64,000 bases of DNA from positions 105,772,001-105,836,000 of the forward strand of contig NC_043000.1 of assembly GCF_006345805.1 (NCBI RefSeq), read 5' to 3'. Origin of the DNA: Octopus sinensis (taxonomy: Eukaryota). The translations under genes were made by a program, and so were the position numbers. The notes beneath the pieces are model-generated. The model was given only the letters and a program-made list of their open reading frames with translations, was not told the DNA's origin and did not search any database. Of this stretch, positions 1-64,000 are shown piece after piece; within the stretch, counting starts at the first letter, position 1; each line of letters begins with the position of its first letter.

Positions 1-2999
1 TAAGGACATGTGGTGTGATGACTCTTTAACTAGCATAGAAAGCAGATGTATAATGATGATAATTTTCTTACAAAAGAACTCAATTGCTTAAAATGTTAGG
101 TACACACATGCATAAATCTATCTTAACTACATTTTAGAGCCATTATAGCCATCTAATAATGCACAAAGCCTGTTACATTCACTATCCATTTATTTCAAAA
201 GGTGAAAATAACAATTTTTTCTTTGTGTTTTAGAAGGCTCTAGCCTTGCCCCTTTCATGAGATAATTGCTTCAGTTTCATCACACAATCTCAGAGCAGGC
301 CACTTGCCAAATTAGTACAATCTGAACTGTGCATATGTATGTATGTATGTATATATATATCATCATCATCATCATATATGCACACACACAATATACCAAC
401 TATAGTCAGTAAGTAATAAAAACATTACACTACTAACAACAAAATTCTAAGTTCAAACAAACCCTGTCAATGACTGGGTTTGCAGTATTATCTACAGATA
501 CATGACATTCAGCAATTCCCTGTTCACTCTACATATTCCACAACAAACTTGTAAACCACAAGGCTATCCAGCTATGAGGTAACAGCAACCCATGCAAATA
601 TTCAAAAATCAACCTGTATTATCATACAGAGATGCTAAAAATACTGAGTGACAGTGAGAAGGAAAGCAGAAAGAGTAACAGGCAGAATTTTAATTTGAGA
701 AGTTCTAGTTTCCAGCCATTTGGCTGTGGGCATGCCAAGGTACCAAGGTAAAAAAAAAAAAAAAAAAAAAAGGGTCAGTAGCAAAAATACAAGTCAGGTA
801 TTTAAAAATATATAGTCAAAGAAGGAAGGGAAATACACATGACCTTTGTTAGATTATAAGGTTGATGTGGAGGTTGAACTTATGTGTGCTGATGTCTGTA
901 AGAAAAAAACCTGAGCAAGGACTGAGCTACAGTGGACTACAGTTTGGGGAAGGAATAATTGGGAAAAGTGTCAAGTAGCTTCAATGGATCAGGTGGATTT
1001 TCAGTGAAGGTGGTACACAGTTTGCTAGTTCAGAGAAGCAAAAAACCATTACAGCAGCCTCAGTCAGCTAGTGCTTGAAGTGAATATTTTATAATCAACT
1101 AGATGGTCTCTTACTGATCTTTGTGTATGTAGCAGCAGTGCTGTTCAGATATATAAGTAATACTTTAATGTGAGTTGCACTTGTGCTTTGTAGACTATCA
1201 GTAACTGATTAGGAGATTAAGATTTAAGTATTTTGGGGTATTGATAAGAAAGTCTAGACTTAAGGCTGGTTCAGTTGATTACACACCTCATTCAAAATGG
1301 TCAGCCTTGTATCAATAACTATCACAATTGATCCCAGTAGAACTTATGTGCAAGACAAAATACTGCAAGGTTTCTAATTCAGTATTCTACAATTTCTATA
1401 CAGAAGTTGATACAATGGACTACACTAACCACAACAAAAAACTGCTATTCATACAGTCAAAAGAAATTATTACTAATATTATTATATTAGCACTGTAATA
1501 GAAATAACTGTCTGATAGATATTTGTGACAAGCAACAGAATGGTGAATGTTGTTATAGCCACAGTGTGGTAGGATTTGCGACAGCACTAGAATGGTGTGT
1601 GTGTATCATTTGTACATGCTCATCACTAATGGTCTAAGTGTAGTGACAACGCCAGTAGTATGTTTTGTGATAGTACTTGAATGGTGAGAGATGCAGCACC
1701 AGTGATGAGTGTGTAAATGAGCTAGACTGATGAGTGTTGTGATTTGTGAATGCAGTATTCTTTTTAGACATAAGTGAAAAGCAGTCCCAACTGTTTTATA
1801 TAATATAATTAAGCTCAACTAGAACAACTTTTTAAATATTTGGAATTGTTAAGACAATGAAAATAAACAGAAATGCATTAGAAAATGGTGATCTATATTA
1901 GAAGACAAACATTTCAAAGTTAGTGCATTTCAGTGCATCTGTTAGTTTGCCTAGTAAACTATTTCAGCAAGCCCTGGTAGGTGGAGGTTAATAAGAATAA
2001 AACAATAAATTAATAAAGAAATTCACAAAATGTTGAGAGATAAAAATCATGTAAGACTCAAGAACAAACAAGGCTTTAAAATTTCAAGACAATTTACTAT
2101 TCTACATTAATAAGATGCTAGATGAAACAAAATATTTTTGTCAAAACCTAACACAACCTACCTGAATGATTTTATATCAGTACTAGCAGAATCATAGGCA
2201 GGTTGTGTGATACTAAATGCTTTAAGGGTATCTTTGTTGCAAATATCAATCTGATTTATCTTTCTTATTAGGTCGATTTTCTGGAGGAAAGCACGATTCA
2301 ATTACTATTTTTATGCTCAAATGCTTTATGCCTTAAGAAATTACACAAATCAATAACTAGAAAAGCTGTCAGAATCCTGATTATTGGGTCCCGTGTATGT
2401 CTCCTGTTGAAAACAATGTATTACTTCCCTAATCTTGAATTTAACTTTACACTAAATTGCTGCCATCACCACCAGTAACATTTGACTTACAATACCTGAT
2501 AAGCAGTACAATGAGCCAATGCGGGAATGTATCTATGATATTGGTAGGTCAAAATAATCATGAAAATAGTTGATTATGATAGTCAACACATATAAAATGA
2601 TAAGAATTAAGAAGATATTATACTGAGATGATGAACTGCAGTTGTCCAGCTTATTATTGCACACAAAAAGTAAACATTATTTATGATAATTGGAATCAGT
2701 TTTGTTGCAAGGCTTAGGTTTAAGATAATAACAAATCAATATCCAATAGGAGGACACCAATAATGTTTGAAGTCTCAATGTGTCTCAGACTTGACACACA
2801 TACTGAAAATTTCTACCAAGGATCTTAAAGCAAATGAAACCTATTGCTTCAAAAATTCATGCATAAAATTGAAATCTTTAAAGACTATTCCATATAGGCC
2901 AACTTGGAAAGGTGGATAAATTTCAAATGTTCAAACAATGGTACTGAAGAGGAAAAATTTATGACCACATATGTAAGACAAAATTTATTATTAACTTAC

Positions 3000-3291
3000 T
3001 GGCAACTATATAAGAATGCCCCGTGTGTGCAGGTTGAAGAATGGTGGCTTGTGACACTTGAACTTTTGGAATTGGTCCAGCATTCACAGCACTAGTCTGA
3101 GGTTGTTGTGTCAGCTGTTGAACAGGAGCTTGTTGTTGTGGAGCTTGTACTTGGTTTGGTTGAGGCTGCTGTGGTTGCTGCTGTTGCTGTTGTTGTTGCT
3201 GTTGTTGCTGCTGCTGAAGTTGTTGCTGTTGTTGCTGCTGCTGCTGCTGAACAACTTGTGCCTGAGTGACCACAGGTGACTTTGCAGTATT
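3000..3291 (-). CDS. RFX: Coding exon (polyQ/Q-rich activation region) of a probable RFX1/2/3-family transcription factor; gene continues beyond the left edge of the window
   Basis: Acceptor tttttttttaatcttcctaaacaaAG at 3293-3292 and donor GTAAGT at 2999. Open frame NTAKSPVVTQAQVV-Q10-L-Q14-PQQPQP...HTGHSYIVA, in phase 0 with the upstream exon. The SYIVA end resembles QYIVVT of vertebrate RFX1. The DNA-binding domain is not in the window. Confidence 0.7.
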
Positions 3292-3714
3292 CTTTGTTTA
3301 GGAAGATTAAAAAAAAAATGTTGATGTAAGTTATAGACAACATTAAAACATTATCAGAGCCATATCACATTTTTATGTTAGTGAAAGACACTTCTAATCA
3401 AGAAGAGCGAAGAGTACAAGAGTAGTTAGTTGATCACTAGTGACCTAGAAATTTAAAGTAGCAAATTATGACATAAGTTTTGATTTAATTCTCTCAACAT
3501 GTGAGGAGTTGAAAGTGAAAATGAAGAATTTAGAAGGATTTGAACCATAGTCTAGCAAACAATTTGAAAATCAAGAGAGAGACATTCATAAACCGAGCTT
3601 TGATTAGCATTAGGCAATAACTATTTCATCAGTGTTGAATATATTGTCAAAGATATTAGGAGTCACACATAGCTGTATGATTCTGGACTGCTGCCATACA
3701 ATAACAGTAGGGCA

Positions 3715-3885
3715 TGGATGAGAAAGACACCAACCACTTTGCCTGCAACAGCAAGACCAAACTGGTGGCCAAGATTAAAGAGGTGTTTGCAGATCTTCCT
3801 AGGGACAGTGAGGAATGTATGCACCAGATTCAAGAGCATTCTTAAGGTTGTTGTGGAAGCTGAGAGCAGCTACTATGGGTAAACT
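3715..3885 (+). mobile_element. Decayed Tc1/mariner transposase C-terminal fragment
   Basis: Frameshifted translation ACNSKTKLVAKIKEVFADLPRD...CTRFKSILKVVVEAESSY matches the typical Tc1/mariner C-terminal pattern. Confidence 0.55.
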
Positions 3886-5299
3886 GTTATCTCCCAACCA
3901 TAATCTAGTTGATATTTTTTGATTTTTCTAAATACTTTTATTTCTGGATGGGATGATGTATCGCTTTACCTTGTCAGCAAACTATCAAATTTAACCCAAA
4001 CATCCTGCATACACACGCACACATACTGCTGCCACTGTCACCACCTCTATCATTTTTTTAAATATCCACATCTCATGCTGCCATGACAGAATTCAATGGA
4101 TTGCATTGTGCTCCAATGTCTGCTTTAGAATCCTGATGCCTATGTGTGTGAATTCTGTCATTGTATGTTTACATTGCTGTTCATGTTTTGTAACCTCACA
4201 GTTCAACAAATAGAATTCAATAAAATAAGTAACAGACTGAAATAAACATTGGGATTAATATGAATGACTAAGCCTTTGAATGGCACTACTATTGTATGGC
4301 AGCAGTCCAAAATCATACAGCTATGTCTGACTCCTTATGTCATTGACAATATATTCAACACTGATAGATGCTCTTCCTAATGCCAACAACTTCATAGAAT
4401 GTATAGGGCTAGTGAGGTCACCATGCAAGTTGTAAGACTAAGATTGCCGTTTATTGAGTTGAGCTAAGAGAGAGGGGGGGGGGAGAGCAAGATGCTATGA
4501 AATGAAGGGCTAAAATATGAGAGAAGGGGTCAAAACCGAACAAATTTCTTGTTGTAGGGGAACTACATCTCACATTATAGCAGAAAGGATAGGATCAACT
4601 GGAGTGGAGCTGATATACATATATGTGTGGGAATGCATGTGTATATGTGTATAGTGGTGTAAAATAATGTGCAGTTGTCTCTTTATATCAAAAGATAATT
4701 TATCCATGATGATAAGCAGAGATAGTAAATTAATTTCCATTGCTGTCCTAAAAAGTCAATGACCAAAATCAATGAAAGTGTACATATATCATCATCATTT
4801 TTACATCACTTTCTTTTGTTCTGACAACTGAATGTTTTTGTCACCACACAATGTACTATTTCTTCTAATCCTTCAGACAATGAAGGACTAGGGGAAATAT
4901 ATTAACATGAGTCAGTATATATTCAGAGATATTGTTCACCAAGACTGTACTGCTGAATATGGACCACATTTCATGCATTTTATTTTTGGCTTTCACTTCT
5001 ATACCTAAATCCTCTTTTTAACACCAACCACTTTGCAGAGTGTAGTGGGTGTAATTTTTATGGTACCAGCAGTAGACAGGTTGCCATATCCTTGACAAGA
5101 CTAAAAGATCCTCTCAACCTCACACTTTACAGAGTATACTGGATGCATTTTCATATGGCACCAATGCTAGAGAGCCTCAAAGATTAGTGCTCTCAACCCA
5201 CACCTCTACTCACTTATCAACTAACCACTTAATAGAGTGTGAGGCATAGGTAATAAAAGCACGACTCATAGAGATGAGTAATAAGAACAATGTATTATA

Positions 5300-5865
5300 C
5301 AAGGGGGTACCCAAAAGAAACCGGAATTTTGCAACATGATTTTATTCACTTAGTTTTACATGCTTACACTTCCTCACTCAGAATTCATTGACAGGAGCTC
5401 CAGGACACACCAGTTATATCAATAAGTTTGTTAATTGTTCATTGACAGTTTTCCAAATTCAGTTCATGAATTTTCATGCTTCCATTTGTTTAGGTGATCG
5501 ATGGTTGTCCTGAATGAAATTGGTCTTCAAGCCACAAGTGACTATTCCTAAAGCATGGGAACCACTCATGAACTTGTGTTTTGCTCATGGCAGCATCCTT
5601 GTAAGCTGTTTGAAACATGACCACTGTTTTTCCCAGCAGAAAACAGAATTTCATGGAAGCAATTCAACCATTGCAAAAATTGATAAACAGGGGAGAAGCA
5701 CAGAAAAACAAAGATGCACCATGTAGCAGTACGAATTCAGATGACGCTGCCAGTCAGCAGACTGATGCCTGAGGGTCGCATCAAGAGGCTTCTAGCAGCA
5801 GAAGCCTGAACTACAATGGGTTGTCCCACAGGGAAAATTTCCAGTTACTTTTAGGTACCCCCTTG
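5300..5865. mobile_element. Non-autonomous Tc1/mariner-type element (MITE)
   Basis: Imperfect TIRs of about 30 bp: CAAGGGGGTACCCAAAAGAAACCGGAATTT / AAATTTCCAGTTACTTTTAGGTACCCCCTTG; TA on the left flank. Confidence 0.75.
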
Positions 5866-6347
5866 CGGAGAGGTGAGTGTCTGAGATATGTACATACATT
5901 CAAGGTAAATGTGATCAAAACAAAAGAGCAGTGATAGAAGGCAACATGGCCTAGGAAACAGAGTAATGAAAAAGGAAGAGCTAGAATGTGTGAAAAAAAG
6001 AGAATAACAGTATGATGGGAGCGAGTGAACAAGGAGATAATGGCAGCCCAGGAGGGAAGATGTAGGCAGTGTGCTGGGCACAATAGATCTGGTGTAGTCC
6101 CTTAACAGAGACCCCAAGATGGGCAGGAGAAGTCAAGTGGTGAAGTTGGTGGAAGGGGAATAGGAAGTAGATGGGTCCTCTACTAATGAATGGGGAATGA
6201 TAGAGAGCTGAATGATAGAGAGAAGAGTGACAGAAAATGAGAAGGTATCACATCACAGAGGAGGCAGCAATAGTAGACTTTGTTGTAATATCCACACACC
6301 CATACTCCCAAGCATAAACATGCATGTATATGATCATCATCATTTAA

Positions 6348-6561
6348 CCCTTTCATTACCATATTTCTGTTGAAATACACTGCCTTTTTTTCAATTAATT
6401 TTGAAAATAAAAAAAATAAAAAATTATTAAAATAACTCTGACATTATTCAGCTGGGGTTTGGAACATAAATTAACATGAAATTTTAATGTAGGTTACTTT
6501 AAAATGGGAAGTTTGTATCATAGGACCAAGGGCAGTTTCTGGTGGGTTGGTATCTAAAAGG
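6348..6561. mobile_element. Short TTAA-flanked piggyBac-like MITE (related copy at about 19857-20050)
   Basis: TTAA-CCCTTTCATTACC...GGTATCTAAAAGG-TTAA; internal sequence shared with 19857-20050 and with the end of the 14473-15527 element. Confidence 0.65.
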
Positions 6562-7153
6562 TTAATGTCCATTTTCTATACTGGCATGGCTGAACAGTTT
6601 GACAGGAACCGATGAGTCAGAGGACTGTGCTGAGCTCCAGTCTGTTTTGACATGATTTCTACAGCTAGATGCCTTCCTATTGCCAACCACTTTACACAGT
6701 GTAGTACTGATTGTTATTTTCATGACACCAGCACTAGTGAGATCAACAAGTAACTTACAAGACAAAATCCCTCAACTGAATGAGGTTTAGTATTGAAGGA
6801 TGTGAATATATGAGAGACAGGAACAGGTGTCTTGCTGAAGAAGATACACATAGATTCCCCAGTTGGGGATAGGGACGAAGAGAGAGAGATGGATGATAAA
6901 GGTGTACCTTCAAGGTACAACATGAATATAAGAGAGAGAACAAGCATAGAGGAACGGAAAGGGCGGCTAGCTAAGTTTGTGAGAGTGTGACAGATGATTA
7001 GAGATGGAGATTGAGGTAGATGTATGGTTGGTGGTGAATACCATTTTGGGGGAAGTGAAAGAATATGTGTATATATATAAATAAAGAAGGAAATGAATCT
7101 CCTATACAGAACAAAAGTTTGCACTTGTTAAATAGAGCTAAATAGAGTTATAT

Positions 7154-7450
7154 ACAGTGGCGGCCAAAATGTTCAGAATGGCATTGTTTTCGTCAGAAAA
7201 GTAGATATAATTTTTTAACAAAGTTACCATATAATTTTCACAGACAATAAATACGATATTATTTGTTATTGCCTGAGATTTTGGTGTAATTTGAGAGGAT
7301 AATACAAAAGTTATGGATGATTTAGTGATTTACTGCAAAACCCATGGCGGCCAAAATGATCAGAACGGTTGAAAAAATAACAAAATAATCAAAAATGACA
7401 GAGAATACTGGAATTATTTAATATTTAGTGTGAAGCCCTTTAGCTTCTGA
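7154..7450 (-). mobile_element. Tc1-like transposon end with IR/DR structure (truncated)
   Basis: TA-CAGTGGCGGCCAAAATGTTCAGAA terminus with inner direct repeat TGGCGGCCAAAATGATCAGAA at about 7345; reverse strand ends KGLHTKY*. Confidence 0.6.
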
Positions 7451-8649
7451 CATGGTCTTAGCTGGTCCAAGAAGACAGTTGCTCAAGGTGCCATACAAAA
7501 GACTGAACCTAAGACTACGAGGTTGCAAAGTGAATTTCTGAACAGCTATGCCTGCATCTATACAGTTTATAAACATTTCAATATGGTAACTTTAAGTAGA
7601 TGTTTTTCTTTTTGTACACAGAAAAATAAAGCATGAAAGAGTATTTGCATCCTCATCATAATTCTGAGTGGTTGTGGTTTGTTGACCACTCAGAAGAATG
7701 AAAGGACAAATACTCTCTCATGCTTCTCCTTCATGAGAACTTATAGTAAATGACTATTATATTGGATACAGCCATTCATAGATTACTAAAATCTGATTAT
7801 AAATCAGAACATGCCATACTCTGTTATATCCCTATACTCACCTCACAATATCTATATACTAGCATGTGAGATAAACAGAAGATTGACTCATTTTACAAAC
7901 ATCTTTCTTTTACTTCTTATACATGTATAATGTACATACATATAATGTTCATTATCTTCACATTCATCTGTCTGTGTTTTATCCTTTATATATTTTCATT
8001 ACTTTAGCTGTATTACTGCCACTTTATATACATATTTGGTTAAACCCGTGCTTCTGTATATTACGAACATGAGTGCATTGCTTCAGTTGATTTACATATC
8101 ATTTATATGTATGTACATATAAAGTTCATATTACTACATAGGTTTGCATAGATCTATAAGTTTATATATGTTTACAATAGTGTAACATTCAGGTATGGCT
8201 TCTTATATTGAGACAAGGCTCCAAATTTCAGGAATGGACATAGCAAATTGAACAATCAACCTCTGTATGACATTGATACTTATTTTATTGACTGAAAGTA
8301 GGAAAGAAATCTGCTCCAGTGGGATTTAAACTCAGAATGGGAAGGGGTGAAACTAAAAACAGAAGGCATTACATCTGACTAATCAACTATTGCAACCTTT
8401 CACCACTGTGACATAATCATTGCCACCACCCAAAATAAATGATAAGTTATGACAAATAATAGTTTAAGCAGAAATTAAACCAAGGCACATTTGGAATAAT
8501 CAGAGTTGAATTGAGAAAGATGAAATTGAGAGTGAGAAAAAGAAAAAGAAGATAAGCTGAATTAAAGTCAATATAAAAATAAATAATGTGAACATCATTA
8601 GATTCTTAGGTTAGTACATAATCTGAAACTGAACTCAATCCATACCTAC

Positions 8650-8709
8650 CTGTGGCACATTCGCAGGATTCATTGCCTGAAGGTCATTCACGAAAGTTTG
8701 TGTAGCCAT
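8650..8709 (-). CDS. RFX: First coding exon (exon 8650-8722, ATG at 8709): MATQTFVNDLQAMNPANVPQ, RFX1-like N-terminus
   Basis: Acceptor ttactttccattctttAG at 8724-8723 and donor CAG|GTAGGT at 8649. It has 20 codons and splices in frame to the 3291 exon. MATQTFVNDLQA resembles the recalled human RFX1 start MATQAYTELQA. Confidence 0.65.
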
Positions 8710-10359
8710 TGGACATTCAGTCCTAAAGAATGGAAAGTAAATATAAATAATAAATCACTGAGTTGTTAATTATATTTCAGGTTCCACAAAGGTCGATCAG
8801 TTGGAGCAAAGGAAACCAAACAAAACAACAAAGTTCTGAATAAAGATCATATATAGATCATAAATAACCCATTCTCTTATGATATTCCATTAACATTAAG
8901 GCCTCAGTCAGCCACTCTAAATAATTATGATGAGAAAAATAAACTTTTGTTCAATGCATTCAACTTTTATTTAAATTTCCAACCAACTTGATTTTAAGTT
9001 TTTTTTGAGTTTAGTTTTCACCAGGTTACCTTTCCTACATTTACTTTTCCTATATTAGCTTAGGTGGGGGGTGTCCTTTCATGGAACGAATGTTTTTTCC
9101 ACAAAATCAGACATGTAAAACAAGCAAAGCAAAATTATGAACACTGTTCAGGGATACGATATAATGGTCGCACTTAGTATCATCAGAACTCTTGACTATG
9201 TAGTCGGTGTTTCAGCCATCATTATGCCATATCTTTTAAATGATTTTTCTTTCTTTGTAATATCTGTTAAGACACACTTTTAGCAATGACTTTAAGCTGT
9301 TGTTTAGTTTTAGGTCAAGACCAATTGGGCTGAGCTATGATTAAAGGCATTCCAGTTGTGATCAATCCCTTTTGAGGGATGGATGGATGGAAGTGAACTA
9401 GTTTACATTATCTGATGTGCGTCTTTTCTTTTGACAGCATTTCTAGCAAATCAAGTGAGCACATACAGCTTCCTTGTTGGCTTGACTCCAACATGTAAAG
9501 ATCCAAAAAGCAACTGTGATGGCATGGTATTTTAAGAAGAAAAGAAAAAAAACATGAGGGAAAGAGCCAAAGGACAGTTCATTAATTAGGTACCTTGGTG
9601 CATTAGAATCTTCTCAGGAGACTGAATCAGAGACTAGATTTTGATTTTCAGTAAGAATCGTTTTGCTTTATCATTCTTCCAGGCATTTGATGTGCTTACA
9701 TCATTGACAATTTTCTCTCCATTGTACACAAAGCTAGGGTACCTGTGTTCTTCTCCACTCAGTGTTAATACTGAAACACTTCAGATTACAGCCACGACAA
9801 CACCCACTCTACTACCACATATTGAAGTAACATTGTCACTTTATATATTTACGGTAACTATATGAATGAACCATTTCTTTTTTAAGATGGCAGGGCATGA
9901 TCTAAAGATCAGTTTGCTATTTCTTGTATGCCAAGTGACAATCTAAAAGTTCCTTTGGTGGCTTAAATGGTATATGTGTGTGTGTGAGTGTGTATACACA
10001 CACTGGTTTAAATAAAAAGGAGAAGTATTCAATACCACAGTAGAGTAGTTTACTGAGATTGGTCCAGCAGCCTGTTACTCAGCTCTGGAGTTTCTCCAAC
10101 ATATATCCAGTTCTCCAGACAAGTTGTTTAACCCCAGGTTAGCCACTGATCTATTTATTAATAAACATATTTGCATATATGTGAGTAGTTTAAATATATA
10201 TATAGCTGATGTTGTTGCTGGCAGCGAAGAAGCCCAGCTTCTCCAATTTATTCCACATGTACCCGAAGAGCATAAAACAATATGTTAGTAGTGGTTAAGT
10301 TCGTGGGCTAAGATTCCGAGTTCGATTCCAGGCAGTAACCTGAATAATAATATTATTTA

Positions 10360-10520
10360 ACTACACTCAAGGAGTGGTTGGCGTTAGGAAGGGCATCCAG
10401 CTGTAGAAGCATTGCCAGATAAGACTGGAGCCTGGTGCAGCCTTCTGGCGTCCCAGATCCCCGGTCGAACCGTCCAACCCATGCTAGCATGGAGAACGGA
10501 CGTTAAACGATGATGATGAT
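10360..10520 (+). repeat. 3' tail of an abundant retroposon ending in (GAT)n (RTE-LINE-type tail)
   Basis: GGAGTGGTTGGCGTTAGGAAGGGCATCCAGCTGTAGAA...GGACGTTAAACGATGATGAT, recurring many times in the window. Confidence 0.75.
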
Positions 10521-11306
10521 ATACTCATATACACAAGCCCACACTGACATAAACACAGCAATTAACATTTCTTTCTGTATGCATTCACATTTGCTCAGAA
10601 TTTCCATGAAGAGATTCAAAATGTCAATTTTTTCCCTTCTTATAGTTTATAGCAATGACAGATAGTGGTAAACCCCATCTTCTCTTTGATTCCAGAGAAG
10701 AACCAACCTGAAGAAGCATCAGAAGCTACTTCTTTAATGATTTGAAGTTCTGCACCTGTCAGCTGAATATTTTGAGTATTTTTGCACTAAAAGTTCCATT
10801 ACATAATCCTTGTAAAAAGAACTCAAATTTACTGATATACCTTCACAGTTGTGTTAGAGTGCATAATGAAAAAAAAATCAATATTTTCATTAATCTGAGT
10901 GGTTTTTTAGTTACCCATTAAGTATTATTGAGTAGAAATCTATAATTACACAATACTAGACTTTTCTTCACTTGAGTAGGAAATCATTTGTTCATATAAA
11001 AGAACAACCTTTTCTAAGAAACACTGTTAATAACATAAGGAAGATAATAAAACTCTTATTTGCCCAACACTGTACAAATATCCTTGAACAAGGGCAATAA
11101 ATAAATAACGTCTAAAAAGGAAGTTTTACAAATATTTAATTATTTCAGTTTGTATGAATACATGTTAGTATGCTTACAAACACACATTCATCAGGTTTGG
11201 TGAAGATGGCCACCACAGAAACATCTAGTCCATTGTTGATTTTTTAAAATGGAAAAAAAAAAAAAGTTAATATTAAGATGCATATTTATATTACAAATTA
11301 CATATA

Positions 11307-11345
<39 letters not shown>

Positions 11346-14300
11346 TAAATTTAATGTTATCAGTGAATATTGCATCTCATTAAAGTTCATAAAATAGGTC
11401 AACAACAAAAAATACAAACAAAAAAATAAACAGTGCAGTGGTTCTCCTTACCAAGTCAGGAAGAGAACTACATCCCATGACCAAAATGCATGTACTAAGC
11501 CAGGTAGTAGCTAGTACACAAGATCTGAAGGTGTTGGAGACAGCAAAGCAACGACACGTTCAAGCAGGAGCTGTAGCAGAGGACAAAAGAAGATAATTAA
11601 AGCACTAAGATACCAGAAATGTCAGATCAATGAAATACTTACTATAGCTGAATGGAGCATGCATTGTGCTGTAGAAAACCGAAGGCCTTTAGAGAGCTGG
11701 GAGAAGGCAGAAATGATGGCAAAGACAATGATGATGACAACGATAACAATAACAACAATTACAGAGCTTTCACAGCTATTTTTGAAAGTTAGATCAATTA
11801 ATATTGTTCAGTGTGGTGCAGAAAAGCAGCAACTTAAGAAAGAATAAGTTGCTGTGAGAGTCAAATAGAAAAACAATTAAGTACTTAAAAGGTATTTTAA
11901 CGTATTTGCAAGATCACATATTACTAAAAAGACAAGATATATCCCTTAGTACAAAGAAATTTCCCAAATTTTCAAATTAACATGAATTTATTGGCTTACA
12001 ATGAGAAATCCCATAACAGTAACAATTCAATAGCAAAATGGAAACAGTATTGTTACATTTCCAACAACATAGCTTGAGTCAAAAGGCCACATAAAAACTC
12101 AGAACTATGAAATGTAAGTCAATATTAACACATTTAATGCATGAAACATTAAAAAGTTAACTAGGATAAATATGTGTCATGTGGAAAATACACCCAATAT
12201 TAACCATATTAATATCATTTTTCCAGGCAAGTACAGAAAATAATACCTAATATATTTTGACTTTATTCTGGGCTTATCAGCAAAGTATAGTGTTCATTAT
12301 ACTTAATGAAGTAGGAAAGAATGAATCCTTCGGAAGACTATATTTATTGGCATAGGAAAATAGAATTTAGAAATGTGTTTGAGTTATGCATGACTTTAGA
12401 CCTCAAGGCTATGACCAAGATCTGCAGTTAATGTTGTATTAGCCCTTTTGATATCAACTTACTCCAAACCACCTGACATACTAATTTATGTCATAAATAC
12501 TAGTTTAATGTATCTATAAAAGAAGTTATTTTACAAAGTCCTTCTAAATTGTTATTTTCAAAATTGGGCAAGTCTATTTCAACAATAATGTGGCAGTGAA
12601 AGTGCTAAAACTGTGTTGGAGATAAGTGTTTCTCAAGGAAATTCAGTAGAAACATTTAAAATTTGTGTGATGAGCAAGAATTTTAAATTCTGAAACAGGT
12701 CTTGAGTAAAGGAGTGTGTTACAACTTGATTTTCTTTTGAATTAATAACATTTGTACTTCATTTTTTATACATCTGCTTGAGTTTCTGATTCTTATACAT
12801 GAATAAGTAGAAATCAAAGAACCATTTTAATGATAAAATAATTTCTCTATTGAGGGACCACAATAGCTCCAGATTCAGTTGTTTCAAGTAGATGAATAAT
12901 TAATCATCTACTGGGGAGAATGTCAGAGACATCATTCCCATTCTTGGTGATTAAGTGAATTAAAGCACCATAGACTTAGGTCTCTTTCTCAGAGACACAT
13001 GAAAACACCAACTGTGAAACCCTTAACAAATGAAGTTATAATCATTTGCCTTTACATTTTACTTGTAAGATTAGCCAAGTGATTTTTATAGTAATTATAT
13101 TGATAACAGTTAAATTGCTCAAATCAATACTCAATAGAAAATCATTTTAGGCATATCAAATTCTAATTAAATTGACATACCAAACATTTAGGACAGATAC
13201 TGCTTTATATTTGACAGCTGTGTTTGAAACATCAACAGTTCAATATTGCAATAACCAATGAAGTTCACTTAACAATAATGTTGTCACTTTCTCACTCAAA
13301 CATATCCTATACAAATGATTATCAAATAAATTTCATGTTAAAATAAAACCAACAGACTACACACAAATTTATCTAAAAACAATAGTTACCTGATATTTGA
13401 ATTTTGATTTGTAGTGAAACTTGTGCAAAAAATAACAATACTAACCTCTGATCAGATAAGGATTATTTTAATATTAAATATTTATTTCGTATATAAGCAG
13501 AAAGTCTGAGATTTACAGTGGAGGGGAAATGAGATGCAATATTTATGCTTAAGGCCTGTAAATGAAGTGACTATAAAGGTAGCCAGTCTGGTTTACTAGG
13601 ATTTTACCTCAACCTACGGTAATGTCAACTTTGTAATATATATATATATATATATTAAAAGAATTTAGCATTCAAGGTTGCTTCTATTTCTATGCAATTA
13701 AAGTGTTCAACAAATTGGGAATGACGTTTTTAAATCCTAAATTGTAAGATATCATACAGTAGATAAGACCACAGATGTTGATCATATGAGGCTCAGCCAT
13801 AACATATCACATATATTAATATCTTTGAATTCTGGGAACTAGATGTATTGATTGCCTTGCTCTGGGTAACAGGTCTGTTTAAGCAGAATAAACCAAAATT
13901 ATTCAACATACGAAAAAAAAAAATTCTAATATACTATGTTGAAAATGTGAACATGAATAATTTAGAAAGATAATTATTGTAAAAGTAACTTCTATAATGA
14001 AACAGTTGAATTTCATAAACATTTTCTTTAATTGAACCAACTAAATAAATAAGCATGCATTTTTATAATAAAAACAGGCATAATATTAGTTATGCGCGTG
14101 CTGAACCATACATGTTCTGAGCATCACTTATTGAATGATATATTATGTCTTTCTGTTTTATTTAACCATTATTTGAATGAGTGTCACCACAATCAATCAC
14201 TGTTACATGACAAAATATTTTCAATGTAGATAGAAACCATGAAAAATAATGTTGCACAGAACTACTTAATATAAAATCAAGTCTTACACACCATTCACAA

Positions 14301-14472
14301 GGACTTAAAAGCACGACTAATAAAGAACATCTAAACACAAGAAGTTACTTTATCAATAAACTGAATAAAATAGATAACCTAAATAGATAAATTAATTTCA
14401 GCTTTATCTACAAGGTTGTTTCAATAAAAGTATCACAGAGACACTAAATAATAACAGTCTTCTCTATGTTAA

Positions 14473-15527
14473 CCCTTTCGTTACCAAACCGCCCAAAGCT
14501 GTCCCCAAAAAATTTTGGGTAATGTGACCAAACCGCCCGAATTTACCTATTCATATTTAAATGAGAATATCAGAGCAAATCTCTTTAGTACATTCTTGAA
14601 AACACGTGATTATACTTCGTAAACAGTTCATCTACAGTTTTGTACAACGATTGACGTGTAATTTTAATTCCCTGAATTTTGGGAGATTTTTTTCCACATT
14701 TTTTTCGGCATCGATTTGTCTTCAACTTTGGAAATGGATTGGAGTATCATGTTATCAAGCATTGATTCCGAATTGGAAAATTTGTGAAGCAAATACTGGG
14801 TACTGTTGCGGATTTAGTTTTTATACAGGGAAACTAATGTTAGTCAGCATGGCTTAGGGTATGATGTGGTCTGGAAGTTATTGTTTGAAGCGATCAATGT
14901 GGAAACAAACTTACGCAAAATGTAAACAAACACAAAATGGGGGTTCAAATTTCGGAAAATTTGTGAAGGGTACTGCGTGGATTTAGTTTTTATACAGGGA
15001 AAATAATGTTAGTCAGCATGGCCTAGGGAACGATGTAGTCTGGAATTTATCACTTCCATACCATAACCAGGGCCGTATATTATTTTTTGACCGATTTCTT
15101 TAGTTTGGTCAAACTTGCGGTGGATTCCAGTATTTCACTTTATTCCACCTTTGTGGTAAACCTGTTGCGCATTAAATTCAACTGATGATATAGTGATGTG
15201 CACAATTCTTCTTTATCAAAATTTTGTTGCATACCCATTTGAATATTAGCTGATGATTCATTTTCTATGGTGATGTTTAAACAAAATTTTTATATTTTTA
15301 CCTTTTGCTCAATTTACCTGTAATTAAAGTCACTTTGAGACAAAAGTTATGCAATAGAATTGATTAAGAACCCTTTCTTTAATTATGTTCCAAATATCAC
15401 ATTAATATGTTGATAAGTAAAAAAGTTACAGTTATTTAATGAAACAAGCCTAGATTCATGATTATTTTAGAATTTAATTGAAACTCATGTGGGGTGTATT
15501 TTGGTCAGAAATATAGTAACGAAAGGG
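14473..15527. mobile_element. Non-autonomous piggyBac-like element with TTAA target duplication
   Basis: TTAA|CCCTTTCGTTAC ... GTAACGAAAGGG|TTAA; internal direct duplication of about 100 bp (14775-14880 vs 14954-15050). Confidence 0.85.
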
Positions 15528-17554
15528 TTAATAGAATAAATGGCTTTGAAAACAGTTATTCTCTTGAGAAATGAGAGTTGTGACACTAAGCATCTAATGC
15601 CTGGCTCAAAAATTAGTTACTCCTCTGCAATATATAGTATCTTTTTCCAAGAGACAGAAAAAGTCTCTAGCAATTCACTAATTCAAAAACTACAGACACT
15701 ATCAGTAAATTCCAAAATACAAGCACTAAACACAAATTAGTGCTCTACACAGAACCAGCTAGAAATCTTTGCCCTTAACAAACACTGAATTGTTATTGGG
15801 ACATCAAAGAAGACTTATCTTCATGTAGTGATTGAGAGGATGATATTGTTCCATTTCTTTTCTAAACTCATGAAAGATTTGAGATGAGCTTAACAAATTT
15901 AAGAAAGACTACATGCTCATCAGCTATTTGAAAACCTTGATGCTTACATGAGTGAACTATATTTCATCATGTAATTTTTTACAACTAGAAAAGCTAGACC
16001 ATTGACAATTAAACGCCTTTTCCAAGAACACAATCCAGCATATTGTGAAAACCAAACTCTTTCTTTATTCTACCAGCAATGACTTTTCCTTCCTGAAGAC
16101 TTCACACTTAATAAATCATTACTAAATTACAGTTTTCATTTAAGCTTATGTCCTTCAGTTAAGTATGATTTTTCACTTGGCCAGTTTGCATTATGAGTAA
16201 TATAATTATATCAGTATAGGTGATCCAGGCATGGGGAAAATGTTTAAGTTCACTTAACAAGTTTCCAGCTTCAATTCTAGTCTGTGACACTTTGAGCAAA
16301 TATCTTCTAATATAGCTGTGGGTTGGCACAATGTTAGTGAGTAGATAGAAACAATGTGGAAACTTGTTAGGTGAAAATGTACTTGTGATCCAAGGCTCCA
16401 ACCTTCATGCAGTGTCAAAACTGAGTCTGTCAGAAAATTATGATAAGGGAGTAAGTGCTTGTGGAATACTTAAATAATTTACACTACAATTCCCTGTGTA
16501 GATAGTTCCATTAATGTTTGTGAGTGTACATGTGTGTGTGTCTATGATATATGTACAATATTTTCCCATATTGTATCAAATAGCTAATCAAGTTTAAAGA
16601 AGATATGGTATAAACTCTTAATAAATGTGTAATCTGAGCTATGAAATATTAAAAATTGTGGCCAAAGGACACAACAAAACAGAAAGAATATGAAGTCACA
16701 ACTGATGACTTGATAAAGCAATAACTTGTATTTACTTAGTCTTTTTCTTTCCACACGTGCAAATTTACATAGTATTTGGTAAATAAAGTTTATCTGTATA
16801 GCTCTTCTAAACCTATCAATACCTATATCAAATTGCACCTCCCTTTTTACTATTTGACATCTACTTTCCACTTAGGGTAGGAGGTGTTGCTTTTACAGTT
16901 GATTATTTGCACTTTAAGTGACAATCAGCCAGCTGTGAAGAAGAAATGAAACAAGTCTGCCTTCTAAGCAAATTGTGTCAAGTACAATTATGTGCCCTGC
17001 ACAAAATTACAATATAATTGCTATAATAGTAACATTTGGACAGTTACTTGATCACACATCACACAGCATGACTGATAGATTCTATGGTAAACTTTAGTTT
17101 CTGTAGACTGAAGTAAATAAAACAAATGGTGAAAATGCTAGTTTATTAGATAGTAGATGAAGCTATACGAATTGAATTAATGTAAAATCAAGTGTGCCAA
17201 CATAAAACATATACAAACATCTGTAGCAGGTTTGAGCTCAAGACTTCGCAGTTCAATAATTGAACCAATTGGCCATCTTAGTAGAAACAGCAGGAAAGCA
17301 GATTCTTTAGATTAAGTTTGACCACTAGTAGTCTATGCCATACCTATAAAAGCTCACCTGGTGACAATAAGATGGCTTGATGCTTGTTACTTCCAGATAT
17401 ATTGAAAGAGAGATAGAGAGAAAGAGATTCTGAGCAACCCAAGAATGCAATGAGAAGCTTGCCCGAGGCATACATGATGGCTAGTTATTATTATTAATGT
17501 AATAGACAGTGACTGTATCAATGTACTATATATATATATATATATATATACCCT

Positions 17555-17879
17555 TACTCTTTTACTTGTTTCAGTCATTTGACTGCGGCCATGCTGGAGC
17601 ACCGCCTTTAATCGAGCAACTCGACCTCGGGACTTATTCTTTGTAAGCCCAGTACTTATTCTATCAGTCAATTTTGCCGAACCGCTAAGTGACGGGGATG
17701 TAAACACACCAGCATCGGTTGTCAAGCAATGCTAGGGAGACAAACACAGACACACACTTATATATATATATACGACAGGCTTCTTTCAGTTTCCGTCTAC
17801 CAAATCCACTCACAAGGCATTGGTCGGCCCGGGGCTATAGCAGAAGACACTTGCTCAAGATGCCACGCAGTGGGACTGA
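17555..17879 (-). mobile_element. tRNA-derived SINE (octopus-type), 5'-truncated, CpG-rich young copy
   Basis: Reverse complement of the family at 34821-35190 and 54935-55300. Confidence 0.8.
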
Positions 17880-20800
17880 CACACAACACAGGCACACACA
17901 CAATATAGTGGTCAAATAACTAAGATGCTCAATTGCTGATCCAAAGGTCATAAAACACTGTAGAAAACTTTACACTTAATTCACTAGTGACAAATCAGAA
18001 CTACTGGACTGCTGATTAAAAAAAGAGTCCACTATATCTGCCTATGTGAAAGATACTATGTTCACTTCATGGTTAACAGCAGGATAGTTAGTGAATGTCA
18101 AGCTGAGTTTGTGAATCAGTGTTTTTTGAATGGAACTTTTTCACTGTTCTTGTGTTATCATAATGCCCTTACAATTCTAATTTCTAATGCATAACTCATG
18201 AAGTTGGGTTGTGTACACATGTCCTGCTGCATAGAAATAAATAGTTTCAATGGAACAACTGTGATGCATTGGATTAAAAACATTATTTTACAGAGCACTG
18301 CTTCATATTAAAAAAAAAAAAAAATTGAGTGTCATTACAATCTTAATAGCACAGGATCTACATGATCCTTCAACTTGCTAGAAAAAGCAGCTAAATCTTC
18401 AAATCCCATTCTACTATTTTCAATAAGGACAAATTGGATATGGTAGACCTAAATGTACTATGTCCGATTAGAGGACAGTGTGGGTGGTACACTTAATTTG
18501 TTGCATATTTTAATCCTGGTACCTGACTCTGTTGAAAGATTTCAGGCCAGGTCTCCAGTTTGAGGATAACTTCCTCTTAACAGTCTTGGAGAATCTGATA
18601 AAAGATAATAGGTACTACCCTTCTGTTTCTGACTTAACCACTGAAAACATGTAGCATATAAGCAAACAAGAAAACCTTGCTGTGGTTGCCTGATGTGGTA
18701 GAAATAGCAGCCAAATCTCCCTCAACCACCTTAGAGAAAAAGAAATGTTGGATAATATGGTACTGGGTTCCCAGCACACTGGAAAATGGTGGGATGGTCA
18801 AGGCTGGAATACTTTTGATCATAGGCTGGCTCAATCAAGGCTGAGACCTGGAGTTAAATAACATAGAGAGAGGAGGAATACATTGACCTATTATATTACA
18901 AAATCTTGTCTTTTTAATTTTTATCTGAATGAAAAATATTTAAAATAAAAGAAAAACACAAAATGATATATAAAGTAGAAATAACTGTTCATTTACATTA
19001 TTGGGTTATTTTAAGAACAGGCAATTTAGCTGCCCAATACAAGAGCTGGGAGAGTAGTCTAATCCAATCCCACTCGACCAACCTCTCACCACTATTCTTT
19101 TCCACACAGCTTTGAAGGGTTAGCTGAACAAACTGTCCCAGTACCTATTCTACCAATCTCTTTTTGCTGAACTGCTAAGCTACAGGAACACAAACAAACC
19201 AACAACAGTTGTCAGACAGCAGGGGACAATCACAAAAATGTACACACACATACATAGATACAGATAATGAGTTCAATCAAATTCACTCCCAAGTCATTGG
19301 TTGAAACAGGGCTGTAGTAGAAAATACTTGTCCAAGGTTCTGCACAGTGGGACTGAACCTGAAACCACAAGGTTATGAAGTGAACTTCCTAACCAGACAG
19401 CCAGAGTAAGAAAGTTTTGAAAAATCCAGGTTTCTCTCTAATCCCTGGTTGAATACATCCTCTTAACACTAAGTAGGACTCTACTCCGCAATTTTCTACT
19501 TCTCACCTGTCTCTGTGATGCTTTGACACTCACTACTCAAATAGTTAAGTGGAGTGAAATGTTAAGTATGGGATAAGTCAAAATAATTGAGCAGACATTT
19601 TGGACAAAGACACTATAATTTAGCAGAGTCACCGTCTTTCTCTTGAATTAAACTAGTTTGTTCACACCAACATCACCAAATATTGTTGGTCTCAACTCTT
19701 CAAAGTTTCTGTGAAATGAAAAAAAATAAATGTCTTCTACTGCTGATTATTTCTCTTTTGTCAGATTATGACTGAATTATTTAAATTTTGCTGAAATGTT
19801 ATCAGCTACTGCTACTAAGTCTCACCAATCCAGCTGAACTGTTTGGTTGGTATGTTAACCCTTTTGTGACCATATTTTTGTTGAAATACACTGCCTTTAT
19901 TTAAATTAATTCTTAAAATAATGAAGACTTTAGTATAACAATGTTGTCATTATTTGGAACATAAAACAAGAAATTTTGGTGATAGGTTTTAATGTAGATT
20001 ACTTTAAAACAAGAAATTTGTATCATAGAACCAGGGGCAGTCTCAAAAGACTAATTGATCTGGTGAGGACTGATGATGAGCAACTGACCTTTACTGACCA
20101 GTCCAAAACAAAGCTGTTTTACCTTGTTTCTTAAAATAATGACTAATAACAGAAAGAAAACTTGGTGGAAATGTTGAGCAAATTTTCTTATTTTGCATAA
20201 CAAGAATATTAAGGACTTTTTGTAGCTCCAATAATATAATGTATTAATCAATGTTGCATTGTAAATAAAAAAAAAAAAGTTAATAAGTTCAAAGAAGAAG
20301 AAAAAACATTTAGGTTATTAAACTTTCAGATATAAATTCTATGAATTACAAATCAATCCATATGCAACAAGAGTCTTGATCACCAATTCCTGTTATATTA
20401 TTTGTATAATTTATCAACATTATAAAAGTGAGATGCTAAGCCTGAACTGTAAGGTAATAGTATAATTCTGATCTAAGAAGACTGGTGGCTTAGCTTAATT
20501 AGTAATTGTCTTTATCTTTTCATCTATCTAGAGATAAAACAAGCACAAATCAGAAGATACTATCTTCCAAAATTTACTGTTGTGTCACTATGTTAGAAAT
20601 TTTTAGTCTTTAGTTATCATCCTGTGAAGTGTACATATATTAAATTGTTCGAAGTTTTGTTTTTTTAAAAATACTTCTATACAAGTTTTTCAAACCCTTA
20701 TTACTGGATGACAAAAAAAAAAAGACCCTAAAGCAAAATCAAAGAATCCTTTCAATAAAATGATCACTCCTCGAAGGACCACAAAATTTTCAGCAGTTTC

Positions 20801-23800
20801 AAGTACACGAGTGATAAATCTTCTACTGTGGAGAATATCACATGACGTTCTCCACAAGCATGATACCTATATCCTGACAACTAAGTGAACTAAGGCACTG
20901 TATGATCAAAATTGTTTAATGATACAATTGGAACAAAAAATTAACATAAGGAATTTAAACCAGCACAGTATAAATCCAAACTAATTCAGTCCACACAATT
21001 AATCAAAACACAGATATCTTCAACTTATAAAACAGTAAAGAACACATCAGAATAACTATTTTACTCAAGTGATTTAAATTAGAATTCATAACTATACATG
21101 AAGATCCCCACAGTAGTCAAAAACAGACTCTTCCAGAGCCCACAAATAGCTGAATATTTTGTACAAATAGTTGAATTTAAATTGATAAATAAGCATGAAG
21201 TCAAAACAGAAACCAAAATGCTGGACATAATCTATTTAAAATAATTGCATTAGATGGTGCAAGCATTTTTATTTGAATTACTGAAGCAAGCAGCTTTCTA
21301 AAAGCAAAAGGCTCAGCAGTGAGAAGTCAATTTGAAAATATCTGAGATATTTTTGTTCTAACTAATCAGAGATTGAACAAGTTTAGAACAATCCAATCTC
21401 AATATTATATTGTTTACATATATGTGCTTCAGCTGGATTTAAACTCAGTAATCTATATTTTTATTTAGAGCCTCATAATTTTACAGTACTTGGGTAAAAT
21501 CTAACAGAATAAGTCGAAAGTCTTTTTCATCAAAATATCATCATCATTGTTTAATGCCTGCTTTCCATGGGTTGTATTCTTGATTATAGATAAAACTTCA
21601 CAGATCAAATCCACTGTCTTGTCTCATTCGTTTTATGTATGAAATGCTGTTTAATTGAATAAATTTCTCTAATATTTATTTTGATTTTACAATTAAATGT
21701 AATTCAAAAATAAGGAATACACATCTTTTAGATTTCAATTTGTAAAGTATAACCAAAGTGGGGGTAAAATAATTCCAGAGAATTAGATTGCTTTATTCAC
21801 TGTGAGAATCTTAATTGCACTATTAACATACAGGTTTGCTCCACCAGGAAAACTTGTAATCACTATTTAGCTAAACATTCTATATTCAACATGTAGTTTC
21901 TCAATAATAGGAATATGTGCTCAGTTATCCACATGTTGTACTCCAGTAGAATTAACTATTTGCAGAAGAGAGAAATGTCCTTCAATAAAATAACCCACCC
22001 CAACTTATTGTAACACTAGTGATGATAGTATTTAAAAAAAGTCTAATGATATGAGAATATTTTATTTTTTGAAAAAGATATGCTGAAGTAAAGTCTAAAT
22101 AAATAATATGCTTCATTTCAATATTGACTAAACCAAGAAAAGGAAGATTTAATATCATTCAAAGATCTCAAACTGGTTGAAATGAATTTTTGTGATCTTT
22201 ACAGAATCTGAGTTTAAAAAGTATTTGAAACGTACCATTTTAAACTATACAAAACATAACAGCAGCAGTAGTAGTAGTAGTAGTAGTAGTAAAGCATGAA
22301 TGAGTACCAATAACATAAGCAGATATTTTTGAGTGGTAATTTATTTTAAAGTCCTCAACTCCTTAAACTCTTATCAGTCCTGACCAAGCAGACCTATAAC
22401 CAAAGACATTCCAGCTGTGACCATCCTTTTTTTCTAGGTATACTGTATCCTGCACTACATTGAGTTTTGTGTTTTTTTCTTTAAGACAATAGAATATGAT
22501 TTGTAGAAGATTTGGTGGTGTGCAGGTGAAGTAACCACATGGAAATATCTTGGTGAGATTTCAAGTCAAAACACAAAGGGATGTAACTAAATGTGTAAGA
22601 CACCTAATAATAATACATTACAGTAATCATCATCATTTCAATAAACAATGTTTGAAACATTGTCTGTGTCAATGTACTTATCTTCAAAACAACCCAGTTC
22701 TGTTCAAGCTTACTGCAATTGTTGTGAGAATGAAGAGAAAACTTAGGATGAATATGTTATAGTAGATGATGAAAGAAAAGATGTTACTTGTTAACTGCAG
22801 ATTCATCTGGTCTATGCTAGTATGGAAATGAAACTAATTATACAATGATTATAATGATAGCAGCATACATTTTTAGAACGGTACTTTCCCAACACGAGAT
22901 AATAATCAGAACGTCATATTTAAAACTCAACACCAAATAATGTAGAAAAGAGTGGATAGTCAATCAGATAACTCTATTACAAGTGTAATAACAGTTCTTT
23001 ATTGACTTCAATATGATCTAAATCTAGAAGACTGAGAGACTGAATTAAATAACAGAAAATATGAACCTTCAATTTTATGACACAATTCTTTTTTTAAAAT
23101 ATATAATGAGAAATAACAGTAATTTACAAGCATTATTTTACTGGACTGAGAAAAAGCTGACATTTCTGAATACTAATGATTGAAATTAGAATGGAGGCAT
23201 CTGATTAAATTTGAAACACTCCCATTAAAATAAATTAATAGCAGAAATCTAAGGAAAACTAACAAAAAAATGTGAAGAGGGAAAAACATTATCATTGAAA
23301 ATTCAACAGTTTCACATATAATACAAGTTACATAAAAGAGTCTAAATTATATTGTATGTATGTATGCACTTATATGCATTGTGCATACTTGCAAATGTGT
23401 TGTTTGCTGTAACAAGGAGCTAAGATTGGTAATTGTTTCAAATACAGTATATAATTAATATTTAATTCATAATGTGAAAAGTGCATAAGTTTTCCAAACT
23501 ATTGAAAGTCCAGCATAACCTAATATACAAGATAATAGAGTATGAAGAAATTAATCAAACAGTAAAAATTTATCAGTCTCTTTAACTTGTATGAACAAAT
23601 GCAACAAGAAGCAGTAAATGACATTTGCTAAATTTTCTAAGGATTATTAAATATTATAAACAATAAATCCATTACAGGCAGAGAAGCTACATGATCTAAT
23701 CTTTGCAACAGCTCACTATTGGTTGCCCTATTTCGTGTTACATATATGTATTTATACTAAAACAAAAATGTTGGATTATGAATGCAATGAGATTTATTGT

Positions 23801-25817
23801 CAGGATTTGAAGTCATCACCTAATGAATCAAATGCTATTTTGCTATGAATGTTAAGTGAGTGAGATGCAAAGTAACATGATATGTGTGTGTAAGGGTACC
23901 AAGGCATCTTAAAAAAGAAACACTGAATCATACACTGTCTAGAAAAGAAAAACTGTGATGGACATAGCTGGATTGACTGAAAATTCTAATTTTTTTCCCC
24001 ATATATGTATCATATGTTTAATTCTAAATAGATGAAATTTGTAAATGCCTGATATGAACTGTTGTTATTGGTAATAAGATCTATTAATTTTGAAAAATCT
24101 TTTTTGCAATATTGACAGACTCGTGTAAGCGTCAATATAGTGAAAAAAAAAGTTAATCTCTAAACAATATAAGAGGAACAAACTTCATTGTTTTGAGTAA
24201 TTTTTGACAGGCTGTCCCCAAGTAATAGAGAAGTATATATGCATACTAATCAATAAGACTACTAGTCACCAACATTAAAATAACCATTCACTCTAAGGTT
24301 TCTTTTAAACAGCCAATAAAATTAAGTGAAATAAAAACCCCATTCCTATCTATAAGACACTCCCATACGACAAAGGTCCTTCAAACAATACAATTTAAAA
24401 GAATGCATACTATCGCTGCTGCTACTACCACTACTATACCATAGTTATTGTAATACAGAAATACTTATATTTCTATGGATGTGTTTATTATTAGTGTAGT
24501 TAGGATTATGTGGCCAGTAGTCTTATCTCTTGTATTTGCATTTCAATTAGTATATTGGTGTGTAGTGTATTTAAATAGTATAGAAGTTCAAAAATTACTC
24601 AGACCAGTCTTATCTTTTGCGTTTGCATTTCAACTGACATATTCACTGAAAGTTGTAGGTGCTTGCAGTCTGGAGAAGTAACAGAAAAGAATGTTGAAAC
24701 TGTGACTTGCACTTATGGTCTAGGAGTTCAATCATACCATAAAGCTATGTGCATACATAAAAATGTAGTGACCTCGAGACATACTGATAAAATCTGGAGG
24801 GATGGATGTTTTTTTTTGTAGGCCTTGAAGATAAGTATTAAGTTGTTCAATCAACTGCATTACCTGCTCATTGGATTAGCAAGTGGCTGAGCATTTCACA
24901 GAATTGGGTAACCTTAATATAATTCTCAGGCAAAATTAGAGTGACACTGTGTATGTAACAAAGCTGCATCTTTGAATCACAGGAACAATCCCTCTGATGA
25001 GTTTCCTTACAGTTTCTATCTCTTCAGTTGAACTCACAATGTATGAGACAACCCGAGGCTATAGATAATTACATATATCCAAGATGCCATGCAGTGGGAC
25101 CAAATTCAGGATCTTTTTCATAGTTATGAAATGAACTTCTTAATCATTCAGTCATACTGCATCTACACTTATATAACTGTGCTCTTCCTTTAAGATAGTA
25201 AGATGTGGTTTGGCTGCTATTCTAACAGATGAAAAGTCATGTCCTTTGTTGACTTGTACTAATTCTTTGTAGTTTAGATATACATACAAAAGAAAGATTA
25301 ATCTTTTACTACATATTTAAATATTGGTGTGCTAAAGTGGGTGATACAGTAGAACACTTGTTTAGATGTCTTGTATTTACATATCTTTCCAATGAGTTCA
25401 AATCTGCAGGATCAACTGTCTTGTATCCTTCAATGTGTTAATCAAGATAAATACCAGGCATGTACTGAGGGAGTCTGTCTTATGCGTTATACTTCTCCCT
25501 CTACAGACATGTGGCTTTGTGTCAATGTAAAACAACTGAAATTACTATTGTCTATCATTCTTTGAACAATTTAAACAAGCAAGAAGAGATGCTTGCACAC
25601 TTAGATGAGAATCTATTAGGTTTTACTCTGTCAAAAAGAAGAATCAAAACTGCTTCCATAATTAACAATTTCTTTCAAACTGAAGCTGTAATGTGCATAT
25701 AATACACAACAAAACAGAGACCAATTTTACCAAGTGTAACAATGCATATGCCACTGTTTGTTTTTCAAAAATATCTAGTAAGTTATTTAAAAAAATTTCT
25801 AATTGAAGGAGATAAAA

Positions 25818-27933
25818 CAGTGTTTCCCACACTTTTCGTGCCAAATTGCAATATTGCCCACCTATCGGCCAAAAAATACTCCATTGTCCACCTGTGTAAA
25901 AAAAACCCTGACACTACCCCACCAACACAAAATTCTTTAACCATGCCACCGTATCATTTGACACACACACTATATCGTAGACTCATTGCCCTGTTAGTGT
26001 CATTTGTACTAAATATGCGGTTGTTTACAAATCCTTTATTGTGGGTTTAGTTTTTCCATTAGTATCAATAAAAGTCTGACATTAACTCTATATTTTTCAG
26101 ACAGATTAACCTCTGGAAACTTGCGCTTTCTTTTACACTGATCGACCTCAAATGGATTGATATACTAATTTGGAATATTCAGCGCAATAACATCTTGAAA
26201 TCGCTCCACCATGTTATTGTAAATAGCTGTGATATGTAGTTAAATCCTCATCAACTAATTCATCTTTCAAAGAATCAAGTTTTGAAATGTTAGTCTTATA
26301 CAACACAAATTTCGAAATGAAGGTAGTGATAAATGATTTACTATCAATTTACAAACAGATTTACTATCTGTTTCCTTGTAAAAACTTATTCAAATCTTTT
26401 AATATTGTGAGTATATCACAAAGAAAAAAGACAGCGCATCTTGCAGCCATCAATGAAGCGGATAGTGGAGTATCTTTAAAGAAAGATATGATTATATGAA
26501 ATAGTACAACAAGGCGCAAAACAGAGTTTCCTTTTGACAGTCACTACACTACAGTATGGTATAAGAGCTTAATATGGCCCTCATCATTTCTCAGATAGAA
26601 CGCTGGAGAATATTAATGAGCTGATGTTTGACATTGATGGCCATTTCATCGATGCTTCGAGAAATTCTGTTATTACTAAGTGGGATCTTCTTCATAATGT
26701 TATCAGGTTTTTTGTGCATAACGGTGGACAAAATCGCTTTGATAACTGGCCGAAGTAATGTTTTTCCAATAGTGTGAAACTTCCCAGACTTAGCAACAAG
26801 CAATGCAATGTTGTACGATGCAATCAACCCGTCATTCTCCTGTTTATTAGTTTACTGGAATAGTGTGTTGAATGTATTTACTTTTTGAAAGAGTAGCTCA
26901 GTTGCAAAAAGTATGATAATCGCTTGTCCTTGTCAGAATGCTTTGCATCAAAGTGATACTTCAAGTGTGAAGGTTTCATTGCTTTGTTGGTCAATGTCTG
27001 AAGGCAAAGAAGGCACATTGGTAACTGACAGTTCTGAGGAGAGGGAATAAATCCAAACAATAAATAATCACTACTCTACTGCTGACAAATTTCTTTGACT
27101 GGAGGCATCAGTAAAGTGAAGATGTGAAAATGAATTTCTACAGATGGCATCAGAAAGGCAGTGTGGTATTCCCAAAGAGAAGTCGATAGAGCAGAGTTAG
27201 ATGATACGTCTTTACTGGAGCAAATACGGATCTAGTTTGTTTGGCTACCAGTATTTCAAAAATTAAAGTTTATCGAAAATTTTAAAATTTAGCACATTAA
27301 TATACCTTTCTAAGCTAAATTGCTGGAGTTATTCAACTTTTGCCAGAAAAATGTTTTTAAAAAGTTATATAGGTTTAAAATTTGACCATTTTCACCCAGT
27401 CAAGAAATACAATTTCAAAGCTGTCATTTTGTGTGTGACTGCACATTTTGTCAACATCCTGAAATTAGCACTTGTGTTTTGATATGAAACCACAGAATTA
27501 TGACATATAACCCCCTCATAACTTTTTTATTTTTTGGAGTTTCTGGGAAATTTTTGCAAATTTGAATTCTACAACACGGGGCTTCATACGATTGTGCCGA
27601 AAAAAAAAAAAAAATTGTAGTGGACTGTGATCCAAGGCCTGGGTATATTTGGCTGCTATTTTTAGCATGCATGACAACCATCTCAATGACTGTGACAAAA
27701 ATATTCAATCGATAAACAAGTTGGCGTTTTTAATACAAAGGAACGCCTCCTGCGAGTACATCCTTATTCTAGGCATGCCTAGATATCAGTAAATGTGGAC
27801 TTAATTTCTAAAAATTCATTGTCACCCACAAAATGTTCATATCGCACGCCAAAATCTCAAATCACTCACTATTTTCTAGAAATTTGCCCATCGCCCACCT
27901 GTAAGTTGAAATTGCCCACTTTGGGAAGCTATG
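25818..27933 (-). mobile_element. hAT transposon of the Buster/Charlie family, internally deleted and pseudogenised
   Basis: TIRs CAGTGTTTCCCA / CATAGCTTCCCA and a perfect 8-bp TSD AGATAAAA (central TA) at 25810-25817 and 27934-27941. Transposase fragments FGFIPSP...PMCLLC...MKPSHLKYHF..KH (BED zinc finger) and ASYNIALLVAKSGKFHTIG..L..P...IPLSNN.ISR.IDEMA. Confidence 0.92.
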
Positions 27934-29658
27934 AGATAAAAAGTTAAGTAATTTATAAGAAATAGTAGACATGCTATTTGGAATAATACTAATTTTTTTT
28001 TTTTTTTAACAATACTAGGTACTAAATGTATAGAGCAAAACAGTACAGAATCAGCCACAATATATACTATACAATTATTTTAGTACTGCAAGAAGGATAA
28101 AAAGTAAAGCTGAGATTGAATTCAGAAGATACAAATAAAACTAGATACTGCAAGCATTTACAACCTAATCAAATTATAAATTCAGATTGTAAAGGAGAAA
28201 AAATCAGTTAGTGAACTTTATACATAAGATTCAGGGTCTTTCTTTCCATTCAAATCTATTGAAAACTCCAGATTATGTAAATTTCAATGCTTATTGTGCA
28301 AACATTTATAAATTGCAATACTTTTTCTTTCTACTTGTGTATGTAATATTTCTATTTCATTCTTTGTTTAAAACTAAAAATTGCATCTTATTCTCCTTTT
28401 TCTCATAATACCAATTTAGCTCACTCAAAGAATAATTTGCAAATGTTAGCTAGTTTATACAGAAAATTCTACAGCATGCTTAAGGCAAGCAGCTAGTTAG
28501 TTACACGGAAAATTTCATCATTACCCATTTGATACTTTGCTCTTTTAATGATAGTTATTACACATCCTAAACTGACCAATTATCAACCTGTAATTAATCT
28601 ATCAGAATAGAGATATATCTAGAAGCTGCGCCATTGTAATTTCTCAGGAATTAGTTTGATTTAATAGCTAATCCATTGTTTAAGTTTTAAAAGTTCATGG
28701 ATTCAAATGACCTGGTTTAACCTTTATCTATACGTATTTATCTATGTATGTGTATATGTAGGAAGGGGAGGGGATAATACAAGGTAAAAAAGACTTCCAG
28801 TTTAGAGGAAACAACTGCCATTTTAGTGAAGTCAACTTTTGTAAATCAAAAAATTATAATAATGTAGACAGATAAATACATGAGGCTAAACATACTTCAC
28901 ATTTTTCGTCAATGCTTGGCTTAAAGCCACATTTAAGAGTATAGGTCTAAGAACTACTATCAGGAAAATTTAAGTGACTTAGACCCCTCGATTAAAGAAA
29001 GCAAGTGATGCCTTGTTTCAGTATTTTTAATTTATTCATCCTTGAATTTGTTAATTCTTCTACATTCTTATTTAGGTGACATCTTATGCGGAAAGTCATT
29101 TAAACAAAAATGTCTTTCAGAGTACATTGTTGTGGCTTGAGTGGTTTAAACTGTTAACATTAACCAATGTCTAGAAATATGAGCCTGTTTATTTCAGTCT
29201 AACTAGGTAGAAATAGTTTCAAACTCACAACAGAACACATTCATGAAACTGAGGCAAATAGCCAAAAGTACAAAGTCAAATACTGATATTTGCTAGAGAC
29301 CTTTTGTTGTTTCTTTGAGCAGGATACTTAGTATATCTTGTCTTATGAATTAATTGCAAATATTTTAATGTAAATGATATTAGACATCATAAGCACCAAT
29401 GAAACAGAAACAAGAAAAACAATGATGCAGTCTGTCACCTGGCAAGCAACAGATACTTGATTTGCAGTTCTTTTCTGTCTTATATGAATTCCTAGCTGTT
29501 TGGAATAGGCACTGAATTACTTGAAAATGATATCTATGTTAGAGAAGACTCATTTAAAGCCACTGATCATAGAGATATTTATCACCACAGCCATTTACAA
29601 TAAATAAAGCACACTCTATAACTAAAATGCATTAAATTACACACACACACACAATTAT

Positions 29659-29850
29659 GAGGAGGTGCTGAAAAGTTCCTGGCTTTGGGTAAAAGAAAAT
29701 ACAGGAGGATCAGTTATTTTATTCAACATATTCCCTGCTCAGATTCACACACTTATTGCAGTGGTCCTTCAGTTTTTCTAAACCCTGTAAAAGATCTTGG
29801 AAAGCTGGGCGTCCAACCAAGCTTTTCATACCTTTAAAGCCAGGAGCTCA
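29659..29850 (-). mobile_element. Mariner 3' end fragment
   Basis: TIR-like GAGGAGGTGCTGAAAAGTTCCTGG; reverse strand ends KCVNLSREYVE*. Confidence 0.6.
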
Positions 29851-30309
29851 TATATCTTCATCATCATTTTAACATCCACTTTTCCATGCATACATGGGTT
29901 AGAATTTTTTCCTGTCACCAACCCATACCCAATTACCCCATGGTTAGACATATTTTTGCAGACATTCATTTACTGTAATCATACACACACACACATATAT
30001 ATATTCAATAGGCTTCTTTCAGTTTCTATCTACCAAATCCATCCACAAGATTTTGGCTGGTCTAGGGCTATAGTAGAAGACACTTGCTTAGGGAGTGTGC
30101 ATGCAGGGGAATTGAACACTTGTGAAGTAAACTTCCTAACCACACAACTACACCTGCACCAATTGTATATTATATAATATTTATTATTTCCATTAACAAC
30201 TCTTTAGATCTTTGTTACCCTCAACTATTTCCCTCTTTCATGTTCTCTTCCTCTCACATCCTTCATCCATACCTGCACCCCTTCACTAATAGTCCACCTA
30301 TCTTTTTTG

Positions 30310-31022
30310 TACCATGGACCAGTGGGTCATGTGCATAAAAAAAAAGCACAATAAAGTGCATAATTTAACTATTTAATGGATAATATAGATATGCAAAAAT
30401 ACCCAGCAGATTGCGATAATCAATAAAATAGAAACAGACACAATCCTTGCAATGGAAACACCCCTCCTTACCTGCTCCAAAGAAGGCGAAGGTCATTTCA
30501 TCTACAGGGAAGATGATGGCCTCATTGAGATGTAAAAGGCATTGTGTTTACTAACTACCTTCAAAAGAGCCATACCATCAATGGAGAAGGCTATGTCTAC
30601 TTGCTGAGGCATTTACAAAAGGCTATCAAGACCAAGTGCCGAGAAAACAGAGAAAAGGGGTCTTGCTCCACCAGGACAGTGCTACAAAACAAATCCTTGC
30701 TTTCAATGGCAGTGGCTTTGAACTGTTTGACGATGATCATCATCATCACTCTCACTATTTTCTTGATTTAGGCCCCATCAGTTCACCAACATGAAAAAAC
30801 ACTTGGCTGAGAACCAGTATTACAGTGATTGATGACATCATATCTGCTGCTGGTGATGTTTTTGACCAACAGAATGAAAGCTTCTTCAATATTATTCAAG
30901 CACTGAAACATTGATGGAAGAAATTTGTGGACTACAAGGGAGGACTAAGTTGAAAAATAAACTTCATTTGTTCATATTCCATGAGTATCTTCATCAGCCT
31001 ATGAATTTTTTAGCTGATCCTC
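30310..31022 (+). mobile_element. Decayed mariner (DD34D-type) transposase remnant
   Basis: PAPKKAKVISSTGKMMAS...GIVFTNYLQKSHTINGE.Y..LL..L..AIK.K; 3' TIR-like end at about 31000-31022; multiple stops and frameshifts. Confidence 0.75.
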
Positions 31023-31927
31023 ATAAAGCTTAAATACTGACAATGTTTTGTGTTTCTTACACACACAAAACAACTTTCTTCTAGTTTCCGTCAATCAAGC
31101 TCACTCACAAGGTTCTTGTTGGCCCGCAGTGAGACTGAACGCAAAACCATATGGTTAGGAATGAACTCCTTTTATGCCTGCATCTATTATTAATGTGTGT
31201 GCATGTGTATGTATACTGTACTTTGATCTTATCCACACACATTCATACATATACACATTTTTATAGGTCCAGTTATGGCTATGTAGTTAATAAGTTTACG
31301 TCTCAACCATGTGGGTTTGAGTTCAGTCATACTGTGACACCTTGTACAAGCATCTACAAAACCCTAGCTAACTAAACTCTGTACCAGTTGTGTACACACA
31401 CCCACATGTGTACACAACAGGTATCTTGGGAGTAGACACACATCACACACTTCTCTTTGTTCTGACATCATACAATAGTTGTCATCATATGAAGAATATT
31501 GTTTCTTTTTTCAATCTAACTTAAAAACAGTCCAGCCATGGGGAATAATTGTTACCTTACTTGAAAAAGACAAGGGTTAGCAACAAGGATAGTATTTGGC
31601 AGTAGAAAATCTGATTCAATAAATTGTCTGACATGTGCAAGCATAGAAAAGCGGGCGTTAAAACAAATCAACAATGCAAAAGGTAAAGAAGCTAAGCAGA
31701 ATACCTCCACTGCATCTGATTTGTTGTCTCACGTTCCAGAGTTCACAGCTTGCCATGTTCAAATTTGTCCATGTCTGTACTGGTAAAAAAAATATAAATT
31801 AGCCCCAGTTTCATTTACAATACTGGACAAAGGTAAATGTGGGGAGAGGGAGCTTTGTTTTGGTATCTGTTAATGCAAGCACTGGTATTTATGCAGTCTT
31901 TTCATGTTACCTTTTTTCAAATTTGCT

Positions 31928-32197
31928 TAACTGTGTAGTTAAGTTCACTTCCCAACCACATGACCTTGGGTTCAGTCCCACTGCAAGGCAACTTGGACAA
32001 GTGACTTCTACTATAGCCCTAGGCTGACCAAAGCTTTGAGTGGATTTGGGAAATGGAAACTGAAACAAGCTGATCACATGCAAATGTGTGTTCATGTCTC
32101 CTTCTCTTGACATTGTGTGATAGTTGTAAATGAGTGTCACTGTTATACAAGCAGAATCATTCATTTCCCATAGTTTGTGAAAACATATCTGGCCACC
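31928..32197 (+). mobile_element. tRNA-derived SINE inserted into the left arm of an inverted duplication
   Basis: TTCCCAACCACATG..GGGTTCAGTCCCACTGC...CTACTATAGCC...GGAAACTGAAA family signature. Confidence 0.75.
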
Positions 32198-32709
32198 TAT
32201 TACACAATGAAAGGCTGTAGTAGGACGTTTGTCAACTAGATAAACTGAAACAGCAATCCAGCTTAATTAAAGACACACACATACCATGATTACAATTACA
32301 TTTGAATTCACAACAATGTAGTCAAAAGTCAAATACACTGATCTCACATCAAGCCTGAATAGTGACTATTGCATTTAAAATAAGTATATTCTATGTAATT
32401 TCAATGTTTTCCAGACATGTCAAAAGTAAATAGCCATCATTTTTGATAGATTCTTTTCTCGAAAGAAAATGTTACTTGATGCATTTTAAATACTTAATCT
32501 AGTATTTAGTAGAGATGCCTTGTGCATAATACGTTTAACACATTTGAAACACCAAGTAGGGTTCATACAGATAAAATGGTATAATGCGGAATGCCTATTT
32601 ACTATATATATTTATGTATTTACATATATATGTATGTACCTCTTGTCTTAACATCATGTGATGATTGTGAACAAGCATCAATGTCACACAAGCAATGTTG
32701 TTTGTTTCT

Positions 32710-33880
32710 GGTCTCCCATGAAAAATTTGCTTCCAGTATTATTTGAATTAACATATAAAAATTTTTTTATTAAAGTGTTTTATGGTTTTTATTTTTGGAG
32801 TTGTTTTTCTATACTTTCTCCACAACTTTTGTTTATGGTATTTGAAATTTGAATAAATTTTACTTTTTCCAGACCTGACAAGTAGAAAAATAGTGAACAT
32901 TTTTGACACCTGCTTCTCTTCGCTTTCAACCGAGGTCCCAAAACTGTTTGACACATTTGTGCAGTGTATGGAAAAAGTGCTATTACCAAAAGAACTGCAC
33001 AGAATGGTATTTGCACTTCAAGAAGAGAAAATTTGATTTCAGACTCTCTCCATTCAGTTCAAAGAAGATTGATTGAATGAACCACCCAAATACTTGGGTG
33101 TTCACCCAGCAGATGGGATGCTCTCATGATACTGTTGCCCATCTGATTCACTCAATGGATAAGGTCCAAAAACTTGGTGCATGATGCCAGATGCCCTAAA
33201 CAAAAGAAACAAACTCCAGTGCTGCTCCATTGTAGATACTTTGCTTCACACCAGGTTACTTGTGGACAGAGATTTATTTACCACATCATTATCATCAATG
33301 AAAAATTGTCTTGAAAACAATATGAAGCAGAGGAAAGAATGACTGAGTCCCAACAAGTAAGGAGCAACTCAAGCTATAACAGAGCTACATTCCTGCAAGA
33401 CAATGATTTGTGTGGAGTGGAATTGGGAAAGACTAATCCACTACAAAATGCTTGAAAACAAGGTCAGTGCAGAGTTTTACGTTCACAAAATGCACCAGCT
33501 CAACATGGGAATCCAACTGAAACAACCTGACCAGCAACACTGCATGCTTCTTCAACACAATGCTTGACTTACATTGCTAACTTGACCAAAAATGCTATTC
33601 AAGGGCTTAGCTAGGAAGTTCTATCACATATATTCTTCTAAAATAGTGCCTTTAGATTTTCCACTATTGTTGGTTTCTATCCAACAGTTTGTGAGACATT
33701 TTGTTCAATAATATGGGGCTGAAAACATGGCTTCATGAATACTTCAAGAGAAGACCTGGTGATTTCTACTGTCATGGCATTGACAAGAAGTGAACAATGG
33801 AGGACAACATATCAATAGATTTGTTAAAACTATTGATGAAAAATAAGGATTAAAAGAAATGCCCATTTCTTTGTGTTTGC
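32710..33880 (+). mobile_element. Near full-length decayed mariner transposon
   Basis: EHF.HLLLFAFNRG, ICAVYGKSAITKRTAQ, KVQKLGA(W).P.AL, KTMICV.WNW..LIHY.ML, LLQHNA..HIA.LTK motifs with many disablements. Confidence 0.8.
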
Positions 33881-33932
33881 TTTTGTATCATCTATCTGTG
33901 CGGATGTTCCATCTAATATATACATATACATA

Positions 33933-34811
33933 CAGGGTGTTCCAGAAGTCTTGGGCACATTTCAAGCCCTCATATCTGCTGGACTATGATTGGTAGTAAG
34001 ATGAAACTGGTACCATTTTAAAGCTAAATTCATTAATTTTTTTGTAATGCTAACGATTTTTTCAGGTCCAGTAATGGCGTTCATTCAACCAGAAAAGGTG
34101 TTGCGTCCTTGAATTTGCAAAAACTGAATCATGGACACTTGTTCAACATGCATTTTGCACAAAATTCCGAAAAGAGGCACCAGAAAGGAAGTTTATATTG
34201 AGATGGTATGGTAAATTCATGAAGGATGGGTGTTTGTGTCCAGCTAAGAGAACGGGACATGCCTCAACTTCAGATGATACGCTTGAGCGAGTTCGAACTG
34301 TCTTCGAGCGGAGCCCCCATAAATCAATCAGAAAAGCCAGTATGGACTTCATTTTCGAACATGATGGAGTGTCACCGCACTGGAGACTCAGGGTTAGACA
34401 GTATCTGAACACAACACGGCCAGACAGATGGATTGGACAGTCAGGGTGAGATGATCTCCTTCTCATGCCCTGGCCTCCAGATCTCACACCCTGCGATTTC
34501 TTTTTGCGGGCGTTTGTGAAAGGACTGGTCTATGTGCCTCCCCTTCCAAAAGACGTGAATGAACTGAAGGCCTGAATAATGAAAGCTGTTGCAATCATCG
34601 ACAACGCAATGCTGGAACGCATTTGGCAAGAATTGAACTATCAGCTTTATGTGCCGTGTGACTAACGGTGCTCACATTGAATATCTTTGAACATTCCATA
34701 AAAAAACTTGAAATTGCAGGCTTTCAGAATATATCAGATGCGTTTTTATGTCCTTAATAGATTTCGAGATATTCAATGTCAAAATGTGCCCAAGACTTCA
34801 GGGACACCCTG
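33933..34811 (+). mobile_element. Tc1/mariner-superfamily element (rosa/DD41D-like), internally deleted
   Basis: 30-bp TIRs CAGGGTGTTCCAGAAGTCTTGGGCACATTT with 2 mismatches and TA on both flanks. HTH region fused directly to FEHDGVSPHW...RWIG...WPP-DLTPCDFFL...NGAHIE. Confidence 0.92.
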
Positions 34812-34820
34812 TATATATAT

Positions 34821-35190
34821 GCACAGGAGTGGGCGAGTGGTAGGAAGCTTGCTTCCCAACCACATGGTTCTGGGTTCAGTGTGACACCTTGGGCAAGTGT
34901 CTTCTACTATAGCTTTGCCTTAGGCCAACCAAAGCCTTGTGAGTGGATTTGGTAGATGGAAACTGAAAGAAGCCTGTCGTATATATATGTGTATATCCCC
35001 TACAATCATCTTGACAATCGAAGTCGGTGTGTTTACGTCCCTGTAACTTAGTGTTTCTGCAAAAGAGACAGACAGAATAAGCATCAGGCTTATAAAGAAT
35101 AAATCCTGGGGTCGATTTGTTCGACTAAAGGTGGTGTGGTCCAGCATGGCTGCTGTCAAATTAGTGAAACAAGTAAAAGAATAAGAGAAT
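34821..35190 (+). mobile_element. tRNA-derived SINE, near full length
   Basis: A/B-box-like head, CCTTGGGCAAGTGTCTTCTACTATAGC core and GAAACAAGTAAAAGAATAA tail. Confidence 0.8.
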
Positions 35191-35769
35191 ATATATTAAA
35201 TTTTTTCCACTTGGAAAACAGAGAGATCGAAAATAAAGAATATTCATTATTCTAAATGCAATTAAATTATTTTGGAGAATTCAAATTTACATAGAATAAA
35301 AGAGAAGAGTCACTATTTAGGTTTGATATAAGAGCAATGTATTTCATTATTGACTACATTGTTGTAAATTCAAATCTAATTGTATTAATTATGTTTGTTG
35401 TCCTTAATTAAGGTGGATTGCTGTTTCAGCTTATCTAGTTGACAAAAGCATCCTATTACAGGCATCGATTGGGTAAATGGCATACAATATTATAAAAATT
35501 TCAAATTTGAAAACAAAGTGACAAAAAGAAAAAAAACCCTGTCCAAATACCGGTGCTCGCATTAACAGATGCCAAAACAAGCTATCTCCCCACCCCCACT
35601 TTTGTTCAGTTTTGTAATGAGACTGAGTCTAATTCATATATCGTTTTTCTTTCTCAATACGGGTATGAGCAAAGTCGAACATAGTAAGCTGTGAACTCTG
35701 GAACGTGAGACAACAAATCAGATGCAGTGAAGGTATTCAGCTTAGCTTCTTTATTTTTCGCATTGTTGA

Positions 35770-36720
35770 TTAAAAAGCCCCGGCGCGAGCACAGCCAAAT
35801 TGTTGAAACCGAAACCAAAAAAAAAATAAAAACATTAAAAATTACATCTAAAATGGTGGGAGATTTTCAACAGTAAATTGACAAAAGTAGATATTATGAT
35901 GTATAACCGTACACCAAGTTCTAGTATGTTTGTATTGGAAATACAGAGCAAAAGAAAATCAAAATGATGGCGTTGAAGCTATTTTGCATTTGCTTTAAGA
36001 GGCGTAAGTAAAGCGATCCCAATCACGAATCGAAGCTGGTGAGCAAGGGTTTCAGTTGATCGTGATCTTGCGACCAAATTTACTGCGTCTCACACATTTG
36101 CAATACGCGTATTTTATATACATACATCAACGTGGGGGAGAGAGAGGGGGGTGACAAAGGTAAAGTGAAAATAGATCAGTATGGTGTGAAGAAAGAGCAG
36201 TAAATTAGAGATAGTTGTTGGCTTTTGTAAGAAAGTGTACAGCAGGGAGAATATATACAAGGTGTGTCGGGTGGTAGAAGTTTCGCGCGTGTGCTTAGGC
36301 GAGGAGGCAAGCAGCACATTAAAAAGCACCTCTAAAAGTTGTTTATCGGTCGGTTGCTATAAGAAACAGCTGGACGCCACCAACAATGAAAGATTTGGTT
36401 CTTCAGCCACAAGGAAGGGATGGGAGACACCGGCTTATTGTGAAGTGAAATAGAGAGATAGGGAGAAGTCAGTAGGGATTTTGAGGCAGTGGTGCTGGCG
36501 TAGCGTGCAAATACAGCTTAGAGCGGACAATAAAACAATGACTAAGTTAGGCACGCGCACCCGACACAGGAAAGAGAAAGTGGTTGACAAGAGCAGTCAA
36601 CTAGAGACAGGACAGCACGGATTACTGCCAAGGACGGTTTTACACATGGTTTACAACCACCAACTGCAACAATAAGCACATACATGCGAGCCAACGAGGG
36701 AGCTTCTATGCTGTCGATCG
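35770..36720. promoter_or_regulatory. Second CpG-rich unique segment inside intron 1 (enhancer or alternative promoter) with an X-box-like site
   Basis: Many CpG/GCGC words and GTTGCTATAAGAAAC at 36353-36367; no recognisable repeat. Confidence 0.4.
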
Positions 36721-39479
36721 GCTTTTTAAATATATATAGTAGCCAAATCACTCTTAAATCACATCCAATCATCCTTAACAGGAAAGAATATGTAAGATAA
36801 TGTACCGCGACCGTGTATGAAATTAAGCATGATAATTGAGTGGAAAGCCTTTGATCAAAGATCTGCTCAGTCAGAGCTTATCTACAACTAATCAACAACG
36901 TAAGCACAAACATATTGCACAGGTCACAAAAAGAGAGAGAAAAGAAGTACTATAATTTATATAATACAAAAACAATGTGTGCACGCGCGCAGAGAAGTCC
37001 TTTTCAACATTTTTTTTTGTGTGCCTTGCATGTAGAAACCAAACACGAGGATATCAATTAAGCACGCACGTGCACATACACACGCAGTGTCTCCATACAT
37101 GAGAATTAAGCTATAGCTAAACTAAGATCGGAATATTTGTTGTGCTTTACCTATCATCCTTTCGGGGTCGATAAAACAAGTACCAGTTACGCACTGAGGT
37201 CGATGTAATCGACTTAATCGCTTTGTCTGTCCTTGCTTGTCTCCTCTATGTTTAGTCCCCTGTGGGCAATAAAGAAATAAATATTTGCTGTGCTTTCCGC
37301 CAGATCACTAACTAATCTGGCTAGTCCGAGAGGGGGGATTTCTGGCGGGTTTAATAACGACTCGAAACCTGCATCTGCCCAAACTTGTACAGGATTGCAG
37401 ACCTTTGTCTGATGAGATTTAACGAAGTTTATTTATCTCGCAAGTGTATGTGTAAAATTTAGTTAAATAATAACAGTTGATGACTGCAACAGAAAGTTAG
37501 GTAATTAGGGTCATTGTTGACCAAAGCAAAGCGGAAAGAAAAAGAGAACACCTGGGCACTATAACATATGGACTTTGATAGCATGACAAGACCCATTCAC
37601 AATAGCAAGGAGCGGAATATATAGATACTTTGAAAAAATTAGAAAGAAAAAAAGCATATTAGCAAAAAATTAAGTTTGGAATAATGTGTGTATATATATA
37701 TATGCACCATTTTTCACATAAAAATAAAAGCCTTATGGTAGTATACATGTGTTTGTCTGGCACCATTTTTTAAGAATGTATATATATGTATGTATGTAAA
37801 GCATGCACGCAAGAACGAACAAGTTCGAACCTGTCTGAAAAGGACCTTAACTAGCTCGAACAAATGGTATTATCAACTATCTCCCACTCTCTCAGCAGCT
37901 GTCTGCCTGTCTCTTTAGCCCCCTCTCTAGCACCTTGTCTTTTAGGCAAACACCAAATCCCTTTGGCCAGTCATTAACCGACAATCAAAATGTCGATTAG
38001 GTTAGCAAAGGGAAAAAGAATAAAGAGGTCAGAACTGGAATATTAAAAGGAACGAACGAATACAATATTATCAAAAACACTGCTTATATCAATAAGTAAA
38101 CACTAGCATACTGGCAGTAATAGTAACAGTAGCGGTTGTAGTTGTAGCAATCGTAGTAGGTAGTAGTTATTATTGTGTAGCCCGAGGTCTGCTAGATTGA
38201 GCAGGAGGCCTATAATCAACGCGTTCCAGTCGTGCCAATTCCGTAATTTTTCAGAGCTAGTATATCTAGATTACACTATCCAATGTATCCTTCTTTTCCT
38301 TGAAAGACTGTAGAGAGGGGTTGGAGGGAAATTTAGCTGCTGTTTGTAGCAGGTCCGGCGACTGCATGCAGGCTCCCTTGTTGGCTTGACAGCAGTTGTA
38401 GCAACGATATTACTAGTAGTAATACTAACAGTTAAAAGCTTAGTTTATAGTAGTTGTCGTGATTGTAATTCGTAACACACTCACACACACATATATATAT
38501 ATAAAGATAAGAGAGAGACTAATATCTATATATGCGTATGTGTGTGACTGGCTCTCCGTGAGTGGAATAGTTGTCGGTCGCCATCAGTTGCCGATGAGAT
38601 TAGAAAGGGACTTCGCATCCTCTTAAGGTGTGTGTATGATCTTCTATGTGCAAGTACATGTGTAAGCAACAACAGTGCGGGCGTGCACTTTCAACAATTG
38701 TTGCTGATAATCACACCAGATGCTGGTCACACACACACACATGTATGTATCTATATATATATATATATATATATATAGCGAGAATTTACAAAAAACAAAA
38801 GACGAAGACGGGTATGTAAACAACACAGATATATTAGTTTATATATATATATACACATACATTCACACACATACGTACGTATATATGCATGTATGTATAT
38901 AGAGGCTTGGGCCAGTTAGAAAAAGAGAAGGAATCGTGGCTACCAAACTACTACGAACACCATCTAAACATGTTCCCTCTCTTCCACAGCACAACACCAA
39001 CAAGGATCTTCAATAATTCTTTGTAAAGATCTCTGATTAGTCAATCATACGAAATCCTTATGCTCTTCGAAAATCAATTACATTATAAACAAACGAGATA
39101 TCTTTGTCAAAAAGAAGAAATCACATCACAGATGGGAGAAGAGGACAAGTGAGTGTATCACTGCAAAAATAAATAAAAGGACACCTGTGTGTATGTGTAA
39201 GATGGAGTAATGTGTGCGCGCACGTGTCTCTATTATGTGTTCAATAATGAAAATAGTCAAAGAGAAACAAGAGTATATATGATATGTGCATGCGTGATTT
39301 TTTAAAACATTTGGTGTGAAATTTTAGAATTGCAGAAAGAATGGAAATGAGAATCCGTGACATTCATGCACTCCCCAAGCAGTCATTGGAGCTGTTAAGG
39401 GTGACTGATTAGATGCAGAGCCAGATGTGTAGTGTTGCATTATAGTGTTTGTTGCTTTGGACAGGTCTAAGAAGAGTGG

Positions 39480-41000
39480 ACTGTTGTGGTAAGAATCGGC
39501 CGCAAACATATTGGTTACTATGGCACATGGCAGCAGCAACTAACACACGCTAGATAGAAACAGAGAGACGAGAGAGAAAGAGAGAGTGAGAGAGAAACTG
39601 ACCCATTTCTTCATGTCCAATAAGAAATATAACAAACAGCATAGGTCTGTAAAGAACATTGGCTTGTGTGACGACTACCAATCGTAATTCGTCGCACGAG
39701 AAAGTCCGTTATCAGCACTGGCAACGACAAGAAAAATCTGGACAGTTCGTACGGTGTCAAACAACAATTGTGTGTGTATGTATGTAACTTTGTATAAATC
39801 GCCATTTTACGAAACAAAACGATTGTTTTCGACATACAAGATGGAACGTCTAAAAACATGATCGGTAATAAAAATCGTGACCCATTCGGTAATCTAACTA
39901 TGTTGCTATTGTGTTACTATGAGGTCAGCGGTGTGTATACAGTGTTAGAAACATAAATGGGAAAAGGAAAATCACCTTTTGGTGTGTGTTGTTGGCGGGC
40001 TGCAGTCGTCAGTAGATACCGTGGCTATGGCGTTTATTCCTAGGGCAACAGTTGCCACACTCTCTCACTATACAATGTATCCTAGCACTGGTACTACTTC
40101 TTGCTTTCTGTGGACAGACGGTGGTTTAATGCTCCCTTTCATACAACGATTACTGTAAGTATATTGAAAATATTATGATATACCGATCGAATAATAATTC
40201 TGTGCTGCAGTAGTTTAGGTATTTCTTTCGAGAAAATAAATGAAAAATATTGGAACTATATCTACATCGGATGTCGTTTAGAAACCTAACGACACATTTG
40301 CTTACAAGGTGATGCTAAGATGGCGGTGCCTATATTAGAATGAGAATAGCGTCTTGACAACTGAGGCATGCGTTAGCAACGTCATTTCCGATCCGGTCTC
40401 GTTATTTACATAACCGGGTTTGCTGTTATTATTTAGCATACGCTTTACTGAGAAAAGGAGAAAGAAAAGCTCTCTTTCGAAGTTACCGACAAATATAATT
40501 GCCTAAGCCATTTATAAAACAAAATATCGTAATCACTTAAAAGACAAAGCATAGGTTTTATAACTAAAGAGGGAAAGAGAAAATAAAGATCCACTGAATT
40601 AATACTAAAAAGATGGCGCCGTCGCCATTAAACTAAATAGCGTCTTGACAACTGAGGCATGTTCGGTTAGCGACCATCAAATTAACTTTATTAAACTGTT
40701 ACAGAATACAGATTTTTACTAGTGCTTTTGTTCTGTTTCGTTTTGTTTCTTATGAGTATATAAATTTTGTCGTTAAATTCAATTTGGGTCTAGATTTCAC
40801 CACAAACTAATAACGAAATGGCTTGTAATTTATCAACGACTTTCCAGTAGCGAAGAAGCTCTGGTAGGTTTGTGTACTGACGTTGTTAAGGAAACGCCTG
40901 CTGGAGCCATGTTTTGATGATGGTAGGGGGATTCCGTCTTGTTTCTTCTGACGGGCCCCGGCTTAATATATTACCACGTAGTACTTGCTGGGATGAGTAA
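39480..41000. promoter_or_regulatory. CpG-enriched, probably bidirectional promoter with X-box (RFX), YY1, CRE-half and ETS motifs
   Basis: X-box-like sites: GTTACTATGGCACA 39514, GTGGCTATGGCGTT 40021, ATTCCTAGGGCAAC 40036, AGCGTCTTGACAAC 40348 and 40639, GTTGTTAAGGAAAC 40882. YY1 AAGATGGCG at 40317 and 40610 (+) and AAAATGGCG at about 39800 (-). CpGs are visibly retained compared with the flanks. Confidence 0.6.
39603..39850 (-). other. Putative non-coding first exon (5' UTR) of the RFX-like gene; implies an intron of about 31 kb
   Basis: CpG-rich unique sequence, donor TGG|GTCAGT at 39602, and a sense-oriented YY1-like AAAATGGCG at 39799-39807. The 5' boundary is approximate. Confidence 0.45.
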
Positions 41001-44000
41001 AAATTCCGCTTACCATTATATTATTATCATTATTATTATTATCGCGTATTTCTTCAGGCTAAACACAAAGCCAATCATTTTAAGAGGACAAAATCGATTG
41101 ACTTGGTTCATTATTATATTACTGGTATTTAATAATTAATCGGTTCCAGAGAGATAAACAGCAAGTTTGATCCCAGCGAGAATCGAACTCAGAACACCGA
41201 GGTGTCCAGCTAGATACAGGAAACAATCCAATCTCTCGTTTAACTGTCTCAGCCATTTCCATGTTATTTTTATAAAATAGAGGTAAGCTTCTGGCGCGGT
41301 TTCGATTACCGGTTGTTATCATTCCACTTCATTTATACTATTTATATTGGGAAAGACATCAACATTGCACTATCTTAATTCCCTCTTCCTTGTAATTCTG
41401 AAACCTTGGATTATAGGAGAAACCTTTAATACATACACAGAGACAGAGTGGCGGGTGCTAGACAGAGAAAATTACCCCCCCCTCCCGGGTAACTGAGTTC
41501 ACGATAAGGTTTCGATTCCAAGGAGATTTCCTTTCACCTCGGTTACACTGTTAATACCCAATGGAAAGCTATGAATGCCATAATTTCTTATTAAGCACTT
41601 TCTATAAACATGGGACCTCTGTATTTAGTGTAAAGAAACCATTATTAATACACACACAAATCTCTCGTAATGTGACGGCAGCTTTTCCATGACTCGTAGT
41701 TCTGTTTAAAGATCGATAATAAATGAACCATCTTTAGCAATATATCTATTAAATCTTTCTAGTTAGTTCGATATTTTCTTTGTGAGGGTGGGTATTGAAA
41801 ATAAATTTTTAAAAGTAATTATATTTAATTAATTTTTTTTTATCGCGCATTACAATGTTTTGTAGTTCTCCTCGGTCATAGTTCGAATCTTGCCAGGGTC
41901 GACAAAATAAGTACCTTGTTCGTCTCAATCGATTTTGCTATTTTCTTACTCAGAATGTTAAACCTTCTGCCTTCAGGAGAAAATTATTTGTTTCTCTTTA
42001 GTCTCGTACGGGTTTTTATCCTTCACTTACCCAGGGTCGATAAAATAAATCCCACTAATGCTTTACAATTGATTCTCTTGACTTTGCACCTCCCCACTGC
42101 TCTATAAAATGGGTATTGTGCCTATAAAAGAAATCATTATTACTAAACGCCGATGATGCGACCCAGTTTCGTTTCACCGCATTTGCGTGGCTAATGCCCT
42201 TGAGAAAAGCATACACATTACACAATCTCATTTCCCTACTTTCCTATAAATTTATGCACTGAGAAATCAAGAAAAGAAAATCAACGAAAGAAGAATTTCT
42301 TTAAATGGCTTTGAAGAATGGGCTATTTTAGAAGCTAGGAGAAGAAAAACGAGGATTTTTGTGGTTTGGTCCATGGACAGGAATCGCCAAACGTTTCACT
42401 TGCTTGGCTCTCTTAGAACTTACCCCTGAAATCCAGTATTCCGAAGTTAGTGTACTGCTTTAAGAAATTGGTTAAACCAGGAAGTTATAGGAAAGGTATG
42501 TTAAAATGTGTGTGTGCGTGCGCGCGGTACATATATGAATATGCACGTGTGTGTGTGTGTGTGTGTGTGTATCATCATCATCATCATTTAACGTCCGTTT
42601 TCTATGTTGGTACACACACACATAGTTTTGGGGATACAAATAGTCTGTTAAGTGTTATACACAAAACTTTCGGCCATTGAGTCACTATATAACTTCTGCC
42701 AATTAAAAATAATGTGTGTGTGTGTGTATACACACACATATATCTGTATGTATGTATATTTGCATGTTCACACACGCACACATACATATATAAGGAGTGT
42801 CCTTTCTGTGTATGATCGTTGGTAATGAAATTTTCAAAAAAGTCTAAGGCAAAAATAAAATTAGATAATTGCAAAAAGAAGGTAATGGAACAATTTTTAA
42901 ATAGTATATTTCCAATGTTTTTTCATTCTTTCAACTCTATATAAAGTTGCAGGGTACATGTTGAACAACCTTCTAGTATACACATGCATTTTCTGAATTA
43001 AAAGAGACAGAAAAGAAAAGGAAGCAAGACCAAATACATTGCATTTAACCAGTATGTGTGTGTGTGTGTGTCTTCTCTGTCTTATTAAGTCGTTTTTTAA
43101 GAACCTTTTATTAAAATTTGCTTCTGTGTATTATCATTTTGATATCTACATACATTAATATACATACAATCATATATATATGCAGTTATGTATATGTCTG
43201 GTCAAAGAGCGACCAATAGTTTCGCATCCATAAAGGGCTTAGCCCCATGGACAACTGGTTAAGGGGTTTCACTCATGATTACTAGATCATGAGTTCGATT
43301 CCCAGACTGGGTAGTACAGTGTGTTCTTGAGCAAAACACTTCATTTCATGTTGCTCTGCAGCTGGAGGACTGGAAGAATAGTTGGCACATTGGCAGTGAT
43401 GCTTTACGATATATCTTCTGCTTCTCAACATTTTGAGTTCAAACTCCACTTGCTGGAGATGGCAATGAGAAACCATTTCAGTATTGATTCCAAGTCTAGT
43501 CAGGTAGCCAAAGTTCTAGTAATCTACCAAACAATAGCAGGGAAGGATATGGGCCCTCCCAGGTTGCATAGAGAGTGCTGGAGAAGGTTGACATGCACAG
43601 GACCTGTAAATAAATGTTATTCATTTCCAGTATTCTACAAAAAATATATCTGGCCATGGGGAAATATTACTTTGCTCCTTGCTTGGAAGCAGGTAAGGGT
43701 TGGCAGCAGGAAGGTCATCCAACTGTAAAGAATCTACTTCAATAAACTCCACCCAGCCCATGCAAGCATGGAAAAGTGGACATTAAAATGATGATATATC
43801 TAGATATGTGTGTGGGTGTGTATTTATATATGTTAATGTTTTTGTTTCATGTTGAGTTATAATAAAAACAATTTAACATTAGACTGTAGAATTATTCAGT
43901 ACTCTTGTATTGTACATATTTATTATACTTTTATAAGAAGAGTAATAACAGTGACTTTGAAGTTTTGGCTTGCTAGACTTTGTTGGACTAATATATATAT

Positions 44001-44009
44001 ATATATATG

Positions 44010-44283
44010 TGGAGGCGCAATGGCTCAGTGGTAAGGGCAGTGGACTCAAGGTTGTAGGATCACGGTTTCGATTCCCAGATCGGGCGTTGTGAGTGTTTAC
44101 TGAGTGAAAACACCTAAAGCTCCTTGAGGCTCCGGCAGGGGGTGGTGGCGATCCCTGCTGTACTCTTTCTTCTGTTGGCCTGCTTGCTTAGCTAACAGGG
44201 TAGTGTCATAAAACAATGCGCAGCGCATTGTGACCAGCGATGTGTAGCAACATCTGATAGCCTGGTCTGTCATGGTGATCACA

Positions 44284-44288
<5 letters not shown>
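44010..44288 (+). mobile_element. Second tRNA-derived SINE family (related copies at about 43255-43345 and 51230-51515)
   Basis: TGGCTCAGTGG A box, GGTTTCGATTCCC B box, shared tail TTGTGACCAGC.ATGT..A.CAACATCTGATAG.CTGGT, flanked by (TA)n. Confidence 0.75.
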
Positions 44289-44321
<33 letters not shown>

Positions 44322-44548
44322 AGATAAGAAAATGGAGAAATACATCAAATATCAATTACCAGATAATACTCAATCACATATTTGATTTGTGGTAAATCAT
44401 TTTACCTTTGCCCATATAATACAGTAAATGAATTGATTACCTCGCAATCCTTAACATTTATGTATTAACTTTGTTGGGTACTTCACTAGCAGTATATTGG
44501 ATATATATTATCCCATGGAGGGTTGCATTTACAACCCCTATCTCAATT

Positions 44549-44582
<34 letters not shown>

Positions 44583-44666
44583 GATAAAATTAAATAGAGA
44601 GATACAATTGACAATCCAATGATTTATTTATATTAAAATATTTATATTAAATTATAATGAATATAA

Positions 44667-45013
44667 TCATTATCATCATCGCTTAACGTCTATTTTCCAT
44701 GCTGGTATGGGTTGGACAGTTTCATTGAGGTCTGGAGAGCCAGCAGCTGCACCAGTCTCCAATCTGATCTGGCAATGTTTCTACAGCTAGATGCCCTTCC
44801 TAATGCCAACCACTCCAAGAGTGTAGTGAGTGCTTTTTACATGCCCTTAGCACAGGAGCCAGTCAGGCAGGCCTGGCATTGATTACGTTTGGATAGTGCT
44901 TTTTACATGCCACCAGCACTGGAGCCAGTCAGGGGGTACTAGCATTGGCCATCTTCAGATGGTGCTTTTTACATGCTCCTGGCACGGGGACCAGTCAAGC
45001 AGTCCTGGCAACA
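44667..45013 (-). repeat. (GAT)n-tailed retroposon copy with internal tandem subrepeats
   Basis: Reverse complement of the 46600-46945 family; AATATAA present on both sides (candidate TSD). Confidence 0.75.
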
Positions 45014-45471
45014 AAATATAACATATTATGGTATTCAAATATTATAATATAAATAAATTATTGTATTGTGAATTGTATCTCTCTATTTAATTTTATCTTT
45101 GTAATTTGAATTATACCCATATTTATATGGTATACAACTGACGTACCAGTGAATTGGATGTTTCACACACTCCTTTGAAGGAATTATTCTCGTTAGTTTG
45201 TTTATATATATATCTTGTTAGTGATTGCGATATGGTATTGGCATGCACCAGACTTTTTGTAAATAGTTTTAGGTGCTAATGTAGCCAACTCAGATGCACC
45301 TACCCTTGACTTAGTGGAACATTCAAGACATGATAGCTGAAGCAAAATTGGTGCTTTAATTTCTTGACACTGATAGAATTTGAACTCAGAATATAAAGAG
45401 CTGGATCAAATGCTGCAAGGCATCTTGCTCAGTGTTCTGTTCTGCCAATTTTCTGCCCTATTTATATATAT

Positions 45472-45825
45472 ATTCTTTTATCTGTTTCAGTCATGTGACT
45501 GTGGCCATGCTGGAGCACAACCTTAAAGGGTTTTAGTTGAAAAAATCGACTCCGGGACTTATTCTTTGTAAGTCTAGTAATTATTCTATCAGTCTCTTTT
45601 GCTGAACAGCTAAGTCACAGGGATGTAAACACCAACATCAAGTGATGTTGGGAGGACAAACACAAACATAAAGACACACATACACAAATACACCCACACA
45701 CACATATACATGACAGGCTTCTTTCAATTTCCATCTACCAAATTGACTCACAAGGCTTTGCTTGGCCCGATGCTACAGTGAATGACTCTTGCTCAAGCTT
45801 CTTAACACACAGCCTTGCCTGTGCC

Positions 45826-45828
<3 letters not shown>
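45472..45828 (-). mobile_element. tRNA-derived SINE
   Basis: Same family as 17555-17879. Confidence 0.75.
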
Positions 45829-45883
<55 letters not shown>

Positions 45884-45906
45884 TCTCTTTATGATGATGA
45901 TGATAT

Positions 45907-45940
<34 letters not shown>

Positions 45941-46599
45941 ACTTTTTCAATTCCTGAGCATTATACTAATACATCTGTTTGTTTTGTACACCACCTGTCT
46001 TCGTCTTTTGTTTTTTCGTGAACTCTCCCACTATATATATAGTCTTTTTTTAATTATTATATTTATTCCTACAAAGAAAGATCTAGTTTCTACTAAAGAA
46101 ACAAAGCTCTGCTGCTGTAATTTAGGTAACAACAATGATTCATATTACATGCTGAATTTTCAAAATGTCTTTCATATTTTTACTCTTCCACTCATAGATT
46201 GTATTTGCCAGTCTCTAAAAATACTAGTTTTCCCAGATTGTCACTTAGACATTTCCTAACATAATCATTTGCACCAATAACCATTGGTATAAATTAATGT
46301 GGTACAAATTAGTACTAATAATGATTAGTATAAAGATTTCAGAGCAGTTACCCTTAAAATATTTTCCTTCTCAATGAATTTTGAGGAGATATTCATATCT
46401 GTAGGACACCTAATCCCTATGACTATGCCTGACTTTTCATTTTGTCTCACATAACTATATCAGGCATGTTATTTTTGGCTTTAGAAGTTTTGTGGGAATG
46501 TTCCACTAATATTCTTAGTATCGATATGTATGTATTCAACAACAAAAGTGTTTATATTTATCTCAGAGCTCATTTCAGTAACTGGTATTGTATATTGTT

Positions 46600-46945
46600 T
46601 TAGTAACCGCCTTACTGACACTTGTGCTGGTGGCACATGAAAAAACATTTGAGCGAGGTTGTTTCCAGTGCCGCTGGACTGGCTCCTGTGCAGGTGGCAC
46701 ATAAAAAGCACCATTTGAGTGTGGCCATTGCCAATACTGCCTGACTGGCCCTTGTGCCGGTGGCATGTAAAAGCACCCACTACACTCTCGGAGTGGTTGG
46801 CGTTAGGAAGGGCATCCAGCTGTAGAAACTCTGCCAGATCAGATTAGAGTCTGTTGCAGCCATCTGGTTTGCCAGACCTCGGTCAAATCGTCCAACCCAT
46901 GCTAGCATGGAAAGTGGACATTAAACGGTGATGATGATGATGATG
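46600..46945 (+). repeat. (GAT)n-tailed retroposon copy
   Basis: GGTGGCACATAAAAAGCACC subrepeats followed by the conserved tail. Confidence 0.75.
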
Positions 46946-47217
46946 AATGTTGCAATGGGAGGTAGTGCCTTGATGACATTTTGGGACAGCTGCTGATCAT
47001 ATATGTAATGTTTTCCACAGAAGAATGGTATAACCAACATTTATAATTGTGTGTTGGTGGCAGGGAGTTTATATATTTCACTGTCTCTTTTGTTTGTTAG
47101 GTATTTCATAGATATCTCCCACTCTTTGATTCCAAAAGCATAACCGTCAAGATGTGGCATGATGTAATAGTTACAAATTCAAGAGAGGCTACACTTCATG
47201 TTAATATTATCATCATC

Positions 47218-47662
47218 TGGCAGTGAGCTGGCAGAATTATTAGCACACTGGGCAAAATGATTAAATACATTTTGTTTGTCTTTACGTTCTGAATTCAAAT
47301 TCCACTGAGAGCGACATTACCTTTCATCCTTTTGGGGGCCAATAAAATAAGTACGAGGTGAGTGCTGAGGTCACTGTAATTCACTTAACTCTCCCCACAA
47401 ATTTCTGGCCGTCTGTCAAAGTTTGAATCCAGTGTTATCATCATCCTCCAAGAGAATGAGCTGGCAGATTCATTAGCATGCTAGGCAAAATTCTTAGTGG
47501 CATTTTGTCTATCTTTGTGCTCTGAGTTCAAATTCAGTCGAGGTCAATGTTGCCTTTCATCCTTTTGGGGTCAATAAAATAAATACCAGTTAAGGACTTG
47601 AGTTGGTGTAATTGACTTAGCCTTTCCTTAAAATTGCTGGCCTTGTGCCAACATTTGAAACA
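47218..47662 (+). mobile_element. Two tandem copies of a third SINE family (47218-47430 and 47454-47662)
   Basis: Both read GAGCTGGCAGA.T..TTAGCA...TCTGA.TTCAAATTC...CCTTTCATCCTTTTGGGG..AATAAAATAA.TAC. Confidence 0.7.
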
Positions 47663-48189
47663 TTATCACAGTCTTCTTGTTTATGAGAAACATAACCCTT
47701 GTATAACTTTTTTGGCGGGTGAGCAGAGTGTTTCTCTTCCAGGTCTTTGTTGAACTATTCTAATCTTGTACTTCTGAATTCACAATGGAAATTACCAAAA
47801 AGTGAGTGTTCTGTGAGGCGTTCACTACCAATCCATGGGATGTTATTCACTTCACTTCTGAGCAATTAGTTCATGTATTTATTTGCACTGCTATTATTTA
47901 GCAGATGCTACCTGAGTGACATGATATGACATTCAGACTTTCTCCCTTGTTTTCTTCTTATATAGACTCTGCTAATGTCAGTATTTCTGTAGAGGTTTTG
48001 CAGTTGGTATCAGGATCTTCTAGGTTTTAATGTCTTTGGAACAGATTTTCTCTCTAGATCAGTGAAGTATCCCAAATGTTGGTATCAGCGTTGTAAGAGG
48101 AAAGCTCTAACCACTGTCTCGTTTTTAGTCTGGTGTACATATGTTTACTAGCACTAAAAAACTAGACAGTGCTTTGTCAGACAAAATTT

Positions 48190-48248
<59 letters not shown>

Positions 48249-48748
48249 TTCTGTGTGTGTGGGTGTGTGTGTGAAACACTGTCGTCTGCTAGCAGATGGT
48301 AGGGGTTCACTCCCCTGCTTGCAATTACTGGGTGCAGATTCCATTGATAGTCAGCAGGAGGAGGCACTTCCTGGGGTGAAGAACAGCAGTAATGTTGAAC
48401 AGCCATGTTGATGTGGCGATTAACATTACTTCTCAGTATAGTTACTACTTTCATCTCTTATAGAGACTTTGTAACTGTATATATCATCATCAGCATCATT
48501 CATATATATATATATATGTATGTATATGTACTCATACATACATACACACATATGCTTACATATATACACACACATATATACTCATATGTATATGTATGCA
48601 TATATATATATTACAGAGATGTACTTGCATAGCAAGTGACCTGATCTGAGATCGTGTGCTGGAACAAAAACAATTGCAGCATGGAAGATGTTTATAAGCC
48701 ATTTAAGAAACACACAAAATCTGTTAGATTCACTTCATTTAAATTTAA

Positions 48749-48800
48749 CTTGTCAAAATATTTTCGTCACTTTAAGACCGTGACCTGTTCACTTGACAAG
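48749..48800 (-). ncRNA. Minimal type I hammerhead ribozyme-like motif with variant core (G3-C8)
   Basis: Minus strand CUUGUCA-A-GUGAACA-G-GUCAC-GGUCUUAAA-GUGAC-GAAA-AUAU-UU-UGACAAG: stem I, 5-bp stem II, and 1-bp stem III with palindromic AUAU loop. Confidence 0.5.
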
Positions 48801-48896
48801 TTAAATTTAAATGTTGAAGTGAATCTAATGGATTTTGTGTTTCTTAAATGGCTTATAAACACCTTCCACGTTGAAATTGTTTTATATATATATATA

Positions 48897-49293
48897 CTAG
48901 CAGTATAGCCCAGCGTTGCTCAGGCTTCTTTTCTTTTCAACCCTTTAGAATTGGAATTTTTGAAAAGTAAAAATTTTGCATTATGTAACTTGTTATTCTC
49001 TTTAAGTGAACATTTTTCTGGTTGAAATACACCGAAAAATGGCGACACAGCAGTCAAAAAATCGTAAAACAGGGATTTTCATAGAAAAAAAAGCACCTTT
49101 TTGATGTAAATAATTTTTGGTGTTAACATGGTCCGATTTGAATATTTTCTTCTACGGAAGGAAGAGCAAGCGTTCTTCTATCATACTCTCAATTTTGGTC
49201 AACTTGCAACGCAGGGTCTCGGAGGAGATAGTGTTAGTTGAAGGCTACCAAACCTGCCATACACAGACAACTTCAGCTTTATATATAGAGAGA
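48897..49293 (-). mobile_element. Non-autonomous Helitron
   Basis: Minus strand starts A|TCTCTCTATATATAAAGCTGAAG and ends with an imperfect GC-rich hairpin plus CTAG|T; no TSD. Confidence 0.7.
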
Positions 49294-49479
49294 TATATCA
49301 TCATCATCATCATTTAACGTCCGTTTTCCATGCTAGCATGGGTTATATATAACTTATAAAATAAGGGCAAAAGAAAAGTTCTAATGCCAAATATGCTGAA
49401 AAAAGACAAAATTGTCAATAACCGTTATAATTTATGTGTCTCGAAACAAGCCGATAGAAATTTCTAAAACAGTCCGTTA

Positions 49480-49540
49480 TTACCGTATTGGTCCCAATTT
49501 CGGGGTTAATTCAAAAGAATTTTCCCCTCCTCAGCGATAA
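49480..49540 (-). ncRNA. Type I hammerhead ribozyme, intact catalytic core
   Basis: UUAUCG-CUGAGGA-GGGG-AA-AAUUC-UUUU-GAAUU-AA-CCCC-GAA-AUUG-GGAC-CAAU-A-CGGUAA: all three stems pair; AUA cleavage triplet, predicted cut between 49486 and 49485. Confidence 0.85.
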
Positions 49541-49630
49541 ATACATGACATAAATGAAATACTTGTCAATAACCATTATAATTTATGCGTCTTGAAACAA
49601 GCCGATAGAAATTTCTAAAAATATCTGTTA

Positions 49631-49691
49631 TTACCATATTGGTCCCAATTTTGGGGTTAATTCATAAGAATTTTCCCCTCCTCAGCGATAA
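49631..49691 (-). ncRNA. Hammerhead ribozyme copy, probably inactive (G12A)
   Basis: Same fold as 49480-49540 but CCCC-AAAA instead of CCCC-GAAA (change at 49652). Confidence 0.65.
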
Positions 49692-50117
49692 ATACATAAG
49701 ACATAAATGAAATACTTACTCATACCCATGGAAAAAGTGAGCACTAAGTCCTGAGCAGACATAAGTACCCCAAATATATCCAAAATAGAAAATCTTCAGC
49801 ACATCTCAAGACACGTGTGATTTGAACTAGAAACTTTCACAGAGTGAGATAATCCGGAAGTGAACACTACTAAATTTACAACTAATGTAAGATAAAATTT
49901 TTTCGAAAAAAAATTTTATCAGTGGCCAGCATATCAAAAAATACCTTTAAAGGGTAAATTTATAAATAACTTATATAATAAGGGCAAAAGAAAATTTCTA
50001 ACGCCAAATATGCCAAAAAAAGACAAAATTGTCAATAACCATTATAATTTGTGTCTCGAAACAAGTGCTTGCTTTTTCCATGGGTATGAGTAAGTATTTC
50101 ATTTATGTCTTACATAT

Positions 50118-50178
50118 TTATTACTGAGAAGGGGAAAATTCTTATGAATTAACCCCGAAATTGGGACCAATACGGTAA
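50118..50178 (+). ncRNA. Hammerhead ribozyme copy on the opposite strand, probably inactive (G8A)
   Basis: UUAUUA-CUGAGAA-GGGG...CCCC-GAAA-UUGGGACCAA-UA-CGGUAA; core G8 replaced by A (50129) and first stem I pair mismatched. Confidence 0.65.
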
Positions 50179-50414
50179 TAACGGACTGTTTTAGAAATTT
50201 CTATCGGCTTGTTTCAAGACACATAAATTATAATGGTTATTGACAATTTTGTCTTTTTTCGGCATATTTGGCATTAGAACTTTCTTTTGCCCTTATTTTA
50301 TAAGTTATTTATAAATTTACCCTTTAAAGGTATTTTTTGATATGCTGGCCATTGATAAAATTTTTTTCGAAAAGATTTTATCCTACATTAGTTATATATA
50401 TATATATATATATC

Positions 50415-50920
50415 GAATTAAACCAGCCAGGATCCCTGGTCTGGTGGTACGTAAAAAGCACTATCCGACTCGTGGCCGTGGCACGTAAAATACTCCAATG
50501 CGACCGTACGACAGGCACCCTTGCCAACCCCCTTTGCTTGTGAAGACATGTTGGGGCAAGCGAAACCGAAATCGAATTGAACCAGCCAGGATCCTGGTCT
50601 GGTGGTACGTAAAAAGCACTATCCGACTCGTGGCCGATGCCAGCACCGCCTCGACTGGCTTCCGTGCCGGTGGCACATAAAATACACCAATCTGACCGTG
50701 GCCGTTGCCAGCCCCGCCTGGCACCTGTGCAGGTGGCACGTAAAAAGCACCCACTACACTCACGGAGTGGTTGGCGTTAGGAAGGGCATCCAGCTGTAGA
50801 AACATTGCCAAATTAGACTGGAGCCTGGTGCAGCCTTCTGGCTTCCCAGAACCCCGGTCGAACCGTCCAACCCATGCTAGCATGGAGAACGGACGTTAAA
50901 CGACGATGATGATGATGATG
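50415..50920 (+). repeat. Young CpG-rich (GAT)n-tailed retroposon with tandem subrepeats
   Basis: A unit of about 55 bp repeated at 50421-50478 and 50580-50636, followed by the conserved tail. Confidence 0.75.
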
Positions 50921-51190
<270 letters not shown>

Positions 51191-51624
51191 TCATATGTGT
51201 ATGTACATGTATGTATATAAATAAGTGTGTGATCTAGTGGTTAAGGTGTTGCACTCATGATTACTAGATCATGGGTTCAATTCCTGGACTGGGTACCATA
51301 TTGTGTCCTCAAGCAAAACAGTTCATTTCACACTGCTCTAGTTCACTCAACTCTAAATGAGTAACCCTATGATTGAATATCCTTCGATCAGAGGAATGTT
51401 GGCCTACTCAGTTAGCCAATGGAGTGGCATCATTCAAAAGCTAAAACAATGTGAAGCACATTGTGACCAGCAATGTATAACATCTGATAGTCTGGTTGTT
51501 TATACTGTGATACTATGATATATATATATGTATGTATGTGATGTGTGTGTGTATGTATATGTGTGTGTGTGTATGTATATGTATGTATATATATAGAGAG
51601 AGAGGGAGAGAGAGAGAGAGAGCG

Positions 51625-52425
51625 GATCTCCATGGGAGAATATTAGTTTCATTTCGTTTTAGTCTTTGCATATCTGCATTCACCAACCATGATACATTAC
51701 TATGTCACATTACTATTTGGACACAAGCATCATATGATCTGCCATTCACTCTAAGGGAGAAGCCTTTCATTACCAAAAGAGGTAATGGCTCTCTAAGCCT
51801 TCTCCATCCTATTCTTATTCAACCAATTATACTTTCAGAACATCTTCCTTCACTGCTTATTAGATCACCTAGGTAACAGAAATGGTTTACTGTCTCTAGT
51901 GATCCTCCTGGGCATTTATGAAAATCTATTTCCTATATGTTCTTAATGTTTATTGCTTCTGTGCATTTTCCTCAAAGTCTATTTTCCTTGCGCATCTTCC
52001 TGTGGTTCCACTGCATCTTTTGTATCCACTGGGTACACTACATCGAATTTGTACCAACACCTTTTCTACATATTGAACAGTGCCATTTCTTTGAAGGGTT
52101 TAGTGTTGTCTGTTTTCTTGCTTACTAGAATTTTGGATTTTGCACAGTTAACATTAAGGCCTTTTGATTCCATGTTTTGCTTTCACACCTGGAATTTCTT
52201 TTCTAGTATAGATTTAGCTATAAGAATAAGGCCATCAACATAGAAGAGTTCCCATGGGTAAACATTCTTAAACTCTTCTGGAGAACAATGGCAAAGAGGA
52301 GATAACTAAGAAATGAGCTCTGATGAACTCTTACCTGCATACTAGGTTCATTGATGTATTATGCTAACTCTCATCTTACTAACAGCATCCCTCTGTATGG
52401 CTTGAATGGCTTATGGGACTCATTC
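51625..52425 (-). mobile_element. Decayed RTE-clade LINE reverse transcriptase fragment
   Basis: VRVHQSSFLS.LLFAIV (degenerate QGSVLSPLLF), EEFKNVYPWELFYVDGLILIA (degenerate YADD), KFQVWKQNMESKGLNVN..KSK. Confidence 0.8.
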
Positions 52426-53089
52426 ATTTACTCTTAGTTCTCACGATGTGCACCAGATCATGAAGTGGAGGACCCTACTGAATCTTGCTGATATGTGTGT
52501 ATGCACACACACATATATAGTTGAGTTATATTCTGTTAAGAACATAGTAGAATACAGTATAAAGCTCGTTCACCTTCAGATTCCACCCAGTGCTATCCAT
52601 TAGTAGTATTATACCTACTGCCAGATTTGTGTTGGGGCTTCTGTGGTGTGTGAATGGATAATTGAATAAATTGGAGTCAACAAGAAGTACAGAGGAACAT
52701 TTATTTATAATCACTACAATTGTTTTCACACAACTAGTTCTCCAGGTTTGTTGGTATTTGGTTATGTAACTGTTTCCCTTCATTATGAGACCTTGTGTTT
52801 CATTAGGTGATATATAACTATTTTTTGTGTTCCATAAACTCAAATAATTGAAGCTGCCAGACTAATTTCCTGGTTCTTTGCTCAGACCAGTAACTCACAC
52901 TAACAGTATTAATAATGTTGTATTATTTATATTAATGTTCAGGTACCTGTATTTCATTTAATTATGTAAGTAAATTTTATATTTGTTTAATTTAGAGTTT
53001 GTTATGGACAAGATGACTAGCCCTGGTTCAGAAAAATCTGTAATCTGGAAAGGTTTCAGAGCCAAAGGTTCTGTGAAATCAATATTGTA

Positions 53090-53610
53090 CGGGCCTAATA
53101 GAGGTGATGACAAGTGATTGAGACCTTTGGTGATATGCTGTGCTTGAGAAGACTCATCAAGCCAAATGAAATCATAGTCGTGGCTGTTCCAATGCCATGT
53201 GAATGGCACCAATGAAATTGTAATTGTGGCCATAGCCAGTAGCATAATCTTCAAATGTTGGGCATCATGGAGGTGATGACTAGTGACTGCGACCTTTGGC
53301 AATATGCTGTGCTTGAGCAGGATTGTCAAGCCAAGTGAAATTGTACTCATGGCCGTTGCCAGTGCCATATAGATGGCACCTGTGAAATTGTAGTTGTGGC
53401 CATTGCTGGTATTATCTAAATGGCATCTGTGCTGGTGGAACATAAAAAGCATCCACTACACTCTCGAAGTGGTTGGCGTTGGGTTGGACATCCAGATGTA
53501 GAAACCATGCCAAATCAAACTGGAACCTGGTGCAGCCCTCCAGCTTACCAGTTCCAGTCAAATCGTCTAACCCACGCCAGCATGGAAAACGGATGTTAAA
53601 TGATGATGAT
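53090..53610 (+). repeat. (GAT)n-tailed retroposon, longer variant with subrepeats (inverse copy at 55623-56110)
   Basis: Repeated GACCTTTGG..ATATGCTGTGCTTGAG unit and the conserved tail. Confidence 0.7.
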
Positions 53611-53764
53611 ACGCACACACACATATATATATATATAGGCATATATACATGCAAACATATGTATATATATATCTCACACACACACACATTAATGGACAGA
53701 ACTGTAGTGTTAAAGCTAACAAACAGCAACTACCACCACCACCATCCAAGGGTATCAGATTCCT

Positions 53765-54092
53765 AATGGGAAAATGATAAGGCTTCTAAGATGACAGCAA
53801 CAATAGAGGACCCATTTTCTATTTTGCATTCAGCCTCAGACTGGGAGATGCAAGTGGACCACAAGGGCAGACTCATCTTCCCACAGGAGATAGCAGTAAC
53901 ATTACTTTGACCAGACATCTTCCTACTTTCCAAGAGTGCAAAAACAATTTTTGTTGCTGAACTTAATGTGTCCTAGGATGACAGACTTGACATTTTTCAC
54001 CAGCTAAAGAAAACCAAATATCAGGATTTTATTAATGAAGCCTTTATCAAGAGATGGTAGGTGACCTCATTCCCTATTGAAGTTAGCTGCTG
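53765..54092 (+). mobile_element. Restriction-like endonuclease fragment of an R2-group (HERO/NeSL-like) non-LTR retrotransposon, pseudogenised
   Basis: ASDWEMQVD..GRLIFPQEIAVTLL*PDIFLLSKSAKTIFVAELNVS*DD...LKKTKYQD...W*VTSFPIEVSC corresponds to RPD / ELTVPWE / K..KY / PIEVGC motifs. Confidence 0.8.
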
Positions 54093-54934
54093 CAGTGGTG
54101 GAATTACTAAATATGTATTCTGGCTTTTTTGAGCATTTTTAGTAGTGAGCTTCCACTGGCAATGGCACTATAAGGCAGATTTAACCTTTACTGATAGAGA
54201 AAAACAGTGATTAACAAATCACTGATGTTGCAATTAACTAGTAGGCTGGATAAAATTCATTATTAGTGACAGAAGCAACATTAGTTCAGAATAGTATTCA
54301 ATATATCATGCATAACTCAGATATATTGTAGAAAGCCTTGAAATTATGGTATTCATAATAAGAAAGCATCTTGTATAGATGTATAGAGTTAAACACACTT
54401 TTAGTAATTTCACTAATACTGCTACACACTTTTTGTTTCCCTACTGATATATTTCTGTGTTTTTTACATCATATGTCCAAATGAGAGTCTTTCTCCAGAC
54501 AAATACCACTGGTTAAAGCTTCCTACAGTATATCTGAGTTAAGTATGATATACAGGATGCTATTCCAAACTAATACTGCTTCTGTTGCTGATACTGATTT
54601 TTTACCTAGCCTGCCAGCTAATTGCAATGCCAGTGGTTTGTTAATTACTTTTTCTATATCAGTAAAAGCTAAATTTGCCTTAGCAAGCAGTTGCCAATAG
54701 ATGCTACTGATGATGCTCTACAAAGCAAAAATATGTATTTAGCAATTCCACCACCACTGTCAGACACTTTTCTTTTGCTACTGATGTATTTTTGTGTTTT
54801 TTAACACTGCGTTTTCACAAGATAGATTCTTGAGATAAATACCACAGTTCAAAGCTTTCTACAGTATATCTGAGTTCAGTATGATGTACAGAATCTTACT
54901 CTGAACCAATACTGCTTCTATCATTAATATTGAA

Positions 54935-55300
54935 TGGCTATGTGGTAAGAAGATTGCTTCCCAATTACATGGTTCCAGGTTCAGTCCCACTGCGTGGCAC
55001 CTTGGGCAGGTGTCTTTGGGCTAACCAAAGACTTGTGAAAGGATTTGGTAGATGGAAACTGAAAGAGGCCTGTCATATATATGTATTTACATGTATATAA
55101 TCCATGTGTGTGTCTTTGTGTCTGTGTTTGTCTCCATCATCACTGCTTGACATCCCTGTAACATAGCAGTTCAGCAAAAAGAGATTGATTGAATAAATAC
55201 CAGGCTTTAAAAAATAAGTCCAGGGGATGATTTGTTCAACTAAAATCCTTCAAGGCAGTGCTCCAGTATGGCTGCAACTGAAACAAGTAAAAGATTGGAA
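54935..55300 (+). mobile_element. tRNA-derived SINE
   Basis: Same family as 34821-35190. Confidence 0.8.
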
Positions 55301-55521
55301 GAGAGAAAAAGATAGTTTCACAAGATAAACTAGCAATATTTCTGTGCCTCACAGATATGCTACTACTCTATATTGTTTTACCCCAAGGGTATCCCAAACC
55401 CATTGTCTTTTGGTTTGTGTATTGTTATAGGTTGCATTTGGAGTTTCATGCAAAATTTAGTAGAGATTCATTGAAAAATAGCAATGCTGTTTCAAGATTA
55501 ACTAGAGTGTGTGTGCATGTG

Positions 55522-55601
<80 letters not shown>

Positions 55602-57632
55602 GCATTCATATAAATATATATGTATCATCATCATTTAACGTCCGTTGTCCATGCTGGCATGGGTTGGAAGGTTTGAATGAGCTGGCATGCTGGAATGCTG
55701 CACCAGACTCCAGTCTGATTGTCATGGTTTTCTACAGCCTGAAGCCCTTCCTAACACCAACTACTCCAAGAGTGTAATGGGTGCTTTTACGTGCCACTGG
55801 CATGGGTGTCATTTGCATGACACTGGGGTGCTTTTATGTGCCAATTTGCATGACACGGGTATCTGCACAACTACGATTTTACTTGGCTTGATGGGTCCTC
55901 TCAAGTACGACATGATGCTAAAGGTCTCAGCCATTGCCTCCTTGAGGCCCAACCCTCAAAAGGAACTCAGCCACTTTGCCTCCATGAGGCCCAACAGTCA
56001 AAAGGTGTTCTTTATGTGCCACCAGCATGTGTACGCTTGGCTTGATGGGTCCTCTCAAGCACAGCACATCGCCAAAGGTCATGGTCACTAGTTATTGCCT
56101 CTGTGAGGCAATGTATATACATATATGAGTGTATGTGTGTGTTGACTAATGTGTATATGTATGACTGTGTGTGCATGCATGTGTGGGTGTGTTATATATG
56201 GATGTGAATTTCTCTCTTAAAATAAATTATGGTAAATATATTTATTGAGAAGTTAATTAATTGTTTTAATGAAACTGCAATTGTCACCATATTTCAACAA
56301 ATTCCAAATGCCTTTGAGAAGAGAAGTTGAGAAACTGACCTTTGGGAAAATTTTAAAAGGATTAAAGAAATTTTGGCTAGCTTAACTATGGCTATCATAT
56401 TTTCTTTTTGTATTATTTTGAATGGGTAGATTAAAAAGTTCTCTTTTTGAGAGAAATATCTTGGCAGCAGAGTACTTTTATGCCTGTTTTCATGGTGCAA
56501 CAATTACACCTTTCCTCTCAAGGTATCTTTAAATCTCTGTTTATACTTAGCTCTGGTTTTATTTCTTCTGCCTTCTCTTTTTTTTTTATATCTTTCTATT
56601 GCTATCAATCTTCCACTAAGTTAGCAGTGATAAGATCCTATCAAATCTGCTTTTATATATGAAACAAGGCTGCTTTCCAGATGTTTGTGAGATTTCATGT
56701 TACTAACCAGCGCTTTTGCAGTCTTTAATAGATCTTCTGTAACAACTAGGTTAACTGCAAATACAATCAGTCTTAAAATCTTGTGTTCCAGCTTTACTTA
56801 CTGTTGTTGTTAAGCTCCAAGTTCACCCTGATTGAACAGATCTATAATCAAACACATTCTTGCTATGACTAACCCATATTTTTAGAGGTATCTAGGACCA
56901 CATTTATAAGGTAACCTTCTCCTTTTTGAGTTGGTAGAATGTGATTTGAATAAGATTTGGCTTCTATTTCTTGCAAGTTTGGTAGTCACTTAGAAGCTTT
57001 CTCATAGGATATCTTTATAAGATACACTAAACAATGTTTTCAGATCCATCTGGACAGTTCATGGAATTTACTTCAAGGGTACTTTTTCTACTTCTCATGC
57101 ATCTGTCACAGCTGAACTCCTGGTTTCTGACAAGCTGCCCAAGATTTCTCTACATATTTTGTGTACCTGTCATTTGTACTGAGTAAGCAGTGATAAGATC
57201 CTATCAAATCTGTTTATATCTTTGGAACAAAGGCTACTTTCCAGATGTCACTGAGTCTTCATCTTACTAATTCACTTCCATATCTTTCTTCTACTGGCTG
57301 ACTTTCACTTCTAATTCTACCTCATTGTCAACCTAGAATCAATAGATAATTTAAATTTAACTGCTGTGCAGCATTTATCAGAAAAGTAGTTGGTGTTCAC
57401 AACAATTCAGCCAGTCTTTTCTTTTAGGAGAAAATTAATCTGGTTCTCATGCCTGCCCTAATGGTAGATGATCAATTAGTAGTCTGACTTTCGAAAATTT
57501 ATGCTATTAGCAGTTGGTTTATTTGCAACACAGATCTTCAGCAATCTTGATCTTTCTTCATTTGTTGTACCACAACCATTGTTTCTGTGCACTCTACTGT
57601 ACACATCTTGAAGTTACCTGGATGACCATTAG

Positions 57633-57852
57633 CCCTTTAGCTTTTAAACCAGCCATATCCAGCCCAAATTGTCTACCTGTTTTATGTTCAAACTAGCCTT
57701 ATCCGACATCTCATACCTACTCTGCAATGTCATTCTAAAAATAAACAATCAAATCTTTGAAATCTTGAAGCTATGAGATAAGACATGGTTAATTTTTTTT
57801 TAATGTGAATAAATAAGCAGTACATTTGATAGAATAATCTGAATGTTAAAAG
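57633..57852. mobile_element. Short piggyBac-like MITE
   Basis: TTAG-CCCTTTAGC...GTTAAAAGG-TTAA termini. Confidence 0.5.
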
Positions 57853-58029
57853 GTTAAAATATCCAGTTCTGCTGGCAGTATCCCAGTTGTCAATTCTTGA
57901 GGTAGTGTGTACAAAGGCATTTTAAAACTAGGAGTTTTTTCACAATAAAACCCATTTCTGAGGAATAAGTGTACATTGTACCTGTATATATTTACTACTT
58001 TGCTTGAATTTTATTATTTTGTTCTAGAA

Positions 58030-58520
58030 AGTCTGTTCAACAGGTGAAGCATTTTAAGTTTCTTGGTTCATATATCACAATTGGTAGTATATGACAAAGC
58101 AGTCAGACAATTTGCTACACAGCTCAAGAATATGGAAGTCAAAACAGTGAACCAGATTACCTATAAAGAGTTGCTTTGTATGGTTGTGAAAACTGGGATC
58201 TGAAGGAAAATGACACGTACCAATTAAATGCTTTTGTGCTATGGTTATAGTGAAGGGTTCTGCATATCAGAGGGTTAAAACATGTAGCTAATAGAAAAAA
58301 AGATCTGTTATCCAAGTTTATGAAAAGGAAAATATTAAAGTTTGGACACTGGAGTTACCAGCTACTAATAATCACCATTGAAGTAGGGGAGGGAAAATGC
58401 TGCTCTGGGAGAAAGGGTACAGGCTGGATGGATGACATCATTCACTGTGTTCAGGGTAGCTTCATGGCTGTGCATGCAAACCCTTATGTAAGATATCAAT
58501 GGTTCTTGATAGATGAACTC
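58030..58520 (+). mobile_element. Highly decayed RTE-type LINE C-terminal fragment
   Basis: INAFVLW.Y.RVLHI..VKHVAN, KRKILKFGH and EGK...GRK...WMDDI motifs. Confidence 0.5.
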
Positions 58521-59214
58521 TAAAAAGTACATTACCAGATAGTTTATACTTGGTATTCACTAATACTTAAAGTATATCTTGGTTTTTGCTGTTATATCTG
58601 AATATTGACTGGTGTATAAAAATATATCTGGATATTGATTGATATATCTAGAAAATTACTGATATATTGGAGTATTAGCTGATATATAAAAAATATATCT
58701 ACACACACACACACGCACACACACACACACACACAGGTATTGACTAGTATATCCGGATATTGACCAATATATAAACATAATGTGTATATCAGTCAATATC
58801 TAATTGCATTGAAACAGGTAAGACCCTCTAAATTGAATCATGATATTTGAGTGTTAAACTAGTCATTATAATCCATAGTTTGCTTCAGAGTAAGGCTAGA
58901 GATATATTCTTGTTTAAACCTAATTAACAAGTATGCACTATAGGTGGATATAATTTACTGAAAACCCCTGAAGGTGGCTGTTGTCCAATGATTTATAAAC
59001 AGTAAAATTATATTCACATTTATTTATTTGTTTGGTAATAATATTATATACACTTGTAAAGTATCAAAATATTTTGTCAGCCATCTGCATCACTAAACCA
59101 TTCTGCATCTCTCTCCCTCTCTCTCTTTCTTTTTCTCTCTCTCTCATGCACACACACACACACACAATCAGAGGCCAGCATGGAAAACAGACATGATAAT
59201 GATAATAAAAATAA

Positions 59215-60930
59215 TGAAATTATTGTGTATAGTGCTCAGGTGCACTACAACTCATCAAAGGTGCATGTATAGTACATAGAATTATGTACAAAAGTCAGGA
59301 AAGTGAACAGTGTACGAGTCATAATATACATGTATGCATGCTTATGGAGTGGGGAATATCAGGTGTAGTGTTGGCGAATTTTAGGAAGCTTGGAGATTTT
59401 AAAGGATGCAATATCTTGGCAACTAACAACTGATGCAGGTAGCTTGTTCCATGCTTCAGCAACTCTGAGTGTGAAAAAATGTTTCTGAAAGTCATAGGAG
59501 CTCTGCTGTTTTCTGACTTTGTAGGCATGCCCACATGTGTTAAACATATGGAGCTCAAAAAGGTGCTCAAGGTGGTTGTTGGCACAATGGTTAATAATTT
59601 TGTGGGTGTTTACCAAGTCAGTTGCCAGACATCAGAGCTTCAGTGTATTTTATGCCCAGGGAAGCAAAGTGTTCAGAGTATGGTAGATGCCTGATGGAGG
59701 GTATTCACTTGGTTGCATATCTCTGAACAGTTTCCAGGTAGTCAATGTCCTGAGCAAGATAAGGGTTCCAAACTGGTGATGCAAATTCCAAGTGTGGCCA
59801 CACCATAGCCATATAAAGTCTTAAATAGATAGCTGGAGAGTGGCTGACAAAGGTCTTTCTGAGTGATGCCAAGACACCCTTGGCCTTCTTGACAATTTTA
59901 TAGATATACTTTGTTCAGAGCAAATCACTGCTGACAGTAATGTTCAGATCATGTCCACAAGAAGACTTCTTGATATTAGTGTTGTGGAGAGAGTATGTGG
60001 ATGCTGGGTTTTTCCTCTGAGAATGCATGGTGGTACACTTGTTCACAAGCAGCTTGAGTTGCCAGTCTGTGATCCATTGTTGCATTGCGTCCAGGTTTGA
60101 TAGCAGGAAAGATCTATGGTGTTCAGGATCTGTCCTTTTTATCTCAAGGTACATATTTCAGCACTGTGGCACTCTTTAAGTTGGTATCTATGTCATTAAT
60201 GTATGCAACAAACAAAAGGAAACCAAGAACAGATCCCTGTGGTACACCAGATGACATCTCATAGGATGAAGAATGCTGTCCTAGAACTGTGACAACCTCT
60301 TTTTGGCTAAGAATGGAGGACTCCAACCAGTTGAAAAAGATCATCTTTCACACCTATTGCAGAGAGTTTTTCCATATGCCTTTTGTGAGGCACAGAATTA
60401 AAAGCTTTAGCAAAGTTAAGGTAAACAACATCCACCCATGAGCCACTATCAATGACTCGGGTGATATCTTCAAGAAACTCGATAAGTTGATCACAGCAGC
60501 TGGAGTTAGGAATAAATCCAAATTGCGGGGGCTAGATAAGGCTGTGAGAATTCCAGAAGTTCCAGAGTGTTTCTCTGACACAAGATTCCATCAGTTTGGA
60601 AATGCAGCTTGTAAGACTGACTGGACGATAGTAGACAGGCGATGTGCAGTCACCCTTTTTGAACAGAAGAATGACACTAGCAGTTCTTCACTGCTCCAGA
60701 GTAGCACTATTGTTAAGACAGAACTGAAAGAAGAGTGAAAGCTGGTTCAGGAGAAAGCATCTACCACATTTGAGAAGCAAGTATGTAACAGCATCAAAAC
60801 CAGGAGAGGCATAGTTTTGATTATTCTTAAGGTGACATTGCAGCATTGCAGATGTAAACTCCATAGTTGTTATAGAATTTGGTGTCAGAGATGGTGGAGA
60901 TGGCAGCCTTTGGATTTCAACTTTCAATGA
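59215..60930 (-). mobile_element. 5'-truncated CR1/L2-group LINE, decayed ORF2 (RT)
   Basis: SPGFD.VTYLLLK, VDVVYLNFAKAF, SGVPQGSVLGFLLFVAYINDI, QQWITDWQLKL.VNKCTTMH, FFTLRVAEAWNKLPASVV. Confidence 0.9.
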
Positions 60931-60981
60931 TGATAATATTAATGTATATGTATGTGTGTGTGTGTATATATATATATGTCA

Positions 60982-62483
60982 TCATCAAAAATTTTTAAAA
61001 ACTTTTTGCCTAGGGTGAGCCCACAGCAATATCATATCTTCTCCACTATGATTCCCTAAAACTTGAGAACTACACAACCAATTTCATTACACATGCCTTA
61101 CTTAGGGTCCATGTAGTGTAATGGGCAAAAAAAAAATGTTTAACTTCTTGCCTAGGGTGAGCCCATAGCAATATCATATCTTCTCCACTATTTCAGTATT
61201 ACGTGTTAAAAGTGAAACAAAAACATCTCTCTATTTTATGTCAGATACTTTCACTTTAACAATAAAAATTAGAGATAATGATAACAATTGAATTATATGT
61301 AGTAAGTAATAATTAAAATCAAACTAAAGTATAATATAATAATTAAATCGTAACATAACAATTAAAAGTAAAAATAGCAATTGGTATAAAATTGCATCAA
61401 TGACTTGAACTTGAATAAGTGGTTTCACATGAATGGGAATAAATTAAATTAAAATTAAAGTGCAGAAATGGAATAGTCCAGATGGAGCTGTGCGCATACC
61501 CTTTACCACGGCTTTTACATTAGATTATCTGCTAATTAGCTAGCATTAAGTATCTATATGAAGTTTGGCTGTATGTAATGTCTGTTTTCTCGAACAGACG
61601 CTGCTACTGAGTACTGCTTTTTGATTCACCGTAAGGTTTGTTGTTATTATTACTGTTTAACTATTGTTATCACGTTTGTTGGTTCCTCGTAAGGGAAGAG
61701 TTGTTGTGTTGCATTTGTTAAATAATTGTAAACCGTAACCCTCCCCTTTTGGGAGAAGGAGCTTTGGTTATTGTTTAAAAATTGAATTGTGTCCCTGTTT
61801 GGGGAAATTGACAATATTTTCACCATTTATATGGAAGCATTTTTGTTAAAATGTCTTTGATAGAAGAAAGTCCAAAAGTGAATTTCGCTGCAGCTGTCGG
61901 CGGGTGCGAACTCATTAAAATTAAAATGGAAGAAATATAAACCTATTTCGGATTGATCACTAACAAAGACGGTGAATCTAGGGTAACATCACCAAATGAA
62001 ATAAAAAATAAAATTAAAGAAAAGACTATTGTCTATAAAGTATATAATGTAGAGAGAAAAAAAGATTTGAACACCTGGAGGAAAGCACCATCGAAAAGTG
62101 TCTTGGTGCGACTATGAAAGATATCAAGTATCTAACCAGAGGCGGTAAATTCGCCACAATAGAAGCAAGGTTCGAGTCAACGGAGCGTGCAAGGGAGTAC
62201 TCGACTCGAACCTTGCAAAGTGGAAATATTTTATTTTTACCTTTATATCTGGGACGTAGTATGTCCTGGATAAAAATTTAAAATGTCCCCCCAGAAGTAG
62301 AGGTGGGCTGGATTGTAGTCATACTTCTATACAAGAGGGAGGACAAGATATCAAGATATAACTTTGTATTTTGTATATTTATGTGTAGATGTATATATAT
62401 ATAGATGTACATGTAATATGTACACATATATATACACATATATACATGCACTATGACCCGGCAACACCGGGTCATAATGCTAG
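60982..62483 (+). mobile_element. Non-autonomous Helitron (5' boundary uncertain) containing a LINE ORF1-like fragment
   Basis: Perfect 10-bp hairpin TATGACCCGG-CAACA-CCGGGTCATA (62452-62476) followed by CTAG|T at 62480-62484. A duplicated 45-bp unit lies near the 5' end (61007-61050, 61148-61191). Confidence 0.6.
61851..62355 (+). pseudogene. L1/Tx1-type ORF1 (gag-like) N-terminal fragment
   Basis: NFAAAVG start; MKDIKYLTRGGKFATIEARFES...ILPLYLGRSMSWIKI*NVPPEV, with stops and frameshifts. Confidence 0.5.
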
Positions 62484-62514
<31 letters not shown>

Positions 62515-62569
62515 TTTGTAGAAATACATAAATCTGGAGGAGAAGCACACTAAAATGTAGATGCTCTAA

Positions 62570-62605
<36 letters not shown>

Positions 62606-62690
62606 TTTGTAGAAATACATAAATCTGGAGGAGAAGCACACTAAAATGTAGATGCTCTAAATTTATATATATATATATATATATATAATG
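62484..62690. repeat. Exact tandem duplication of a unique segment of about 60 bp bounded by (TA)n tracts
   Basis: CATTTGTAGAAATACATAAATCTGGAGGAGAAGCACACTAAAATGTAGATGCTCTAAATT occurs at 62513 and 62604. Confidence 0.9.
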
Positions 62691-64000
62691 TACATAGATG
62701 GTGCAGGCTTGGTTGTGTGGTTCAAAAGTTCACTTTGCAGCTATATAGCTATATGGCTTCCGGCTTTAGTTTGATGGCATGGCACTTTGGACAAGTGTTT
62801 TCTTGTATCGTTTCAGGCTATCCAATGCCTTGAAAGTAGAATAGATAGATAGCAACTGAAAGAAGTCCCCAATTCATATGTATTATTAATCACCTCTCCA
62901 CTTCTTACTACATTCACTCCTATATCCTTCTTCATCTCTACACATCATCCTTGACCCCTGCCACTTATTAACCTCCAACACATGTGTATATTTGGGGTTA
63001 TGGAAAGTAAAGTTGTACTTGATGAGATTTGAAAACAGGGAAGTGAGTAAGGAGTCAGACTAAAACAGCTACAGTTAAATTCAAGGAACTTATCTTTGAT
63101 GAGGATGATTTCTAAATTTGACTCAAGATTATGAATTCTGGTGAAAGGTCTAATTAGGTTTATCATCTCCAGTACATGTTCAATATTTTATCAATGGTCA
63201 ACTCTAATACTCTTTAAACACTGAATGTAGAGGGACATGACTAAATACCAGTAATTGATTTGACCACTGTATTCAACCTTGGACTGAATTGATGTTGATA
63301 GCATTGTTCTTAACTGAAGCACAAGGCCCCAAATGTATGATGGAGAATGGGATGAGGATATAAGTGATTGATCTTAATGCTTGATGGGTACTTAACTCCA
63401 GCCATCAAGGATGAATTATTCACAGATACCATCCTAGTGAGTCTTTCACTCTTATTTTAGCAAGAATAGTGAAGGCTATGCTTTGTTGATGAGGTCAGAA
63501 TAAGACTAAAACATACTTGGATTTGTGTAATGTACTCATTAGAAAAAAGAAATTAATATAAATCCTTACCTAATTATTTCTTGCTAACTGTTTATTGCTC
63601 TCTACTTGATATATGTTAACACTAATTGAACTGCCGGTCTGTCTGTCTGTCTCACTATATTTTTATTTCAAGTTAAATATGTTAAAACTGAATATTAACT
63701 TAATTATGACTTCTTCTGTATCTCTCTATCACCCCATGATTATTTCTAGTTAGCTTTGTTAATGTTTTCTATATATGAACTATGTTAGTAATAACATGAT
63801 TTATCTTTTAATAGAGCTAAGTTCTCTAGGTACAGACGCTGTACAGTGTTGATAACAATACACAAATTATTGAACTATTTGGCTGCTTCTCCAGAGCAGG
63901 GAACCTGGAATGCTATTTTCTCAGCAATCCACACTTTTCTATCTAAAAAAAACTACTACAACAAAAGTAACCATCATTTATTCAAAAATGTTAAGATACT

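What the first reader, a model, noticed from the sequence alone, without database searches (positions are those of the whole stretch)
48668..48883. Variant minimal hammerhead (G3-C8 covaried core) exactly in the loop of an 85-bp fold-back
Seen: 48668-48756 and 48793-48883 are near-perfect inverted arms. The loop, read on the minus strand, is GUGAACA-G-GUCAC(N9)GUGAC-GAAA-AUAU-UU. GUGAACA is CUGANGA with both partners of the tertiary C3-G8 pair swapped. Known: the 3-8 pair tolerates compensatory change, and PLE minimal hammerheads have a 1-bp stem III with a palindromic tetraloop and cleave as dimers. Inference: this is a second, distinct ribozyme-bearing family with a rare natural core variant and an extra G after A9. 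The inversion junction coincides with stem I, suggesting the palindrome arose by self-priming on the ribozyme hairpin.
Basis: partly seen in the sequence, partly recalled or inferred. Interest (0 to 1): 0.75.

Follow-up and report, generated by a model that had tools for sequence, protein, structure and literature searches.

The report
Swapped-core hammerhead in Penelope retrotransposon ends
This fold-back is one decayed copy of the end piece of an abundant Penelope-type jumping gene, whose family carries a hammerhead (self-cutting RNA) motif with one key base pair flipped; the layout is ordinary for such elements, the flip is unusual, and whether it still cuts is untested.

Summary
The stretch is a pseudo-LTR (pLTR) with tail, joined head-to-head to an inverted partial pLTR, of a Neptune/Nematis-type Penelope-like element (PLE). 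There are 4107 exact hits to one 35-mer, and other loci link this pLTR to an RT + GIY-YIG ORF. The G3-C8 core is the family state, kept in two subfamilies 84% identical in protein and in runs of related organisms. At the same position sister family 2 has C3-G8, family 3 has U3-A8 and an outgroup has C3-G8, with stem covariation, so the hammerhead fold is well supported. I found no natural G3-C8 in the held literature, but key papers were unavailable. This scan noted G3-C8 PLE hammerheads before in two other genomes. The stem-I self-priming idea is not supported. Only 1 of 32 sampled fold-backs has an exact stem-I junction. 27 of 32 pair a tailed with an untailed arm, and in 14 of 24 the geometry excludes cDNA snap-back; twin priming fits. 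An extra 5' G on many copies suggests capped, uncleaved RNA templates. This copy has an extra A that pairs U17 and is likely dead. Cleavage is untested.

The parts
48610..48793 (-). Arm 1: PLE pLTR plus tail, 5'-truncated at the hammerhead core (subfamily 1A); lacks promoter and transcript start
   Evidence: 174/184 identical to the subfamily 1A majority; the same unit precedes and follows an RT+GIY-YIG ORF in L176, L155, L094
48610..48667 (-). Tail (~57 nt), present on one arm only
   Evidence: 3' ends of copies are bimodal, at unit positions ~138-156 and >=195; tail described in PMC3846280 and PMC11167929
48610..48702 (-). First ~31 codons of the PLE ORF, starting inside the pLTR
   Evidence: The same start runs on in frame into the PLE ORF in L176
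48786..48792 (-). Hammerhead core 3-9, GUGAACA, with G3 (48792) and C8 (48787)
   Evidence: G at 3 in 71 of 75 and C at 8 in 68 of 75 sampled copies
48785..48785 (-). Extra G between A9 and G10.1
   Evidence: Shared by families 1, 2 and 3
48766..48784 (-). Stem II (5 bp) and 9-nt loop II
   Evidence: the family has GUCGC/GCGAC and this copy has two CpG transitions
48756..48765 (-). GAAA, palindromic A-AUAU-U stem/loop III, and U17 (predicted cut between 48756 and 48755)
   Evidence: cleavage position inferred from hammerhead numbering
48749..48755 (-). Stem I, 3' strand
48793..48800 (-). Stem I, 5' strand as supplied by the inverted arm, with one extra A (48793) that pairs U17
   Evidence: Predicted folds; the extra base is absent from family copies
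48793..48883 (+). Arm 2: inverted partial pLTR without tail
   Evidence: 86/91 identical to the 1A majority; shares one private substitution with arm 1
48597..48609 (.). (TA)n target, left flank
48884..48897 (.). (TA)n target, right flank

Best explanation
The stretch is a decayed head-to-head insertion of two terminal-repeat (pLTR) pieces of a GIY-YIG Penelope-like retrotransposon, whose family carries a minimal type I hammerhead fold with a fixed G3-C8 core that is predicted, not shown, to cleave weakly. Shown: family membership, link to the RT+EN ORF, fixation of G3-C8, 3-8 and stem covariation across sister families, the tail/no-tail asymmetry and target-site duplications. Inferred: the element is transcribed from a TATA-like/initiator-like promoter ~22 nt upstream of the core as capped RNA; the PLE protein nicks both strands of an AT-rich target; each nick primes a cDNA at one of two internal start sites (pLTR end, tail end) on uncleaved RNA; and the two cDNA 3' ends are joined, often by microhomology, of which stem I is only one option. 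In the source element the ribozyme would act rarely, as a dimer through the AAUAUU palindrome or with help from the PLE protein. This genomic copy is likely inert.
For: Family: 4107 exact hits to a 35-mer, control 0. PLE link: the 427-aa frame in L094 has YVDD and Pfam GIY-YIG above cut-off; L155 has a 1042-aa open frame followed by the same hammerhead; in L176 the pLTR runs into the ORF. Fixation: 1A vs 1B majorities differ at 5 of 9 loop II positions and 0 of 42 constrained positions (Fisher p 5e-5), while their proteins are 84-85% identical and 34 of 143 four-fold sites differ. No variant >=8% at positions 3-9 in 4 of 4 runs from four organism labels. Covariation: family 2 C3-G8, family 3 U3-A8 in 20 of 20 loci, metagenome outgroup L235 C3-G8; the 3-8 pair is standard in 5 of 5 rows. 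Formation: 27 of 32 head-to-head pairs are tail+no-tail and 0 are tail+tail; in 14 of 24 the tail is on the 5'-shorter arm; direct repeats >=8 nt flank 25 of 41 non-TA units against a mean of 2.9 with shuffled partners. Cap: 88 G to 12 A among the first 100 of 703 copies at a position where the template has C/T, with no shared upstream sequence in 20 of 20 fetched. Literature: in the anole PLE the C3G/G8C double mutant partly rescues cleavage, cleavage needs protein, unprocessed RNA is the template, both strands are nicked and extended, and the tail lies between two RT start sites (PMC11167929).
Against: No cleavage assay. RNA reads show no pile-up of ends at the cut site, though a fragmented cDNA library would hardly show one. 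Genomic copies show no extra conservation of the motif (3.6% vs 2.6% non-CpG mismatch), as expected for dead copies but not a positive sign. Constrained positions are not significantly more conserved than the rest of the pLTR outside loop II (0/42 vs 11/156, p 0.12). Family 2 has C at position 9 and all three families have G at 9a, off the published consensus (H), so the clade's motifs may be weak. The free co-fold of two motifs did not give the active dimer. Rfam finds no hammerhead. The covariation rests on only 5 rows, one of them (the outgroup) misaligned in its 3' half. Twin priming and cap copying are inferred from genome patterns only. Laying reads on a G3-C8 reference favours reads like it.
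Confidence: 0.8

Rival explanations
1. Snap-back self-priming: one cDNA (or an antisense RNA, as Arkhipova proposed) folds back on the ribozyme's stem I and copies itself, giving the palindrome.
For: Exact 7-nt stem-I junctions exist (L002-L004, L081). The window junction is within one base of that register, its tail arm is the 5'-longer one, and both arms share a private substitution. PMC3846280 reads PLE junction palindromes as self-priming.
Against: Only 1 of 32 sampled pairs has that junction. In L002, L004 and L081 the tail is on the arm that starts after stem I, which a cDNA snap-back cannot give; 14 of 24 informative pairs have this geometry. The short arm stops at the same position as untailed solo copies.
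Confidence: 0.15
2. The motif is a catalytically dead hammerhead-shaped element, kept as an RNA structure for protein binding or translation control in the 5' UTR, or simply carried along in a conserved pLTR.
For: Most copies come from uncleaved RNA: 32 of 46 solo copies and 23 of 32 pairs reach the transcript start. There is A9C in family 2 and G at 9a. Cleavage is dispensable in vitro (PMC11167929), and Naiad PLEs thrive without hammerheads (PMC8557442). The whole pLTR is conserved between 1A and 1B.
Against: The 3-8 pair, a tertiary contact of the active fold, is kept through two separate double changes. U4, G5, A6, GAAA and U16.1 are kept in all families while loop II changes freely.
Confidence: 0.3
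3. The fold-back is a MITE-like DNA transposon or hairpin-RNA gene, and the core is a chance look-alike.
For: The unit is ~220 bp with long inverted arms and has thousands of relatives.
Against: The inner junction differs from copy to copy, one arm carries a tail, solo copies are common, and the sequence is the pLTR and ORF start of an RT+GIY-YIG element. Canonical cores sit at the same position in sister families.
Confidence: 0.02

Closest known systems
Minimal type I hammerheads in pLTRs of metazoan PLEs (Cervera and de la Pena 2014, PMC4209133)
   Same: Located in the pLTR, sense to the ORF; extra nucleotide between 9 and 10.1; G10.1-C11.1; palindromic minimal stem III; U17 common; U3-A8 variant as in Schistosoma (family 3 here).
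   Different: G3-C8 core. The aligned motifs I read in its Fig. S3 text all start CUGA or UUGA, none GUGA. G at 9a, where the consensus is H (one listed Nasonia motif has G).
PAc (anole Poseidon PLE; Frangieh et al. 2024, PMC11167929)
   Same: pLTR hammerhead near the ORF start; tail between two RT start sites; AT-rich targets; both strands nicked and extended; unprocessed RNA as template.
   Different: There C3G/G8C is an engineered double mutant with partial rescue; here it is the natural family state. Different clade (Cys-rich linker present here), and the ORF starts ~57 nt downstream of the cut site rather than within the ribozyme.
Neptune/Nematis EN+ PLEs (features from Craig et al. 2021, PMC8557442) and Adineta Penelope structures (PMC3846280)
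   Same: C-terminal GIY-YIG, CX3CxxC linker, pLTR holding the first ORF codons, optional tail, inverted 5'-truncated pLTR, TATA-like box ~20 nt before an initiator-like site, (TA)n targets.
   Different: The tail is ~57 nt rather than 30-40. Placement in a named clade was not tested with reference sequences.
Natural hammerhead core variants (Perreault et al. 2011, PMC3088659)
   Same: Natural covariation of the 3-8 pair.
   Different: That section reports U3-A8 only, not G3-C8.

Membership tests
EN+ Penelope-like element | Single ORF with RT and C-terminal GIY-YIG endonuclease | tested here: met
   In family loci, not in the window: YVDD motif seen, Pfam GIY-YIG 24.5 bits vs cut-off 22.6; 1042-aa open frame. 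The full RT was not scanned against Pfam. No PLE ORF match in the window itself.
EN+ Penelope-like element | pLTR that contains the ORF start, with optional 3' tail | tested here: met
EN+ Penelope-like element | Inverted 5'-truncated pLTR adjacent; AT-rich targets with variable duplications | tested here: met
Neptune/Nematis clade | CX2-5CxxC linker between RT and EN | tested here: met
   CX3CxxC seen in the ORF; feature from PMC8557442
Neptune/Nematis clade | Placement in an RT tree with named references | not tested
   The tree has only own-genome families and two metagenome relatives
Minimal type I hammerhead (PLE) | Watson-Crick 3-8 pair with U4 G5 A6, A9, G12 A13 A14, A15.1-U16.1, H17 | tested here: met
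   the 3-8 pair is G-C
Minimal type I hammerhead (PLE) | Canonical C3 and G8 identities (CUGANGA) | tested here: not met
   G3-C8 in the family. 10 copies changed at both positions genome-wide, none to C3-G8
Minimal type I hammerhead (PLE) | Stems I and II with covariation; palindromic stem III | tested here: met
   (5 rows, outgroup row partly misaligned)
Minimal type I hammerhead (PLE) | Unpaired N17 directly beside stem I (this genomic copy) | tested here: not met
   The extra A at 48793 pairs U17 in the predicted fold; met in family copies
Minimal type I hammerhead (PLE) | Self-cleavage after N17 | not testable with these tools
   No assay; RNA reads uninformative
Rfam hammerhead models | Covariance-model hit | tested here: not met
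   No hit in the window or in L176, L217, L235, L174, which include canonical cores, so the test is insensitive to minimal motifs
Non-LTR retrozyme | Head-to-tail tandem units each with a hammerhead | tested here: not met
   Copies are solo or head-to-head; definition from bioRxiv 10.64898/2026.07.22.740005
MITE / DNA transposon | Fixed internal sequence between terminal inverted repeats with symmetric ends | tested here: not met
   Variable junctions and asymmetric ends

The most novel reading that the evidence does not exclude
One PLE clade in a single genome has explored three Watson-Crick states of the catalytic 3-8 pair (G-C, C-G, U-A) and fixed G3-C8 in a successful multi-thousand-copy family as a working, deliberately slow or protein-gated ribozyme. 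The same family records PLE integration by twin priming from capped, uncleaved RNA at two internal start sites, which would explain the tail asymmetry and inverted pLTRs of PLEs generally.
Probability: 0.4. Interest if true: 0.62.

Novelty: new variant of a known kind. Interest (0 to 1): 0.42.

Why it matters
Standard CUGANGA descriptors and Rfam miss this family, so hammerhead counts in animal genomes are underestimates, and some 'hammerhead-less' PLEs may carry swapped cores. The three sister families form a natural mutant series for asking why PLEs keep a ribozyme that their templates mostly do not use. The junction, tail and extra-G statistics give a genome-scale, testable model for the unresolved origin of inverted pLTRs. 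The particular locus is an ordinary dead copy.

Tried and rejected
Rfam scans of the window and four family loci found no hammerhead. A first pattern search was mistyped by one position and found nothing; it was corrected. The 4-kb tandem array L091/L092 was checked as a possible full element and is a larger repeat carrying fragments. I first read the fixed 5' end as a splice acceptor (branch-point-like and pyrimidine-rich sequence before CAG). I dropped this because copies with the extra G share no upstream exon sequence and a TATA-like run sits ~30 nt upstream; an overlapping intron is not excluded. The window's stem II double change was tested as compensation and rejected: 21 of 1758, against about 12 expected from single CpG changes of 11 and 6 in the first 100. 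Within-family selection at 3/8 was not seen. A free two-strand fold gave intermolecular stem I pairing, not the active dimer. RNA reads (about 6% of one run) show the repeat on both strands, as host read-through would, and no end pile-ups; small-share metatranscriptome rows X19-X20 were not used. A search with an outgroup protein gave no clearly new families (hits not fetched). Papers that could not be opened: Lunse et al. 2017 and two recalled PMC ids for hammerhead surveys. File 1 of the PMC4209133 supplement was not searchable.

Full report
Observation. The inverted arms (82 of 88 paired columns identical, two small gaps) and the minus-strand loop are as described. Numbering: G3 48792, C8 48787, extra G 48785, stem II 48766-48784, GAAA 48765-48762, AUAU, U16.1 48757, U17 48756. 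A strict G3-C8 descriptor hits once in the window and never in 200 resampled windows. One base was overlooked: an extra A at 48793 pairs U17 in the predicted fold, so in this copy the cleavage nucleotide lies in the stem. Rfam shows no hammerhead.

Family. A search of the 2.72-Gb own genome gave 4400 first-look candidates, of which 40 were scored; an exact 35-mer has 4107 hits with control 0. The unit is ~207 nt: about 21 nt of leader and stem I, the hammerhead, an arm, an ATG, and a ~57-nt tail. In family copies stem I abuts G3 directly.

It is a PLE pLTR. L093 and L094 hold the same unit downstream of a minus-strand ORF; the 427-aa frame of L094 has YVDD, a Cys linker and a Pfam GIY-YIG hit above cut-off. 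L155 has a 1042-aa open frame followed by the motif, and in L176 the pLTR's ATG continues into the ORF. The hammerhead is sense to the ORF. This matches published PLE anatomy: pLTR with the first codons, optional tail, adjacent inverted pLTR (PMC3846280, passages; PMC8557442, passages). The CX3CxxC linker points to Neptune or Nematis; this was not tested with named references. The window holds no PLE ORF.

The swapped core is fixed and covaries. In 75 copies taken by position (first 100 hits, duplicates and a co-amplified insertion dropped, copies spanning the motif kept), position 3 is G in 71 and position 8 is C in 68. Subfamilies 1A and 1B (proteins 84-85% identical; 34 of 143 four-fold sites differ, one row possibly decayed) differ at 5 of 9 loop II positions and 0 of 42 constrained ones (p 5e-5), but the contrast with the rest of the pLTR is not significant (p 0.12). 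In contigs or reads of four runs from four organism labels no variant reaches 8% at positions 3-9 (reads are selected for likeness). Only 10 copies genome-wide are changed at both 3 and 8, none to C3-G8. Sister family 2 (54% identical protein) has C3-G8 with C at 9 at the same place after its ORF. Family 3 has U3-A8 in 20 of 20 loci, which were the best matches to such a copy among 1681 candidates. Metagenome relative L235 has C3-G8; L236 ends before its pLTR. The tree groups families 2 and 3 apart from family 1 (midpoint root, long outgroup branches), so G3-C8 and U3-A8 look like separate derived states. On five rows the 3-8 pair is standard in all, and 8 of 14 pairs show two-sided change; the outgroup row is misaligned in its 3' half and the shuffle control ignores relatedness. 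Genomic copies themselves decay neutrally, and the window's stem II changes are CpG decay.

How the fold-back forms. Among 32 independent head-to-head pairs in the position-ordered sample, 27 join a tailed arm to an arm ending at the pLTR end, 0 are tail+tail and 1 is untailed on both sides; solo copies are 30 tailed, 14 untailed and 2 other (p 3e-9 against independent choice). An exact stem-I junction occurs in 1 of 32 (L081; a loose rule also flagged L121); 23 of 32 have an arm reaching the first 7 nt. In the 29 pairs picked for similarity to the window, 3 are exact stem-I junctions and the window is one base off. In 14 of 24 pairs with unequal reach (14 of 25 in the second set) the tail is on the 5'-shorter arm; a second strand copied from a folded-back cDNA cannot hold sequence that the first lacks. 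Direct repeats of 8 nt or more flank 25 of 41 units not in (TA)n, against a mean of 2.9 for shuffled partners, so each unit is one insertion at a staggered cut. The simplest model (inference) is twin priming: each nick primes one cDNA at one of two start sites and the 3' ends are joined, with stem I one possible microhomology. It agrees with the in vitro finding that a PLE protein nicks and extends both strands and starts at two sites that bound the tail (PMC11167929, parts 1-2 of 4 read). For the window copy alone snap-back remains possible, since its tail arm is the longer and both arms share one private change. Of the 15 papers listed (17 matched), none with 'pLTR' contains 'twin priming'.

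Templates were mostly uncleaved. Most copies reach a fixed 5' end: 32 of 46 solo copies. Read-through copies show a TATA-like run ~30 nt upstream and C or T just before this start. Copies with a purine there have G in 88 and A in 12 of the first 100 of 703, and 20 of 20 fetched G copies share no upstream sequence (several run into an inverted arm, at differing points). I read this as the cap copied by RT (the cap-copy signature is recalled knowledge). Thus the ribozyme was intact in the RNAs that made most copies, as reported for PAc. RNA reads show no end pile-up (uninformative library type).

What is known. Minimal PLE hammerheads with an extra base after A9, a palindromic stem III, weak dimer cleavage and a U3-A8 variant are described (PMC4209133, parts 1-2 of 4 and supplement file 2 parts 1-2 of 3 read); the motifs listed there begin CUGA or UUGA. 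Natural U3-A8 is also in PMC3088659 (section 8). G3-C8 appears only as an engineered, partly rescuing double mutant (PMC11167929; PMC8495972 passage; PMC3884650 passage). Searches for a natural G3-C8 found none, but Lunse et al. 2017 (~150,000 variants, recalled) and other surveys were not held and could list it. Two earlier notes of this scan report G3-C8 hammerheads in PLE ends in other genomes; none matched this sequence or this genome.

Verdict. A new variant of a known kind: an ordinary dead PLE end fragment from a family with an unusual, evolutionarily stable G3-C8 hammerhead, set in a clade that also shows C3-G8 and U3-A8. Probability that the family motif is a true hammerhead homologue is about 0.93, that it cleaves measurably with a dimer or protein about 0.55, that this copy cleaves about 0.1, and that twin priming is the main route to the fold-backs about 0.7. 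Interest 0.42.

Noticed in passing
window 49343-50380 (core at 49534, minus strand; further copies near 49690 minus and 50120 plus): A separate repeat with a canonical C3-G8 hammerhead-like motif, in ~151-bp direct copies and an inverted copy; probably another PLE pLTR or retrozyme-like family.
   Followed up: no
L159-L164, L170-L174 (family 2 pLTR): The sister family's hammerhead has C3-G8 but C at position 9, a 2-bp stem III, and U or C at 17; A9C is itself an unusual fixed core change.
   Followed up: partly
L172, L215-L234 (family 3 pLTR): High-copy PLE family with a U3-A8 core, 3-bp stem I and its own tail/no-tail ends.
   Followed up: partly
L066, L072, L097, L101, L112, L113, L120, L127, L130, L136-L138, L140: One head-to-head insertion with an identical junction and shared flanks recurs 13 times among the first 100 hits, so it was amplified inside a larger mobile or duplicated unit.
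   Followed up: no
L083:1485-1500 vs 1618-1632 (unit positions ~1-14 and ~130-145): The first 14 nt of the transcript are partly complementary to the pLTR end, next to the untailed 3' end; this could be a long-range RNA stem marking the second RT start site (seen).
   Followed up: no
L091-L092 (C1:72550000-72568000): A ~4-kb tandem array with four or more units, each carrying pieces of this PLE pLTR and a fragment of another retroelement.
   Followed up: partly
L093, L094, L155 between ORF end and pLTR: The 3' spacer (~0.9-1.2 kb) is largely (TACA)n/(CA)n microsatellite that is part of the element and varies in length between copies.
   Followed up: no
L041: The junction holds four tandem repeats of a ~16-nt piece spanning stem I and the core, suggesting repeated RT slippage at the junction.
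   Followed up: no

Follow-up and report, generated by a model that had tools for sequence, protein, structure and literature searches.

The repeats around a hammerhead ribozyme in a 64,000-nt stretch of the Octopus sinensis genome (the window, that is, the whole stretch analysed) are probably one insertion of a ~465-nt non-coding family that carries a conserved type I hammerhead and was likely mobilised in trans by a Penelope-like element (PLE). It is well supported that the family is a non-autonomous retrozyme of PLE type with predicted self-cutting; this kind of element is already known, and the family does not constitute a new class. The original prediction of a non-autonomous, ribozyme-bearing retroelement of retrozyme or Penelope type is upheld by the copy number, the lack of an open reading frame, the conservation of core and stems, and the PLE-type ends.

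All three hammerhead motifs that had been proposed in the window are real (Table 1), with the core intact in copy 1 and mutated in copies 2 and 3. The complete core and stems claimed for copy 1 are confirmed by its sequence and by a type I structural descriptor, which has one match in the window and none in 150 Markov-simulated windows. The core consists of CUGAGGA (C3 at 49534), GAAA and AUA with H17 at 49486; stem I has 6 bp, stem II 4 bp followed by AA/AA and a further 5 bp, and stem III 4 bp. For copy 2, the distance of 151 nt and the core change were correctly described and the second substitution was overlooked; for copy 3, the opposite strand and the core change stand, and the broken closing pair is additional. 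That copy 1 folds as a hammerhead holds for the motif, but the minimum-energy prediction is another fold, 4.8 kcal/mol lower. Stem-permuted controls have similar energy gaps (median p 0.37, 29 copies), and a conserved 'off' switch fold is not supported for this reason. An Rfam scan, which had been named as a check, gave no hammerhead match anywhere in the window, and none of 30 RF00163 loci fetched from the genome is a member of the ~465-nt family.

Table 1 Features of the insertion (positions in the window; q, position in the natural monomer at locus L009:1501-1965)
Feature	Position	Strand	Details
Hammerhead (HHR) copy 1, type I, intact core	49480..49540	-	predicted cleavage 49486/49485
Hammerhead copy 2	49631..49691	-	G12A (49652) and C1.1>U; predicted inactive
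Hammerhead copy 3	50118..50178	+	G8A (50129); stem I closing pair broken (A.C); predicted inactive
Long arm, ~1.2 units plus 151-nt duplication	49343..50065	-	q145-464, q1-183, q29-~245; HMM map
151-nt tandem duplication, locus-specific	49412..49717		q183 joined back to ~q29-33
Link from tail to next ribozyme, q331-465	49746..49880	-	predicted pairing with q16-45 and q130-160
Inverted arm, q1-~330	50064..50393	+	HMM map and sequence
~85-nt tail between short and long 3' end sites	50307..50393	+	contains palindromic hairpins

The insertion consists of two arms joined 5'-to-5' at 50064/50065. The 3' end of the long arm is the short site (TAAGTT at ~49351) and that of the inverted arm is the long site (CATTAGTT); both pass into (AT)n, and the ~85-nt tail is found at one of the insertion's two ends only. 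The 151-nt tandem noted earlier is a local duplication, the family period being ~465 nt (natural monomers at loci L009 and L019). From the presence of ribozymes on both strands it had been concluded that a transcript in either direction would have met a hammerhead. This layout arises as a side effect when PLEs insert head to head, and hammerhead pairs 100-700 bp apart on opposite strands are already reported in the available part of PMC4209133; thus, the layout needs no function of its own.

Other repeats are found in the window. A SINE/RTE-like repeat whose copies end in (ATG)n is present at 49300-49345, 50410-50920, 46600-46946 and 53400-53620, and two of these copies flank the insertion inside the same (AT)n tracts. 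The segment at 48898-49290 is presumably a non-autonomous element, with ends resembling Helitron/HINE-type repeats. A mariner-like transposase fragment (weak HTH matches) and a polyglutamine-rich minus-strand frame, maybe a host exon, are seen at 34075-34449 and 2959-3297.

A first look at the 2.72-Gb genome gave 2,834 candidate copies. Exact matches in the genome number 2,936 for a family 19-mer and 347 for a 34-mer spanning the ribozyme, compared with 0 for either control. From the first 100 listed 19-mer matches, corresponding to ~63 loci by hand count, we extrapolated a rough lower bound of ~1,800 loci. The unit contains no open reading frame, its sense frames being closed, and it has the size and composition of non-LTR retrozymes (non-coding, ~150-1000 nt, low GC, type I HHR). 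Two ribozymes at unit spacing occur in 3 of 58 unbiased loci (L126, L143 and L154), a sample without any long array. For three natural monomers taken as circles, strong folding is predicted for the sense strand (z = -4.4, -2.0 and -4.2) and not for the antisense strand (-1.7, -1.3 and -1.0). Two long-range helices of the monomer are 96-97% paired, with one-sided changes only and 0 double compensations, a point against the favoured explanation. The literature on hammerheads in octopus and cephalopods and on octopus PLEs, in the parts available, does not describe the family, although supplements of PMC7229834, PMC4209133 and a recent preprint (bioRxiv 10.64898/2026.07.22.740005) might list it; the available text of PMC7761336 makes no mention of cephalopods.

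We measured conservation in 38 loci selected through a motif lying ~90 nt away from the ribozyme, with one piece per locus, counting a variant as shared if present in at least three copies. Shared variants occur in 0 of the 11 columns of the catalytic core and in 50 of 144 flank columns (Fisher p = 0.017). All four bases occur at N7, and 30 of these 38 unbiased loci have an intact core. Based on 33 copies (the three window copies and 30 unbiased loci), 91% of cells in the stems are paired, compared with at most 41% when the structure is slid. There are 79 two-sided changes affecting 9 of 22 pairs, for which shuffle counts are not probabilities because the sequences are related. Compensatory changes are present in all three stems, and the paired set includes distal stem I, so that loop 1 is an internal loop.

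We also placed changes on a tree based on the non-ribozyme columns of 92 pieces, part of which were chosen by the ribozyme motif and are hence biased. Pairing is kept in 21 of 23 stem changes on internal branches; at the tips, 44 changes keep and 53 break it (hand sum). No core change falls on an internal branch, compared with 5.2 expected. The apparent internal-branch changes, one at H17 and seven at pair II.3, suggest tree noise or mosaic copies. Many copies have A10.1-U11.1 or G10.1-U11.1 in place of the usual G-C pair, which counts against the favoured explanation; stem II pair 3 is G-C in 50, A-U in 44, G-U in 4 and A-C in 2 of the first 100 of 347 matches (hand count). Rare variants accumulate at similar rates in the core (0.017) and the flank (0.020-0.029). 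Thus, copies decay neutrally after insertion, and selection on the ribozyme acts only via successful source copies. Given a core without shared variants, a free N7 and compensated stems, we conclude that the ribozyme was selected in the source lineage. The preferential conservation of core and stems across genomic copies, on which the original prediction depended, is therefore found.

The anatomy of insertion was analysed in 58 unbiased loci, all from contig C1. These include 43 head-to-head pairs and 0 tail-to-tail pairs. By their arm ends, 36 pairs are long plus short, 1 is long plus long, 0 are short plus short and 6 have an odd end. The short end lies at q~245 and the long end at q~330, ~85 nt apart. 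The one-long-one-short arrangement is thus seen in 36 of 37 classifiable pairs (binomial 3e-10), a count in which at least one insertion (L108) appears twice owing to local duplication and L132/L134 are possible duplicates. Both end types adjoin (AT)n in the junction display, and several 'single' arms carry, by eye, a tiny inverted stub of the short site. In 17 of 34 long-plus-short pairs neither arm is contained in the other. Therefore, both arms were copied from RNA, and we reject fold-back, in which one arm would template the other, as the general route.

The family copies are truncated at the 5' end, form partial tandems, include an inverted 5' copy, carry a tail on one side and lie in an AT-rich/(TA)n target. 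The ends show the two-start-site 'tail' pattern of PLEs. For PLEs, the available part of PMC8557442 describes partial tandems, a 5' copy in inverted orientation, a one-sided tail of 30-40 bp and a (TA)n bias, and in that of PMC11167929 a purified PLE cuts and extends both strands in vitro, starting at two internal sites that bound the tail, with the strands alike. The long inverted repeats at the locus could also be those of a MITE or satellite, or accompany a host-maintained ribozyme, the inverted repeat being a DNA transposon end and the motif incidental or host-serving. This explanation is largely refuted and hardly credible, as the inner junctions are variable, the two outer ends are offset by a constant ~85 nt and many copies consist of one arm. 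The similar rare-variant rates in core and flank also indicate that individual copies are not under host selection.

A second explanation, that the copies are 5'-truncated pseudo-LTR ends of an unsampled autonomous PLE, is very improbable. It draws on the heavy 5' truncation of PLEs (PMC8557442, in the available text) and on the fact that our examination covered 50 of 5,029 GIY-YIG candidates in the genome. Against it, arms that pass the unit continue into the previous monomer, one arm is 2.6 units long (L154), pieces with odd ends have no common continuation, and there is no PLE-protein match at arm 5' ends, although such matches occur elsewhere in those loci.

Some of the GIY-YIG candidates have frames of 775-883 aa, and locus L168 encodes RVT_1 and GIY-YIG domains with a linker, C-x4-C-xx-C, that fits the Neptune motif as described in the available part of PMC8557442. 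No sequence shared with the monomer was found in 50 (30 + 20) of the 5,029 GIY-YIG loci using DNA, HMM and covariance model searches, no similarity to it was found among the 30 RF00163 loci, and no ORF with RT and GIY-YIG is present in the family copies. One lead to a partner, L242, was rejected as a one-off chimera of three repeats. At L242:2600-3260 a third hammerhead family is fused to the ~465-nt family where the two have a short word in common, right in front of the tail; a single RT carrying both RNAs may here have switched templates, and the chimera represents one event, locally duplicated.

The genome contains further hammerhead repeats. A second, unrelated family with a canonical type I hammerhead matches RF00163 (L181-L210, e.g. 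L186/L187), and one of its loci is tandem with a ~431-nt period. The third family (L245-L264) is older and has a short palindromic stem III; it ends in (AT)n, apparently at two sites, with a head-to-head copy at L250. An abundant GIY-YIG PLE family (L038, L031 and L053) has ~780-aa frames and a putative U3-A8 core hammerhead variant ~70 nt from the 3' end (by eye, in the 3' UTR).

To consider the template, we examined the 5' ends of the arms. Among the 60 arms extending as far as the cleavage site, only 2 end close to it; 19 of 109 arms are longer than 480 nt, the longest noted being that of L154. As 5' ends do not accumulate at the cleavage site, we rejected a linear template that is cut so as to begin at that site. 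Run-through of the site and arms longer than one unit fit a circular template, without proving it. Within a locus, pieces resemble one another more than they do the median other copy in 35 of 37 tandem and 68 of 77 inverted comparisons (excluding L108 and L143), and no position-specific variants were found among them. Clustering by locus without such variants points to a monomer bottleneck; gene conversion or a re-used linear monomer could also be the source of the similarity. A circle, as proposed earlier (PMC4209133 and PMC7229834, in their available parts), explains the arm lengths, the run-through, the clustering within loci and the folding of the sense strand.

The same PLE parasitism could instead rely on an uncut linear multimer as the template, or on a linear monomer copied repeatedly through template jumps. 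The ribozyme would then serve another step, such as release from host read-through or late protein-assisted cleavage. We consider this unlikely, though not negligible. According to the available text of PMC11167929, HHR mutants insert in vitro, so that the PLE HHR is dispensable there, the HHR is protein-assisted, no reads end at the HHR site, and the main template is uncut RNA; the last point counts against the circle. Run-through of the cleavage site is equally expected of uncut RNA. A further point against the favoured explanation is that 8 of 9 Xenopus retrozymes failed to cleave in vitro (bioRxiv 10.64898/2026.07.22.740005, in the part available). Yet in a lineage of uncut tandems the upstream and downstream units should diverge over subfamilies 15-25% apart, whereas the units cluster by locus without recurrent position-specific differences. 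The rarity of loci with two ribozymes also opposes a linear template and implies that tandems must be regenerated.

None of the runs recorded as RNA contains the stretch. Most of the unit is covered by contigs of three presumed-RNA runs, which do not reveal ends, strand, level or circles. That no circle was seen in them counts in favour of a linear template. Joints that go back by 456/459 nt in these contigs are also expected from tandem DNA. The ribozyme is preceded, 30 nt upstream, by a conserved donor-like GTAAGT signal at q27-32 (window ~50090-50095), and a pyrimidine tract is followed by a TAG at q210-213 (window ~50273-50276). These two signals could delimit an intron with the ribozyme inside it, in keeping with the retained spliceosomal intron of PLE terminal repeats; no spliced joint is seen in the presumed-RNA contigs or the genome, which does not prove its absence. 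The unit also contains GTTCGAATC, which we take to be a B-box-like Pol III promoter motif. A Pol III promoter is thought unlikely due to the many T runs.

Returning to the reading in which a PLE mobilises the family in trans, a source copy with two tandem ribozymes, rare as these are, would be transcribed and probably cleave itself to a monomer, and this may be ligated into a circle, a step that we favour by a narrow margin. A PLE protein (RT/GIY-YIG), very probably the enzyme concerned, would nick both strands of the (AT)n target. Reverse transcription would begin at internal positions of the RNA, namely two fixed sites with ~85 nt between them, each strand using one, as seen in the pattern of ends. 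Two 5'-truncated cDNAs would join head to head, and copying beyond a full unit would give partial tandems and occasionally a new two-ribozyme source, structures that are observed among the loci. The inserted copies would then decay neutrally, with the ribozyme selected only through successful sources, as the variant rates indicate. We tentatively go further, at somewhat less than even confidence, and propose that the family is a genomic record of animal retrozyme insertion by Penelope machinery from a ribozyme-made circle, with catalysis kept by purifying selection in vivo despite being dispensable in the one PLE system studied in vitro, an RT that rolls through the cleavage site for up to 2.6 units and one start site per strand. 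If so, the single internal start site per strand would imply an asymmetric PLE dimer that reads the ~85-nt structured tail as a portable mobilisation signal.

The family resembles animal non-LTR retrozymes as characterised in the available parts of PMC7229834 and bioRxiv 10.64898/2026.07.22.740005. Shared features are a non-coding, low-GC unit of a few hundred nt in thousands of copies, a canonical type I HHR with a 6-bp stem I and a 4-bp stem II, a self-paired monomer and co-occurrence with PLEs. In these sources, animal retrozymes are proposed to be non-autonomous PLEs that move by way of RNA circles. The preprint argues from co-occurrence and pLTR homology and, in its available text, does not mention molluscs. 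In contrast to those retrozymes, the octopus family, instead of forming tandem arrays, occurs mostly as dispersed insertions that span <1 to 2.6 units. It has explicit head-to-head arms and staggered ends, whereas 'inverted' occurs in the available preprint text in a reference only. Its stem II is extended via an internal loop and its stem III has 4 bp, and it is known from DNA copies, from which the circle is inferred.

With the Neptune and Poseidon PLEs that carry GIY-YIG (PMC8557442, PMC11167929 and PMC4209133, in the parts available) the family shares truncation at the 5' end, partial tandems, a 5' copy in inverted orientation, a tail confined to one end, AT-rich/(TA)n targets and an HHR upstream of the 3' end. 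Unlike them, it has no ORF, and its HHR is canonical rather than minimal. The tail is ~85 nt compared with 30-40 nt in PLEs (PMC8557442 and PMC11167929, same parts), a difference that counts against the favoured explanation, and start sites are used one per arm, in contrast to the lack of a strand difference in vitro (PMC11167929). The non-autonomous Chlamys elements, e.g. MRC1 (PMC8557442, likewise in part), are also non-coding PLE parasites with pseudo-LTRs and head-to-tail copies, but they are algal and mostly without an HHR. Their 3' ends are in general similar to those of an autonomous partner, whereas no such partner was found here among the 50 GIY-YIG loci.

What is new is the combination in one record of selection on the ribozyme, the one-long-one-short end rule, the ~85-nt tail and the run-through of the cleavage site. 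In the available parts of the respective sources, the function of the HHR in endonuclease-bearing PLEs is called still unclear (PMC8557442) and the enzyme that moves animal retrozymes is left as a hypothesis (PMC7229834). Here, one short non-coding family combines a selected ribozyme with an integration signature unique to PLEs, in hundreds to thousands of datable copies. The unit also offers a minimal substrate (465 nt, with a defined tail and start sites) on which circular versus linear templates and the one-site-per-strand rule may be compared with purified PLE protein. Since core and pairing are kept and the ends are of PLE type, the family likely spreads as a self-cutting RNA parasite of PLEs.
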